A DNA stretch of 64,000 bases, from positions 37,882,001 through 37,946,000 of the forward strand of contig OX597820.1 in assembly GCA_951406725.2 (NCBI GenBank), in the 5' to 3' direction. The position numbers and the translations under genes were made by a program. A model generated the notes under the pieces. That model did not search any database. It had not been told where the DNA came from and saw only the letters and a program-made list of their open reading frames with translations. The first letter of the stretch is position 1, and each line of letters starts with the position of its first letter. Source of the stretch: Octopus vulgaris (taxonomy: Eukaryota). Shown one piece after another: positions 1-64,000 of the stretch.

Positions 1-530
1 TGCCACTTGATAATATTTTTACATTTGATTTCCTATTCTAATAATTTTTATGATATTTTGGTCTAATTATTTCTTTGTACAATAGTGCTCACTTACTTAG
101 TAAATTTGCCTTCATTATTTTATCAGTCATAGACTCTCTTTTTTAAACAAACTTCATGGTAGTCCAACAACGGAGGGAGTAGCATTTTGTCAAGTTTTAA
201 CTTCCCTCCAAAAGCAAAAGAGATTTCAATTCAGCAGCCCATCTGTAAGGTTTGCAGTAGATGTGTGAGAAAGAGAAAGGGAGCAGAGAGAACATTGCAA
301 ACGATAAATGAAGTAAACATGAAATGAAAATATAGCATAAATAAAAGGGCGCTACAACAGATGTATACACCCCCGACTTAGTTGCCTCATAACATGGATA
401 CGTTTTAACAAAATTTTCTACAAATACCGCTTTGATGTTGTGGCTTCATAGTATATGGAGATTTATGGGGAAGAATTCTTCCGAGGGGGTGGAGAGAGGA
501 GTTTCAGAAAATCCACACTATCCAAATTTT

Positions 531-545
531 TCCCCAGACACAACA

Positions 546-599
<54 letters not shown>

Positions 600-648
600 T
601 GTTGTGTCTGGGGAGAATCATTTTCTTTTTGTGCCCCAGACACAACAG
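531..648. repeat. 17-bp inverted repeats flanking a (TA)n tract, plus a third copy
   Basis: tccccagacacaacagt 531-547, (TA)n, actgttgtgtctgggga 598-614, ccccagacacaacag 634-648. Confidence 0.8.
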
Positions 649-724
649 AATATGCTTCAACACATGAACTCACATAAAGAATCTTGCAAACCAAATCCAA
701 AAACGAAATATATATACATATATC

Positions 725-1121
725 TCATTTACTCATTTACTTGTTTCAGTCATTTGACTGTGGCCATGCTGGAGCACCGCCTTTAGTCGAGAAAATCGAC
801 CCCAGGACTTATTCTTTGTAAGCCTAGTACTTATTCTATCGGTCTCTTTTGCCGAACCGCTAAGCGACGGGGACGTAAACACACCACCATCGCTTGTCAA
901 GCGATGTTGGGTGGATAAACACAACACACAAACATACACATACATATATATATATATACGACGGGCTTCTTTCAGCTTCTGTCTACCAAATCCACTCACA
1001 AGGCCTTGGTCGGCCCGAGGCTATAGTAGAAGACACTTGCCCAAGGTGCCACGCAGTGGGACTGAACCCGGAACCATGTGGTTGGTAAGCAAGCTACTTA
1101 CCACGCAGCCACTCCTACGCC
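725..1121 (-). mobile_element. tRNA-derived SINE, family A (CORE-like domain, internal (TA)n/(TG)n)
   Basis: Minus strand starts ggcgtaggagtggctgcgtggtaag (A box), ggttcagtccc (B box), then caccttgggcaagtgtctt; tail ctccagcatggcc...tgactgaaacaag; many near-identical copies in the window. Confidence 0.9.
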
Positions 1122-1145
1122 AATAGCCACACGCACACATATATA

Positions 1146-1194
<49 letters not shown>

Positions 1195-1220
<26 letters not shown>

Positions 1221-1393
1221 GTACTTGTTTCAGTCATTTGACTGCGGCCATGCTGGAGCACCGCCTTTAGAGTGGTGAAAGAGTACAGCAGGGATCACCA
1301 CCATCCCCTGCCGGAGCCTCGTGGAGCTTTTAGGTGTTTTCGCTCAATAAACACACACAACGCCCGGTCTGGGAATCGAAACCGCGATCCTCG
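1195..1393 (-). mobile_element. Chimeric SINE: family C head region joined to a family A 3' tail, with poly(A)
   Basis: Minus strand ggtttcgattcccagaccgggc (same as the head at 50893-50985), followed by aaaggcggtgctccagcatggccgcagtcaaatgactgaaacaag and an A tract. Confidence 0.7.
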
Positions 1394-1936
1394 ATATATA
1401 TATATATATATACCAATACACACACATTCATTTATTCGAATTAGAATTTTGACTCCGTTACTCTCCGAGACGCCTGTTGATATCACGTCGCTAAAGGCAA
1501 CTGATGGAATATTGTTATTTCCGACACCACCAGAATTTCAATCATATGCTATTAGTTAGTTTGTCAGGACAGTCATTCTTGCTGATGGCTGAATGGCATG
1601 TAAGATTAGTGTCAGGTGGCTTCTGATAACGTAGATTTATGACTCGCACGTTGTCATCAGAAAGATTTGGTGCAACGTACGTCTGTCAAAGAATTATACT
1701 GCAGACACCCAATAGGCAATAGTTAATGATGTTCTGTGTAGACTAACTATCGGGACATCTACGGCTTTCCATTGGTGGGTTAAATTTTGTTCGCGTGTTG
1801 ATTGTAGAGGTGATTACAGAGTTGGCAGGCAACCTGGACTTAATCAGAGTGCGTGCGTGTGTGCACACAACAAACATCACACAGAAGCGCACAGAAACAT
1901 CACACAGACACATCACACAGAAACACACACACATGC

Positions 1937-1986
<50 letters not shown>

Positions 1987-2212
1987 CACAGTCACCTAAA
2001 CACATGATTTCGAGTATTCACAAACGTGAAATGACTGATCACTGTCAGCTAGTGAACCATTCAATTTCACCAGCAAAAAATGTATGTATGTATGTATGTA
2101 TGTATGTATGTATGTATGTATGTATGTATGTATGTATGTATGTATGTGTGAGTATGTATGCTTGTATGTATGTATGCATGTATGTATCTATCTAAACATG
2201 CATACACATACA

Positions 2213-2249
<37 letters not shown>

Positions 2250-2510
2250 TCGTTTAGTGTTGTATTTGGAGTAACTGAGGCTCTTATTTCTGTCTGTGTT
2301 TTTATATTTGTCCGTAATTGAGTGGGAATATAATGTCTTTTAGAATCGCGCTGTAGCTGAATAAACCGTAGGAGGAAAGATGGTTGTCCAGTGCATCTGA
2401 GGCTGTTCAAAGGAAGAGGAATTATCCTTCGACTGGAGACGTGGAAACAATCCTTGCAACAGTGTGAAATCGGTTAAAAATATACAGACCAAGTGTTGTT
2501 GTTAAACAAA

Positions 2511-2660
2511 AGCACATGAGTGGCTGTGTGGTAAGTAGCTTGCTTACCAACCACATTGTTCCGTGGCAGTCCCACTGCGTGGCACTTTGGAGAAGTGTCT
2601 TCTACTATAACCTCAGGTCGACCAAAGCCTTGGTAGACGGAAACTGAAAGAAGCCCGTCG

Positions 2661-2740
<80 letters not shown>

Positions 2741-2974
2741 CGTGTATGTGTGTGTGTGCTTGTGTGTCTGTGTTTGTCCCCCCCAACATCGCTTGACAAC
2801 CGATAGTGGTGTGTTTACCTCCCCGTAACGTAGCGGTTCGGTAAAATAGTACGATAGAATAAGTACTAGGCTTACAGAGAATAAGTCCTGGGGTCGATTT
2901 GCTCGACTAAAGTTGGTGCTCCAGCATGGCTGCAGTCAAATGACTGAAACAAGTAAAAGAGTAAAAGAGTAAAG
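2511..2974 (+). mobile_element. SINE family A, near full length
   Basis: gagtggctgtgtggtaagtagcttgc head, internal (TA)n(TG)n, tail tgactgaaacaag(taaaagag)n. Confidence 0.9.
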
Positions 2975-3542
2975 GTTAATTCAAAAACAACATATTAAAA
3001 ACGACCCACCGGTATGCTTCAACGCAATTCCACTCTATTAAGGATTTTTCCTGGGATGGAAACCCAAACACTTTCTTACAAAGTGTAATTCTTAATTGTA
3101 CAGCCATGTTAGCACGTATATTTTGTTGCTGATAGCTGGCACACGGATGTAGTATTGGTACAACCTGAACCAGTGTTAATGCGTACCGCTCTGTATTGTG
3201 TTCTTTATGGTATTCAATATGGTTTGGATCAGAAGATCGGGACTCTAGACTTCGTTGATATAATCCATCATAAGTTAAATGCATTGTTTGCTATATATAT
3301 AATCAACACAAAACCTATAATTATCTTTAAAAAAGTTATCAACGCAAATCCTTTAATTATCTACAAAAAATTATAAACTGCATAATATCTATATTATACT
3401 TAATATAAAATGAGTAAATAATAGTTTTAATTTGTTGTTAAAAAAAAACCCAACAATTATTTACGGGTAGATTTCGGCATGTAAATATAACCATTAACGG
3501 TAGGAACTTTTATAAAAAAAAAGTTCAATATATATTTTTGTA

Positions 3543-3776
3543 TATAGATAAAAGGGGCGGGCAACAGGTTGCTTAGCCACATACCGAAAAATTAGAAATA
3601 GCAGTCAAAGACTGTTTATTTCTATTTTCTACAAATGAGACTCCACATACGACATATCCCTGTAATTCACACGTGGAGTCTCATTTGTAGAAAATAGAAA
3701 TAAACAGTCTTTGACTGCTATTTCTAATTTTTCGGTATGTGGCTAATCAACCTGTTGCCTGCCCCTTTTATTTATA
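3543..3776. repeat. Fold-back inverted repeat with about 100-bp arms
   Basis: aaaggggcgggcaacaggttg...gagactccac mirrored by gtggagtctc...caacctgttgcctgccccttt around a loop of about 25 nt. Confidence 0.9.
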
Positions 3777-3894
3777 TTATACTTAATATATCTACTTCGT
3801 AATGAATATAATCAATGTAAGCGTTAATTTTTAAATTAAAGTCTGTATTAAACATTGTCATTATAGATTAAATTAGGATAACCTTGCTTTTTGC

Positions 3895-4105
3895 TGTCGA
3901 AATTGCAGCTTTTCTGAGATTCTCTGCTGTCTTTAGTAACGAGGCTTTCTGTATAAGGTCTTCATCATGTTATTCTTTCCTTCACTTTCATTGTTTTCCC
4001 CGTATCGTTGAGATTTTTTTTATTAGCGAAATGGCAATTATTAGAACTCTATGACTCTGACTTATAACTCTTCTGTTTTATGAGTTTCAATTTTCTTACC
4101 TGTTT
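3895..4105 (-). pseudogene. Decayed 3' end of a Dong/R4-type LINE ORF
   Basis: Minus-strand translation DLIQKASLLKTAENLRKA resembles the C-terminus IQKIVLMGTAHILHK of the copy at 12840-14603. Confidence 0.5.
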
Positions 4106-4452
4106 TTTAATGCCTATTTGATTTGAAGTAGCGAAGATATTGATATATATTTATATATTTTTTTTTTGAGCAACTGAATTTTAGTCAGTCAGTTGATGGG
4201 CCCCACTATATCAAATGTTCTTAAAATTTAAATCCACATCTTTGTCTATATATCTACCTTCTCTATAATGTTACCACTTGATATGAAAATTATGTATTAA
4301 TGGAAAACCTCTATCAATGGTTGATGAGTGCTCAGCATTTTAAAACTGTTATAATACTTACAACATTTAATAAAATGATGTAGTGCGAAACGATCGTACC
4401 AAATTACCGGAGTTATTCTTGTTGCTTATTTTGATTATATATATATATAATG

Positions 4453-4629
4453 TAAAACACTTTGATTCGGTTCTGTGCTACTTCAAGTTTCGCAGGCCCC
4501 TAACGGGAGCTTTTGGAATGCTAAATCCAGCATATACGCTTCGCATTCCAGAATCCTGAAAGAATCGGCAGGCTCCCGTTAGGGGCCTGCGAAACTCGAA
4601 GTAGCACGGAACCGAATCAAACTGTTTTA
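4453..4629. repeat. Inverted repeat with a partial hammerhead-like motif (possible PLE pseudo-LTR)
   Basis: Arms 4453-4511 and 4571-4629; right arm has a GCAGGCUCC/GGGGCCUGC stem followed by GAAACUCGAAGUA; CUGAAAGA lies 4 nt out of register. Confidence 0.7.
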
Positions 4630-5026
4630 AATAATGCATGTTATTCGTACATAATCTGTTGAGTGCCATTTTCCTTCGTTTGCGCGCGTGTGCACAATGT
4701 GCACATTTATGTATGTATATTGGTATGTATGTAACTATTTGCGTATTTGTTTGTCATTCTCCCTGTCAATTTGTTGAAATTAGTTCCGACCACTCCGCTC
4801 CATTTTTTCTTTTATACATTCTTCCCTCTCTGACATGTGCCCCGTGATATATTCGTTCGAAAGGCTATAAAGACTAAAATCATAATGATGTGTGATGTAA
4901 GAGAGAAAGATGCAGATGATGAGTGATTGAGAGAAACGAAAAATAAACTGCACGAAAACTTAGATGTATCAATAAAAGTCCATGTGAGAAGACAGAAAAA
5001 TAAAGAAGGTGAAAGAGATACGGAAA

Positions 5027-5078
<52 letters not shown>

Positions 5079-5123
5079 TTCAAAGTAAACAAAGAAGGAG
5101 ATGGCAAAAGGGAAAAAGAAAGC

Positions 5124-5162
<39 letters not shown>

Positions 5163-5749
5163 AAAGAAAATGATATATATCATAAGAGAGAGAGAGAGAG
5201 TGAGTGAGAGAGAGGGAGAGAGAACAGAGAGAGAAAGGAAGAAAGAGAGAGAAAGAGAGTAAGAGTGAATGAAAAAGAAAAATAAGTTAAGATACATTAA
5301 GCCATAAATAAATAATATGAAATAAAAACAAAAATAATGGTGAGGAAAACAATAATAATAATAAAAATAAAAAAAAAATTTAGGAATTTCAGAACGATGC
5401 ATTTATACAAGAGGAAGGACTATACAAAGAACCTAATAAGTTTCTTCTATAGAGAATACTCCTGGTTTTTCTTTCGATCATTTGTATTGTAAAAATCATC
5501 TTTATCTCAGGATGAATATGCCCGTATTTTTTTTTATGCTTTGGATAATGAAAAGAATTATTTGAAACTTGCATATTCCTGATACAAATATTATTCCTCA
5601 CAATACCGAAAATGTTTTAATATTTCCATCATTTTGTTGTTTAATTTTCTATTCTGTGCTTTGAGACAACGTCAGACTCAGGCATAATGAATAATTTATA
5701 CCATTTATATCCATACTGAATTTACCTGTTTATTTATTTGACAATTTCA

Positions 5750-5887
5750 TATATATATATTACGTGTGTATACATGCATTCTCTGTGCATATACATATAT
5801 GTATGTAAGTATGTATGCATGTATGCATGTATGTATATATGTAAAATTCATATATGCATGTATATAATATTCCTGCATTCATGTATA

Positions 5888-5930
<43 letters not shown>

Positions 5931-5953
5931 ATATATATATTATACAATTATAT

Positions 5954-5987
<34 letters not shown>

Positions 5988-6171
5988 TATGCACATGCAC
6001 CAGCACATATATACATATATAAATGCATGCATACATACATGTATATATATATGTATATATACACACATATGTATGTGTGAAAGCAAGTGCGTGTATGTAT
6101 ACACATCACGCCAGTGTCCCACCTCGTAACATACACCACAGCGCATCTCATGCAGAAACGCATTAATATAT

Positions 6172-6217
<46 letters not shown>

Positions 6218-6350
6218 GCGTAGGTGTGCACATACGTACAGACACACACATCTATAAACACCCATATGCATGTGTGTGTATGTGAACATGTATATATGAG
6301 TGTCTTTGTGTGAAATGTGGCATGATGAGTGTTGCGCAGGATGTGTGGTT
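5750..6350. repeat. Compound (TA)n/(TATG)n/(CA)n microsatellite region
   Basis: Direct inspection; source of spurious Y/I/C-rich ORFs. Confidence 0.9.
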
Positions 6351-6954
6351 TGTATGTCGTTGCCAATAGTTTTGTATATTTTGATAAAACTTCCTCTCAT
6401 ATCATAAAGATTTTAAAGAAATGAATTTCTCTGAATAGAAAATTTTTTATCCTCTATTATGTTCGTACATAACAAATTTCTGATAGTGTACATTTGCAAT
6501 AACTTCTACCTCGCAAACATCTTTAGAAAACATTCGTTTCTATATCCACAAGAAATACTACACGAATCATTTGAATATCATACACTATTTTCACAGTTAG
6601 CGAACAATAAAAGGTTTTGAACTGGGAGCCAATCTATCAATCACTACAGAATAAATGGAAGTGTGCGCCTAATCTTAAAATTTTAATGATTGTAGGCAAC
6701 AAGCAGAGTAATGTGGTTATGTGCGGCAAACATGTCCACAGGCTAGTGGCGCAATAAAAAGGGTAACGGAATATAAGCATTACAACCAGGGACTTTAGTA
6801 TTAAAGTCAATCCTCGGTTTGTCATTACTTTTGAAGTACAGTACGTGCAGGAGGTGAGATGGGTTTGGAGAGAGCTCAAAATCTCTCGTGGAAGCGTCAT
6901 CCAACCAAAGTACAAATATATGTGAAACTACCACCGGTATCATCTCTTGTGAGA

Positions 6955-7943
6955 AGAATTGGTGACGCGCATCCTCGATGATAGTGATGCTGTTGACATC
7001 GTTTTATTGGACTTTGCCAAAGCTTTTGACTCGGTAAACCACCGCCTATTACTTGTCAAGCTTCAAGCATATAGTTTCCATCCGGATATTGTACGATGGG
7101 TTGGTGCCTTCCTCTCAGATCGCTCCTTCCAAGTCCAAGTTAATGGTTCGCGGTCCGACGTCTCCAGTGCGAGCAGTGGCGTGCCTCAAGGTTCAGTGCT
7201 TGGGCCCTTGTTGTTCTTAGTCTTCATAAATGACTTGCCCGACGACCTCACGCAACATACCCTTCTATTTGCCGACGATATCAAACTGGTCGCTCCTCGC
7301 GGTAATATAGAGGATCTTCGTCGATGCCTCCACCAAATTTGGAAGTGGTCTAACGATTGGGACCTGTGTCTGAACGTGTCAAAGTGCTGTCATCTGCCTG
7401 TCGGCTCTACTCCTGCAACTCAACTTGATTTCGAGCCGGGTCGTCTGCTGCTGGAGAGGACCGATCAGGTAAAGGACCTAGGTATCTTGGTGGATTCCTC
7501 CTTTTCGCCTTCGGCCCAGTGCGTCCATGCTGCCAACAAAGCACGCGGAATTCTGTTCTTGATTCGACGGTCATTCGGAATGCTCACGGCAGCCATATTC
7601 CTACCACTCTATGTCGCCCACAACATCATAAGCGGAAAGTGTAACCTCTCGAAAGAGCTGTTCTTCACTCCTGCTCCAGAGCGTCGGCTGCGGGGTCATT
7701 CCGAAAAGCTCTACCTGCGACGATTTCATCTTAATCGAAGGAGAGGAGCTTTCTCCGTCCGGGTTGCGGATCCGTGGAACAAGCTGCCAGACGAGATGGT
7801 GAAGATGCCGACGACCGCTTTATTTCAAGTGGCCTGAACTCTTTACATGAACACCACCCTGTACTTAACTCCATGTCCCCCTACATAGCCTTGCTATTTG
7901 CTTTTGAGTCAAATTAATTAACTAACTAACTAACTAACTAACT
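6955..7943 (+). mobile_element. 5'-truncated CR1/L2-group LINE (RT ORF 6959-7837) with internal deletion and (TAAC)n tail
   Basis: Motifs LDFAKAFDSV, SGVPQGSVLGPLLFLVFIND, LFADD, KDLGI, RLRGH...FSVRVADPWNKLP; tail ctaactaactaac 7919-7943. Confidence 0.9.
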
Positions 7944-8200
7944 TGTGAAAGGTAGAAGAGTCCAGTTTGCTGGACATTGTTGTAGAGCAGAAAACGACTT
8001 AATTTCTACTCTTCTCCTCTGGAAGCCATCTGCTTGTGATACCAGAGGGCGCACACTCTCCTACCCTGATGTAATATTCAGGGATACAGGCATCCAGCAA
8101 CAGGACCTCCGTAATGCTATGATGGACCGTGAAGTCTGGCGTAACATAGTGAATTCCATTGTCTCGACCACGGTCGAACAATGATGATGATGATGATGAT
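7944..8200 (+). mobile_element. RTE-type LINE 3' terminal fragment with (GAT)n tail
   Basis: RRVQFAGHCCR...LLLW...RGR...MMDREVWR is typical of an RTE C-terminus; the stop codon runs into (tga)n. Confidence 0.8.
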
Positions 8201-8744
8201 GGGTTTAGTACTGACATTGAAATGCAAATTCTTACGATCTCTGAAGGTCAGAAAGCTCATTCATGCTGATCTGTAGTCTATCGTAGAAGCAGAAAAGACA
8301 GAAAATAGACTGTTGATGCAAGAAAGAAGGCTCAGTTGCCATGTATAGAGTTAAGTAACTTCTTACCCAAAAGAACTGAAAAAGCAGCAGCAGCGGAAGA
8401 GGAAGGAGAGAAGAAGTAGAGGAGGAGGAGAGAGAGTACAGCGACAAGTTGTAGGGTCAGTAGCAATAACAGAAAGGTCCTAAACAATTGTTTCCAGAGT
8501 ATCACTTGTCACGATTCTGAGAATAGCCAAATATCTTGTCTATCTATAGGATGCTCTGATCTCATCTACGCGGCGAGTTTTTACCTGTGTGTATCTTTGT
8601 ATGTATATGTATTTATGTATGCATGTATGTATGTATGTATGTATTTATGTATGTATTTATGTATGTATGTATGTATGTATGCATATGTGTGTGTGTCGTG
8701 TGGTTGTGTGGGGGTGGGGGGAGAGAGAGAAAGAGAGAGACTAC

Positions 8745-11310
8745 GGGAAAATATTCCGTGATTCCATTCCAGATTAGAATTTGTATTCTTAACAATTTCT
8801 GTTCTCTTCTCCACGCTCGTCACAAGATAACAGTTATCCCGGCCTCTGATTTGTGTCTGTTTGCTATATGCATTAGTTCCCTAATTGCCGAAAGCCCCTA
8901 TCTCACTATTCGTGAGAAACATAATTTCTCTGCAGGTAGATTTCGATCGGCGTATAAATGCTGTCATTATTTTTCTTGTTTTCCTGTCTGGCTATATCAC
9001 TTAGCATCCAGTCTGGAATATTAGCGCTATAAATTATTAGTGGATTAGCTAGAGTATTGATGCCTATTACCTCATTTGAGCATTAGCTCCGTTCCAAGTA
9101 TTAAACTAATGTATCTATAACACTTTTTTCTTTATATTATGTATGCTGTGCTCCGTCTAGTTCATTTATTCTTAATTTGTAATTCTGTGTTCCTTCTAAT
9201 TCTCTTAGTTTTTTTTTAAAGCATCGATTATGGTGTTACAGATTTTTATTAATTTTGTTTCCTTTAAAGTTAGCATGCCGTATATTTCTAAACCGTATTT
9301 CATATCACTTCTGCTAAATCCAGGTATTGTCTGTAAAAAATATTTCCAGTCTGGTTTAACATGGTTAGTTAAAGATGTTATCCTTAGGTAGGAAGGTAGG
9401 TAGGTAGGTAGAGAGAGAAAGAGAGAGAGAGAGAGTATTTCAAGAGCCCCTTGAGATATTTCTCTTCTACTACGGATAGGATGTTTCCATACATTTTTCT
9501 TTGCTTGCCTTTCTAGAATTGTTTAACATGTTTTTCATGAAATGTTTGATGTACCTGTTTTAACTGGGTCTACTTTAAACTTGGGTAATATTTCTGGAAT
9601 CCATGGGTAAGGAATAGAACACTATCAAATGCCTTTCGGTAGTCAATCCGTGCCTTGATCAAACGCATTTTCACATTGTACAATCTTCATTTAACAATTT
9701 GCCATAATTTATCTTTCCAAATGTATGAGATTTTGCAGCATTCATTCTGTTCTTCTGGAAGTGCGATATTTTTTGGTCAAGATGTTAATTCACTCACGCG
9801 ATATTACTGCAGTTAAGGCTTCTAAATCCTTTGCATGTCCATACATCATATATTATGCACATACCCAACTTTTTTAGACGTTTAGAACAAGTTTATAAAA
9901 TTGCTTTGGAAAAAGTTACGATGTTGGCGGAGAGGTTACGGTTGTTCTGTAGTTTTTTTTTTATTATTTGCTGTCTTGAGAATTAAAATGGATATTCCTG
10001 TCAGTCAGCCATTCAAATCTCGTTTTCGGCTATTTCAATGTTTCTTTAAATATTTCTGCCAGCACTCTTATGCGTACCTGTCAAACGTTTAAAGCAGAAA
10101 TTTATATCACTTTTTCATACACTCCAGTTATATTATGTAGAATTCGAGTTATTTTTCAAATAATATAGTTTCTCTCGATTGTTCTGGAGTATAATTTTCT
10201 GTAGTAATTTCTGTCAATAACTATTCCCCTTGATTTCTATTTTAATTTTCACTTTGTCTTTGATAAAATGATATGGAGTCAATCTGTTGTATAGTCAAAT
10301 AATAGTTGTTAATTTTCATAAAGACAGGTTTCGCTACTGGGGGACGCTCCCTTCTTTCAGATATGTTTTAGATATAAGGTAATTTTGTTTTCATTAGCAA
10401 TTTCATTAAGGACTAAACGATTTTAAATTTTATTTCTATCTTTTTCAGTATGGCTGTTTGCCGTGTTTATTAAGTTTGATATTCATGTGTGAGGAGAGAT
10501 GAGTGAAAACTCATATTCCATTGTGACTCCTGCTATTGTAGTGTAGTTCCAATGCTACAGATATTTTCCTTTGTTTTCATAAAGCCTGCGATCATCAGAT
10601 TTGAATTTTATATTGCTGTTGTTATGCTTTGGTCAAGCTATATTTTTTAAAAGAATCGTTTGTTGTTTCACAAAAAGTTATTCCAATTTCAAATTATTGT
10701 CATAATCAGAATTTCCATATTTAGTATTTTCTATTCTTAATCTTTCTTGTATTCGCATTTTATATACTTCCATGCGTTATTCGGAAATGGCTTTTGTTAG
10801 TATTCTGTAGGTTGTTAGAGCTTGATTGTGTCGTCTCGTTATTTATTCTGCTGTGATTTGTTACATATTTTGTTTTCTCCCGGTGCCATTTTAGCGACTT
10901 ACTTTCTTATTGTTTTACCTAAGATGTCTTTATTTTCGTTGTTTATGTTGCTCTTGTTTCTTTTCGTTGGTTGTCTGCATTTTCTCAATGTATTGTTTCT
11001 TTTAAGCATTATGTATCTCCACCTAACATCTTTGGTTTTGAGAATATATCTCCTTAATTTTGCCAATCTGTCGGCCTAAATATTCTTTTAGACTAGAGCT
11101 ATTTTCTTTGCAGATACTATCTGTGCAAGCTGCGCAGTAATTCGATTTTCTTTTGGATAAAGTGAAGTACAAAAGAGTATTTTTCTCGCATCCATTTATG
11201 GCTTTCCGGTTTTTGTGAGACATAAGCAGTATAGTCTGACCATATATCTCGATTAATCTCCTGATGAAAGGGTAACAACATGTTTGTTTTTGACGGTGAA
11301 GAGTTTTTCA
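8745..11310 (-). pseudogene. Old, heavily decayed Dong/R4-type LINE
   Basis: Minus strand ARIDYRKAFDSV near 9620-9655 and KTRKIMT near 8960-8985, collinear with the younger copies; many stops and frameshifts; ends approximate. Confidence 0.65.
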
Positions 11311-11654
11311 CACACCATATATATATATATATATATACGTTTAATCAATCCAAGTACGCATTCCCCTTTAAAGCTTGTGCCGAACGATGCAGTTTATATT
11401 TGTATTGTCTTTATTTGCGTGGGAGACTGAATCTATCTGATGGCTACTTGACTCTTACGCCATCAGTGTGTTCAGACGTGGTAGCAAATAGACCACTGGA
11501 ACTAAAATTTATAATACTTTACCTAAACTAAACAAAACAGTATTAAAACGTCACTATTAAATTAGTGTATTACGTAGGTATTCTTCAGCATTTCGGTAAT
11601 TTGTTTTCCATTTTCTCCGCTGTTATTTAATCGATGTTAATTGATTTCTTTCAG

Positions 11655-11828
11655 ATCAACGAAGCGGTATTGTAATTTTATTGCTTGTCTTGGTACTCAA
11701 ATTATCATAAAATTTATGAGAGGTGGCCGAGAACGGCGGCATTCATATGGCTAAAAGGATCTTTAAATATGTGGCTGTAGATTAGCGGGAAAAACCTGAG
11801 AGTATTCACTTAACTTTGGAGTGTCAAG
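11655..11828 (+). other. Candidate spliced exon (probably non-coding)
   Basis: Acceptor gatttctttcag|, donor aag|gtaatc, sequence unique within the window; splice signals are the only evidence. Confidence 0.25.
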
Positions 11829-12017
11829 GTAATCTGAGAGGGTTTCAGGGATTCCTCGATTCGCTCTATATAGTAGGCCCTTATTTTGAGGATCCTACAT
11901 GGAAGTTAATTTGTTGTTCCATATTGATTTTGATAATTATTATTATCTATTTATTAACTGAATCATTATTTTTATTGTAGATTTCGTCCATCCCGTACAA
12001 CTTCGGTGTTTGTGGGT

Positions 12018-12027
12018 AATAATAATG

Positions 12028-12093
<66 letters not shown>

Positions 12094-12117
12094 TTAATAA
12101 TAATAATAATGATAATA
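12018..12117. repeat. (TAA)n array, 5' flank of the Dong/R4 element
   Basis: Direct inspection. Confidence 0.95.
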
Positions 12118-14788
12118 AATGTTCAAAAATAACCCCAAGAATTTTTACAGGAAGATAGGAAAAACAGCGTTTACCGTAAGGTCTGTACCATCAAAAGAAG
12201 AAGTGCAGGGATTTTGGAATAAAAATTGAAAAGGCTCCCTGGTTTGACAGAATATCTACAGAACTGGACTCCTTAGAAGAGCAAAAGTGGGAGGGTGTCA
12301 AGGTAGAAGATATAAGATCTGCTCTCAGGAGGTCAAGCAAATGGAAGTTTCCAGGAAAGGATAAAATTCCTAACTTCTGGTTGAATGTCTTTCCAGAGAG
12401 CCATGAACTGCTAACAGAACTGTACAATGATGTTTTGCAACACCCTAGTAGGATGCATCCTTGGCTAGTTAATGGGTTAACATTCCTGCTTCCAAAAAGT
12501 GAAGAAACAAATGAACCAAAAAACTATAGACCCATAACCTGCTTAACAACTATGTATAAAACGCTAACATCTGTCCTGACGGAATATACTTGTAGTTTTT
12601 TAACAGACAGCAGCATATTCCCTAATGAACAGAAAGGATGTAAACGTGGATCCTACGGTTGTAAAGATCAACTACTCATCAATAAGATGATCTTAGAAGA
12701 TTGTCACAAACGACACAAAAACTTATCAATAGCCTGGATAGACTATAAAAAGCTTTTGATAGCCTACCACATAGCTGGATTAAGAAATGCCTGGAAATGT
12801 ATAAGATAGCACCTACTCTGCGAAACTTTTTGACTAAGTATGAGATCATGGAGAACCACACTAACTCTGAACAGTGACAATGAATCTCTAGATGCTGGTG
12901 ATGTAAAAATTTCATGTGACATTTTCCAGGGTGACTCACTGTCACCACTCCTCTTTTGTTTATCCTTAATACCTCTCTCAAAACTGCTCAATGACGCGCA
13001 GTACGGGTATAAAATGTTTGATAAAAATATAAATCATCTCATTTACATGGATGATTTAAAGCTTTTTGCAAAAAATGATCAACAACTCAAGGGCTTACTA
13101 GCGATAGTCAAACAATTCAGTGACGACATCAGAATGCAATTTGGCCTCGATAAATGTGCAAAAGCTACCTTTATCAAAGGAAAAATGACAGAAACATCTA
13201 ACGCTAACATTGACCAGCAGAATGTCATAAAAGAACTAGACCCAGCGGAGAGCTACAAGTACCTAGGGGTAATTGAAGGGGACGGAATAAGGCATTCAGA
13301 GATGAAGGAAAGGATCAGGAGAGAATGTTATCGAAGAGTGAGAGCAATACTCAAGACAGAGCTGAATGCAAGAAACAGGATCGAAGCGATCAATGCATTA
13401 GCCATACCAGTCGTGACTTACAGTTTCAATATCGTTAACTGGTCAATTACTGAAATATGTCATCTTGACAGAAAAATACGAAAACTGTTGACAATACATA
13501 TAATGCACCACCCTAAGGCAGATACAGAACGACTTTATCTGCCAAGAAAAGAGGGAGGCCGTGGTCTTTTACAACTGGCAATAACAATGAAGATTGCTAC
13601 AATTGGCCTAGACACCTACCTGAAAAAGTCTGAGGACTGGATGTTAAAACTTGTCTCAAAACATGAAAACAAGAAAGCATCATACTCAGTAACAAAACAG
13701 GCAAAGGAATATCTAAGTGAATTCCGAATACAACAAATTTCGGAATTAGAGATAGTCATACAAGAAACAAGCACAGAAAAAGCTAGGCGCATGAAAACCC
13801 GTGCCAAAACTGCGGCCTTAGATATTCTGAATAATAAATGGCAAGAAAAACCTCTCTATGGCAAATACCCAAAGAGAGCGAATAATGCAGATATTGACAA
13901 AGCCTTGACCCACCAATGGCTAATGGCCTCTAGTTTAAAATCTGAAACAGAAGGGTTTATCATAGCAGCTCAATATCAATGCCTACCAACAAGAAACTAC
14001 CAGGCCAACATATTAAAGAACGGCAGTAGCCCAACATGTCGTGTATGCCGACAACAAAATGAAACCATTGATTATGTTGTCTCCAAATGCAGTCTTCTAG
14101 CGCCTACAGAGTACCTCAACAGGCATGATAGAGCTGCACAATATATTCACTGGGTAATTTGCAAAAACCTGGATTTGCCCCATGAAAAAAACTGGTGGGA
14201 ACACAATCCACCTCCAGTGCTTGAAAATGACCACATCTCACTCCTCTGGAACTTCCCCATTCAAACTGACAGAAAGATAGATGCAAATAGGCCAGACATC
14301 ATATTGAAAGACTTCAGACAAAGAACATGCCTCCTCATTGATATGACTGTCCCAATCGATATAAACGTATTTGTCAAGACCTACCAAAAACTGAGCAAAT
14401 ATAAAGATCTTGAAATAGAAATCAGCAAAATGTGGAAGCTGAAGACTAAAACAATACCTGTTGTCATAGGTGCCCTGGGAATGATAGCGAAAGGGGCTGA
14501 TTGCTACCTAACTCAGATACCAGGAAACCCCAAAATGGCAGAAATTCAAAAGATAGTGCTCATGGGAACTGCTCATATCCTACACAAAATACTTTCTATG
14601 TAATCCCAAGGTTTAAAACTTGTTTTTTTAAATTTATTTATTAGACATTCACTAGTACAACACCAACCCCACCCCAAATATATGGCACACTAGGCATAAC
14701 AACAACGTGAACTTCCAACCTGTTGTCTCTTGAGGTCTCTGGGTGAGACTTGGAGCCAACTTGTACAGATATAAAGCAAAAGTCAAAC

Positions 14789-14790
<2 letters not shown>
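12118..14790 (+). mobile_element. 5'-truncated Dong/R4-clade non-LTR retrotransposon inserted in (TAA)n
   Basis: RT motifs YRPITCL, EQKGC, AWIDYKK, FQGDSLSPLLF, YMDD; zinc knuckle CRVC...C; RHD; RPDI..D..K-type nuclease; about 190-nt 3' UTR; (TAA)n on both sides. Confidence 0.93.
12840..14603 (+). CDS. RT C-terminal half plus restriction-like endonuclease of the Dong/R4 element (frameshifted from upstream ORF 12381-12809)
   Basis: 587-aa ORF with YMDD, YKYLG, GGRGL, CRVC zinc knuckle, RHD, RPDI, KLSKYKDL. Confidence 0.85.
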   Translation: MRSWRTTLTLNSDNESLDAGDVKISCDIFQGDSLSPLLFCLSLIPLSKLLNDAQYGYKMFDKNINHLIYMDDLKLFAKNDQQLKGLLAIVKQFSDDIRMQFGLDKCAKATFIKGKMTETSNANIDQQNVIKELDPAESYKYLGVIEGDGIRHSEMKERIRRECYRRVRAILKTELNARNRIEAINALAIPVVTYSFNIVNWSITEICHLDRKIRKLLTIHIMHHPKADTERLYLPRKEGGRGLLQLAITMKIATIGLDTYLKKSEDWMLKLVSKHENKKASYSVTKQAKEYLSEFRIQQISELEIVIQETSTEKARRMKTRAKTAALDILNNKWQEKPLYGKYPKRANNADIDKALTHQWLMASSLKSETEGFIIAAQYQCLPTRNYQANILKNGSSPTCRVCRQQNETIDYVVSKCSLLAPTEYLNRHDRAAQYIHWVICKNLDLPHEKNWWEHNPPPVLENDHISLLWNFPIQTDRKIDANRPDIILKDFRQRTCLLIDMTVPIDINVFVKTYQKLSKYKDLEIEISKMWKLKTKTIPVVIGALGMIAKGADCYLTQIPGNPKMAEIQKIVLMGTAHILHKILSM

Positions 14791-14855
<65 letters not shown>

Positions 14856-15305
14856 TCACCTTATAAACCGACAGATCTTTAAGGATAGAAAATAAATAAA
14901 TGTATATGTGCATATAAACATATATCACAACTATTGTTGTCTTATTTGTGTAACTATATATTATTTCATTACCGAAAAAATGGTGACCCCGACACAATGA
15001 AGCGGAGACGAGATAGAAAGAAACTTTTAACGTGATATAGAAAAGACATGGAACGATCCATCTCCTGACGTCATTGTACGGCACAGCACGTGTTCATTGT
15101 GATCAACAGTACAAATGAAAAATTCTTTAACCTTTGAGAAATTTTTATGATAGCAGAAAATATACCAACTGGCATTCCTGGGGATACCTGCAAATTCAGA
15201 AATAAATCAAGCAACCGCGGTCAGTTTAAAATTGCTCTATTGGTTGAATGACTCCATTTTATTGTTTGTCTAAGGAAGTGTACTCGGAATATTGCTGATG
15301 AGTAA

Positions 15306-15700
15306 GGCGGCGAGCTGGCAGAATCGTTAGCACGTCGGGCGAAATGCTTAGCGGTATTTCGTCTGCCGTTACGTTCTGAGTTCAAATTCCGCTGAGGTCG
15401 ACTTTGCCTTTCATCCTTTCGGGGTCCATTAAACAACTACCAGTTACGCACTGGGGTCGATATAATCGACTTAATCCGTTTGTCTGTCCTTGTTTATCCT
15501 CTCTGTGTTTAGCCCCTTGTGGGTAGTAAAGAAATAGGTATTTCGTTTGTCTTTACGTTCTGAGTTCAAATTCCCCCGACGTCGACTTTGCCTTTCATCC
15601 TTTCGAGGTCGATAAATTAAGTACAGGTTGTGTACTGGGGTCAATCTAATCGACTGGCCCCCTCCCCCAAAATTTCGGGCCTTGTGCCTTGAGTAGAAAA
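15306..15700 (+). mobile_element. SINE family N (Nin-like domain) with partial internal duplication
   Basis: ggcggcgagctggcagaatcgttagc head, gagttcaaattcc B-box-like motif, gtcgactttgcctttcatcctttcg core present twice. Confidence 0.85.
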
Positions 15701-16049
15701 TAACATTGCTACCAAGTATATCAAAGTTTCGAACTTGGTCGGTTCATTGTAGTTTATAAGCATCCTAAATATCAGAGACTTGCTCATTCCTCCTCTTGGC
15801 AGTAAACATTACACCGAGTAAAAAAAAAAAAAAACTTATAAAACGCATCTCAGCTGATTAGCAAAGGTTATTACACCAAATTTTAATTGTAGATAGAAAA
15901 CTATCTTAATTGCAGTGAGGAATAAAGCAATTGTTAGCTGAACGTATGTTAGAGAATTTGAACCAAATACCCCTTCAGACGCTCCCAATAAAGACACTCG
16001 GTCAACGTCAGTATCAGTTTCTCATGTACTCTCGAGCACATTGCATAGG

Positions 16050-16420
16050 AAGTTGTCGCCATGGATTTCTGTTGGCTACAGATTTCTCTACATCTGGCCA
16101 TGAGATAGTGACCTTTTTTCTATCGGCTATGAATGTTCTGCGTCATGTAGTTTTTAGTTTTCCTCTATTTATTTTCCCATCCGGTGGTGTCCATTTGAAA
16201 GCTGTTTTACCATGGCGTTGTTTTAACACCTGGAGTGTGTAACTTGCTAGCTGTAATCTTCGTTCTGTGATTATTTTACTACAGTGTCTTGAGTTGGCTT
16301 TCTTTATTAGAATGTTTTCATTAGTTACGTGGCCTTCCAGTAAATATATACTCTGCCTCATTATGCTCTCAGAGAAATGTCCGTTGAATACCCTACTGTT
16401 CTCGCCGATAAGGTACTTGA
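16050..16420 (-). pseudogene. Decayed RTE-type LINE 3' fragment
   Basis: ITERRLQLASY...WTPPDGKINRGKLKTT resembles the RTE RRL..AGH...W.P.GKR.RGRPK.TW motif. Confidence 0.6.
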
Positions 16421-17199
16421 ATTATCACCGAACAGCATTTCATTGGGAGTAGTATATAGTATCCAGCAGTATACTATATTGTGCTATCGATGAAGGACGC
16501 CGTCCTGATAACATATCTATTGAAACCTGACTTACATGACAACTATGAAACTAAGATTGCTATGTTAAACCATAGTGTGGTCGCGAATGGGATCTCTATT
16601 TTGCAATGTTGCTTATTACCATTTTCTGGTAATATGTAATATTTATTATTACCATTTTCTGGTTTCTGGAAGGAAGCTATGCTTCCCTATATGCTCTCAT
16701 TTCTCTGTATTTCATTGAAACATTGCCAGGTCTACGCTGATTACTAGGCTGAAATGTATATGACATAATTTTCCATGTAAATAGTGTGTATATAATTGTT
16801 TGTATATTTAGCTATTTACTAAATAGATGCTTTTATTCAATTAATCTTATTAAATACAGTTTTCTGCCAGTAATTACTTATAAAATTAAATATTCATCAT
16901 GCATAGAATTTTCACGGGATCCACTAACAGGCAAAATATAAATGACTGAGGTTAATTACTTAGAGAGACCACCCGAAAGAAAACAATAGTTAAGTACTAA
17001 TAGTTCTAACATATTTATTACATAAAATATGTTAGAACTAATTAAACTGTTAGTATATAAATTTAATTAACCGTGCCGAAAATGACTTATTACATCAATC
17101 GTTGTTCATTTGTAAAGATCAAGCAGCAGATTATTATTTTTCTATCTACACAGTTTTATTTTGTCTGCAGTGATTCATGCATATAGTTGTAATTCATTA

Positions 17200-17730
17200 A
17201 TGCAATCATTAATGAATTAATTAATTCTTTAGTTAATTAATACATCAATTCAACCATCTCAACAATAAGCCATTCAGTAAATCAACCAACTTAATGAGAA
17301 ATTCGTTTGATAATACATTTATTAGTTCATTTACTGCTCCATCTTTTCAGTCACTCATGTTATCAATCTTTACTCATTCATCGAATTTTCTATTCCTTTA
17401 TTCACGAACTCATCAATCAACCACTTAATCAACTAATCAAACAATCACTCAATGAATCAATCTTTGAATCGATCAATCCCTCATTCATCGACTTTTCTAT
17501 TCCTTTATTCACGAATTTACTACTCACTCAGTTGCTCGGTCAATCAATCAATCAATCAATCCATCAATCAATCAATCTTTCATTCAGTTAATTCTTCATC
17601 CAATCACGTACTCAATAATTCACTTCTTCATATATCCACATTTTGATTCAAGTATTCCCTCATCTCTTGACTTAATCATTCCGTCATTCCGTGTATTATT
17701 CATTCCTGCATTCACTCATTCATTCACTCA
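17200..17730. repeat. Degenerate (TCAA)n/(TCAT)n low-complexity tract
   Basis: Repeated aatc/attc/actc tetramers. Confidence 0.7.
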
Positions 17731-18162
17731 TATATGTGTTTTTATTATTTATTCATCTCTTCGGCATGAATGTTCACGATAAAGCTCATTTCAAAGGGGG
17801 GAAGAACATAAACAGAACTTGTAATAAAATATCTCCATGTGGAAAGTAATTAGGATTTCGACTTCAAAGAAGCATTAGAGAGTGATAAATACATATACGC
17901 GTACGTGCAAACACTAACATACACTCACACGTGTACTCATACACACAAGCACACATACGCACACACATACGTACATGTACGCACACATGCCCGCGTGTAC
18001 GAATACACTCCCACACAAACACACATACAACGCACAAATGCAAGCATACACTCGTGAACACATATATAACTTTCTACATATACGCACATATTCCTGCACA
18101 TGTACACACGCACAAACACATACACAAACACACACACAAACACACACACGTACACACGCATA

Positions 18163-18195
<33 letters not shown>

Positions 18196-18243
18196 CAGAG
18201 ACACACACGCAAAAGCATTCATGCACATGTACATGTATACTCA

Positions 18244-18312
18244 TACGAGGGGGTGCTGAAAACTTCCTGGCTTTAAGAGTATCGCGAAAGGGCTGGTTCG
18301 AGACCCAATCTT
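18244..18312. mobile_element. Isolated mariner-type terminal repeat
   Basis: TA-cgagggggtgctgaaaacttcc, similar to the mariner end at 42587. Confidence 0.5.
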
Positions 18313-18519
18313 CCGCGCGCACGCGCGTGTATGTGTGTGCGTGCGTGCGTGTGTACGTATGTGTGTGTGAGAGGGTATGCGTGCGTATGTATGTGCGCGC
18401 ACAAATATATATATATGTATATATACATACGTAAATCTCGAACGACGAGAGTGAGTGCTCAACATGGTTTATTTGGGTTTTAAGGTTACCATTGGTTTCA
18501 TGTTAAGAAACATGAAAAA

Positions 18520-19600
18520 GAATGATTTTAGCGTTGCATATAAATTATTTTGCCAGACAGTGCTAATGCTGCATTAGAAAGGTTCAGCTTTAAGAATAGC
18601 ATAAACTACATTGAACCAAATACAGGTAAATCAAGAAGACGCAGACAATGGAAAATATTACCGTTTAACCCACCTTATATTCTGAATGTCGCCTCTGTTC
18701 TAGCTGGGAAATTCTTAAAATTAATAGATAATCATTTCCCACATTCAGACAAAAATCATGAGATGTTCAATAGAAACTCTGTTAAAGCTAGCTATAGTTG
18801 CCTCGCTAATACAGGGTCTATAATACACGACCACAATAAAAATAAACACACCAGAACAACCCTCGAAAGAAAGACACTGTAACTGTAGATCTCCAAACCT
18901 ATGTCCTCTAAATTATAACTGTCTGGAAAAAGTTAAGGATCCCAGCGGAGCAACTCGTTGAAAGAAGGATAAACACAACACCTGGCGTCATTCAGGAACA
19001 AAAATAAAAGACATACGACATCCTTATCCAATATGATATGGACATTAAAAGAAGGGAGAGTAAGCAAATCCCAAATAACATGGGGCATCATTGTTAAAGC
19101 CATAAAACGCAGAGGACGGGGTACCAAATGTGAGCTCTGTATCACTGAAATATTATACAGTCTGCAGATAACATCCTAAATATTAAGGATGAATCATTCT
19201 CTTTCTCCATACACAAGCAATATTTCACACTCCAGCATTTCAAAGAGGAATCAACACCCGCACTGCCAACCTCACAAAGATATTTTCTGTCCCTGAACGT
19301 GAACATTGAATATATGCAACACACGAACTCCATACATAGAAAAATGCATACAATCCCCACTGATGAACTACCTCAGCACACAAATTCACCAGCCAACTTG
19401 GTCCCCCCCCCCCAAAAGCTGTCAGCCAAGAGTAACGCCCCTTAATTTCTTGTTTAGTTTACAAAACTTTTTGTGAATTACCGAGACTTTTCCTGAGACA
19501 TTTTGTGTTTTCATCAAAAATGGAGACGAAAACCATTCCTTCATTCATGAACAATTGTTAAGATATGAAGATATGAAACCAATAGTGGCTTTCATACACA
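18520..19600 (+). mobile_element. Decayed Penelope-like element, C-terminal GIY-YIG region plus 3' end
   Basis: FNPPY...KFLKLID.HFP...FNRNSVKASYSC, CNCR.PNLCPL..NCL, HLASFRNK...TSLSNMIWTLK, KCELC; frameshifted. Confidence 0.8.
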
Positions 19601-20620
19601 AATATATATATATATATTTGCTCATATGTATTTGTTTAGATGTACATATTTATATGTATAAATATATGTATATATTTATGTATATATGTATCTGCATATA
19701 TATGTGTATATGCATGTATAAATCATGCACATAATTGGAAATGATGTATTGTGGTATTTTTCTTGATACTTGCCTTCTCGTTGAAATCACACCTTCTGTG
19801 ACCAACCTCCTATGAGCAGTGAGAAAGGGTCACTTCCAGGTGAAGCTAATGGATGGTAGTTAAGTGTTGGTGAAAGAGAGTGAGTAAAAGACGTAGAGAG
19901 AGAGAGAGAGAGAGAGAGAAGAAAGAGAGGTGAGAAATTTTAAGAAATTGGTGAGTTGAAACCTAGTGTTGATGTGCATTGTTTAATGAGAATGAAGGGA
20001 AGAACATTGCCAGGATCGGTGGCCTTTGTTTGAAAGGATCTGTGGTTCTTTCGCATTTGACCTGATAATGTACCTGATGATGATCTCGGTGGAATGGAAA
20101 AAGACTAAGTTGGAGATTATTATTTTGAATTTCTAATCTTTTTGATGTCTGAGGATGGATATTAATGTCTATGAGCCTTTTGCCGAATGCTATTCTGGAG
20201 AGTTAAAGAAGCAACTTTACTTTATCTTGTTTTACTCATTTTGTCCCAGCTAAATTTGATCTTTTTATTGTCAAAGAGAACAGAGATAATTTTACTGAAA
20301 TAGTATTCAAATTATGTTATAGTGTTTTTGAGGCATTGAGAAAAGCGCATTTGCTTAGCTGATATACTTTTTACGTTATTTCAATTTAAAAAAGTACAGT
20401 AAATTTTAATTAATAGTGCTCCACTCACACCCTTTCCGTTGTCAATTCTTTCGTCCGTACAGTTGAAAGCGATCCTGAATATGGCTACACCTCAACAGAA
20501 ACATGTGAAAGAATATAATAAAAGTTTAATGGTTTCCACGATGATAATATTACCAGCCATCGACCTTGCAGTCTATTGTTCTATACATACAAACACACGC
20601 GCGTGCACACACACACACAC

Positions 20621-20676
<56 letters not shown>

Positions 20677-20725
20677 TGTGTTTGTGTGTACAGAACAATA
20701 GGCAATATAGAGGTTTAGAAATAAT

Positions 20726-20763
<38 letters not shown>

Positions 20764-20989
20764 GAAATATTAAAATTACTAAGTCTCTCTAAAAGAGAAC
20801 AACGGCAGCGTTCCCGGAAAATATTAGTTATCGCCATACTAATATGGCATTCTTATAAAAATAAGAATAAAGCTGACCGCTTATTAGCTCCATGAGGCCA
20901 TCGCCTTAAGTTAGCTATTTGATACACAAACTGTATCCATATAACCTTTGAACAAGGGAGGTCAGTCGCTCCACACTACTTACCGGCAG

Positions 20990-21029
20990 CTACAGACGCG
21001 TTTCGGGGTATTGCCCCTTTTCAATGCAG
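20990..21029 (-). ncRNA. Minimal type I hammerhead ribozyme, U3:A8 core variant
   Basis: CUGCA-UUGAAAA-GGGG caaua CCCC-GAAA-CGCG-UC-UGUAG; stems I and II pair; stem III palindrome ACGCGU. Confidence 0.75.
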
Positions 21030-21435
21030 TGTAGCCAAACCAGTAGGTGTCGCTTCCGACAATCTCTGTTCAAAGGTTTTATTTACCTAGCTTCGGTGGA
21101 ATACATCCACTTGTTTTCAATAATAGAAATATTAAAATTACTAAGTCTCTCTAAAAGGTTATATGGATACAGTTTGTGTATCAAATAGCTAACTTAAGGC
21201 GATGGCCTCATGGAGCTAATAAGCGGTCAGCTTTATTCTTATTTTTATAAGAATGCCATATTAGTATGGCGATAACTAATATTTTCCGGGAACGCTGCCG
21301 TTGTTCTCTTTTAGAGAGACTTAGTAATTTTAATATTTCTATTATTGAAAACAAGTGGATGTATTCCACCGAAGCTAGGTAAATAAAACCTTTGAACAGA
21401 GATTGTCGGAAGCGACACCTACTGGTTTGGCTACG

Positions 21436-21475
21436 CTGCATTGAAAAGGGGCAATACCTCGAAACGCGTCTGTAG
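21436..21475 (+). ncRNA. Minimal type I hammerhead ribozyme, U3:A8 core variant (second copy)
   Basis: CUGCA-UUGAAAA-GGGG caaua CCUC-GAAA-CGCG-UC-UGUAG; the single stem II difference gives a G-U pair. Confidence 0.75.
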
Positions 21476-22371
21476 CTGCCGGCCAAGTAGTGTGGAGCGA
21501 CTGACCTCCCTTGTTCAAAGGTTATATGGATACAGTTTGTGTATCAAATAGCTAACTTAAGGCGATGGCCTCATGGAGTTAATAAGCGGTCAGCTTTATT
21601 CTTATTTTTATAAGAATGCCATATTAGTATGGCGATAACTTATATATATATATATATATATTAGTAAAATGTAAAGGATTACCACAAAATGATTACCAGT
21701 TTGCTCTCGGTTAGGTATTCAAAATATGTTATTCAACAGTTTACATATAAATCCAATTAAGTTCTTATAAGATAAGAAATTGGAGGAATATGCCGTTGGA
21801 TAATTCTGAATATATTTCCTTAACCATATATAGGTTTCCTGGAGTATAAATATTGATAATATTAAGAATAGAGATTACTCCGAAGTAGCAGTAGCATTAC
21901 CTTTAATTCTATAATTATATACTGCCTTTTAAGACCAACACTTTTTCAATTGCACCGACTAGTAATCGTTGCAATTGCAACCCTACTATTAAACGGTGCA
22001 GTCTCTTTGGGGTCTTAACTTGATAGCCGTTGGTGTGGCTGTTTAATGATTTTCTTTTATAAACTTTGCGTTGTATAATTTGGAGCTGTCCGTTAAGTCA
22101 AGCGCGTGCAATCTCTATTGGATAATCATTTTCAGTCCATCATTTCAAAACCTTGCATAGTTTAAATGCTAATTATTCATTTATACTTCGCAAATGTGAA
22201 TTTCCTCATGTGCAAGATTCTCAAAACTTGATCCTGTCTAGAATTTATTCATTACTCTTGGATGTGAAAATCCAATAAAATTCTTCTAAACATAAGTCAC
22301 ATCTATTGGTTCCAGGTCTGTATGGTTTTGCAGTACAATTTAACTTCAATTTAATCCTATAGTCCTTGATA

Positions 22372-22630
22372 AAAAAATAAATGCCCCCTTTTAAAGCCTA
22401 GTCAGGCTCATGGGCTCGGTTTCTCGGTTTCAATGGCGTATGTTTTCCCCAGCTGGAAGGGACGCCAGGCTATCGCAGCGTTACTCATTTTTGCCAGCTG
22501 AGTAGAGTGGAGCAACGTGAAATGAAGTGCTTTGCTCAGAACACAACGCATCGCCCGGTCCAGGAATCGAAACCACAATCTTACGATCATGATGCTGACA
22601 CCCTAACAACTAGGCCACGCGTCCCCACTA
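22372..22630 (-). mobile_element. tRNA-derived SINE (family B-related) with 14-bp target-site duplication
   Basis: TSD tatagtccttgata at 22358-22371 and 22631-22644; head tggcctagttgttagg...ggtttcgattcc. Confidence 0.9.
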
Positions 22631-22983
22631 TATAGTCCTTGATACTATCCTTAAAAGACCAGATTAATCCGCTAAGACTCGTTTGGAACTTTTTATTTTT
22701 GTCTTTAAATGAACTCAAATGATTTGCCAGGCTCCTCTTAAAAATTAATGATGTCCTACCGATGTAAATATACATCTAAATTAAATTTTTAGTTTTACAC
22801 TTATTTTACACATAACAGGATTCCAATTTAGAACTATTGCAAAGATAGCCTTTTATATCTCCATCAGACTTAGTTTGAAATAGAGATTGCTCGCATCTCA
22901 CTTGACGGACAGCTCCAAATTATACAACGCAAAGTTTATAAAATAAAATCATTAAACGGTCATACTGAGGGATATCAAGTTAA

Positions 22984-23066
22984 GACCCTGAAGAGACTGC
23001 ACCGTTTTATAGTAGGGTTGGAATTGCAACAATAACTAATTGGTGCAATTGAAACACGTGTTGGTC
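22984..23066 (+). ncRNA. Type I hammerhead ribozyme in PLE pseudo-LTR
   Basis: GACC-CUGAAGA-GACUGCACC...GGUGCAAUU-GAAAC-ACGU-GUU-GGUC; perfect 4-bp stem I; stem III palindrome ACACGUGU. Confidence 0.85.
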
Positions 23067-23169
23067 CTAAAAGGCGGTATATAATTATAGAATTAAATGT
23101 AATGCTATTACTACTTCGGGGTAATCCTTATTTTTAATTTTGTCTGTCTATATGTATTTATATATATAT

Positions 23170-23247
<78 letters not shown>

Positions 23248-23264
23248 TTATATATATATATATA

Positions 23265-23430
23265 TTTCATTAGCTTACAGCTGTTTCCACTATAAGAAGT
23301 GGTGGACTCATAGTTGAGTATCTGAGTAAGTAAATTGCATTTAATGTTTGATGCTCTGATGAAACTGTAAGACACTAAACTATGAGTTCCGACAAAATTA
23401 TAGTGGAAACAGCTGTTAACTAATGAAATT
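23265..23430 (+). ncRNA. Inverted-repeat locus containing a hammerhead motif (23353-23420)
   Basis: GCU-CUGAUGA-a-ACUGUAA...UUAUAGU-g-GAAAC-AGCU-GU; the inverted left arm preserves GUA-AGC, which restores stem I. Confidence 0.7.
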
Positions 23431-23864
23431 CATAAAATGATCATTCACTAGCGTGACCCAAGAATATTTCACGGGATTAACGGTAAACTCATTGGGTTAT
23501 TTCTGAAAACTTTATCCAAAAAACCTGAAAGCGTAGCCTGTGTTTTGCATGTATCAAAAGATAATCGTTCTTCTGCTAATCATTGAAAAGCGATGGAAAT
23601 TGGAACAATTGGACTACTTAATGCACTTTATATATACACTTTTTTATACTTTGTGCACAATTTTATAAATTTAATACACAACACACTCACTCTTTCTCTC
23701 TCACTCTTCACCTTACTCTCTTTTTCTCTCTCCTTTTTCTTTGGCTCTTGGCCTTTCCCTTCAACTAATAATGTGAAAGCGTTACAGATGGGCTAAGGAA
23801 TGGAGAAAAAAACTCAGTTAAAAAATTACACATTTCATTCACCACCACTTTTCCTTCCCATCCT

Positions 23865-24040
23865 CTGTGTGTGTGTGTGTGTGTGTGTAGTTTCCATCAA
23901 TGAGATTAACATTCAAAATAATAGTCAACACAGAGTTACGGTAGAAGACACTTTCTAGAGGTACCACGCAGTGGACAGGAACCCAGAACTTAGTTGTTGT
24001 AAAGTAAACTTCATAATCAGACACCCATGTCTGCGTCTAT
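23865..24040 (-). mobile_element. Decayed SINE family A 5' part
   Basis: gtagaagacac...ccacgcagtggacaggaaccc matches the family A head on the minus strand. Confidence 0.65.
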
Positions 24041-24848
24041 AGGTATTATTTTATTTTATAACACAAATGGTGAATGATAAGCTAATCTATTATAAGTTTC
24101 TGATGAACTAGTCTCTAGAACCACATAGTTGAGAAACACATTTCTTAACACAGTCACATTCTGAGTTCAAATTCAGCCCAACTTCTTTCATCTTTCTGAG
24201 GAAGGATTCGATAAAAAATTACCAATAAGATACTATGATTGACTCAATTGTCTTCTAACCCGGTTATCTTCCGGGCATAGAAATTTGTGGACTTGTGTCA
24301 ATTTAAAAAAAAAATTTCGATGCAGATCTTTCTAAAGAACTTTCTAAAGATCATCTTACAATACAATTTATAATCATTTTAAAATATAACAAAATAATTG
24401 CAACATAAGACATATCATATCCCTTCATACCCATGGATAAGGAATAGAACTTATCCATGAAGCCATTTCAAACAGCTTCGACTCATATATTAAAAAAAGG
24501 TTAAAAATCCCATATATCATATTACGTATATAAGTATTATATTTAGAGCACTCCATTTTATTTTTTTCTAGAATAAAGTACATTCAAGTAAGGAATAAAA
24601 ACAAATAACTAAATGGATAAAAGATAATAAGAAAATATTTATACGCCACCATTCTTCAAGACTTACTTAAAAATTCTCGTCTGACAAAAGAGATTTAGAT
24701 TCACTAGTGACATTTTGTAAAACGAAAATGCCATAGAATAACGTGATCAGAATTCTGTCTACATTTTACAGTAAAAAAAAATTATTTAAAGTTTACTTTA
24801 ATATTCATCGTATATGCAATTTCTTCATCCTCCATTCTCTTCATTCAG

Positions 24849-25083
24849 AGCTAAATATTGATCCTGATCTTTATATAATGTCCCCCATCAAGTATTTTCA
24901 GTAAACAACAATCAATGTAGGACAGCAATTCACCGATACATCGACTACAAATAAATGGACACAATCACTGGGAAAACTATCAATATGAATATTAACAATA
25001 CTACTGACGGAACGGACAATGAAGAAGACAATACAACTTATCTTAAACAACTTAGCAAAATAAATCTATCAAAAAGAGATAAG
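24849..25083 (+). other. Candidate first coding exon (ATG at 24955, 43 codons, phase-0 donor)
   Basis: Acceptor tccattctcttcattcag|, MDTITGKTINMNINNTTDGTDNEEDNTTYLKQLSKINLSKRDK, donor aag|gtaaaa; no family recognised. Confidence 0.35.
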
Positions 25084-25958
25084 GTAAAACAAAACAAAAA
25101 ATGAAGAAACTGTACTAAGAATCTTTGTGAATTCTGTGTTCCAAAATCAACAGAAATACAATAGTTTAAGCCAACCCGAAAAACTGATTTGCCTAGATAA
25201 CAATGTTTAGATGGCAGATGACCGCATGAATGTCCGATAACCTAACAGTTTTGCTTCTCATAGTAAATTATTTTTTCAAACATTGTTATTTCCATCATCC
25301 TTTCACGGATATTATTAATACTTATCAGCCCAAAAGTAATAGCAGTTCCACTAAACAACCATTGTCATCACTACAATCATCACTGTTGAAAACATATAAT
25401 TTAATGGAAGTGTTTCAATGACGTACGCCATATTTTCATTTTACTGAGATTGCTAACCTGATACTCTTTCAAGTAATGAGAGATTTCTTCCTATACATAT
25501 GTTGTATAATATAAACGCATCCGCAGTTCGAGAATGAACGTCAATAATACGTGCAATCTGCTTCCATCTTGAAAACATTAGTGCACTGCTTGATTAACGT
25601 ATGTTAACTACGATATACATTTATAACTTCGTGTCAGAAATGTCGCCTAAATCGGATTATTGGCTTTATCGATGTGCATTACATGTATTGGTGGCACTTC
25701 GCTGTTTCTTATTTTGTTCGCCAATAATGTGGCAGATATGAGCTGCTAATGGACTATAATTGAAGTAATTGAGACTAACGTCACACTATAACGAATATTT
25801 CTAAATGGCTGAATTTTAGTTCTTAACTCCAAACCCTTTATCTGGTGTCTGTTCAAAGAGAATTTCACACAATTTCTTGACTATTGAGATTAAATGAAAA
25901 TTGCACTGCAATTGTGCGCTATTGATAAGTGACGTAACAATATTTATATAAATTTTAA

Positions 25959-26080
25959 GGCGGCGAGCTAGCAGAATCGTCAGCACACCGGACAAAATAC
26001 TTAGCGGCATTGCGTTCGTCTTTACAATCTGAGTTCAAATTCCAATGAGGTCGGCTTTACTTTTCATCCGTTAGGGGTCG
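25959..26080 (+). mobile_element. SINE family N, 3'-truncated
   Basis: ggcggcgagctagcagaatcg...gagttcaaattcc. Confidence 0.75.
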
Positions 26081-26394
26081 CTCTGAGAAGAGGCTTCTCT
26101 GGAATTGTAACGCTTGCCTATGACTTGCTTTCATGTGTTTTTAACACCAGGCGCATTGAAAGTTTTCTCTTGCGCCTAAACCGCAGCTTACCCACGAACT
26201 GACAACACACACATCTTGCGCATGCGTGTTTGATTTTGTTTACATACCTCATGCTGCTTCTAATTCATATTTGAATCTATCTATCTATCTATCCATCCAT
26301 CCATCCATCCATCCATCCATCCATCCATCCATCCATCCATCCATCCATCCATCCATCCATCCATCCATCCATCCATCCATCCATCCATCCATCC

Positions 26395-26491
<97 letters not shown>

Positions 26492-26850
26492 AAACAGAGA
26501 GTTATTTACTTGCAAATAAATGTGTTAACATGTGATATTATTGACCGAGGTTACCGTGGTCTTTTCTTTCCACGGATAAACCTCACCTGTTTTCCCCTTT
26601 ACACTTTATATCATGACATTTCTGTGATACACGATCCCTATTGATCGATTTTTTCTTTCCTTTTATCTCTCTTTTTTTTCCTTTCTTCTTTCCTTTTTTT
26701 TTGCCTTCCTCCTTCACTTTCCTTTTTCTTTCCTTTTTACGATCCCTTTTGATCGAAAACCTACTCCCCTTTTTTTATCCCCGAAAAGAAAAGCTCTATC
26801 TTGTAATTTGTCCCGTCTGTGTGCAGCCCTGTGTGGCTAATAAAGAAACA

Positions 26851-26852
<2 letters not shown>
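26492..26852 (+). mobile_element. Tx1/L1-type LINE 3' UTR fragment inside (TATC)n
   Basis: Matches the 3' UTR of the 29412-30645 element, ending gcagccctgtgtggctaataaagaaaca; flanked by (ATCC)n(ATCT)n and (ATCT)n. Confidence 0.85.
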
Positions 26853-26946
<94 letters not shown>

Positions 26947-27516
26947 ATTATGTGCGTGTTTTTTGTTTGTATTTATCCCTCACTGCTTGACAACCAGTCC
27001 TCGTTTGTGAACGTCCTTGTCTCCTGATAGTTCGGGAAACAAAGACCAATAGAATAATCATTATATTCAATAAAAGTACTGATGCCAGTTTGTCCGCCCA
27101 AGCCTTGAAAGCGACCTGCATATGCTGCACTCCAGCGACGGGGATATGGTAATATGTATCAGTGATCGACCTTTCAGTTTATTGTTTTGTACACCATCGA
27201 TAAACTATTCCACCCACGCTTTAGTAATTGCATTTGGTCCAAATCCAAGTTTTCAGATGTTTATGCATTTGGTATATATGTATGAAGTAAGAGTCCAATC
27301 CCTGATTTCTCGGATCTGATATATAAATAGATAGCAAAACATCCTTCCACTTAACTGAGTAGATTTCTAGAATAAAGGTGGGGAAATATTTTGATATACT
27401 TATTTGTTTTTATATTCTGCTTTCATTTTGTATAATGTATTTAATTGTTTTTTTCATTTATTTGGTTTCTTTTCTTCCAAAATTAGTATCTTGTTCTTGT
27501 TTGACACACTCTAATC

Positions 27517-27555
<39 letters not shown>

Positions 27556-28142
27556 GAAAAAGTGAGATAGAGGGAGAGATAAGAGAAGAAATACTGATCG
27601 AAGAGAGAGAGAAAGAGAGGGAGAGAGGAGCGTGACGGAGGTAGAGAAGAAACATTATATTCAACTAACTATAAATAATATGAAAAAAAAAACAAAACAA
27701 AACCACCCTAAAAAAGCCAAAAGAAGAGAGCAATGAACTTAAAGCTTAAGCTTCGTTTTATCGATTTTCTGTCAATATTGATTATTACAATTGGCAGCAT
27801 CAAATAGAAATCATACAACATTAGTTATGTATGTGTAATGTCTTTGTATAAATATCTAACTCACATTTCTGATGGGTTTGGTTGGGTCGGACTTGATTTC
27901 TGTGTGGTTGGTGGTTAGTTCACTGATTTTGATCAATGGCGGGTATGAGTGCAGGTTGGCAGCGGAAAGGCAAAGGTTGGAGGTGGAGATAGAATGGAGA
28001 TGTTGGGATAGGAAGAATAGAATAGGATAGGAGAGGATAGGATTCGATCAAACGAACAAGACGCGATATCCGATACTAAAACAAGTGATTTCCCCTTCTA
28101 ACATTTGCTGGCGTTATTCCAATTGCAAATATTAGATTTCAC

Positions 28143-28192
<50 letters not shown>

Positions 28193-28272
28193 TTCGCTTA
28201 TCAAGATTTTTCTCGCTCTACTTCCTTTTTCCGTTCATTTCCCACATAAACATGCTTATGTATATACTTACA

Positions 28273-28329
<57 letters not shown>

Positions 28330-28571
28330 GCTAGAAGATACATATACATAAAAACACACTCACACACACAGACACACAGTGGAACAAATATAAGTTGTTT
28401 AAAAGGTACTCAATATATGACATAGAGTAAAATGCTATTTATTCTGCTGAAAATTTCTCGCGTAACTTCAAATTTCACGAATATACAATCAATATCATGG
28501 CCATATTCTTTAGTAAAAAATACCTTTACACTCACAAATACACTTATATATTTTCTATGCTTTTTCGCATG

Positions 28572-28625
<54 letters not shown>

Positions 28626-28759
28626 TTCTTATATAAATATAGATATGCACAAACATATACGTTTGAATATAAGTAAGTATGAATGCAAAACGTAATGTAA
28701 TTTTGTATGTATATTTATTAATATATGTACTAATAGCATAAATAAAATCACTCTTTTAT

Positions 28760-29125
28760 TTGTTTATTCTTTTATTTGTTTCAGTCATATGACTGTGGCC
28801 CTGTTGGAGCACCGCCTTTAGTCGAGGAAATCGACCCCGGGACTTATTCTTTGTAAGCTTGGTACGTATTCTATCGGTAGTTTTTGTCAAACCACTAAGC
28901 CACGGGGACATAAACCCACCAGCATCGGTTGTCAAGTGATGTTGGGGGGACAAACACACAGACTTATACACACACATATATATATAATATATACATATAC
29001 GTATACGATGGTCTTTTTTCAGTTTCCGTCTACCAAATCCATAAGGCCTTGGTCGGCCCGAAACTATAGTAGAAGACACTTGCTCAAGTTGCCACGCAAT
29101 GGTACTGAACCCAGAGCCATGTGGT
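28760..29125 (-). mobile_element. SINE family A
   Basis: Collinear with 725-1121. Confidence 0.85.
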
Positions 29126-29411
29126 TTATGTAAAAATAATATATATATATATATACTGAGAAAAAATGTCCTTAGAATTTTAGAAAAAAATTTCTTTATT
29201 TCTTCATTATCATTAGCACTTTCGTTCCTTTCTCGAATTTGTCAAATAAAATTTTGTGAATGTACAAACAGCTCGTTCATTTATATGAAACAGATGTTTT
29301 TTTGGGGTGGTTTTGTTTAGAAGAGAACATTGCTTTTGTTTTTCTTTGGGTGGAGTGCCATGACAATGGAGAAGGATGGATAGAAATATAGGTAGGTAGA
29401 TAGGCTGACAG

Positions 29412-30645
29412 ATATGTTTCTTTATTAGCCACACAGGGCTGCACACAGATAGAACAAATTACAAGGTAGAGCTTTTCTTTTGAAGGTTTAAGAAAGAAAA
29501 AAAAAAAAAAAAAGGAAGGGGGAGTTTCGATCAAAAGGGATCGTAAAAGGAGAGAAAGAGGACAAAAAAAGGGGGGTTTAAAAAAAAGGGGGGAGGAAAA
29601 AAATTGATCAATAGGGATCGTTATCACAGAAATGTCAATATGAAGTGTAAAGGGGAGGACAGGTGAGGTTTACCCGTGCAAAGAAAAGCCTACGGAAAAG
29701 ACCACGGTAACCTCGGTCAATGATGTCACATTTTATATTTCTTTTTTTTTTTTTTTGCAAATAAGCAACTCTCTGTTTTCGATTTCTGGGTTCATAGGAC
29801 TATGCTCAAGGTGGCTTCGTCATTCATACGTGCCATTCTTGCTACATTCACCCATCTTTTTTTAAAACATTCGCTAGACAAAACTTGCCTCTCTACTCTC
29901 ACTTTCCTTTTCAAGTGGTACTTGAAGAAGTTGATGAGAGATTGACCAGAGAGGAAAGTGTTTGTCTCCAATCCTTTCAGACGCGTCCACCAGATACATT
30001 CTTTCGCCATAGCCACAAGGATGATGAAAATAGCTCTTCCTTCCCGTTTGAAGGAAGGAGGCGTGACAATATTGACGATAGACTCAGCTGATAAACCGAC
30101 TCGTCCCACACGTGACAGCAGTTGTTCGACATAAGCCCACAGGTCGGAAATTGTTGGACACTGAACGAGTGCGTGCAGAACGGTTTCGTCGCTCTGACCG
30201 CATCTCGGGCAGGTCGGCCCCGTGTTTCTCGAGCCGTGTCTGTAGAGCTTATCCCGAACGGGTAGCGCTTCTCGGTAGCACTGCCAGGCCAGGGATCTCT
30301 GGAAGTTGTCCATGGGCCCTGGCCCGAAAGTCGTCCTGAACAGGCGGGTCAGGTACTCCTCGTCGACGTCCAGGTTCGCCCCGAGCTCGTCGTCGTACCT
30401 CCCCTCCACTAAACCCCTATAGAATGCTTTGGTTGTGTTGAAGTCACTTAAGGTCGACCCAGGACGGCAGAGTTGCTTGAGAGCAACGCGACACTCGCGG
30501 TGCCATTCGCCCTTCCTCGGCCTCTTTTTGATCCACGACTGCAGTTCGGTCATGGAGACGAGCTGCGGGAAAGCGTGCCTCACAAACGGCGACCACACCT
30601 GTTCACCGTCGTCTACATAGAGCCAGAGATGCCGCAGTCTCAGGA
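29412..30645 (-). mobile_element. 5'-truncated Tx1/L1-clade LINE (ORF2 C-terminus 29792-30598 with CCHC knuckle, plus 3' UTR)
   Basis: W..YREALPVRDKL...CPRCGQSDETVLHALVQC...W...IWWTR is a zf-RVT-like region; degenerate (GATA)n flanks. Confidence 0.85.
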
Positions 30646-31011
30646 CAGATAGATAGCCAGATTGATAGATAGATAGATAGTTAGATAGATAGATAAATAG
30701 ATATTCAGACAGATAGACAGATAAGTAGCGGGAAAAAGAGAGGAGGGGTATGCTACTTCCTATTTACTATTTAAATATTTATTTATCTATTTATTTAGTC
30801 CTTTACCATTCTATTGGAATGGGTTTAAGGATGGCGACCTCTCCCCCCCCCAAAAAAAAAGCAGTGCAGACTGGTCATGACTGAAAGCCATTTTGTTTTC
30901 TTTCTCTCTTCCCGTTTCCTTCTTTTTTCCCTCTTTCTTTCTTTTTCTCCTCTTTGAGTTATATTTAGAATACAATATATATATGCATATATATATGTGT
31001 ATATATATGTG

Positions 31012-31530
<519 letters not shown>

Positions 31531-31534
31531 ACTT

Positions 31535-31700
31535 CGCTAGCCACTACACATTCTTTATTTTCTCTCCCTGTTTCTTTCTGTTCCTTTCTGTTGAAGAGCG
31601 TAGGCTCGAAACGTTAAATACTTTTTCACTTTTAAACCAATACATCTGTTTGTTGTCTACACCACCTCTCTTCGTCTTTCTTTTTTTGTGAATTCTCCCT
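31535..31700 (+). mobile_element. PLE-type pseudo-LTR remnant with decayed minimal hammerhead (31585-31618)
   Basis: UUU-CUGuUGA-A-GAGC guag GCUC-GAAAC-GUU-AAA; one core mismatch; same layout as 56241-56273. Confidence 0.55.
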
Positions 31701-31839
31701 ATACACACACACACACACACACACACATATAACTTTAGTAAAAATTTAGATTCAGATGAATATGGTACTTAAGTTGAGGCACCAGAATTTAGTATCGTAT
31801 TATCCATTCAATTTAAAATAAGGTGATTATAATCAAATG

Positions 31840-31891
<52 letters not shown>

Positions 31892-32494
31892 GAGAGAGAG
31901 AGAGAGAGAGAGAAATAGATAGATACTCATATCTCTCCCCTCTCTCGCTATCTCTATTTATAAATATATATATTTGTTTATTTCTCTGTATAGGTATGTG
32001 TGTGAATACACATCTACATACACACACACTCTCACACACACACGTGCACATATTATACATTCACCCGTACACAGTGTATACGAACAATGAACTTTGAAAG
32101 CATATCATATTTCATATGTTTTATCATTAAATTGATAAAGTTGATTCAACAGGTTGCCCTCATTAGCTAGCTAGTTTTGAAGACGAAGCAAAATTTGTTT
32201 AAACCACTCGAAATTAAAATGACAATTGAAATGTGATAGTATTGGTGGTAGTGGTGGTGATGGTGGTGGTAGAAGTGGTGGCAGTGTAGGAATGAATTGA
32301 TAGTTATATAAACGTTAATGGAAATGAAACCATACATGTTTCGTGCTGAAGGTAGTACAGTAGAGACGAAACAAATAATGTTAAAATTTAAAAGAAAATA
32401 ACTAAAAAAAATACAAAATCGATAATCTAATGGCAAGAGATCTATTTTCTTTAAGCGACTTCAGAACATATTTCAGTTTTCATATACTAACGTT

Positions 32495-32499
32495 TACTG

Positions 32500-32561
<62 letters not shown>

Positions 32562-32640
32562 GTTGCTGCTGCAGCGACTACTGTAGGTGGTGCTACTGTT
32601 ATTACTACAACTGCTGTTCCGGCTACAACAGCAACAACAG

Positions 32641-32688
<48 letters not shown>

Positions 32689-32690
32689 TC
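32495..32690. repeat. (CTA)n-rich trinucleotide array
   Basis: Direct inspection. Confidence 0.9.
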
Positions 32691-32964
32691 ACTTTCACTT
32701 TCATTTTCAGTGTTGGATTTACTGACAAATATGTCGGCTATTCTATGAGTTACGTTCCATGAATTAATTCTATTGCATGTCTTTAAATGCAATTGAGGTC
32801 CTCAGTCTAAGAGGGATTTATTCTATGGAGAGGTTAGTTTGACTTGCCAAGAAGAAATTAGTCCATTCTCATAGTACAGCTTTTCAAAATTACCCTAGGC
32901 ATTATCTATACAGCGTAACTTAACTTACTATTTATTTCCTTCAATTTACCAGAACACTTCTTGT

Positions 32965-33024
<60 letters not shown>

Positions 33025-33734
33025 GAGAGAAAAAGAAAGAAAGAGTTAATGAAATCAAGTTATGAAAAATGTAGTTATTGGCTGGAGAAAGCTGGGATTA
33101 CATCGCTACAAAACGAATATCTGTTCAAAGAAAGATTGGAAATATTGGAAGAAATTCCCTTTGATAGAGAGGAAGTCGATGCATTATAAATGGATAAAGG
33201 AAGCGCGAACGGAATGCATTATTTCAATGAGACGCGATAGTTATAGGATGTTCAGCAGCAAGCAATCTGACAAGAATTCAAATGAACTTAAAACACATAT
33301 CGGAAGTATATTAAGAGTTGACCTTTGTTCCTTTCTAGTAATATCTTGATCAAAAGCTAATAGCTACTATGTGCTTTCGTATCCTTATTACACTGTGTTA
33401 TATGGTGCGGCATAGTTCTATTGCTGTTTGTCCATATTATCAGTTTAATGGCATGGGGCCTTCGTGCCTAATCAAAATGAAAACATTAGCAGCTTAATGA
33501 GGCCGAACTCTATAGATTAGGAGCTAAACGCTAAAACAGTTAATAGAGGTTTCAAATCTCGCTTGATACAATTTCTCTTTAGGGTGTATTATAAATGCAA
33601 TCACTTATTGATGTTAACAAGGAAGATTATGAAGTAAGTTGTAAGTGGTCGCTTGATCTAGCTAGGAATAGAAGCCACATTTTCTAAATGATCATCTTAT
33701 CGTCTAGTAACAGAAAGAAAACATTGATGCATGT

Positions 33735-34168
33735 AGCTTCTCAATTTCATGGTTCCGGGTCCAGTCCCACTGCGTGGTACCTTGAGCAATTGTCTTCTAC
33801 TGTAGCCTTGGGCTAACCAACGCCTTGTGAATGAATTTGGTGGACGGAAACTGAAAGAAGCCCATCGTATATATATATATATATAAATTTATATAAATAA
33901 GGATAAGATCGTTATCTAAAATACCGATCTTATCAGGCGGCCAGCATGGGAATAAAAACCTCAAAGGTAATACATATTATTGAAATTATAATTATGGGTA
34001 TCTAAGAGATACCACCATGCTAGATATAGCAGCCAAAATATGACTCTAAAGTCACGTTAAATGTTCATACAGAACTTGTGCTGTATGAACATTTAATGTG
34101 GTTTTAGAGTCAAGTTTTGGCTGCTACATCTAGCATGGTGGTATCTCTTAGATACCCTTAATTATAAT

Positions 34169-34244
<76 letters not shown>

Positions 34245-34765
34245 TGTCAATAGAACGGAATAAGCGGAGCAAGAGCACCCACGAAGATGGAAAGTCTCAC
34301 TGAAGAGGTCTCAGATTTGTGACGAAAGATTTCCGGACGATCAACATGAGTTAGAATAAAAACAATAATAAACGACTGAAGAACGAATATATATAGTACG
34401 TGTGTTTATCTGGCAAAAAAAAGGCCATCCCGAAATACAACAATATCTGTTTCAAGACACAGTTTCACATCAGGAATCTTGCAACACAAATTCATAAACG
34501 TACATATGTGTGTGTGTGTGAGTATGTGTGTGTGTGTGTTTTTGTGTCTATGTTTCTCTCCATATCGCTTGACAACCGATGTTTTTGTGTTTACGTCCCC
34601 GTAATATAGCATTTTGGCAAATGAGACTGATAGAATAAATGTTAGGCTTACAAAATAATAAATCCTGGGCTCTATTTCTTCGACTAAAAAAACCCCTTTA
34701 AGGCGGGGCTCCAGCATGGCTGTTGTCAAATGACTGAAACAAATAAAAGGTTAAAAGAATAAAGA
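33735..34765 (+). mobile_element. SINE family A split by insertions into its internal microsatellite
   Basis: 5' half 33735-33868 and 3' half 34505-34765, with about 630 bp of foreign sequence and (TA)n between them. Confidence 0.8.
33984..34172. repeat. Fold-back inverted repeat with about 88-bp arms in (TA)n
   Basis: gggtatctaagagataccaccatgctaga...gttcatacag mirrored by ctgtatgaac...tctagcatggtggtatctcttagataccc. Confidence 0.9.
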
Positions 34766-35041
34766 ATATAATCCGGGTTGGAATGCTTTAATTATTAGTT
34801 TTATTTAATCAGTTTTAATCTGGGCTTAAAGAGTAGTAACACCAGTATTGACGTCACAATATCCAATTTTCATGTTTTCATCCAATATATGGAGCCCGTG
34901 TGTCTGCAGCTAATGCTACCAGATTAATTAAAACAAATGTCATAAAGCAAAGCAATATATCTCCATGGAGACAAATTTTGGGAAACATGTTTCGAATCCT
35001 GGTTGACATTAGTTTACATCACTCATGCCACTATTGGTTAT

Positions 35042-36591
35042 TATTGGGTTGCCAGATAAATTCGATCATTTCTTTTCAATCTTATTTTAATTAACACGAA
35101 AAATATTTGTATGGTAATGTCTTACGTCTCTTTCGTAGCTCTGTTCTTCCTCTACAACATCTGCTTATGATTTTTGAAATTTGAATAAATTTTACATCAT
35201 TTCGGACATGTGACGATGGAGTAACAAGCAGAATAAAATGAACACTTTCGACATCGGCTTTTCTTCGTTCGAAAACAGCCATAATCACTCATAACATTTG
35301 TGCTGTGTACGGAGAAGGCACTACTGTTGAAAGAAAGGTTCAGAAATGGCTTTCATGCTTCAAGGAAGGGAAATTCGAATTTACATAAATTCCTCCTTCT
35401 GACCAACCTGTTCAGTTGAATGATGATCCACTGAGCAAAGTCTTCTTCGAAGTTCCACTCCAATCCACAAGTGGTTTAGCCCAATTGACAGAATGCTTTT
35501 ATGACACTGTCGCCAGTCACTTTCTCTTAATGGATAAAATCTAAAAAATCGGTGTATGGGTGGTACACGCTCTGAACAAAAGTGACAAACTCCAGCGCAC
35601 CTCTTTTGCCACCAGACTTCATGTGAACATAAACAGAGATTTCTTTATAGTATTGTCACCAGTAATGAAAAATTGTGCCTTTAGGCCAATATAAAGCAGT
35701 AGAAAGGATAGGTCCTGAAAAGGAAGTAAAACCTCGAGCTGTACCAGAGCTGAAACCACGCAAGAAAATGATCTGTATTTGGTAGAGTTGAAAGGGATAA
35801 TCCACTACGAAATGTGTGAAAACAACTACATTATTTATCAAATTTGCCATAAAGGCAGTACATAGAGTAAGGTGGCTTGCAGGCTGGACACGGACATTAA
35901 TGAGGTGAATGATAATGATACAAGGATGATAAGGATGGGAGAAGACGAAAAGCACCCGCCCGAATTTTGCTTTTCTAAAACATTGTTCTTTTTTTTAAAA
36001 ACTACTGAATGAGGTATTAACCCTCTTACAATTTTTACACTTTATGTACTAAGAAGTCCATTACAATTAAAATCAATTTAATAGGAGATAAACCTATTAC
36101 ATAAATGAATCCTTAAACTTTCTTGCCTCTTGCAGGCATGATCAATGCAGAGATTTACGTTCAGCAAATGCAACAGCTCAACGAGACATTTCAGCTAAAA
36201 CGAGCCGATCAGTTTTCGCAACACGACAACGCACGTCCCAAGTCACCAATTTGACCAAAATTCTATTCAAGAGTTCGATTGAGAGGTCCTGCCGTACACT
36301 CCGTAGACTCTTGATATAACACCTTCAGATTATTATTGGTTCCAGTAGCTTTTAAACAATCTGTGATGTGCTTCGTTCAACAACGATGTGTAGCTGAAAA
36401 CGTTACTCGATGAAGCCTTCGAGTTAAGACCCTATGATTCTATCATCAAGACCTGACAAGCAAGTAGAATTTTGGCAAGAAATGGTAGACAATAAAGAAG
36501 AATAAATTATTAATTGATTTGTTAATATTGTTGGTGAATAGTAAAGATTAACATATAAATAAACCGAACGAATTTATCTGACAACCCGATA
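35042..36591 (+). mobile_element. Full-length decayed mariner transposon with both TIRs, TA target sites and an internal insertion of about 310 bp
   Basis: TA-ttgggttgccagataaattcg / cgaatttatctgacaacccga-TA; pseudo-transposase motifs ICAVYGE, QKW..FK.G, GVWVVHAL (WVPHEL), IVTSNEK, GIIHYE, QHDNARP, PSDYY. Confidence 0.9.
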
Positions 36592-36644
36592 ACATACGAT
36601 ATGAATCTTCATAGGGTTCAATGAAAATATACATTACTTTCAAG

Positions 36645-37410
36645 CAGTGATTCTTAAAGGGTGTGCCCGGGCGTACCAGTGCGCCCGGAGTCATGCTTAG
36701 GTGAGCCCCACGAAATTCTAGGATCTAGGTAGATATTAGTGATGATAAAAAATGAATTTATAGTACATAATATCCTCACTTCAGCATTGAAATGTTCTTT
36801 ACAGAAGATCATTATTATTATGTTAACAGTGGAAAGATATCCAGCAAGGAACAGCTGGTTGCATAGAAGAAGGTTTTATACACGTTGTAAACTCGTTCAA
36901 ACGAGTTTTGTACTGGTGAGCAAGCGCGGCTGCTCAAGGCCGCCTGTAGTGTAGCAGTGACAGTAGCTGTAATAGGTTCTGCAAGTGTTGTGATGAATAG
37001 TTTTTTCGTGACACATATTCCTGTCACTGGTATATTTATCTACCGATCTAAAACTTCAATACTTTATGGAATTTTAGCCTATTGTAGTGTTACATTTGTT
37101 AAAAGTAAACGATATATATAAAAGTTTCAGATAAATATACAATAATGCACCCATACAAATGGATAGATTTCTAAAACAGAAAGGTGAATGTGATTCCAGA
37201 AGTGAACACAGATCTATGTGAGAAATGCAGAGATTCAAATAATAATGAACAATGTGCTGCAACCAGAAATAAATACACATTAACGAAAAACCTGAATATG
37301 CAGAAAACCAATGAGCGAGCTGATCATTGGAAAGCAACAGCAGGGTTCACAAAAGTAAGACATAAAAAATTGTTATGGTATCTTATCTAAGTGGAGATCA
37401 TCACTTATTC
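36645..37410 (+). mobile_element. 5' portion of a hAT (Charlie/Buster-like) transposon
   Basis: Starts cagtgattcttaaagg (CAG-type TIR); MDRFLKQK at 37159 resembles Buster-family transposase starts; the rest is decayed. Confidence 0.5.
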
Positions 37411-37869
37411 TATCTCTAGTTTCAGTCACTAGGCTTCAGCCAAGCTGGGATACTGCTTTAAGAAATATTATCAGTTACAAAGACATAAATACTTGATTTA
37501 TTTTCATTGATTTCGGAAAGATGAAAATTAAAATTTATCAGAACTCAAAACATACCTAAATACCACAGGTTATATTCTACCACTCACAAGCTTCTTTACC
37601 AAACACCAACAGAATATAAAACAGTTTAAAATCTTAGCAGTCATTTGCAAGTGTGTATGACTTGTTAGTTTGAACCATGCTTCCACTACTTGTTTTTAGG
37701 TGTCTATGTAACCACGAGCAAGCATAAATAGCTTCTCGTTTCTCCCAACCATCACTCAGTGAAACATCGAGGATATGACAACTGGTGGGAGACACAACTA
37801 CTCCAATAGCCTCCTTGTATTAATTTTCAAATGGGTAGACTGGAGCAATGTAAAATGAGGTGCTTTGCT

Positions 37870-38095
37870 CAGCTGGCAGAAACGTTAGCACGCCGGGCGA
37901 AATGCTTAATGGTATTTCGTCTGCAGCTACGTTCTGAGTTCAAATTCCGCCGAGGTCGACTTTGCCTTTCAACCTTTCGGGGTCGATTAAATAAGTACCA
38001 GTTACGCACTGGGGTCGATATAATTGACTTAATCCGTTTGTCTGTCCTTGTTTGTCCCTTCTGTGTTTAGCCCCTTGTGGGTAGTAAAGAAATAG
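37870..38095 (+). mobile_element. SINE family N
   Basis: agctggcagaaacgttagc...gccgaggtcgactttgcctttc. Confidence 0.85.
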
Positions 38096-38318
38096 ATAAA
38101 ATAAGCTACCTGATTCAGGAATGGAGCCGACGACCTTATGATCGTAAGCCTCAAACCCTTACTACTTGGCCTCATGACTTCACACACCAAGAATATAATA
38201 TGCTACTGTTTACTGTATCTAATTTTAGGAATTTGTTAATCTCGAAAATCTATGGAACTACATCTTAGAGTGTATTCCGCAAGGATACTGTATAGCTCAT
38301 ATAAGCACAGAAAACTAA

Positions 38319-38530
38319 GATGGCGAGCTGGCAGAACCGTTAGCATGTCTGGCAAAATGCTTAGCGGAATTTCACACGTCTTTACGTTCTGAGTTCAAAT
38401 CCCGCCGAGGTCGACTTTGCCTTTCATCCCTTCGAGATCGATAAAAATACATACTAGTTAAATACTGGGAGTCAATGTAATCGACTTCCCCCTCCCTCGA
38501 AATTGCTGGCCTTGCTTCAAAATTTGAAAT
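38319..38530 (+). mobile_element. SINE family N
   Basis: ggcgagctggcagaaccgttagc...gccgaggtcgactttgcctttcatcc. Confidence 0.85.
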
Positions 38531-38809
38531 CAAGATAGTACATAAAACTATCTGTTGTATATCTCACCCCGAAACGTTTAATGTAATACAGTAGAAGGGC
38601 AAGTGTCAATGCATCTTGGCTTATTACCACAGATGTTGATGTTTCTTAACTAGTGAACCTTCGTAGTTTACCGACTCAAGTTCTATCTGTGCAGGAAAAT
38701 CAAATTCTTTGAAGTGATTCATCGTCATAAGCTTCCTAAAGTTTGCATTGACGTTTAAATTACACAATTGTTATGACTGATGATAGACACAGAGTGTTAT
38801 TCTACACAG

Positions 38810-38849
38810 GTCTCAAAAGTAAATAGACACCTCTATTTACTTTTGAGAC
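38810..38849. repeat. Perfect 18-bp hairpin with 4-nt loop
   Basis: gtctcaaaagtaaataga-cacc-tctatttacttttgagac. Confidence 0.85.
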
Positions 38850-39494
38850 ACAACTTATTAGTACGATGCTCGAACAGACTAAATCATTAAAAGCTACACA
38901 GTGCCCGGCTACTAAATACTAAATTTAGTATTCGAGTGCATCAAAAAACATTTTGTTTCAAGAAATAAACCTTTCACTTTTAAGATGCCTGTGCATGTTC
39001 TTCAAATGATAATCTCCCCCACCACGTGTATCGTCTGTTTATAAAGTAATCACTTCTTGAGTAAGACAGAAATTAGTTTGTACTGTTACAAAGTTGTACC
39101 CCTCCCATAAGTTAACTCCGGAAAATCCAAGATGTCTGAGAATGAAAGATATGGGAACAGAGAACATTGATGCAAGATGCTGACAAACACTGCTTACAGC
39201 ATCCAAATTTGTATATTTTAACTTTGTTGCTAGTTATGTAATCTATTCTAAATGTTACTGCGTAATTTTCGATCGTGAATACCAGGGAACAAGCATAATC
39301 GATGGAGCAGAAATTGGTTATTGCTTATTAATATATCTTTTTGGCAGTGGAAAATATATTCACGAAATGAATTCTTAAAAACGATGAAATTAATATCATT
39401 ACCATTTTACTATTTCAGTTTCTGGTTCGTTTCCCATGAATGAGTAATAATACACCCATTATACATACATACATATATACATACATACACACAA

Positions 39495-39534
<40 letters not shown>

Positions 39535-39892
39535 CTGTGTCTGCATGTGGATGTGTATACGCATATATGTGTGTATTTATGTATATATCTATATAGATAT
39601 ATATATATATATATATAAATGTATGTATGTGTATATATATATATATATATACATACACACATTTATATATAACGTGTGTGTGTGTGTGTTTGGTGCGAAT
39701 ACACGCACGCAGACATACACACACAAAAATGCACATAGTTTCACCTTTGTTAATCACGAGAGAATTACAATACTACAATATAGCCTATCTGTCTGTCTAT
39801 CTGTCTGTCTATCAGTCTGTGTGTCTGTGTGTCTGTCTGTCTGTCTGTTTATTTATCTATCTACCTATCTATCTATCTATCTATCTACCTAT

Positions 39893-40197
<305 letters not shown>

Positions 40198-40474
40198 TGA
40201 GGTACGTATGCATATATATATATATGTGTGTGTGTGTTTGTGTGTGCGTATGTATCAACGCTCGAAATAAGGAGTAGAAGGACAGCCAACAACTGATGAA
40301 GGGTCATGTTCTATGTTACTTGTCTTGTTTTCAATTTTTTCTTTCGTTCTTTGCGTACCTAACCTTATTTTAGTATTTCATGTTGTTTACGTTTTGTGAC
40401 GTCCTGTACCCATATATGCATACCTATGTACATATATATGTATGTATGCACATATATTTATGTATATATGCATA

Positions 40475-40523
<49 letters not shown>

Positions 40524-40525
40524 CA

Positions 40526-40559
<34 letters not shown>

Positions 40560-40809
40560 CATACATACATGTATACATACTTACACACATGCACAAGTTC
40601 TACAAACTATGATTGGTGTTAAAACGGTTAGTCAATCATTCGACCGCGGAAATTATATATCTCGACTACTGCTGAGAACTATGATAAACAAAGAGTATTA
40701 AATAGCAAGTCTAGAAACAAGCCATTAATGTTTCTACAAAGTGGAGGCACATGCGTTCTAAGGTGCTTGACAAAATATCCTCAAATGTAATAACTTAAAT
40801 ATTTTACTT

Positions 40810-41165
40810 TTTGTGTGTGTTTTTGCGTCTGTGTTTGTCTCCCCATACAGGGGATGGGAGTGTTTATGCCCCCGAAACTAAGCGGTTCGGCAAAAGACTG
40901 ATAGTAAAAAATACTTGGCTTAAAAAAGAGTCTGGGGTCAATTTGTTCGTCTAAAACAACTAAAAGAATATATGTATATGTGTATGCGTGTGTGTTTGTT
41001 TGTACTCCACCCCCGGTTTATTGACAGCCAGTGTTGGTTTGTTTACGTCCCCATAGTTTACAGGTTTCGCAAAAAGTGACCACGCTTAAAAGAAAATTAC
41101 TGGAATCAATCTGTTCGATTAATTGACTAAATCGATGAAAGCAGTGTCAACCAGCATGGTCACAT
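40810..41165 (+). mobile_element. Two decayed SINE family A 3' halves in tandem
   Basis: gtgtttatgcccc..agcggttcggcaaaa and gtttacgtcccc...cagcatgg. Confidence 0.55.
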
Positions 41166-41252
<87 letters not shown>

Positions 41253-41253
<1 letters not shown>

Positions 41254-42055
41254 GGGGATTAGTGGAGGGGAGGTACGACGACGGGCTCGGGGCGAACCTG
41301 GACGTTGACGAGGAATACCTGACCCGCCTGTTCGGGACGACTTTCGGGCCAGGGCCCATGGACAACTTCCAGGGATCCCTGGCCTGGCAGTGGTACCAAG
41401 AAGCGCTACCCGTTCGGGATAAGCTCTACAGACACGGCTCGAGAAATACGGGGCCGACCTGCCCGAGATGCGGTCAGAGCGACGAAACCGTTCTGCACGC
41501 ACTCGTGCAGTGTCCATCAATTTCCGACCTGTGGGCTTATGTCGAACAACTGCTGTCACGTGTGGGACGAGTCGGTTTATCAGCTGAGTCTATCGTCAAT
41601 ATTGTCACGTCTCCTTCCTTCAAACGGGAAGGAAGAGCTATTTTCATCATCCTTGTGGCTATGGCGAAAGAATGTATCTGGTGGACGCGTCTGAAAGGAT
41701 TGGAGACAAACACTTTCCTCTCTGTTCAATCTCTCATCAACTTCTTCAAGTACCACTTGAAAAGGAAAGTGAGAGTAGAGAGGCAAGTTTTGTCTAGCGA
41801 ATGTTTTAAAAAAAGATGGGTGAATGTAGCAAGGATGGCAAGTATGAATGACGAAGCCACCTTGAGCATAATCCTATGAACCCAGAAATTGAAAACAGAG
41901 GGTTACCCACTTGCAAACAAATGTGGTAACATGTAACAATATTGACCGAGGTTACCGTGGTCTTTTTCGTAGGCTTTTCTTCCCACGGATAAACCTTATC
42001 TGCTTCCCCCTTTATACCGTACATCATGACACTGTGATACACGATCCCTATTGAT
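41253..42055 (+). mobile_element. 5'-truncated Tx1/L1-clade LINE (ORF 41262-41879) inside (TATC)n
   Basis: Protein nearly identical to 29792-30598; (ATCT)n upstream and shortly downstream. Confidence 0.88.
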
Positions 42056-42091
42056 TTTTTTTAAAGTACTTAATTCAACTGAATCTTAATA

Positions 42092-42180
<89 letters not shown>

Positions 42181-42586
42181 GCGTATATTTATCTAACATT
42201 GTTTCAAGCCGAACTATCTGCATTATTTATTGCAAGATGTAGGAAGTCGAGAAATCAATAATTTCGTTAATAACATTCAACCTGAACATTTTCTCTATTG
42301 ACTTTCGATATTTCACTATATGGTTAATGATCCGTTTTTCTACAAAACAGAAGGAGTTCGTGCCACAGATAGCAAACCTGATGCACATCATTTACTTGAC
42401 GTCAAAGCATTTCAACAAAATCTTTGTATATGAGTTTAATGTTTATCAACACGCCTGAGGATACTGTCTACAACTATGTAATTTACACACACGTAGACAG
42501 TGACAGAGACCTCAGGCACTTTTTATTTTTGTGTGTATATATATATATTCATACACACATATTAATACACACATATGTACATATGT

Positions 42587-42770
42587 ATGCGAGTGTCGGC
42601 TGAAAAGTTCATAGGTTGATCAAGATACTCTCATGGGATGTGAGCAGCTGAAGTCTATTTTTCAACATAGACCCCCTTGTGGTTCACAGAAACTTCTGCC
42701 ATCGGTGTTGCAGTGTTTGGATCCCATTGAAGAAGAAGCTTTTATCCTGTTGGCCAAAAAGTTCATTACC
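42587..42770 (-). mobile_element. Mariner 3' end fragment
   Basis: Minus strand GIQTLQHRWQK resembles the mariner C-terminal GI..L..RW.K motif; TIR-like gtcggctgaaaagttc. Confidence 0.65.
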
Positions 42771-42771
42771 A

Positions 42772-42816
<45 letters not shown>

Positions 42817-43119
42817 AGATAACTCAAATCACACACCATCGTCTTGAAAAAAAATGAAGGACGCTTGGTTTAATATAGATCAAGATGCATTAAATCTAAC
42901 ACACACATAACACATACAAAAATTGGCTTTGGCACTCATTACTGAGACGTTTTAGATTAGAGATAAGCTCGATCAAGACAGTTCTAGGCGGCTGTCTGTA
43001 ATAACTGTGGCTCGAGGGAATCGCTATGTCAGTGACCGACCTACTCGAAATTGTTGCTATAACTTTCTAAGATCTCATACGGATGTTGTGAAAGAGAGGA
43101 AGGATGCATATGATAATGG

Positions 43120-43324
43120 TTTCAAATTTCGGCATAGGATTAGCAGTATTTGAGGGGAGGGGGAATTACGTTATATCAACCCCACTACTTGGCGGTTATT
43201 TATTGTATTGACTCCGTAAAGATGAAAGGCAAAGTAGACCTCAGCGGAATTTGAACTCAGACGGGCGAAATGACGCTAAGCATTTTGTTCGGCGTGTTAA
43301 CCTACCCGCCTGCTCGCCGCCTTA
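43120..43324 (-). mobile_element. SINE family N, decayed
   Basis: gatgaaaggcaaagtagacctcagcggaatttgaactcag...ctcgccgcc. Confidence 0.8.
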
Positions 43325-43669
43325 GGTACACATATGATAGTAACTTCCTAGATGCACCTACATGCAAATCAAAACAGCAGTATGCTCACGATTAGAATCA
43401 CTTCAATCATCAGCTTTCTCGATCAGTATACTGATCTGGGGTTAAACAACCTCATCATTACTAACAGCTGCAGCAACAACAACGCCAAGACAACAACAGC
43501 AGTAGCAACAGCAGTAACAGAAGTGGTACCACCACTACCAACTATCAACAACAACAGCAACAAAAGCAACTGCTAAAAAATTTCGGTATACATTACCAAG
43601 TTTCTGAAACTAATATTTCTGTAGCAGTTACTGAGATGATAATTGCAATCACCATACGTTACACTCACA

Positions 43670-44003
43670 GGCGCATAGCTTAGTGGCTAGAGCGTCGAGC
43701 TTACGATCGTGAGGTTGTGAGCTCGAGTCCCAGACCGGGCTGCGTGTTGTGTTCTTGAGCAAGACACTTTATTTCACGTTGCTCCAGTTCACTCAGCTGT
43801 AGAAATGAGTTGAGATGTCAGTGGTGCCAAGCTGTATCGGCCTTTGCCTTTCACTTGGATAACACTGGTGGCGAGGAGAGGGGAGGCTGGTATGCATGGG
43901 CGACTGCTGGTCTTCTATAAACAACCTTGCCCGGATTTGTACATTGGGAGGGTAACTTTCTAGGTGCAATCCCACGGTCTGTGTCGTGACCGAAGTGGGT
44001 CTC
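43670..44003 (+). mobile_element. tRNA-derived SINE family B
   Basis: ggcgcatagcttagtggctagagcg (A box), gagctcgagtccc (B box), gtgttcttgagcaagacactt; homologous to 55678-55992. Confidence 0.85.
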
Positions 44004-45125
44004 AGACATTCACAGGCTCAACCACCCACAAAATATTTACCCATCTGGAGTATGAGTGAAATAAAACACTTTTAGCGAGACGTCTTAATGCTTCCAATTC
44101 AAATTATAATGATTCCAAAATTTAAATTATAGCAGCTGGAATAGCTGGTCTCAACAGTTGCAGCACTGCAAACATTTTCCCAATCGTACTGTGTTGCTGA
44201 GGTTGTCAAATGTCACCACTTCTTTACGACCCCCACTTCTAGCTGGTGTGGGTGAGTGAGTGAGTGAGTGTGTGTATGTGTGTGTGTATTAATTGTCTTG
44301 GTGAAGCCTGAGATTAAACAATTCCTAACTGGCTGGATGTGACACAAGTAAAATGATAGAATCTGCTAAATCTTTTGACTGGTTTAAGTGGTAGCGAGAA
44401 ACCCTCTTTACGATCGGTTGGTTTGTCAAAAATATCAGCCAAATTTCTATCAAATCACACAATCACCGTTTAGAAAAACGAATATGTCCACATTAACCAC
44501 ACTGAATAATAAAGTCCAAATGTGACACAATACATTGAAAAACATGATGATCATAACAGGTACGGCTTTGACCAAAGTATACTGGGCAAAAAAAACAGCA
44601 ATACTATCAAAACCACGATCACCACGGACGACAACAATAAGAAAAATATGTTATACAATTTATCAATTCAATTATAGTTATACAATTTATCAATTCAAAG
44701 TTCTGCAATATTTGAAGTCGTTCATCTGGTAACATGATTGTCACTGAAGCTGTTTTGTTGTTGTTATCGTATTGTTTTTGTGGTTATCTTTGTTGTTCCT
44801 AGGTCAACCCTGATCGAGAAGGTCTATGATCAAAGATAATCCACCGTGACCAATCGGCTTTGTTTTACGTTGCAAGAATTCTAGAAACACGTTATCATAG
44901 TGTCTTTCTTAAGACTGAAGGTTAAGATTTAACAGAAAGTTACCTGCTATTTATAGTAAGTTCATCATCGCAATCAAACCTTTTCATTGACATCCTTTCA
45001 CCACAAAATATTATTAATATATTTCATTCAAGATATAATCCTGAACAAAAAAAGAAATGATCTTATCCGGAGAGCTTGGGGCTGTGATCTCATCAAATTA
45101 AAATGCTTAATCAATGTCACAAAAA

Positions 45126-46313
45126 ACCTCAGATTCACATATACTGAGTGTCCTGTTATTATTGTCTTTGCGATTGTTTTCCTTATGTAGACTCCACTGC
45201 AAATCCTACCCCAAAATTACGCCTATTTTGTTCTTTGACTGTTTAGTCAGAGAGAAACGGTTGGCAGTTTTAGTGACCAATTACAGAATTACCGGCTCTG
45301 GTAGGAAAGGCGGGAGTTATCCTCAGTTTCGAAACCTGGTCCGAAGACTAGAAAAAGAATAGACTCTGCTAAAGATACCCAAAGTCCAGGCAGTGATGTT
45401 AAATCGGCGGTAGATTTTACAACCTGCGTTTTGTTTATAGATTTAAGTCTACCAACAAAACACAAAACCCTGGTTAATCCGCCTGGCTTTCACATAGTTT
45501 CCGTCTGGCAAATTTCCCTCACAAGGAATTAGCGAAGCCAAGGGCTATATTGGAAGATGCTTAACCAAGGTGACACACCAAGGGGTCGAATTCGAAATGG
45601 CGTAGTTGCAAAGAAAAAAATTTCAACAACACGGATATTCATCCGCCTTACATAAAAATAATTTTCTGAAACCGTTTAGCGCGGTTTTCTCCCTGTCTCG
45701 CGTTCTTTCTCTTTCTCTCTCTTCATTTGAAAAAAAAAAAAGAAATACACATCTAAATATATCTAATTTCATTGAGTACAGATAAAAAAATAATGCCTCC
45801 TAATCCTGTTATTCTGTAAACGACTAAAGCATAATAACGACAGGAAGCGAACCATGAAGAACCTTTATGTGGTTGCGCGACATACTAAACACAACAGTAA
45901 AATTATGTCTTTTAAAATACACCACTTTTAAGATACGCAAAAAGACAGAATTGTCAGAGCTGGTATCATAGATAACCTGGCGGATAAACAACAACAACAA
46001 TAACAATGTCACGCAACGTACCCGGTATACATTGCTTCTATGAATAAAGAGTACAAAAATATTCTCGATATGAAGACAATCCAGCTGATAAGCAAATTTT
46101 ATTCCCCATCGCGTTTTGACCACTCACGCTCGCACTGTTTTATTTCTATGTTTTTTCTCTTGCTACTAAAATGACATCTGTTCCTTTGAAATAACTATTG
46201 TATACCCTCTCAATGCACTCACAATCAACGTAGACTTCTATACTTCTCTCGTCACTCTCACCATGTTTTTTTTTTTTAACTTCTGGATTACTCAGTATAT
46301 GTGAATCTGAGGT
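45126..46313. mobile_element. Candidate non-autonomous element bounded by a perfect 24-bp inverted repeat
   Basis: acctcagattcacatatactgagt 45126-45149 / actcagtatatgtgaatctgaggt 46290-46313; no TSD recognised. Confidence 0.5.
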
Positions 46314-47956
46314 CTTTCGCTCGGTTCTCATTCTCCTTATCTGCGCCAATTCGAATTTAGCAAGCTGCATGCTCTTCCTATCCATGCTCAACCGACCCAT
46401 CTGTCTCAGCTTCTCGTCTTTCGCCCAATAACTGAAACTTTCTGAAACGCTGCCTCTGCTTACATTATTTCCGAAACAGTGAACCGCAGACCTTCAATAT
46501 GAATATCAATTCTCCTATCCCACTTGCCTACATGAGTTTCCAATGTTCATAGCCACTGATGCATCCTCTAATTAATTTTAAAAAAAGAAGGAAAAAAAAA
46601 GCAAAGCAAAGTGAATCATTGAGTGCAGTGGAGATTGTCACGTGTCAACAGTGGTTTTGGTAAGGATGCATTACTTTAGAGATAAGATACATATATCGTT
46701 GATTTTTCGCCCAGTTGACAGTTAATTCAGTCGATCGTTCACTCCGTTTGAGAGCCACTTTGGTCAGTTTATCTTTCGGCAAGGTGACCCTTCAAATGGA
46801 GTTTGTGTTGATAGATTAAAATGAGGACAAGTCTTTCTGACAAACTCATTGATGTCGCTAGATATACAGCTACTTCACTCAAGAACCAGACACGTAACAG
46901 CTTTATCCACAATAAAATATCGCACACACTTACACACACACGCACACACGCACGCAGATGTTTATACACAACCATTCACAATTACATATATACGTATACA
47001 CTCGCAGACATACACACATACGCTTATAAACAACCATTCACACTTACACACATACACATATAATCCCACATTCACAAGATGTTCCACCATACACTCGCAC
47101 ATTCACAAACGTTGATTTGAAGGCTACATATACTTGACTCCTTCAAAGATAGCCAATCATTTTATACATATAGCAATACATTACCAAGTGAACTTTTAAA
47201 TTTCCGTTAAATGGGAGGGTCTCGATTCATTTTTCTCTCTTTCTTTCTATGTCTTTCTATCTTCAAATAATTGAAATATCATATGTCATCATATCGTCCC
47301 TTGACAGAAATCAGTGGAAAGTAAGACGAAGGAGAAAGTTTCGCAGTTTCGTAGTTTTGAAAAGAATCGGTGAAGTTTGTTCTACCTACTCAGTGAAGGG
47401 AATTCTTTTAGACAAAAACAAAGTAAAACGAAAACAAAACAAAAAAATCCCCCCAAAAAACAAAAAAACCCCACAAAAATCCAACAGTAGACAAGAAATA
47501 AAATTAAATACCATTGCTGATTGCATGGCGTAAGAAGTGACATCTAAATCGATATATTAATCAATAATGAAAGTGCTTGTGTTTATTGAATGAAGAATGC
47601 TACTTTCGTCTGACGTGACACAAACATAGTTTGCTAATATTGATTGATTAGATGCTTTGGCTAGACAGAAGCCGTCGATCGAATTTAAATGAAAGGGAAG
47701 AGGTAAATTATAATTGTGTGGCGTTCATGCCTCTTCCCTAGAAAGTAGTGCCATATATTGGCTTGAATTAAAATAAAAAAAAAACACACCGTTCAAAGCT
47801 TACATTTATATTCTAGTGTAACTAACAACAACAAAGCAATCACATGATTAAAATTAGGACTAGTAAAACGAAGCTGGTGCTAGGAGATATGACAACAATG
47901 TTGTTGTTGATGATGATGATATAATGATAAGCGTGATGATAATGATGATGATGATG

Positions 47957-48016
<60 letters not shown>

Positions 48017-48017
<1 letters not shown>

Positions 48018-49428
48018 GACACAACACACAAATGAAAGAGAAAATAAAAAAAGAATACTATAGACGAGTTAGATCAATACTAAACACAGAGCTCAATGCT
48101 AAAAACAAGATAATAGGTATCAACACTTTAGCTGTCCCAGTTATAAGTTACAGCTACAATATCCTTAACTGGACACGAAATGAACTGACCAAAATAGATA
48201 GGAAAACAAGAAAAATAATGACAGGATCTAGGATGCATCACCCAAAATCTGACATAGAAAGACTATATATACAACGTATAGAAGGTGGTAGAGGCCTTAT
48301 ACAGCTGGAAAACTACTATAAAATAACCACCATAGGACTGCAAAAATATCTACTTCAGAAGGAAGGAAAACTGATCCAGATAGCGGCAAAACACGAGCAA
48401 AACAAAAAAACTGTTCTCAGTATTTAAGGAAGCTGACAAATACAAACAAGAAATCATACCACCTAATAAACATGAAGAAGAAGAAGAAGATGGAGAAACA
48501 ACAAAAGCTATAAAACAAATGAAATCCAAACTAAAAATAGAACAGCAACGAACCATGATAAAACGATGGCAAGAAAAGCCCCTTCATGGTAAATACTGAA
48601 CTAAATTAAACGCAAAAGAAATAGACAAAGAAAAATCCCAGCAATGGTTGAGAAGCTCAGGACTCAAAGCAGAAACAGAGGGATTTTTAATTGCAGCACA
48701 AGACCAAAGCCTCCCCACCAGAAATTACCAAAAACATGTAATGAAAAGAAATATTACAAGTAACTGCAGAATATGTGATGGACAAGAAACAATAAATCAT
48801 ATTATCTCTAGCTGCCCAGTCCTGGCTAAGAAGGAATATATTCACAGACATGACAGAGTTGGAACCTACATACATTGGAAGCTATGCCAACATTATGGAA
48901 TAACAACAGAAAAAAGATGGTATAGGCACACACCAGAAAAAGGTCACAAAAAACGAGAAAGCAACCATACTCTGGGATATGCCGATACACACAGATAGAG
49001 AAATTAAAGCCAACAGACCAGATATAGTTGTCAGAGACCATGAAGAAAAAAATGCTTTCTAATTGATGTATCAATACCGGCTGATGACAACGTGTCTCTA
49101 AAAGAAATGGAGAAACTCTCAAAATACAAAGACCTGGAAATAGAGGTAACTAGAATGTGGAATCTGAAAACAGAAACAATTCCTATCATAGTAGGTGCAT
49201 TAGGTATGATAAAAAAATATTCAGACAAATACATAACAAAAACACCAGGACTTACAAACACATATAACATACAGAAAATTGCACTACTAGGCACTGCACA
49301 CATCCTACGCAGAACACTTTCCATACAATAACCATCAGAGCATCACAACAAATCACAGCACATACCCAAGGCACACAGAGCTGCGCTCGGTAGTGAAGTG
49401 AAAGCACGCTATAAAAATAAAACTACTG
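48017..49428 (+). mobile_element. 5'-truncated Dong/R4-clade LINE, second subfamily, in (TAA)n
   Basis: HHPKSDIERLY...GGRGL, GLKAETEG.LIAAQDQ, CRIC...HIISSC, RHD, KLSKYKDL; frameshifts and stops; (TAA)n on both sides. Confidence 0.92.
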
Positions 49429-49451
49429 AATAATAATAATAATAATAATGA

Positions 49452-50050
49452 TTTCAAATTTTTGCCACAAGGGTAGCTTGGGGGAGGGGATTAAGTCGAT
49501 TACAACGACTCCAGTGCGTAACTGGTACTTAATTTATCGCCCCGAAATGATGAAAGGCAAAGTGGACCCCAGGGGCATTTGAACTTAGAACGTGAAGGCA
49601 GACGAAATACCGCTAGGCATTTTGGTCGGCGTGCTAACAATTCTGCCAGCCCGCCGCCTTAATGGTTTAAAATTTTGCCACAAGGACAGGGGTTAGTCAG
49701 TTAAATTGACCCCAGTGTTTCACTAGTACTTAATTTGTCGACCCTGAGAGGATGAAAGACAAAGTCAACATCGGCAGAATTTGAACTCGGAACATAGTGA
49801 CGGGCGAAATACCTGGTTTGCTAACGATTCTGCCAGCTCGCCGCCTTAAAAATGGTAATAATCCTTTCTACTATAAACACAAGGCCTGAAATTTTGGAGG
49901 AGAGGACAAATCGATTATATCGACCCCAGTATTTCACTGGTGTGCAATTTATCGACCCCGAAAGGATGAGAGGCAAAGTTGACATCGGCGGAATTTGAAC
50001 TCAGAATGTAAAGACGGACGAAATGTCGCTAAAAATATTGCTCGCAGCCT
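49452..50050 (-). mobile_element. Cluster of three SINE family N copies
   Basis: Three gatga(a/g)ag(g/a)caaagt..ac...tttgaact cores; two end in cgccgcctt and the third in cgcagcctt. Confidence 0.85.
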
Positions 50051-50072
50051 TAATAATAATAATAATATTAAT

Positions 50073-50139
<67 letters not shown>

Positions 50140-50189
50140 GTAGTAGTAGTAGTAGTAATGATAATAATTCCATCAAATTTCTGTTGCTC

Positions 50190-50875
50190 GACAACGGTCG
50201 AGCAACACCAAGATACTTCAAGGAGAAACGTAAGAACAAATGGCCAATTCATGCAACAAAGTGAGAATGTCGGAAATAAAGACCTCTGGCGTTGATTGAC
50301 GGATGGGAACTTGAAACAAGAGATAGAAATGCTAATTAGCCGCTCAGGAACAAGCCCTTACAGTAAACTTGAAAAAGCAAAGATCGACAAAACCCGCTCA
50401 GAGAGAATATGTAGAAGAGTGGTATGAAAACGAACCAGAGGCTGTGATAGGAAAGAATTACAAGATCTTGCGGGAGTTCTTCTAATGACTGACCATACTA
50501 TTGAAACAAGAAGACCGGATACGGTCATCGAGTATGAAATAAACAAACAGTGTAAGATCATGCTTTTTTGGAATTTCCTATGATGCTATAATTGATACCG
50601 CAGAAATTGAAAATATTGAGAAATGGTAGGACTGAGCAGACTGTGGAAGATCAAGGCAACAGTTTTTCTTGTGATAATTGGTGCACTTGACACAACAACC
50701 AACATGCTTCCTAAAAGACTGAAAGAGATTAAAATTGAGACTCGCATTGTCGGCCTACAGAAAAGTACCATTCTATTTCCTGCAAGAATCTTAAGAAATA
50801 TTTTTGAGATTTGAGGAGACTTGTTACCAAACCTCAAGATAAAATACCTGCTAAGTAAATTAGCATCCACTAGCG
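50190..50875 (+). pseudogene. Decayed Dong/R4-type 3' end (third subfamily), downstream of (TAA)n
   Basis: W..DGNLKQEIE..I.AQEQAL, IETRRPD, LSRLWKIKATVFLVIIGAL, LQKSTILFPARILR. Confidence 0.75.
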
Positions 50876-50892
50876 CAACAACAACAACAACA

Positions 50893-50985
50893 GTGGAGGC
50901 GCAACGGCCCTGTGGTTAGGGCAGCGGACTCGCGGTCGTAAGAACACGGTTTCGATTCCCAGACCGGGCAGTGTGAGTGTTTTGT
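50893..50985 (+). mobile_element. SINE family C tRNA-like head
   Basis: gtggaggcgcaacggccctgtggttagggcagcggac...ggtttcgattccc. Confidence 0.7.
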
Positions 50986-52515
50986 TTGACAAAGACCAGG
51001 ATAAACAATATGATGCTATCACAACTTCACTGCTCTGAAGAAATATATCTATTAACATCGATGAACTAAGAAAATCGAGAAAAAAAATGAAAGCCAAAAT
51101 AAGCCTGGTGATGAAAATATTGAACGATATGTTTAAGTAATACTATTGAATCATTAGGTAAGTTTTATTGCTTCTGTCTCATATAAGTAAATGTACTGCA
51201 AGTGTCGATTGTCTTTCGCGTATAACCAAAGTATCGGGTCAAATGTTAAACCTCTACTAGTTTGATTCATTGTTTTTCAATGTCAGACACAATATAACAA
51301 CCAAAATCGTATTATTTAAATGTGGAATGCATATGTTCAGTTTGATGCGTCAAAAATACGGGAATTGATTGCGCAAAACTTCTCATCGCCGGAAACAAAA
51401 AAGCTGGTACTCAATGAAAATAATGAAAGTTTAAAGAGAAGATCAGATTTTACTCCCCGTGGGATTTAAGCAAAATAGAATTCTAATTAGTTTTAATCAA
51501 AATATATTCTAGATTTAATATAATAGTCTTTAATTTAACTGAATAGTTTTAATCAAAGTAGAAAAGGTATAAATGTGTACGAGACAAATGCGTTTCTATA
51601 CTACATATAAATTTTATTGTTACACTCTATCGCAAAACCTGTTTACCATAAAAAGCACATATAAAACATTTTAGAGCGATAATCCAAAAGTAACTTTACA
51701 TCCAGAGTTTCTAATTTAGGAAGATGTATTCTCAAAACCTAAAAAAAAATGTAAGTTAAAAATAGATACTAAAAACATGAATAGAACACTCGAGGAGAAA
51801 GAACGCATAATGTAATTGCAACGAACAAAGATCAAACATCAAAAACCAAAACAACGAGTTAAAGACATTGGTAATATAAACCACAAAGATAGAATTAGCA
51901 CACACATACAAAAAAATTCCAAGAAATAACAAAGCGTAACTAAATCAAACACTAGCATACCTACTGATTACTGATAAAAACCGAACGAGAATATCTTAAG
52001 CCCATATTACAAACCAATGCTACTCTTATCTTTAATACTATTAGTAATAATGCTGATAATAATAATAATAATAATGAAATGATGACATCGATGAGAATGT
52101 TGATGACAGTAATAGTGTTGGGGGATTTCGGTAAAGATCAAGAGTCCTTGACGGTGCGATTGAAATTTTTGGCTTATCTGTAGAAATTGTGTAGACATAA
52201 AGTTGAGAGAGATGAGAAAATGATGAGTGGCGAAGAAATGAGTTAATGGCTTCAAAGAGAAAGTAGGGAAGTGAATGAGGTGTGGTAGGGAAATGTACGG
52301 AATATATAGTAAGTTAATAAGAGAAAGACAGAGAGGGAGAAGAGAAAGAGAGATAAAGAAAAAGAGAAAAAATGCGTTAGGGAAAAACAGTGTCGTATCT
52401 TTTTATGGGTTTAGAGAGTGATTGCTTTTACGTTGTCACATACTCATACAATATTGTGTGCATGTATATATTAGACCTACATACATTATAATTGTATATA
52501 TATATATATATATGT

Positions 52516-54428
52516 CATAAAATATTAGGGAATAAATCCAAACTTACAGGGAAAAATCAGATTTAGGATTAAATCGAATTTTATAGTATAAATATATTAT
52601 ATTATATTAAATTAGAGATAAAACCGCTATTAGGCAAATCAAACAATGAAAAACATAAGCCAATACATAAAATTAATTAATTTATATTATTTTAAATATA
52701 TATCAAAAGTATTAAAAGTTTAATAAAAGATAAAGAGTAAAACACTACGATCGTTTCATGGCTGTACAATTCGTAATACTTCGAGTTATGGTTACAGTCA
52801 ATCTTCAGGTTAATTGAAATATCTAAAATATAATCAGAAATATTTAAACAATATTTTTAAGATATAAATAATATAATCATTTTACTTATAATAAACTCTA
52901 TTATCAAACTAGAAACATAAAACTTAACAATTATGATTATATCAAAATCGACTATAATGTTAAATATTAATTTTAATTTATAAGGTAAGAAACCCACCAA
53001 TAATCTAATATCGGTATTATTCTATATCTAATTACATAAATATTTTAAAATGACTAATATATATAAATTATCAATGTATATAAATATTATAATTAAGATC
53101 TAAAATAATCTCTATAAATAAATATATATGCACATATAATAAAAACCTAATAAATTAATTTTTCATATTTAAAGATGAAATAGCTAATTTCAAAATACAA
53201 ATAAACAAACTTAAACGAACTTTCGGAAATCTTATGTAAAATACTTATAGAAATAATCAATTCGTAGTAATATAGTATCGAATAAATACTATAAATACTA
53301 CAAATATAATTATCAATGGGAATAACTAGCGAATATCAATTTAAAGAAATAACTAAGTTATGCTATTAAATTAGACATGGCCTGGACCAATCTTTAGTCG
53401 AAACATATCTAAGTTTATCAAAGTTTATCTAATTTAATTATAAATTTAAAACTACAATTAATACTATTAAAACATGTATATACAAAAGCCTAACTTAATA
53501 CACCACGTATGCTTGCTATCAAATAACAAATCTATCGCTAAGTAGTATCTTACGAATAAACTTAAATTTAATATCTAATAATATAGAAAATTACGATAAT
53601 TAGATCATTACATAAACAACGATATTTACATAAGGAAAATATTATTACACCAAAGACTTATACAATATTAAAATTTACAATTTGAAGATCTTAAATATAA
53701 ATAAATACTTATCTTAGCGAGGTTTAGCAATGAACTAAAATTTTGAATCGGAAAACGTCTTTAGAGCGTTTATAAGAATACTTGTGGAATTACGTTATTA
53801 GTAAAAAAAAAAAGAATAAATTGTTGAAGAATTCATTAAGCGTGAGGAACCTACGCTTTATCAATGGGATTGTGAATGGGAAAATTAATGGTTTATCATT
53901 GTAAATAGAATGAAGACACAAATGAAGAATAAAATCTCTCTATACTATAATATTTATTGATAAAATAACTATGATAAATAATACTTAATACAAAATAAAT
54001 TAAATGATTTAAATGATTAAAAACCACTAATTATTAAATATATTCTAAAAATCTTATATGATTAATAAATATATAAAACATTTATTTATATAGTAACCCC
54101 TCATCATACTATAAAGTCTTTCCCATGCTCTTATAGTTATAAGCTAAAATTAGTGATCATAACCAAATCTATAAATACTTATCAAAATTTGTAGTATAAC
54201 TATACATACGTATACATAAATATATAAAAAAATATACATACATATACATATATATATACATATATTTATATACATATATATACATATACATATACATACA
54301 CATATACACATACATACACACATACATACATATACATATATACACACATATATACACACACATACACACATATGCATACACATACGTGCATGTACATACA
54401 TACAATACTCAATATATACACATACACC

Positions 54429-54460
<32 letters not shown>

Positions 54461-54886
54461 TAAATAAATGTATATACATATACATATATATACACGCACA
54501 TCAACATATACACATATACATACACAACCACATATATCATATAATAAATACATATATAAATGTCTATATTCATACTACAATACAAAATAGAGGTAAATAT
54601 TAAGTTAAATCTAAATAATTAATCTATTAATCTATACTTCTATATTAAATAAAATAGATTAAATAAACAACTAAATAAATCTATTTCAAATATAAAGAGA
54701 TTACATACAAATTATAATTTAACGAAGTTATAACAGAAATATAACAAAATATATAAAATAAATAAAATTGTAACTTAACAGACTCTATATTCAATAAACC
54801 ATTAAATATTTATTAAAAATATATTTAGTAATAAAATATTTAGTAATAAAATATTTTGTGACCAAATATAGTTATATGTGTGAATG

Positions 54887-54890
<4 letters not shown>
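52516..54890 (-). mobile_element. Very AT-rich element of about 2.4 kb between (TA)n tracts, with a 3'-proximal hammerhead (probable non-autonomous PLE or long PLE 3' region)
   Basis: Bounded by (TA)n; HHR at 52743-52811; internal (CATA)-rich tract; no ORF seen. Confidence 0.5.
52743..52811 (-). ncRNA. Type I hammerhead motif
   Basis: AAC-CUGAAGA-uUGaCUGUA...UACAGcCAu-GAAAC-GAUC-GUA-GU; intact core; stem III palindrome ACGAUCGU; short stem I. Confidence 0.7.
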
Positions 54891-54973
<83 letters not shown>

Positions 54974-54974
54974 G

Positions 54975-55038
<64 letters not shown>

Positions 55039-55119
55039 CATACATATACATATACATATATATATATATATATATATACATTCACACATATAACTATATT
55101 TTTGGTCACAAAATATTTT
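54848..55119. repeat. Palindrome of about 270 bp centred on a microsatellite
   Basis: aaaatattttgtgaccaaatatagttatatgtgtgaatgta ... tacattcacacatataactatatttttggtcacaaaatatttt; (TATATG)n on the left is mirrored by (CATATA)n on the right. Confidence 0.85.
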
Positions 55120-55240
55120 CTAGCCAGTTTCGTCATTTAGTACACTACACGGCGAATAAATGATGCCATGAATTACGAAGTACCTATTGAGATACCTGCA
55201 TCTAGCTATCATACGTGCACGAACGCATACACGCACACAC

Positions 55241-55676
55241 ACGTATTTAAGCGAACTTTAGAATAGTTCAAATACGTTTTTGACATATTTTAACTTCTAA
55301 GGATATGTTCACAGCAGTTACTGTAACTTCTAAAAGCAAATTGACAGCAACTATCAGACGCGTTTCTGGCTCTTTATCGTTATCAATGGGAAAAACCAAT
55401 GTGAGATAACTCTGGGCAGATTTTAAAGAAAATACAATCAACAACATTGAGTGAGTTGTGCTAAGAAATTCAGTAGTATCAGCGCCAGGCAGTGTTTACG
55501 TATTTCCCATTGATAACGGATAAAGAGCTAGAGGCTTTTCATACCTTTTACCATCATACAAAATTCTTTAATCCACGGTAACTGCAGAGAATTTGCCTTC
55601 AGAAGGTGAAACATACCACAATCATATTTTAACTAACCTAAAGTTCGCTAATGCCTAAACACTGCTTGGCGCTGAC
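55241..55676. mobile_element. Second, older retrozyme-like locus: unit of about 257 nt plus an inverted, permuted partial copy
   Basis: acgtattt at 55241 and 55498 delimits the minus-strand unit; plus arm 55503-55676 runs across the unit junction; minus-strand motif CA-UUGAUAA...GAAACGCGUC-UG at about 55347-55390. Confidence 0.65.
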
Positions 55677-55677
55677 A

Positions 55678-55992
55678 GGCGCATGGCTCAGAGGTTAGAG
55701 CGAAGGCTCACAATTATGAGGTAGTGGATTCGAATCCCTGACCGGGCCGTGTGTTGTGTTCCTGAGCAAGACATTTTATTTCACGTTGCTCAGGTTCACT
55801 CAGGTGTAGAAAAGAGTTGCGACGTCACTGTTGCCAAGCTGTATCGGCTTCTACCTTTCCCTTGTATAACATCGGTGGCGTGGAGAGGGGAGGCTGGTAT
55901 GCATGGCGACTGTTTGTCTTCCATAAACAATCTTGCCCGGACTTGTGCATCGGAGGGAAACTTTCTAGGTTTATGACCGAAGTGGGGTATCT
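55678..55992 (+). mobile_element. tRNA-derived SINE family B
   Basis: ggcgcatggctcagaggttagagc...ggattcgaatccc; collinear with 43670-44003. Confidence 0.85.
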
Positions 55993-56059
55993 ACTCCGTA
56001 CCTTTTATGTATATATTTCTATATTGCTGTCTATATATATAAACAGCAATATATATGTA

Positions 56060-56109
<50 letters not shown>

Positions 56110-56134
56110 TATATATATATATATATATATATGT

Positions 56135-57955
56135 AAAGTTAATCCAAACATGAAAACACAAAGAGAAAACTCAACAATGTGTGGGCGTGGAACAAGTACA
56201 GTGTTATTGGACGCTCAGGAAAGGAAACAAAGAAGGAAAATTTAACGATTCGAGCGGAGCTCTTCCTCACAAACATAGAAAGAGGAAAGACCCAAGGGAG
56301 GGAAGACGGAGGAAAAAATCGCCAACGATACACACACGGGTACATATTGAATGACCGAAAAAGTTCTTTCAAAGACAGGAGATTGCAAGAGAAGGAGGTA
56401 TGTGTGTGTTTGTGTGTGTTTGTGTGCGTGTAATGATAGCACGTGTGTATGATTGTGGCTGTTAATCTATGTGTGGTTGGGTTTAGTATCGTTTAAGGTC
56501 ATAGGAGTGGCTCCTGTTGTGTCTCTACCTACACATGTGCAGAGAAGAATGGTCAGTAGAAGGTACTGGAAGCTTGAAGTATGTGTGTGTGCTTTGTTTG
56601 CAGTGTGTGTGTGAGTGTATGCATGTATGTGTGTGTTCGTGTATGTGTAGGGGTTGTGTGTGTGGGGAATAACTACTTTACTTTATGTATGTGTGCGTGT
56701 GTGCTTGTATGTGCGTATGTGTGTATACATATATATGTATAATTGTGTGCGTGTATGTATGAGTGTGTGATGTGTGTATGGGAGGTATGTGTGGGTTCAT
56801 TTGCGGGTGCGTGTGTGTGTATGTGCGTGCGTGTCGTATGTGCATGTAGTTGTGTGTGCGTGCATGTATTCGTGTGTATGTGTGTGCGTGTGTGCGTATG
56901 TGGGTGTGTATAGGTGTATGTGTGGGGCTGTGAGTGTTAGGTATGTGTATCTTCGTGTGTGTGCATGTTTGTGCGTGTGTGTGTGTGTGTCTATATGTAT
57001 ATGCGTATGTGTATGTGTGTGTGCGTATATGCATGTATTGAGTGTGTATGTATATGTATAGGTCGGTATGTGAATTTGTGTATGCGTGTGTGCGTGGGGG
57101 TTTGTGGGTTTTGTGTAGGCGTAATGTGCGTATCTGCGTGTATGTACGTGCGTGTGCTTGTGTGTGTGTGTGCTTACGTGCATGTGTGCGTTTCTGTATG
57201 TGTATTGTGTGTTGGAGGTATACGTGCGAACCTGTGCTAGTGTGTGTGTATGTACGTGTGTATATGTGTGTGTGCGTGTATTATGTGCATATGTGTGTGC
57301 GTGTGTATATATGTGTGTGTATGTGCGTGAGTGTGTATATGTGTGTGTGAACGTGGAGATATGTGTCGGGTTATGTGTGCATTTTGTTGTGTGTACGCGC
57401 GTGTGCTTGAGCATGTGTGTGTATGTGGTTGTGTGTACGTTTATATGTGTGTTTGTCTAAAGGTATGTGTGTTTGTGTGTGCGTGGGATTGTGTGGGATA
57501 GGTATCCGTGCATTCCTGTGCGTGTGTATGTGTGTGTGTACGTGTGTGTGTGTACGTGTGTGTGTGTATGTGTATGTATGCGTGTGTGTATGTGTGTGTG
57601 TGGAAGTATGTGCGTGTATATGTGCATGTATGTATGTTGTATGTGTGTGGTGTGTGAGAGGTATATATGCGTTCGTGGATACGTAAGTATGCGTGTGTAT
57701 GCGTGCGTGTGTATAGAAATAAAAACAATGATTTATAAAAACAATAAATTATAAACAATAAAAATCAAAAAAATTATAAAACAATAAAATATAAAAAGAT
57801 TGAAAGGAGATAAGGAAGTCAATGCAATATAAATGGCGCAATTACAAGTAAGAAAATGAAAAATGAGAAAAGAAATCAAGTTGCTTGTTGCGGGAGGTGT
57901 AGAGGCAGTCACTAGGAGGAGGGGGTTATGTTAAGTCCATGGGGATAGTAATAAA
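56135..57955 (-). mobile_element. Penelope-like element 3' end: last codons, 1.3-kb scrambled CA-rich tract, pseudo-LTR with decayed HHR
   Basis: Minus strand YPHGLNITPSS* near 57910-57950 (P.GLN is the PLE endonuclease terminal motif); HHR-like UUU-gUGAGGA-A-GAGC ucc GCUC-GAAuC-GUU-AAA at 56241-56273. Confidence 0.55.
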
Positions 57956-58144
57956 TACACACATACACACACATATACAAATGAGATTAAGACAGCTGGT
58001 TGACAATTTGATCATATCTAAAGCGTAAAGTAACAGTAGATGTCACCAGTGTCAGAAATATAATGATGCTCTTAAGAATGTATTGAGTAGTTTTTCTCTT
58101 GTTCGTAATATACGTGTATGCGCTTCTGCAGTTCTCTGTCTGTC

Positions 58145-58177
<33 letters not shown>

Positions 58178-58231
58178 GTCTCTCTGTCTCTCTCTCTGTC
58201 TCTCTCTCTCCACACACACACACACACACAT

Positions 58232-58589
58232 ATAATAAATTAATAATAAGGAAATGAGATATATATATCCAGTTTTATTCTGCAGTCAATTACCTTTTTA
58301 CCATTTCTGCAACCTACATATGTTTCTGATCCAATTTCGTGCCCACTGCAAAATTTTGCATCTCGGTGTGCATTTTGGTGTTAATTGCCGCTTCTTCGGG
58401 TTACCATTAACAGCGTTTCAAATCCTATCTGAACTTAATAGCAACCTGATGAAGTGGCAATTAACACCAAAATGCACACGAAATTGCAGCAGAGACATAT
58501 GTAGGTTGCAGACATGGAAATTCGTGATTGACTGCAGAATAAAACTGGATATATAAATCTCTTTTCTTCTTCTTATTAATTTATTATTT
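58232..58589. repeat. Fold-back repeat whose two arms each carry a partly decayed hammerhead
   Basis: Plus arm 58441-58509 GCAAC-CUGAUGA...GAgAC-AUAU-GUA-gGUUGC; minus arm 58309-58405 CcGAAGA...GAAAC-AUAU-GUA; stem III palindrome ACAUAUGU. Confidence 0.8.
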
Positions 58590-59054
58590 CTTCTCTACCG
58601 ACACCATGCAGTCTCCAAAGAGATATATGGATTTACCGATATTAAGATATAAGGATAGTAAAATAAACTAACTGGAGTTTTTCTATACTCACGGAAGTTA
58701 ACCAGCATTATTAACCGGTAAAAGTGAACACGGTACTCGCTAGGATTGTATATCCCTACCACCTTAATTTGGTAATTTACCCCACTCTCTCTCTCTCTGG
58801 TTGATAGGCCAGTTACTGCAATATGGGTTTGCTGTGTTATCAGTATAAGATCGCTGCGAATAGATGCTCAGCTGATCAAAACGCTGGTGCAATTTTGTTT
58901 CCATAAATTTTTTGCGTCGCCGTTTTACCTCAGAAGGTATGTGAGTTACAAAAATGGCGTTGCAAACACGGATTTCCTGCTTCAGCACCACGCCGTGGGA
59001 TCGATCCTGGGAATTCGTGTTGGCAAAACGAAGTGCTTAACCATTTGGTCATAA

Positions 59055-59637
59055 TTCTTTTGTACTTTAGGCACAAGATTCTAAACTTTTGGGGAGGGGG
59101 GCAGCCGATTAGATCGACCTCAGTACGCAACTGGTACTTAATTTATCGACCCCGAAAGGATGAAAGGCAAAGTCGACCTCGGCGGAATTTGAACTGAGCA
59201 CTTAAAGACAGACGGAATACCTATTTCGTTATTGCTCACAAGGGGCTAAACACAGAGAGGACAAACAAGGACAGACAAATAGATTAAGTCGATTATATCG
59301 ACCCCAGCACGTAACTGGTACTTATTTAATCAACCCCGAAAGGATGAAAGGCAAAGTCGACCTCGGCGGAATTTGAACTCAGAACGTAGCGGCAGACGAA
59401 ATACCTATTTCTTTACTACCCACAAGCGGCTAAACACAGAGGAAACAGACAAGGACAGACAAAGGGATTAAGTCGATTACATCGACCCCAGTGCGTAACT
59501 GGTACTTAATTTATCGACCCCTAAAGGATGAAAGGCAAAGTTGACCTTGGCGGAATTTGAACTCAGAACGTAACGGCAGACGAAATACCGCTAAGCATTT
59601 CGCCAGACGTTCTAACGCTTCTGCCAACTCGCCGCCT
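59055..59637 (-). mobile_element. SINE family N with three tandem internal units of about 184 bp
   Basis: aactggtactta...aggatgaaaggcaaagt(c/t)gacc at about 59130, 59314 and 59497; single head at 59637. Confidence 0.9.
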
Positions 59638-59944
59638 TATATTACATTCCTGTCACACATTCATAGCCATTGTCTTTACCCTTCAAATAGAAGAGATCTG
59701 GGGTTTATTACCATGCCTACGTTTTTGAGTTCAAGTCTGAAAGAGGTCAACTTTGTCTTTAATCCTTCCGAGATTCGTGAAATACTTGAGTTCATATGGT
59801 TGACAGCACCGTCCACGAAAATTGTGGCCTTGTGACCTTATACGAAACACTATAATAATACAAATATGCATATTTTATGTATACCTGCATTGTGCTGTAT
59901 TTCTAGACTCAAGACTAGTATGGAATAATTACAGCTCCCCGTTA

Positions 59945-60105
59945 AGGCGGCGAGTTGGCAGAATCGTTAGCGTGCCGGGAAAAATGTTTAGCGGAATTTC
60001 GTCCGTCCTTATGTTCTGGGTTCAAATGCCGCAGGAGTCGATAAAATAAGTACTAGTTGAATATTGGGGTTGATTTTGCAGATCTTCTGCTAGAATTTGA
60101 AACCA
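59945..60105 (+). mobile_element. SINE family N, internally deleted
   Basis: ggcggcgagttggcagaatcgttagc...gggttcaaatgcc. Confidence 0.75.
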
Positions 60106-60689
60106 ATAATTACAGTCAGCTCTACGGAGTAATTCGACCATGCTAGAAATAGCAGCCAAATTTCAGCAAGTCATGGGCTTGTGCCTTGAATACAATATTG
60201 TAGTAATCCAGTTGGGACGCCTTCGGTAATAGAGTTTCTAAATTAAACTGATTTGGGGCAAAGAACAAAAATTAAAAATAAGAAAACATACAACACACGC
60301 ATGTACATTAGCAACTGCATCCTATCTGATTCCTCACGAGGTTTGTACATCAAAGAGTGTGAGCAATATGACGTAAGAGCAATTGATTCATTCTTAATTG
60401 ATAATTATACTTAGGGAGACAACTATAACCTGTATGTCGAACAATATTATTTGGTTAATCAATCAAGATTAGCTTTGTACTAATCTCTGTATAGAAGTAG
60501 CTTGTAGGACGATCATTTACTATCTCCTATATGGTTTCATATTTGGTATGTGTACATGTGGGAATATTAGCTGTCAAACAGTAGCTCGTTGGAATGTCAG
60601 ATACTATCAACTATTCGGTTGTATATTGTGTATGCGTTAAAAGTGGTAAATAATCCGAACCGATTGGGGTGTTACTCATCTATCTAGAG

Positions 60690-60952
60690 CGGTGGTTCTC
60701 AACCGGGGTCCATACCGCCCTTGAGGAGTCCATATAAGATTTTGTTGTTAAAATTTATCTGCAACAAAATGATTATACTTATACAATGCACAAAATATTT
60801 TAACAACTTTTTAATTTAATTCTTTATATTATTTAAGTATAAAGATTTATTTAAGTATAAGGATTTTTTTAAAACGTCGAATGGCTGTGAGAGTCCACAC
60901 GAGTAAAATAGGAACTAAAGGGGTCCATGCTCAAAAAATGGTTGAGTACCTG
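60690..60952. mobile_element. hAT (Charlie-type) MITE
   Basis: cggtggttctcaacc preceded by atctagag (NTCTAGAN-type target); decayed right TIR ggttgagtacctg; subterminal ggggtccat repeats. Confidence 0.7.
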
Positions 60953-61329
60953 TAATATGTGTTCCTCCATTGACTTAACTTTTCACGGTTTAATCTGTCT
61001 CTGGCCTCTATTACACGGGAATGCTCCAAAGAGAAATAAACGAGATTGCAATAAACCTCAGAAACAATATATAATGGCAGTGTATTCCGTTATTTTACAA
61101 TGCTGAATTCTGTTTCTCTTGTTATTGCATCTTTGACTTCGGTGGTGTCGCTGAGACCTACTAAACTGTAGGACACAAAAGAAACATTCTGTGTTTCTGT
61201 TCCTGCTGCTGTTCTTGTCATTATGTTGCGCTGGTGGATCTGCTCAAATAAACCTATCTTTGTCTCGTTTGCTCGACAGCTTATACATAATGATATTGTG
61301 TTTATTGCAAGCATTCAGAAGTGTGTTGT

Positions 61330-61540
61330 GTGGTTTGTCTAAAATATTGCCGTTACTATGGAACAAATTTAGATACAACGCAAAAGTAGCATAACCATTG
61401 TTGACATTATAGTTACCATTGGTTCTACCGGTATTAAAATATTTCCTTTAGTTAACAGTAGCGTGGTTTGTCTAAAATATGGCTGCTACTGTAGAACATA
61501 CCTAGATACTACGTAAAACATTATCATTGTTAGTATTGTC
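61330..61540 (+). repeat. Diverged direct duplication of about 78 bp, period about 133 bp
   Basis: gtggtttgtctaaaatat... at about 61330 and 61463 with collinear downstream similarity. Confidence 0.7.
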
Positions 61541-62259
61541 GTACAGAGCATTAATAGAACATTAAGTGTCGAGAGTGCTACGTACACCACATATCTTCCA
61601 ATGTTCGCAAATATTATTCTAACAAATGTCACTCTTATATTACAATACTTTAGTGTTTGCATACTATTAAGTTGATTACTTTAACTGTAGTAGTTATCAG
61701 GAGTCTTTGGCATGTTTGTTGTTACAATCATCGAAGGTTACGGAAATTAGGCGGTATGATAAGGCAATATAAGTTTAATTAAATATCAATATAGTCTGGA
61801 AGATTTTTAAATATTGACAGTTCTTCAACACAATCACAGACTGCTGGCTGGTATCAAGAGAAAAGCGTAAGGGCGTTATTATTGAGTGAAATAATGATTT
61901 TTTAGCATATGACATGATATAACTGTTTAAAATAGTGCTCTATATCTTCTAAAATAAACCTATAGCTTTTACCTTTTACTTGTTTCAGACTGCCGAGTCT
62001 ACTCGCAAGGCTTTGATCGGCTCAATGACACAGTCTCAAACGGTTTCATGTTGAGACGATTGGCACTTCCTTTTATATTTTTATTTTCATGGGTAAAAAT
62101 ACGACCACTTTTATATTTTAGGAGCAAACAACTATTAACGGAAGCTCATGGGAGATTAAACTAGGGCGTTGTGCTTGGACTGTTCCGGAAGAGAATACAT
62201 AGACCTGGACTGCAAAGCTACTCGCGACAGAAATTACATTCAAGATGTAAATTGAAGAA

Positions 62260-62740
<481 letters not shown>

Positions 62741-63779
62741 TTTTGTTATTTAGGAAGAACGATATATGTTCTGGGAAGAAGTACTCGAGTGGGTCAACAG
62801 GTTGATTCATATTTTTACCACCGTGGAAGCATAAAAGGCGAAATCGATTTAGAGGAGATTTGGAACTAGAAAAGGACAAAACCTAATAAAGAAGATGGAG
62901 AGGAAAGTAAATGGATTTATTATATTGACATAAAACTTTTAACAAAAGTTGTCAGATGTTTTATAGGAAATTCCAAAACAACGATTTTTGTAGGAAGTGA
63001 CCTACTGACCAGAATATGATACATGAATGCTGTATCATATCTTCAAGGTCTATCTATTTCTCAAAACTACCGACATTTCGCGGCGAATTATTGCTTGTCT
63101 GTTAATGTTCTTAAAAATGTTTCGAAAAAAATAACAAAAACAAAAAAAAAAACTCAGAAAAACCATTTGATGATGTAATCGATTAAAATAAAATGAGACA
63201 CAAAATGAATACAATAAAGAAAACGCATCATCTCTTTACTTTCAATTTGTGGTATATCTGATGAAAATAATGGATTTTTAAAAGCGAGTTGTGAGAAAAC
63301 AATCACTTGTTTAATGGTAAGAATAGAATCTAAACGGTGATCTATAGAAAACTATTAATGGCTAAACTATTCTCAAATGAATCAATAAAGCACTTTCAAA
63401 AATTGAAGGAAAAATAATAACAAATTATAAGTGTCGTCAACGAGCAAAGTCTGTAAATAAATTTGAATTGATTTGTGTCGAAAGCTTTTTGTTTCGTTTT
63501 TACTTTTTTTTCCTGCTTTTTACTTTTGAGGTCAGAAAACATTGGTAACGGAAATAAAAATTCTCTGGACAGCCATGATATGGTTTGTTGAGGTTGACTT
63601 GCTGTCTGGAAAATTTAAAACCTAATATTTGTCTCCAATGAGAGGAATTATTTAAAAATTGCTGTACATAATATTATCATTAGTTCAGTATGAATGGTTC
63701 AATGTGAACCAGGAATGTAGACGTTTAAGCGTACGCCAAAATAAATAGAATATTTATATTTCTATGTTTTTTTTTATAG

Positions 63780-63798
63780 AAATGACTTATTCTCTACG
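63780..63798 (+). other. Candidate 19-nt microexon
   Basis: Strong poly-T acceptor ending in atag|, then aaatgacttattctctacg and donor acg|gtacgt. Confidence 0.25.
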
Positions 63799-64000
63799 GT
63801 ACGTTTCTCTTGGTCTATTGAAGATTGCGTAACCACTGAGCATCGAGCGACTACAACGTGACTGCCGATAGATAGAACATTTATATTCGGATTACTGTAT
63901 GGGACACCCGATTACCAGCAAATAGGAGAAGGGACAAACTCGAATTATGTGCAAAATTCAGAAGTGTGCTAACTTTTCGTCAACTACAGTGTTTCGTGAA

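Follow-up and report, generated by a model that had tools for sequence, protein, structure and literature searches.

Within a (TA)n tract of the window, by which we mean the whole 64,000-nt stretch of Octopus vulgaris DNA that was analysed, two inverted arms of a 362/363-nt repeat meet head to head, raising the question of what kind of element this is, from which RNA it was copied and by which enzyme. We consider it probable, reading from the sequence, that the locus is a young insertion of a 363-nt non-LTR retrozyme-like family, which would be mobilised by a Penelope-like element (PLE) and whose RNA is predicted to cleave and circularise itself. The two arms, their AAAG junction and the (TA)n flanks were all borne out as the original prediction had described them, coordinates included. 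The features of the insertion are listed below, with unit phases counted from 21154 (phase 1).

20731..20757, (TA)n target, left flank
20758..21157, minus strand, left arm, 400 nt = 1.10 units, phase 155 to 192
20758..20820, minus strand, 63-nt 'tail' (phase 130-192), present at one 3' end only
21154..21157, 5'-to-5' arm junction with AAAG microhomology (arm overlap)
21154..21640, plus strand, right arm, 487 nt = 1.34 units, phase 1 to 124
21154..21516, plus strand, one full 363-nt unit
21641..21661, (TA)n target, right flank

Both outer arm ends adjoin (TA)n, and the right arm reaches phase 129 (21645) when the TA microhomology is counted. Units in the window start 362 and 363 nt apart. Three substitutions and one one-base indel distinguish the two arms, and one substitution separates the copies within the right (plus) arm. 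The GC content of the window region is 0.35. The unit had been described as ORF-less, in agreement with a longest ATG-started frame in the concatenated unit of 38 aa on the plus strand and 77 aa on the minus strand. Elsewhere in the window lie ordinary LINE-type reverse transcriptase remnants (6953-7837, 12180-14603, 29792-30763, 41139-41879 and 47867-48998). Each arm contains a hammerhead motif, composed as follows.

21428..21481, plus strand, extended type I hammerhead of the right arm, predicted cut 21470/21471
21428-31/21478-81, plus strand, distal helix
21432-34, plus strand, TAC bulge, opposite T21477
21435-21440/21471-21476, plus strand, stem I
21441-21447, plus strand, core TTGAAAA (U3:A8)
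21448-21451/21457-21460, plus strand, stem II with loop CAATA
21461-21464, plus strand, GAAA box
21464-21469, plus strand, palindrome ACGCGT with one-pair stem III
20985..21037, minus strand, left-arm hammerhead, core 21024-21018, predicted cut 20995/20994

Helix I has 6 bp, helix II has 4 bp and helix III consists of one pair with a palindromic loop, within the 1-2 bp expected of helix III in such motifs. This layout is canonical type I, not minimal, by the definition in PMC4209133 (cited here, like the other publications below, from the parts of the text available). The original prediction had called the motif a minimal type I hammerhead, which is the wrong class, as the 3-nt bulge and the distal helix give an extended canonical form; its palindromic stem III, ACGCGT, was found as claimed. 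We take the 3-nt bulge opposite U and the CAA(A)UA loop to resemble the tertiary-contact elements of Schistosoma. In the right-arm hammerhead a private C>T turns one stem II pair into G.U, and the predicted fold is kept. With one stem I pair disrupted by a G>A change and a shift of register in the predicted fold, the left-arm copy is likely impaired. Rfam scans of the window hammerheads gave no match to a hammerhead model.

Conservation of the motif was followed in an alignment of 21 family copies, corresponding to 18 distinct rows, in which 95.8% of the alignment cells are paired. Four pairs show two-sided changes, one in stem I, two in the distal helices and one in stem II. These changes amount to 23 cells, a value reached by 0/500 shuffles, while slid controls gave 0-4 cells. 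Counted as pairs only, the covariation did not rise above the shuffles (181/500), a control that ignores relatedness. Position N7 is A, C or U, and U3 and A8 are invariant in the alignment. Because the pair count lies within the shuffles and related copies share changes, the covariation and the fixed U3 and A8 are taken as support, not proof, that the motif may be under selection. Genome-wide pattern search revealed no family copy with the canonical C3:G8 core and two with U3:G8, and five family rows with C3:A8 were present among the 30 matches of a pattern search. The claim that the U3:A8 core escapes a search for CUGANGA was thus upheld.

Other hammerhead-like motifs were also observed. One, with a C3:G8 core and palindromic stem III (L036:100-420, the same as L205 near 2404, plus strand), occupies the loop of an inverted repeat with a rod-like shape and possibly belongs to a different family. 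A short repeat with (TA)n at its end and a minimal hammerhead-like box occurs at window 56130-56300 (minus strand), where the box is decayed, and at L255:1680-1830, where it is intact; this repeat probably represents the 3' terminus of a further PLE. At window 55345-55400 (minus strand) a TTGATAA...GAAACGCGTC motif stands by itself, with a stem II that is weak; it is outside the 363-nt family and resembles several scattered matches of the second-pattern search described below.

The core pattern gave 1161 exact matches in the genome compared with 0 for the reversed control, indicating that the hammerhead core is not due to chance. A second pattern, with 255 matches against 33 in its control, exposed further subfamilies. 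At least five subfamilies were observed, about 82-99% identical to the window unit. Searching the genome with the unit itself returned 1105 candidates, and the best 40, which were scored, contain full units 98-100% identical. Extrapolation from 100 of the core matches gives a rough estimate of ~800 insertions, and the core matches are spread over many chromosomes. Tandem multimers were found, as anticipated, in arrays reaching 7.6 units. The family is young, multicopy and retrozyme-like, as had been supposed. Family sequence is also present in contigs from organisms A, B and C. Among the records carrying the sequence none was listed as RNA, and for 14 sequencing runs an RNA origin is only a guess. 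Contigs from four of these runs covered 18-23 of 30 bins and contain subfamily-type variants; one contig crosses the predicted cut, and ends were not reported to accumulate anywhere.

Two pairs of loci deserve separate description. L003 and L231, on C14 and C1, have one insertion structure with matching flanks and are apparently a DNA-level duplication that includes the flanks. L014 (G000:C22:33.99 Mb) and L216 (G000:C13:26.20 Mb) have identical junction and arm lengths, each with a 74-nt inverted arm and 3.79 units, and their flanks differ. Their unit haplotypes also differ in every copy, so neither locus can have arisen by plain copying of the other.

The ends of the insertions were mapped in two sets, the first of 59 distinct loci with 95 3' ends (one edge-cut arm was dropped) and the second of 40 further loci with 73 3' ends (L249 overlaps L103). 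The 3' ends fall in phase 119-133 or 185-196 in 89/95 and 68/73 cases, respectively (157/168 combined), although the two windows together make up 7% of the unit. The spacing of the two sites is 63-64 nt. As foreseen for the flanks, (TA)n lies within 30 nt of 84/95 3' ends in the first set. Two-arm insertions with 3' ends outward were found at 36/59 and 30/40 loci, and these and the length figures are not genome-wide rates since many loci were picked for best match or multimers. They combine an inner and an outer end in 29/36 and 25/30 cases, that is, 54 of the 66; in 10 an end is unclassified, and among the 56 with both ends classified two have ends of the same class. The 5' ends are scattered around the unit, with a hot spot at phase 352-7 (33/168), and four of the 168 lie within 5 nt of the predicted cut, where ~5 are expected. 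At 30 of 50 junctions the arms overlap by 2-4 nt.

The window insertion conforms to this pattern. Its left-arm 3' end is the outer site and its right-arm 3' end the inner site, so it fits the PLE two-start scheme exactly, and its junction at 21154..21157 falls in the 5'-end hot spot, on the long rod stem. The differing phases of its outer ends had been read as permutation, but they are the two fixed 3' ends of the family. The idea of permuted ends is thus half wrong, as the 5' ends vary and the 3' ends are fixed at two sites. PLE traits include 5' truncation, an inverted 5'-truncated copy, a one-sided tail and a bias to (TA)n (PMC8557442). In vitro, both target strands are nicked and extended by a purified PLE protein, which begins reverse transcription at two sites inside the RNA, and the interval between these sites is the tail (PMC11167929). 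At the level of sequence, the pairs of 3' ends 63-64 nt apart are the PLE 'tail' signature of two internal priming sites. Since the two 3' ends, the tail, the inversion and the (TA)n target all match PLE traits, we propose that the 363-nt family is mobilised by a PLE.

The template of the reverse transcription was considered next to these ends. A cleaved linear monomer is excluded, as the arms cross the cut site and extend to 7.6 units. Ten diagnostic variants were analysed at 61 loci at least 93% identical. The variants are uniform in 118/129 multi-copy arm sites and common to both arms at 79/90 sites, the arms disagreeing at 11/90, one of which is in the window insertion. This points to one type of RNA per insertion. 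Uniform variants fit a circle and a homogeneous linear multimer alike, and genomic DNA does not separate the two. A circle could serve as template, because internal priming would need no RNA 3' end.

The predicted circle is stable and highly self-paired, with the hammerhead free to fold. Circular minimum free energies of three folds gave z scores of -6.6 to -8.1 (25 shuffles each), and stems I and II form in the prediction; the reverse complements fold nearly as well, with z scores of -5.7 to -6.8. Two-sided changes were found at 8 of 97 consensus pairs across 14 units.

Based on these results, we propose the following cycle. Multimeric transcripts would cut themselves behind GUC; dimers held together by the palindromic stem III are probably the active form, and ligation would turn the resulting 363-nt monomers into circles. 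A PLE reverse transcriptase-endonuclease would nick both strands of a (TA)n tract and start two cDNAs at internal positions of the RNA, phases ~125-129 and ~189-192. Either cDNA might then run for a variable length through the cleavage site, often over several units, and joining of the two by 2-4 nt of microhomology would yield a head-to-head insertion with the 63-64-nt tail on one side. That a hammerhead-made circle is copied round and round from two internal starts by a PLE enzyme unrelated to it in sequence is a tentative reading, to which we give slightly less than an even chance. In vitro, 8/9 predicted Xenopus retrozyme dimers were uncleaved (bioRxiv 10.64898/2026.07.22.740005), and hammerhead cleavage is dispensable for PLE insertion (PMC11167929).

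The insertions may instead be PLE-driven from an uncleaved linear multimer derived from existing arrays, the hammerhead cutting rarely or with the aid of protein and circles, if any, being by-products. Internal priming works on linear RNA, unprocessed RNA is the main substrate of the Anolis PLE (PMC11167929), and the arrays are homogeneous, so that linear copies would be equally uniform. The common junction and arm lengths of L014 and L216 at different sites would fit copying of a whole array; against this, their haplotypes differ in every copy. In addition, 30 single-arm copies, compared immediately outside their ends, revealed no 5' flank in common, and selection appears strong on both the extended hammerhead and the rod fold, suggesting that processing matters. 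We regard the linear multimer as an unlikely template, though one of appreciable weight beside the circle.

Young PLEs of the Hydra and Neptune types, which have long open reading frames and the same inner/outer end pattern, are present in the genome. The resident PLEs compared here are an incomplete set of Hydra- and Neptune-type elements and other GIY-YIG loci. Hydra-1 (L063) has 3796 hammerhead matches and a tail of 71-73 nt; it was assigned to the Hydra clade by its RWK and DKT motifs (PMC8557442), and its protein gave no Pfam match. Hydra-2 (L256) has a frame of ~960 aa, 1004 hammerhead matches and a tail of ~175-180 nt. Neptune-1 (L130) encodes 781 aa with RT and GIY-YIG and has 1437 hammerhead matches and a tail of 32-41 nt. 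Its hammerhead has a U3:A8 core and palindromic stem III. Neptune-2 has a tail of ~32-34 nt at two loci. The Neptune label was given for three features (GIY-YIG at the C-terminus, a DKG motif and a CX4CxxC linker) and does not come from a tree.

Several observations concern these PLEs themselves. The young Neptune-type PLE comprises L125-L133, L137 and L138 (ORF at L130:1139-3481, hammerhead at 4366) and has a further long open frame upstream of the RT ORF. The young Hydra-clade PLE comprises L063-L074 and L145-L174, with half of its clusters inverted, and Hydra-1 includes many tiny fold-back insertions in which two hammerheads lie ~40-60 nt apart. The second young Hydra-type PLE (L255-L284) has a 3' UTR of >2 kb and a hammerhead with a ~90-nt insert in stem II. 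A decayed fragment of an older-group Hydra-type PLE is present in the window at 18544-19150 (plus strand); the older Hydra group, including the stretch 18544-18882 of this fragment, has neither similarity to the unit nor an intact hammerhead.

An autonomous PLE that the searches did not find could have the unit as its pseudo-LTR or 3' end, the insertions of the unit being ordinary 5'-truncated copies. In favour of this, PLEs show the same fixed 3' ends, tail, inversion and (TA)n target, a U3:A8 core and a palindromic stem III occur together in the hammerhead of the resident Neptune-type PLE, and the genome searches scored the best candidates only. On the other side, 5' of the 3' end the copies run into the next unit, up to 7.6 units, and never into an ORF. 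As had been anticipated, no ORF is linked: at 0/98 loci is a PLE ORF joined to the 5' end of an arm (flanks of ~0.5-2 kb), and PLE ORF fragments occur nearby at 7/98 loci, the nearest (L030) ~900 nt upstream beyond a TA run. Comparison of the unit with Hydra-1, the older Hydra group, Hydra-2, Neptune-1, Neptune-2 and other GIY-YIG loci, 3' ends included, brought out no sequence kinship, the best match being a 16-nt AT-rich word with an E value of 0.02. We therefore hold an autonomous parent of this kind to be very improbable. The original prediction had proposed that copies abutting a PLE ORF with fixed ends would denote an ordinary pLTR; this test is too coarse, since fixed ends were found and ORF-linked copies were absent.

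Spread without PLE priming, either as a DNA-level minisatellite or by randomly primed circle cDNA with permuted ends, is the least probable reading and hardly tenable: the 5' ends are distributed around the unit and L003/L231 are apparently a DNA-level duplication with flanks, but neither random priming nor unequal crossing-over predicts 3' ends at two sites and one of each in nearly all classified two-arm insertions.

The tail of the family is 64 nt compared with 32-41, 71-73 and ~175-180 nt in the resident PLE families, and none of the measured PLE tails equals the 63-64 nt of the family. An apparent identity of the tail with that of Hydra-1 (63 and 63 nt) was dropped, as L063 has a small deletion and most copies have 71-73 nt. 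When the two priming regions of the unit were aligned with those of Hydra-1, the score did not stand out, as 85% of shuffles did as well. Clusters with a hammerhead in both arms amount to 32/64 for Hydra-1, 25/68 for Hydra-2, 4/92 for Neptune-1 and 9/69 for the 363-nt family, the last not different from Neptune-1 (p 0.08). By direct inspection 12/20 loci were two-armed, Neptune-1 being counted by clusters only. The frequency of two arms is a weak fingerprint of the driver, and the like-for-like value of 9/69 does not favour Hydra. The frequent inverted arms and the long tail lean towards Hydra as driver, and the U3:A8 core leans towards Neptune. A Hydra-clade driver is slightly favoured, although the like-for-like inversion count gives Hydra no advantage.

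The route by which animal retrozymes return to the genome is an open question, which the footprint addresses. PLEs have been proposed as retrozyme drivers from co-occurrence and pLTR similarity (PMC7229834; bioRxiv 10.64898/2026.07.22.740005), and the U3:A8 swap and the idea of a circle are not new in themselves. Each of the parts is known, and the value lies in the mechanistic link, a PLE priming footprint on a retrozyme-type repeat: the tail, inversion and (TA)n signature is borne by hundreds of young copies, and the priming sites are mapped within a few bases. If a circle is copied by an unrelated PLE enzyme, this would name the missing mobilisation step of animal retrozymes and would mean that structure alone is enough for PLE proteins to take up RNAs unrelated to them. 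The in vitro PLE assay (PMC11167929) makes the driver enzyme and the circular template directly testable. In addition, surveys based on CUGANGA miss whole families, as both the 363-nt family and the resident Neptune-type PLE are U3:A8. In the literature consulted, mostly open-access, there is no description of the 363-nt family, of a cephalopod retrozyme or of retrozyme insertions with a PLE tail, though the repeat may be listed in Repbase or Dfam under a different name; only 24/57 Xenopus retrozyme families have a Repbase match (bioRxiv 10.64898/2026.07.22.740005). The supplement of PMC7229834 covers further invertebrate retrozymes and may bear on novelty.

Similar to Chlamys MRC1 (PMC8557442), the family is ORF-less with multicopy head-to-tail insertions, which in Chlamys are PLE parasites. 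Non-autonomous PLEs of Chlamys generally have 3' sequence in common with an autonomous partner, as far as described in the available part of PMC8557442, whereas none was found here; most Chlamys are without canonical hammerheads (PMC8557442), whereas the 363-nt family has one. Natural U3:A8 hammerheads with the same compensatory 3-8 swap are active in vitro (PMC3088659, PMC4209133), and U3:A8 is found in the minimal hammerhead of the S. mansoni Cercyon PLE (PMC4209133). Here the swap occurs in an extended type I motif of a tandem retrozyme-like unit, and separately in the pLTR of the resident Neptune-type PLE.

Like Hydra and Neptune PLEs (PMC8557442, PMC11167929), the family has two fixed 3' ends, 5' truncation, an inverted 5' copy, a (TA)n target and a hammerhead upstream of the ends. 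Unlike PLEs as described in these sources, it has no RT/GIY-YIG ORF, it forms multimers of whole units whereas PLEs form ORF-bearing partial tandems, and its hammerhead is extended canonical and not of the minimal PLE type.

Known animal non-LTR retrozymes include those of coral, Mytilus (350-390 bp) and axolotl (330/350 bp) (PMC7229834). Unlike these, the 363-nt family has the U3:A8 core in all subfamilies and strict (TA)n targeting, and its inverted two-arm insertions with a PLE tail are absent from the animal retrozyme descriptions in the available parts of PMC7229834 and bioRxiv 10.64898/2026.07.22.740005. Xenopus retrozymes show pLTR kinship (bioRxiv 10.64898/2026.07.22.740005), whereas none was found among the PLEs compared for the 363-nt family, known from DNA. 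In common with animal non-LTR retrozymes (PMC7229834; bioRxiv 10.64898/2026.07.22.740005), it has a short (150-450 bp), low-GC (under 50%), ORF-less tandem unit with one type I hammerhead, dispersed monomers to multimers and a highly paired predicted circle. Its one-pair stem III with a palindromic tetraloop is as in axolotl HHR_Amex1, a hammerhead that has to dimerise for efficient cleavage (PMC7229834). The family thus falls within the sequence-level definition of an animal non-LTR retrozyme.

Follow-up and report, generated by a model that had tools for sequence, protein, structure and literature searches.

The window analysed here, a 64-kb stretch of AT-rich DNA from Octopus vulgaris, contains abundant microsatellites and retroelement debris. 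Within it we have identified two copies of a 257-nt unit that lie head-to-head, with their 3′ ends pointing outward. The minus arm (55241–55505, minus strand) carries the full unit (55241–55497) together with a terminal redundancy of 8 nt, which amounts to 1.03 units, and the plus arm (55500–55675, plus strand) is an inverted, 5′-truncated copy that starts just before the ribozyme core and then continues over the unit junction. The arms meet with their 5′ ends at the inversion centre (55500–55505), in an overlap of 6 nt that contains one mismatch. The unit has a GC content of 35% and its longest ATG frame reaches 59 codons when four laps of a circle are read; neither a 100-codon frame nor an RT-GIY-YIG ORF was found overlapping the locus. 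A second copy of the unit was not detected in the 64-kb window, nor was a complete tandem dimer detected at the locus itself. The locus is filed here as a decayed non-autonomous insertion of the Penelope-like element (PLE) type, and not as an autonomous PLE, since it has no ORF.

Alignment of the plus arm (55500–55677) to a doubled minus-arm unit gave 130 matching columns out of 185 (76% ungapped identity), with a score of 161 compared to 63 for the best of 1000 shuffles. The plus arm reaches the unit end at 55638–55649 and passes into the unit start at 55657–55675, and this tail-to-head match alone was reached in 0 of 5000 shuffles. The first-pass annotation, which had described a minus-strand unit of about 257 nt bounded by an 8-mer and an inverted plus arm that begins mid-unit and reads through the unit end into its start, was right on both points. 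Since the minus arm is composed of the unit plus 8 nt and the plus arm crosses the junction, both the end-to-start and the start-to-end adjacencies are present. The unit junction and tail of the plus arm occupy 55650–55675, where 7 nt resembling the 8-mer are followed by 19 nt of unit start (18/19 identical). This tail extends at least 19 nt past the 3′ end of the minus arm, is found on one side only, and is ended by a SINE-like repeat. The excess over one unit is thus 8 nt in the minus arm and about 26 nt in the plus arm.

The 8-mer, ACGTATTT, is located at 55241 and 55498, spaced 257 nt apart, and a third copy, in inverted orientation, lies within the unit at 55270. The 8-mer and this inverted copy close a hairpin of 13 bp with a 4-nt bulge at the 3′ end of the minus arm (55241–55277, minus strand), whose folding energy of -8.5 kcal/mol was reached by 7 of 1000 shuffles of a region picked post hoc. 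At the equivalent place, the plus-arm junction matches the 8-mer at 5 of 7 positions. Because of this equivalent and of the hairpin closure, the 8-mer is likelier to be unit sequence than a target duplication, and it probably belongs to the unit junction instead of marking a boundary.

On its left end the locus borders a CA-rich tract. On its right, the plus-arm tail is adjoined by the SINE-like dispersed repeat (55676–55986, plus strand), which is separate from the 257-nt unit, shares 84% identity with 43664–43965 and lacks 18 nt near its 3′ end; the SINE label is drawn from size and dispersal, and ARAGORN found 0 tRNA genes. Since this repeat covers the right end, a target-site duplication of the locus cannot be read. 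Upstream of the locus, a 35-nt inverted repeat (94%) at 54848–54880 and 55085–55119 surrounds a 200-nt (TA)n-rich array and may represent a fold-back element or an assembly feature. Elsewhere in the window, LINE-type reverse-transcriptase fragments are found at 6953–7837, 12180–14603 and 29792–30763, and the stretches 41139–41879 and 47867–48998 resemble them by eye. A Pfam scan of five window frames assigned RT-related families (RVT_1 or zf-RVT) to the four LINE-type frames, and no Pfam family matched the PLE-like frame. The latter is a broken Penelope-like ORF (18544 to about 19300, plus strand). It is 42–45% identical to three unnamed proteins, and in two of these a weak GIY-YIG match falls short of the Pfam cut-off. 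Judged by eye, the motifs of this ORF are in line with the Hydra-clade alignment of the PMC8557442 supplement, and a CUGAUGA core remnant lies after it at about 19360.

The minus strand carries at 55388–55355 the motif CA-UUGAUAA-(13 nt)-GAAA-CGCG-UC-UG. It is composed of a hammerhead 5′ core in its U3:A8 variant (UUGAUAA, 55380–55386), a stem II/loop II region (55367–55379) that has no helix beside GAAA and at most 1 bp, and a segment (55355–55366) with GAAA, a palindromic CGCG stem/loop III, the UC cleavage site and the UG of stem I. The position of the motif predicts a cut in the minus arm after 55357, and stem I next to the core is limited to 2 bp, formed by UG with CA at 55388–55387. A second UUGAUAA core is present in the plus arm (55510–55516, plus strand), followed by neither GAAA nor stem III. 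A strict pattern for the motif, defined only after another locus with a 362-nt unit had been seen, has 3 occurrences in the window, one of them at the 257-nt locus and two at the 362-nt locus, against none in 200 shuffled windows, which bears out the U3:A8 motif reported earlier for this place; a looser core pattern occurs 0.23 times per shuffled window. A covariance model built from the two ribozymes of the 362-nt locus places the 257-nt motif at the top of four non-self matches, with 17.2 bits and a rough E of about 0.04, although 2 of its 4 stem II pairs are broken. The strict pattern was also scanned against prokaryotic genomes, giving 6 matches where about 10 were expected, and these six have no stems and no homology beyond the motif. 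In Rfam, the whole window gave 0 matches at the gathering threshold, and at E values up to 10 no hammerhead family was matched at either locus, only hairpin or snoRNA families by chance.

Stem II beside GAAA is unpairable in both arms, with a maximum of 1 bp in the minus arm and 2 bp in the plus arm. When the two arms are combined by eye, 3 of 4 stem II pairs can be formed, with one mismatch and an extra A before GAAA. The first 32 columns of the arm alignment, which take in the stretch between the cores, agree at 29 and belong to the best-kept parts of the arms. For this reason, either the donor probably already had an unpairable stem II, or a later homogenisation made the arms alike. The helix that the first-pass annotation called decayed cannot pair, and its restoration by a consensus is disfavoured by this agreement, which comes from two copies only. 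Holding the core open would cost 14.7 kcal/mol here compared to 6.5 at the 362-nt locus, and the circular fold of the 257-nt unit is weakly better than its shuffles (z -1.6, 100 shuffles), a value that decay would lower. It is predicted that neither arm works as a ribozyme and that today the copy is inert; the ribozyme of the donor RNA may already have been crippled. As helix II and a complete ribozyme in each unit were both found wanting, the locus is not filed as a hammerhead ribozyme or an active retrozyme.

The two arms differ by 24%, and do so patchily (identity variance p 0.006 by shuffling and 0.002 by simulation). The GAAACGCGUC half of the motif is found in the minus arm only; in the plus arm the place of the ribozyme 3′ half is taken by a 43-nt block (55532–55574, plus strand) that is at random level when compared with the minus arm (1845/5000 shuffles). 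A fold-back origin of this block is unsupported (855/5000 shuffles). Outside it, the arms are alike at 29/31 and 79/103 positions (77–94%), and because this range brackets the 84% between the two SINE copies, the ages of the arms and of the SINE are compatible. Arms made in a single event should begin identical and decay evenly, so that a one-event origin needs an added step; a local replacement, a conversion between arms or the presence of two donor subfamilies would suffice.

The 362-nt locus (20758–21645) lies inside (TA)n and consists of head-to-head arms that measure 1.10 and 1.36 units; its U3:A8 hammerheads, at 21024–20995 (minus strand) and 21441–21470 (plus strand), are pairable. Its architecture is like that of the 257-nt locus, and CAUUGANAA and GAAACGCGUCUG are common to both units; the overlap of the arms at the centre is 4 nt (21154–21157) at the former and 6 nt at the latter. 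When the ribozymes are masked, the score between both units is reached by 660/1000 and 586/1000 shuffles. Past the cut site, a marginal similarity of about 10 nt remains (64/2000 shuffles), and upstream of the core there is none (1503/2000 shuffles). The arms of the 362-nt locus are identical at 486 of 492 positions compared to 76% ungapped at the 257-nt locus, from which the 257-nt unit looks the older of the two. In this respect, three earlier statements hold: that the two loci share a head-to-head, junction-spanning architecture, that their units have no similarity outside the ribozyme, and, as far as divergence tells, that the 257-nt unit is older. The circle of the 362-nt unit folds well (z -6.0) with stems I and II pairable, in contrast to the z of -1.6 given above.

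Some further observations concern hammerhead-like sequences in the window. The outward 3′ ends of the 362-nt locus differ by 68 nt, which exceeds the published tail of 30–40 bp, and its pairable U3:A8 hammerheads have no match in Rfam even at an E of 10. A decayed minimal hammerhead-like motif (about 56240–56275, minus strand), recognised by eye only, lies about 570 nt downstream of the 257-nt locus within a repeat that begins at a (TA)n array. Another minimal hammerhead-like motif (31588–31615, plus strand) has a C3:G8 core in which A6 is changed to U, its stem II measures 4 bp and its stem I 3 bp, and sequence comparison gave no relation between it and either U3:A8 unit.

A covariant U3–A8 hammerhead core was reported in the PLEs of Schistosoma mansoni, with about 1,300 matches, and the hammerhead pairs of PLEs lie on opposite strands 100–700 bp apart (PMC4209133). 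The cores UUGAUAA and UUGAAAA both appear in Fig. S3 of that paper, where the S. mansoni Cercyon families 3 and 4 have 5′ cores identical to those of the 257-nt unit (UUGAUAA) and the 362-nt unit (UUGAAAA); the family 3 heptamer is that of the minus arm described here. These PLE hammerheads resemble the 257-nt motif in their short palindromic helix III and U-rich 5′ flank, in a helix I that goes down to 2 bp in some species, and in their occurrence as opposite-strand pairs, mainly in ORF-less remnants (PMC4209133). They differ from it in their paired helix II, with G10.1–C11.1 beside GAAA, which is absent in the 257-nt motif, and the CGCG helix III of the latter exceeds that of the schistosome U3–A8 examples by 2 nt (PMC4209133). 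The consulted portion of Fig. S3 of PMC4209133 includes no cephalopods.

Animal non-LTR retrozymes are 150–450-nt repeats that are expressed as circles (PMC7229834). They have been tied to pLTRs and argued to be non-autonomous PLE derivatives, and cleavage was found for 1 of the 9 retrozyme elements tested (10.64898/2026.07.22.740005). Like the 257-nt unit, they are non-coding and 150–450 nt in size, with a GC content below 50% and one type I hammerhead per unit, and both have in common the end-to-start adjacency, which would imply a template in tandem or circular form, and a presumed dependence on PLE proteins (PMC7229834; 10.64898/2026.07.22.740005). Unlike them, the 257-nt locus has a broken ribozyme of the U3:A8 rather than the canonical type, its copies are head-to-head, and it lacks a complete tandem dimer. 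Cephalopods are not mentioned for retrozymes in the consulted parts of PMC7229834, the paper on the giant squid genome counts 235 hammerhead-1 loci and, in the passages concerned, does not analyse them (PMC6962438), and our literature searches brought up nothing on retrozymes or U3:A8 hammerheads of cephalopods.

Insertions of PLEs leave a footprint where an inverted 5′-truncated copy lies by the element's 5′ end, head-to-head and with an overlap at the junction (PMC3846280; PMC8557442), which measures 15 bp in Pen2a_Av (PMC3846280). An optional tail of 30–40 bp at one end, microsatellite targets with a (TA)n bias and target duplications of 8–10 bp were reported as well, and octopus Naiad and Hydra PLEs are listed (PMC3846280; PMC8557442). 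The tail corresponds to the stretch between two RT start sites, with both strands being cut and extended, and hammerhead mutants still insert in vitro, cleavage not being required (PMC11167929). The 257-nt locus shares with the insertions of EN+ PLEs (Pen2a_Av, PMC3846280 and PMC8557442; PAc, PMC11167929) the head-to-head arrangement, the 5′-truncated inverted copy and the overlap, and also the one-sided extension, a putative simple-sequence target and 3′ ends that lie about 100–240 nt past the ribozyme. It differs from EN+ PLEs in having no RT-GIY-YIG ORF and in that, from the unit start, the ribozyme is reached again within about 110 nt. In a check for pLTR homology, three short motifs were not found in the part of the PMC8557442 supplement that was searched.

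We read the 257-nt locus, with a probability of roughly 0.7, as the fossil of a non-autonomous, retrozyme-like PLE derivative that was inserted head-to-head long ago and later abutted by a SINE. The insertion was likely the work of a PLE reverse transcriptase/endonuclease that used in trans a small RNA of tandem or circular form. This reading is based on the junction read-through together with the arm score, on the like geometry of the 362-nt locus, where both arms are clearly longer than one unit, and on the agreement with the published PLE footprint, U3–A8 cores and opposite-strand pairs. Moreover, unit size and GC content fit non-LTR retrozymes (PMC7229834), the covariance model of the 362-nt locus ranks the motif first, and the window holds a broken PLE-type ORF. 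What counts against it is the uneven 24% divergence of the arms, their shared unpairable stem II, the 14.7 kcal/mol for opening the core and the circular z of -1.6, as well as the lack of an Rfam hammerhead, here as at the 362-nt locus, and of a second copy in the 64 kb. A crippled donor ribozyme would be no bar to insertion, since hammerhead mutants still insert (PMC11167929).

Published PLE biology, applied to the anatomy observed at the locus, suggests every step of the following pathway. The ORF-less unit would be transcribed as a multimer or a circle, and a PLE protein, in trans, would nick both strands at a simple-sequence target. Synthesis of cDNA would then start at two sites separated by at least 19 nt, one of them 116 nt and the other at least 135 nt beyond the cut, and these separated starts would give rise to the tail. 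The two cDNAs would be joined head-to-head at a short microhomology. Later the arms would have decayed, with the plus arm losing the 3′ half of its ribozyme, and the SINE would have landed at the plus-arm end.

As for the source of such a protein, the broken PLE-type ORF indicates that PLE proteins existed in the host lineage. No homology was found between the 257-nt unit and the 3′ and 5′ flanks of this PLE fossil, which counts against the insertion reading, and no autonomous partner for the unit was found in the window. A search for partners among these flanks and the two other hammerhead-like repeats comprised 16 comparisons, the lowest at 12/200, none of which was significant.

Perhaps the uneven divergence of the arms reflects two insertions of different age, where a younger minus monomer landed inside an older plus relative and an 8-bp target was duplicated. 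The uneven divergence would then be explained without an extra step, motif and hairpin are kept by the minus arm and not by the plus arm, and PLEs do tend to land beside earlier copies (PMC6765202). The element would still be of the PLE type, with an accidental head-to-head shape; we consider this origin unlikely. The perfect ACGTATTT on both sides is in line with the target duplications of 8–10 bp reported for PLEs (PMC3846280), yet the plus arm has a 5/7 equivalent of it at its junction, and the hairpin closed by the 8-mer is internal to the unit. In addition, the older copy should continue to the left of 55241, where the match of the flank is at chance level (703/2000 shuffles and 367/894 real segments). 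By eye, the left flank had seemed a plausible candidate for the first half that an older plus-strand copy would lack here, and it was rejected as non-significant under four scoring schemes.

Just as improbable is a scenario in which a single decayed pLTR-like copy was rearranged locally, a fold-back giving the inverted arm and a slip between the two 8-mers the apparent permutation; a circle, a tandem or a family would then be unnecessary. Judging from the sequence, a pre-existing direct repeat of 8 nt with a template switch would give exactly such a junction, and the excess over one unit is small enough (8 nt and about 26 nt) for a slip to mimic junction spanning; besides, a single locus is seen in the window. 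However, two switches would be needed in one event, the large overlaps of the like-designed 362-nt locus would be left unexplained, and both geometry and tail length match the PLE footprint (PMC8557442; PMC3846280).

It was also considered that the hammerhead of the donor RNA was rewired and functional, where 55396–55389 pairs with 55374–55367 in an 8-bp helix that replaces stem II. This helix ends exactly before GAAA, and a distal 6-bp stem I would lie beyond a 17-nt bulge. Only 38 of 5000 shuffles reach an 8-bp helix, much of it recurs in the unconstrained fold, the region is well conserved between the arms, and non-circular hammerhead permutations occur naturally (PMC10085705). On the other hand, the helix was found post hoc and 2 of its 8 pairs are G–U; in the free fold its loop buries the 5′ core, the distal stem I is at chance level (490/5000), and the linker between helix and stem I has only 2 nt. 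There is neither covariation nor a second sequence, and the 3′ core is gone from the plus arm. We regard such a ribozyme as very improbable. A non-circularly permuted hammerhead of the types SGC, CSG or GCS was rejected, as the block order is that of a plain type I and only a swap of the stem II strand is possible. It would be bolder to propose several unrelated U3:A8 retrozyme families, inserted head-to-head by PLE proteins, the 257-nt one having a rewired stem II made with an upstream strand from the stem-I bulge in place of the strand that follows A9, and we give this very little credence. If true, the rewired stem II would add to the natural hammerheads a new topology, and this in the genome of an animal.

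Finally, an assembly artefact or a chance motif is hardly credible: the locus does lie among microsatellites, with the short inverted repeat around a (TA)n array just upstream, and the strict motif does arise by chance in very large data (the 6 prokaryotic matches for about 10 expected), but arms that are 24% apart cannot be a mis-assembled duplicate, and none of 200 shuffled windows contains the motif, which comes with an architecture common to the 362-nt locus.

The first-pass annotation had taken the two loci to suggest a class of U3:A8 small-RNA elements. A new class is not supported, because both the signature and the architecture have already been published for PLEs (PMC4209133; PMC8557442; PMC3846280). 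As best read, the 257-nt locus is one more decayed PLE-type insertion and matters little by itself; only the rewired ribozyme would surprise a specialist, and it is very doubtful. The 362-nt locus, young and intact, would be the better experimental target. Considered beside it, the 257-nt locus has the modest value of a second example of a small ORF-less hammerhead unit with the full PLE footprint, and this footprint bears on the still indirect claim that PLE proteins move animal retrozymes.
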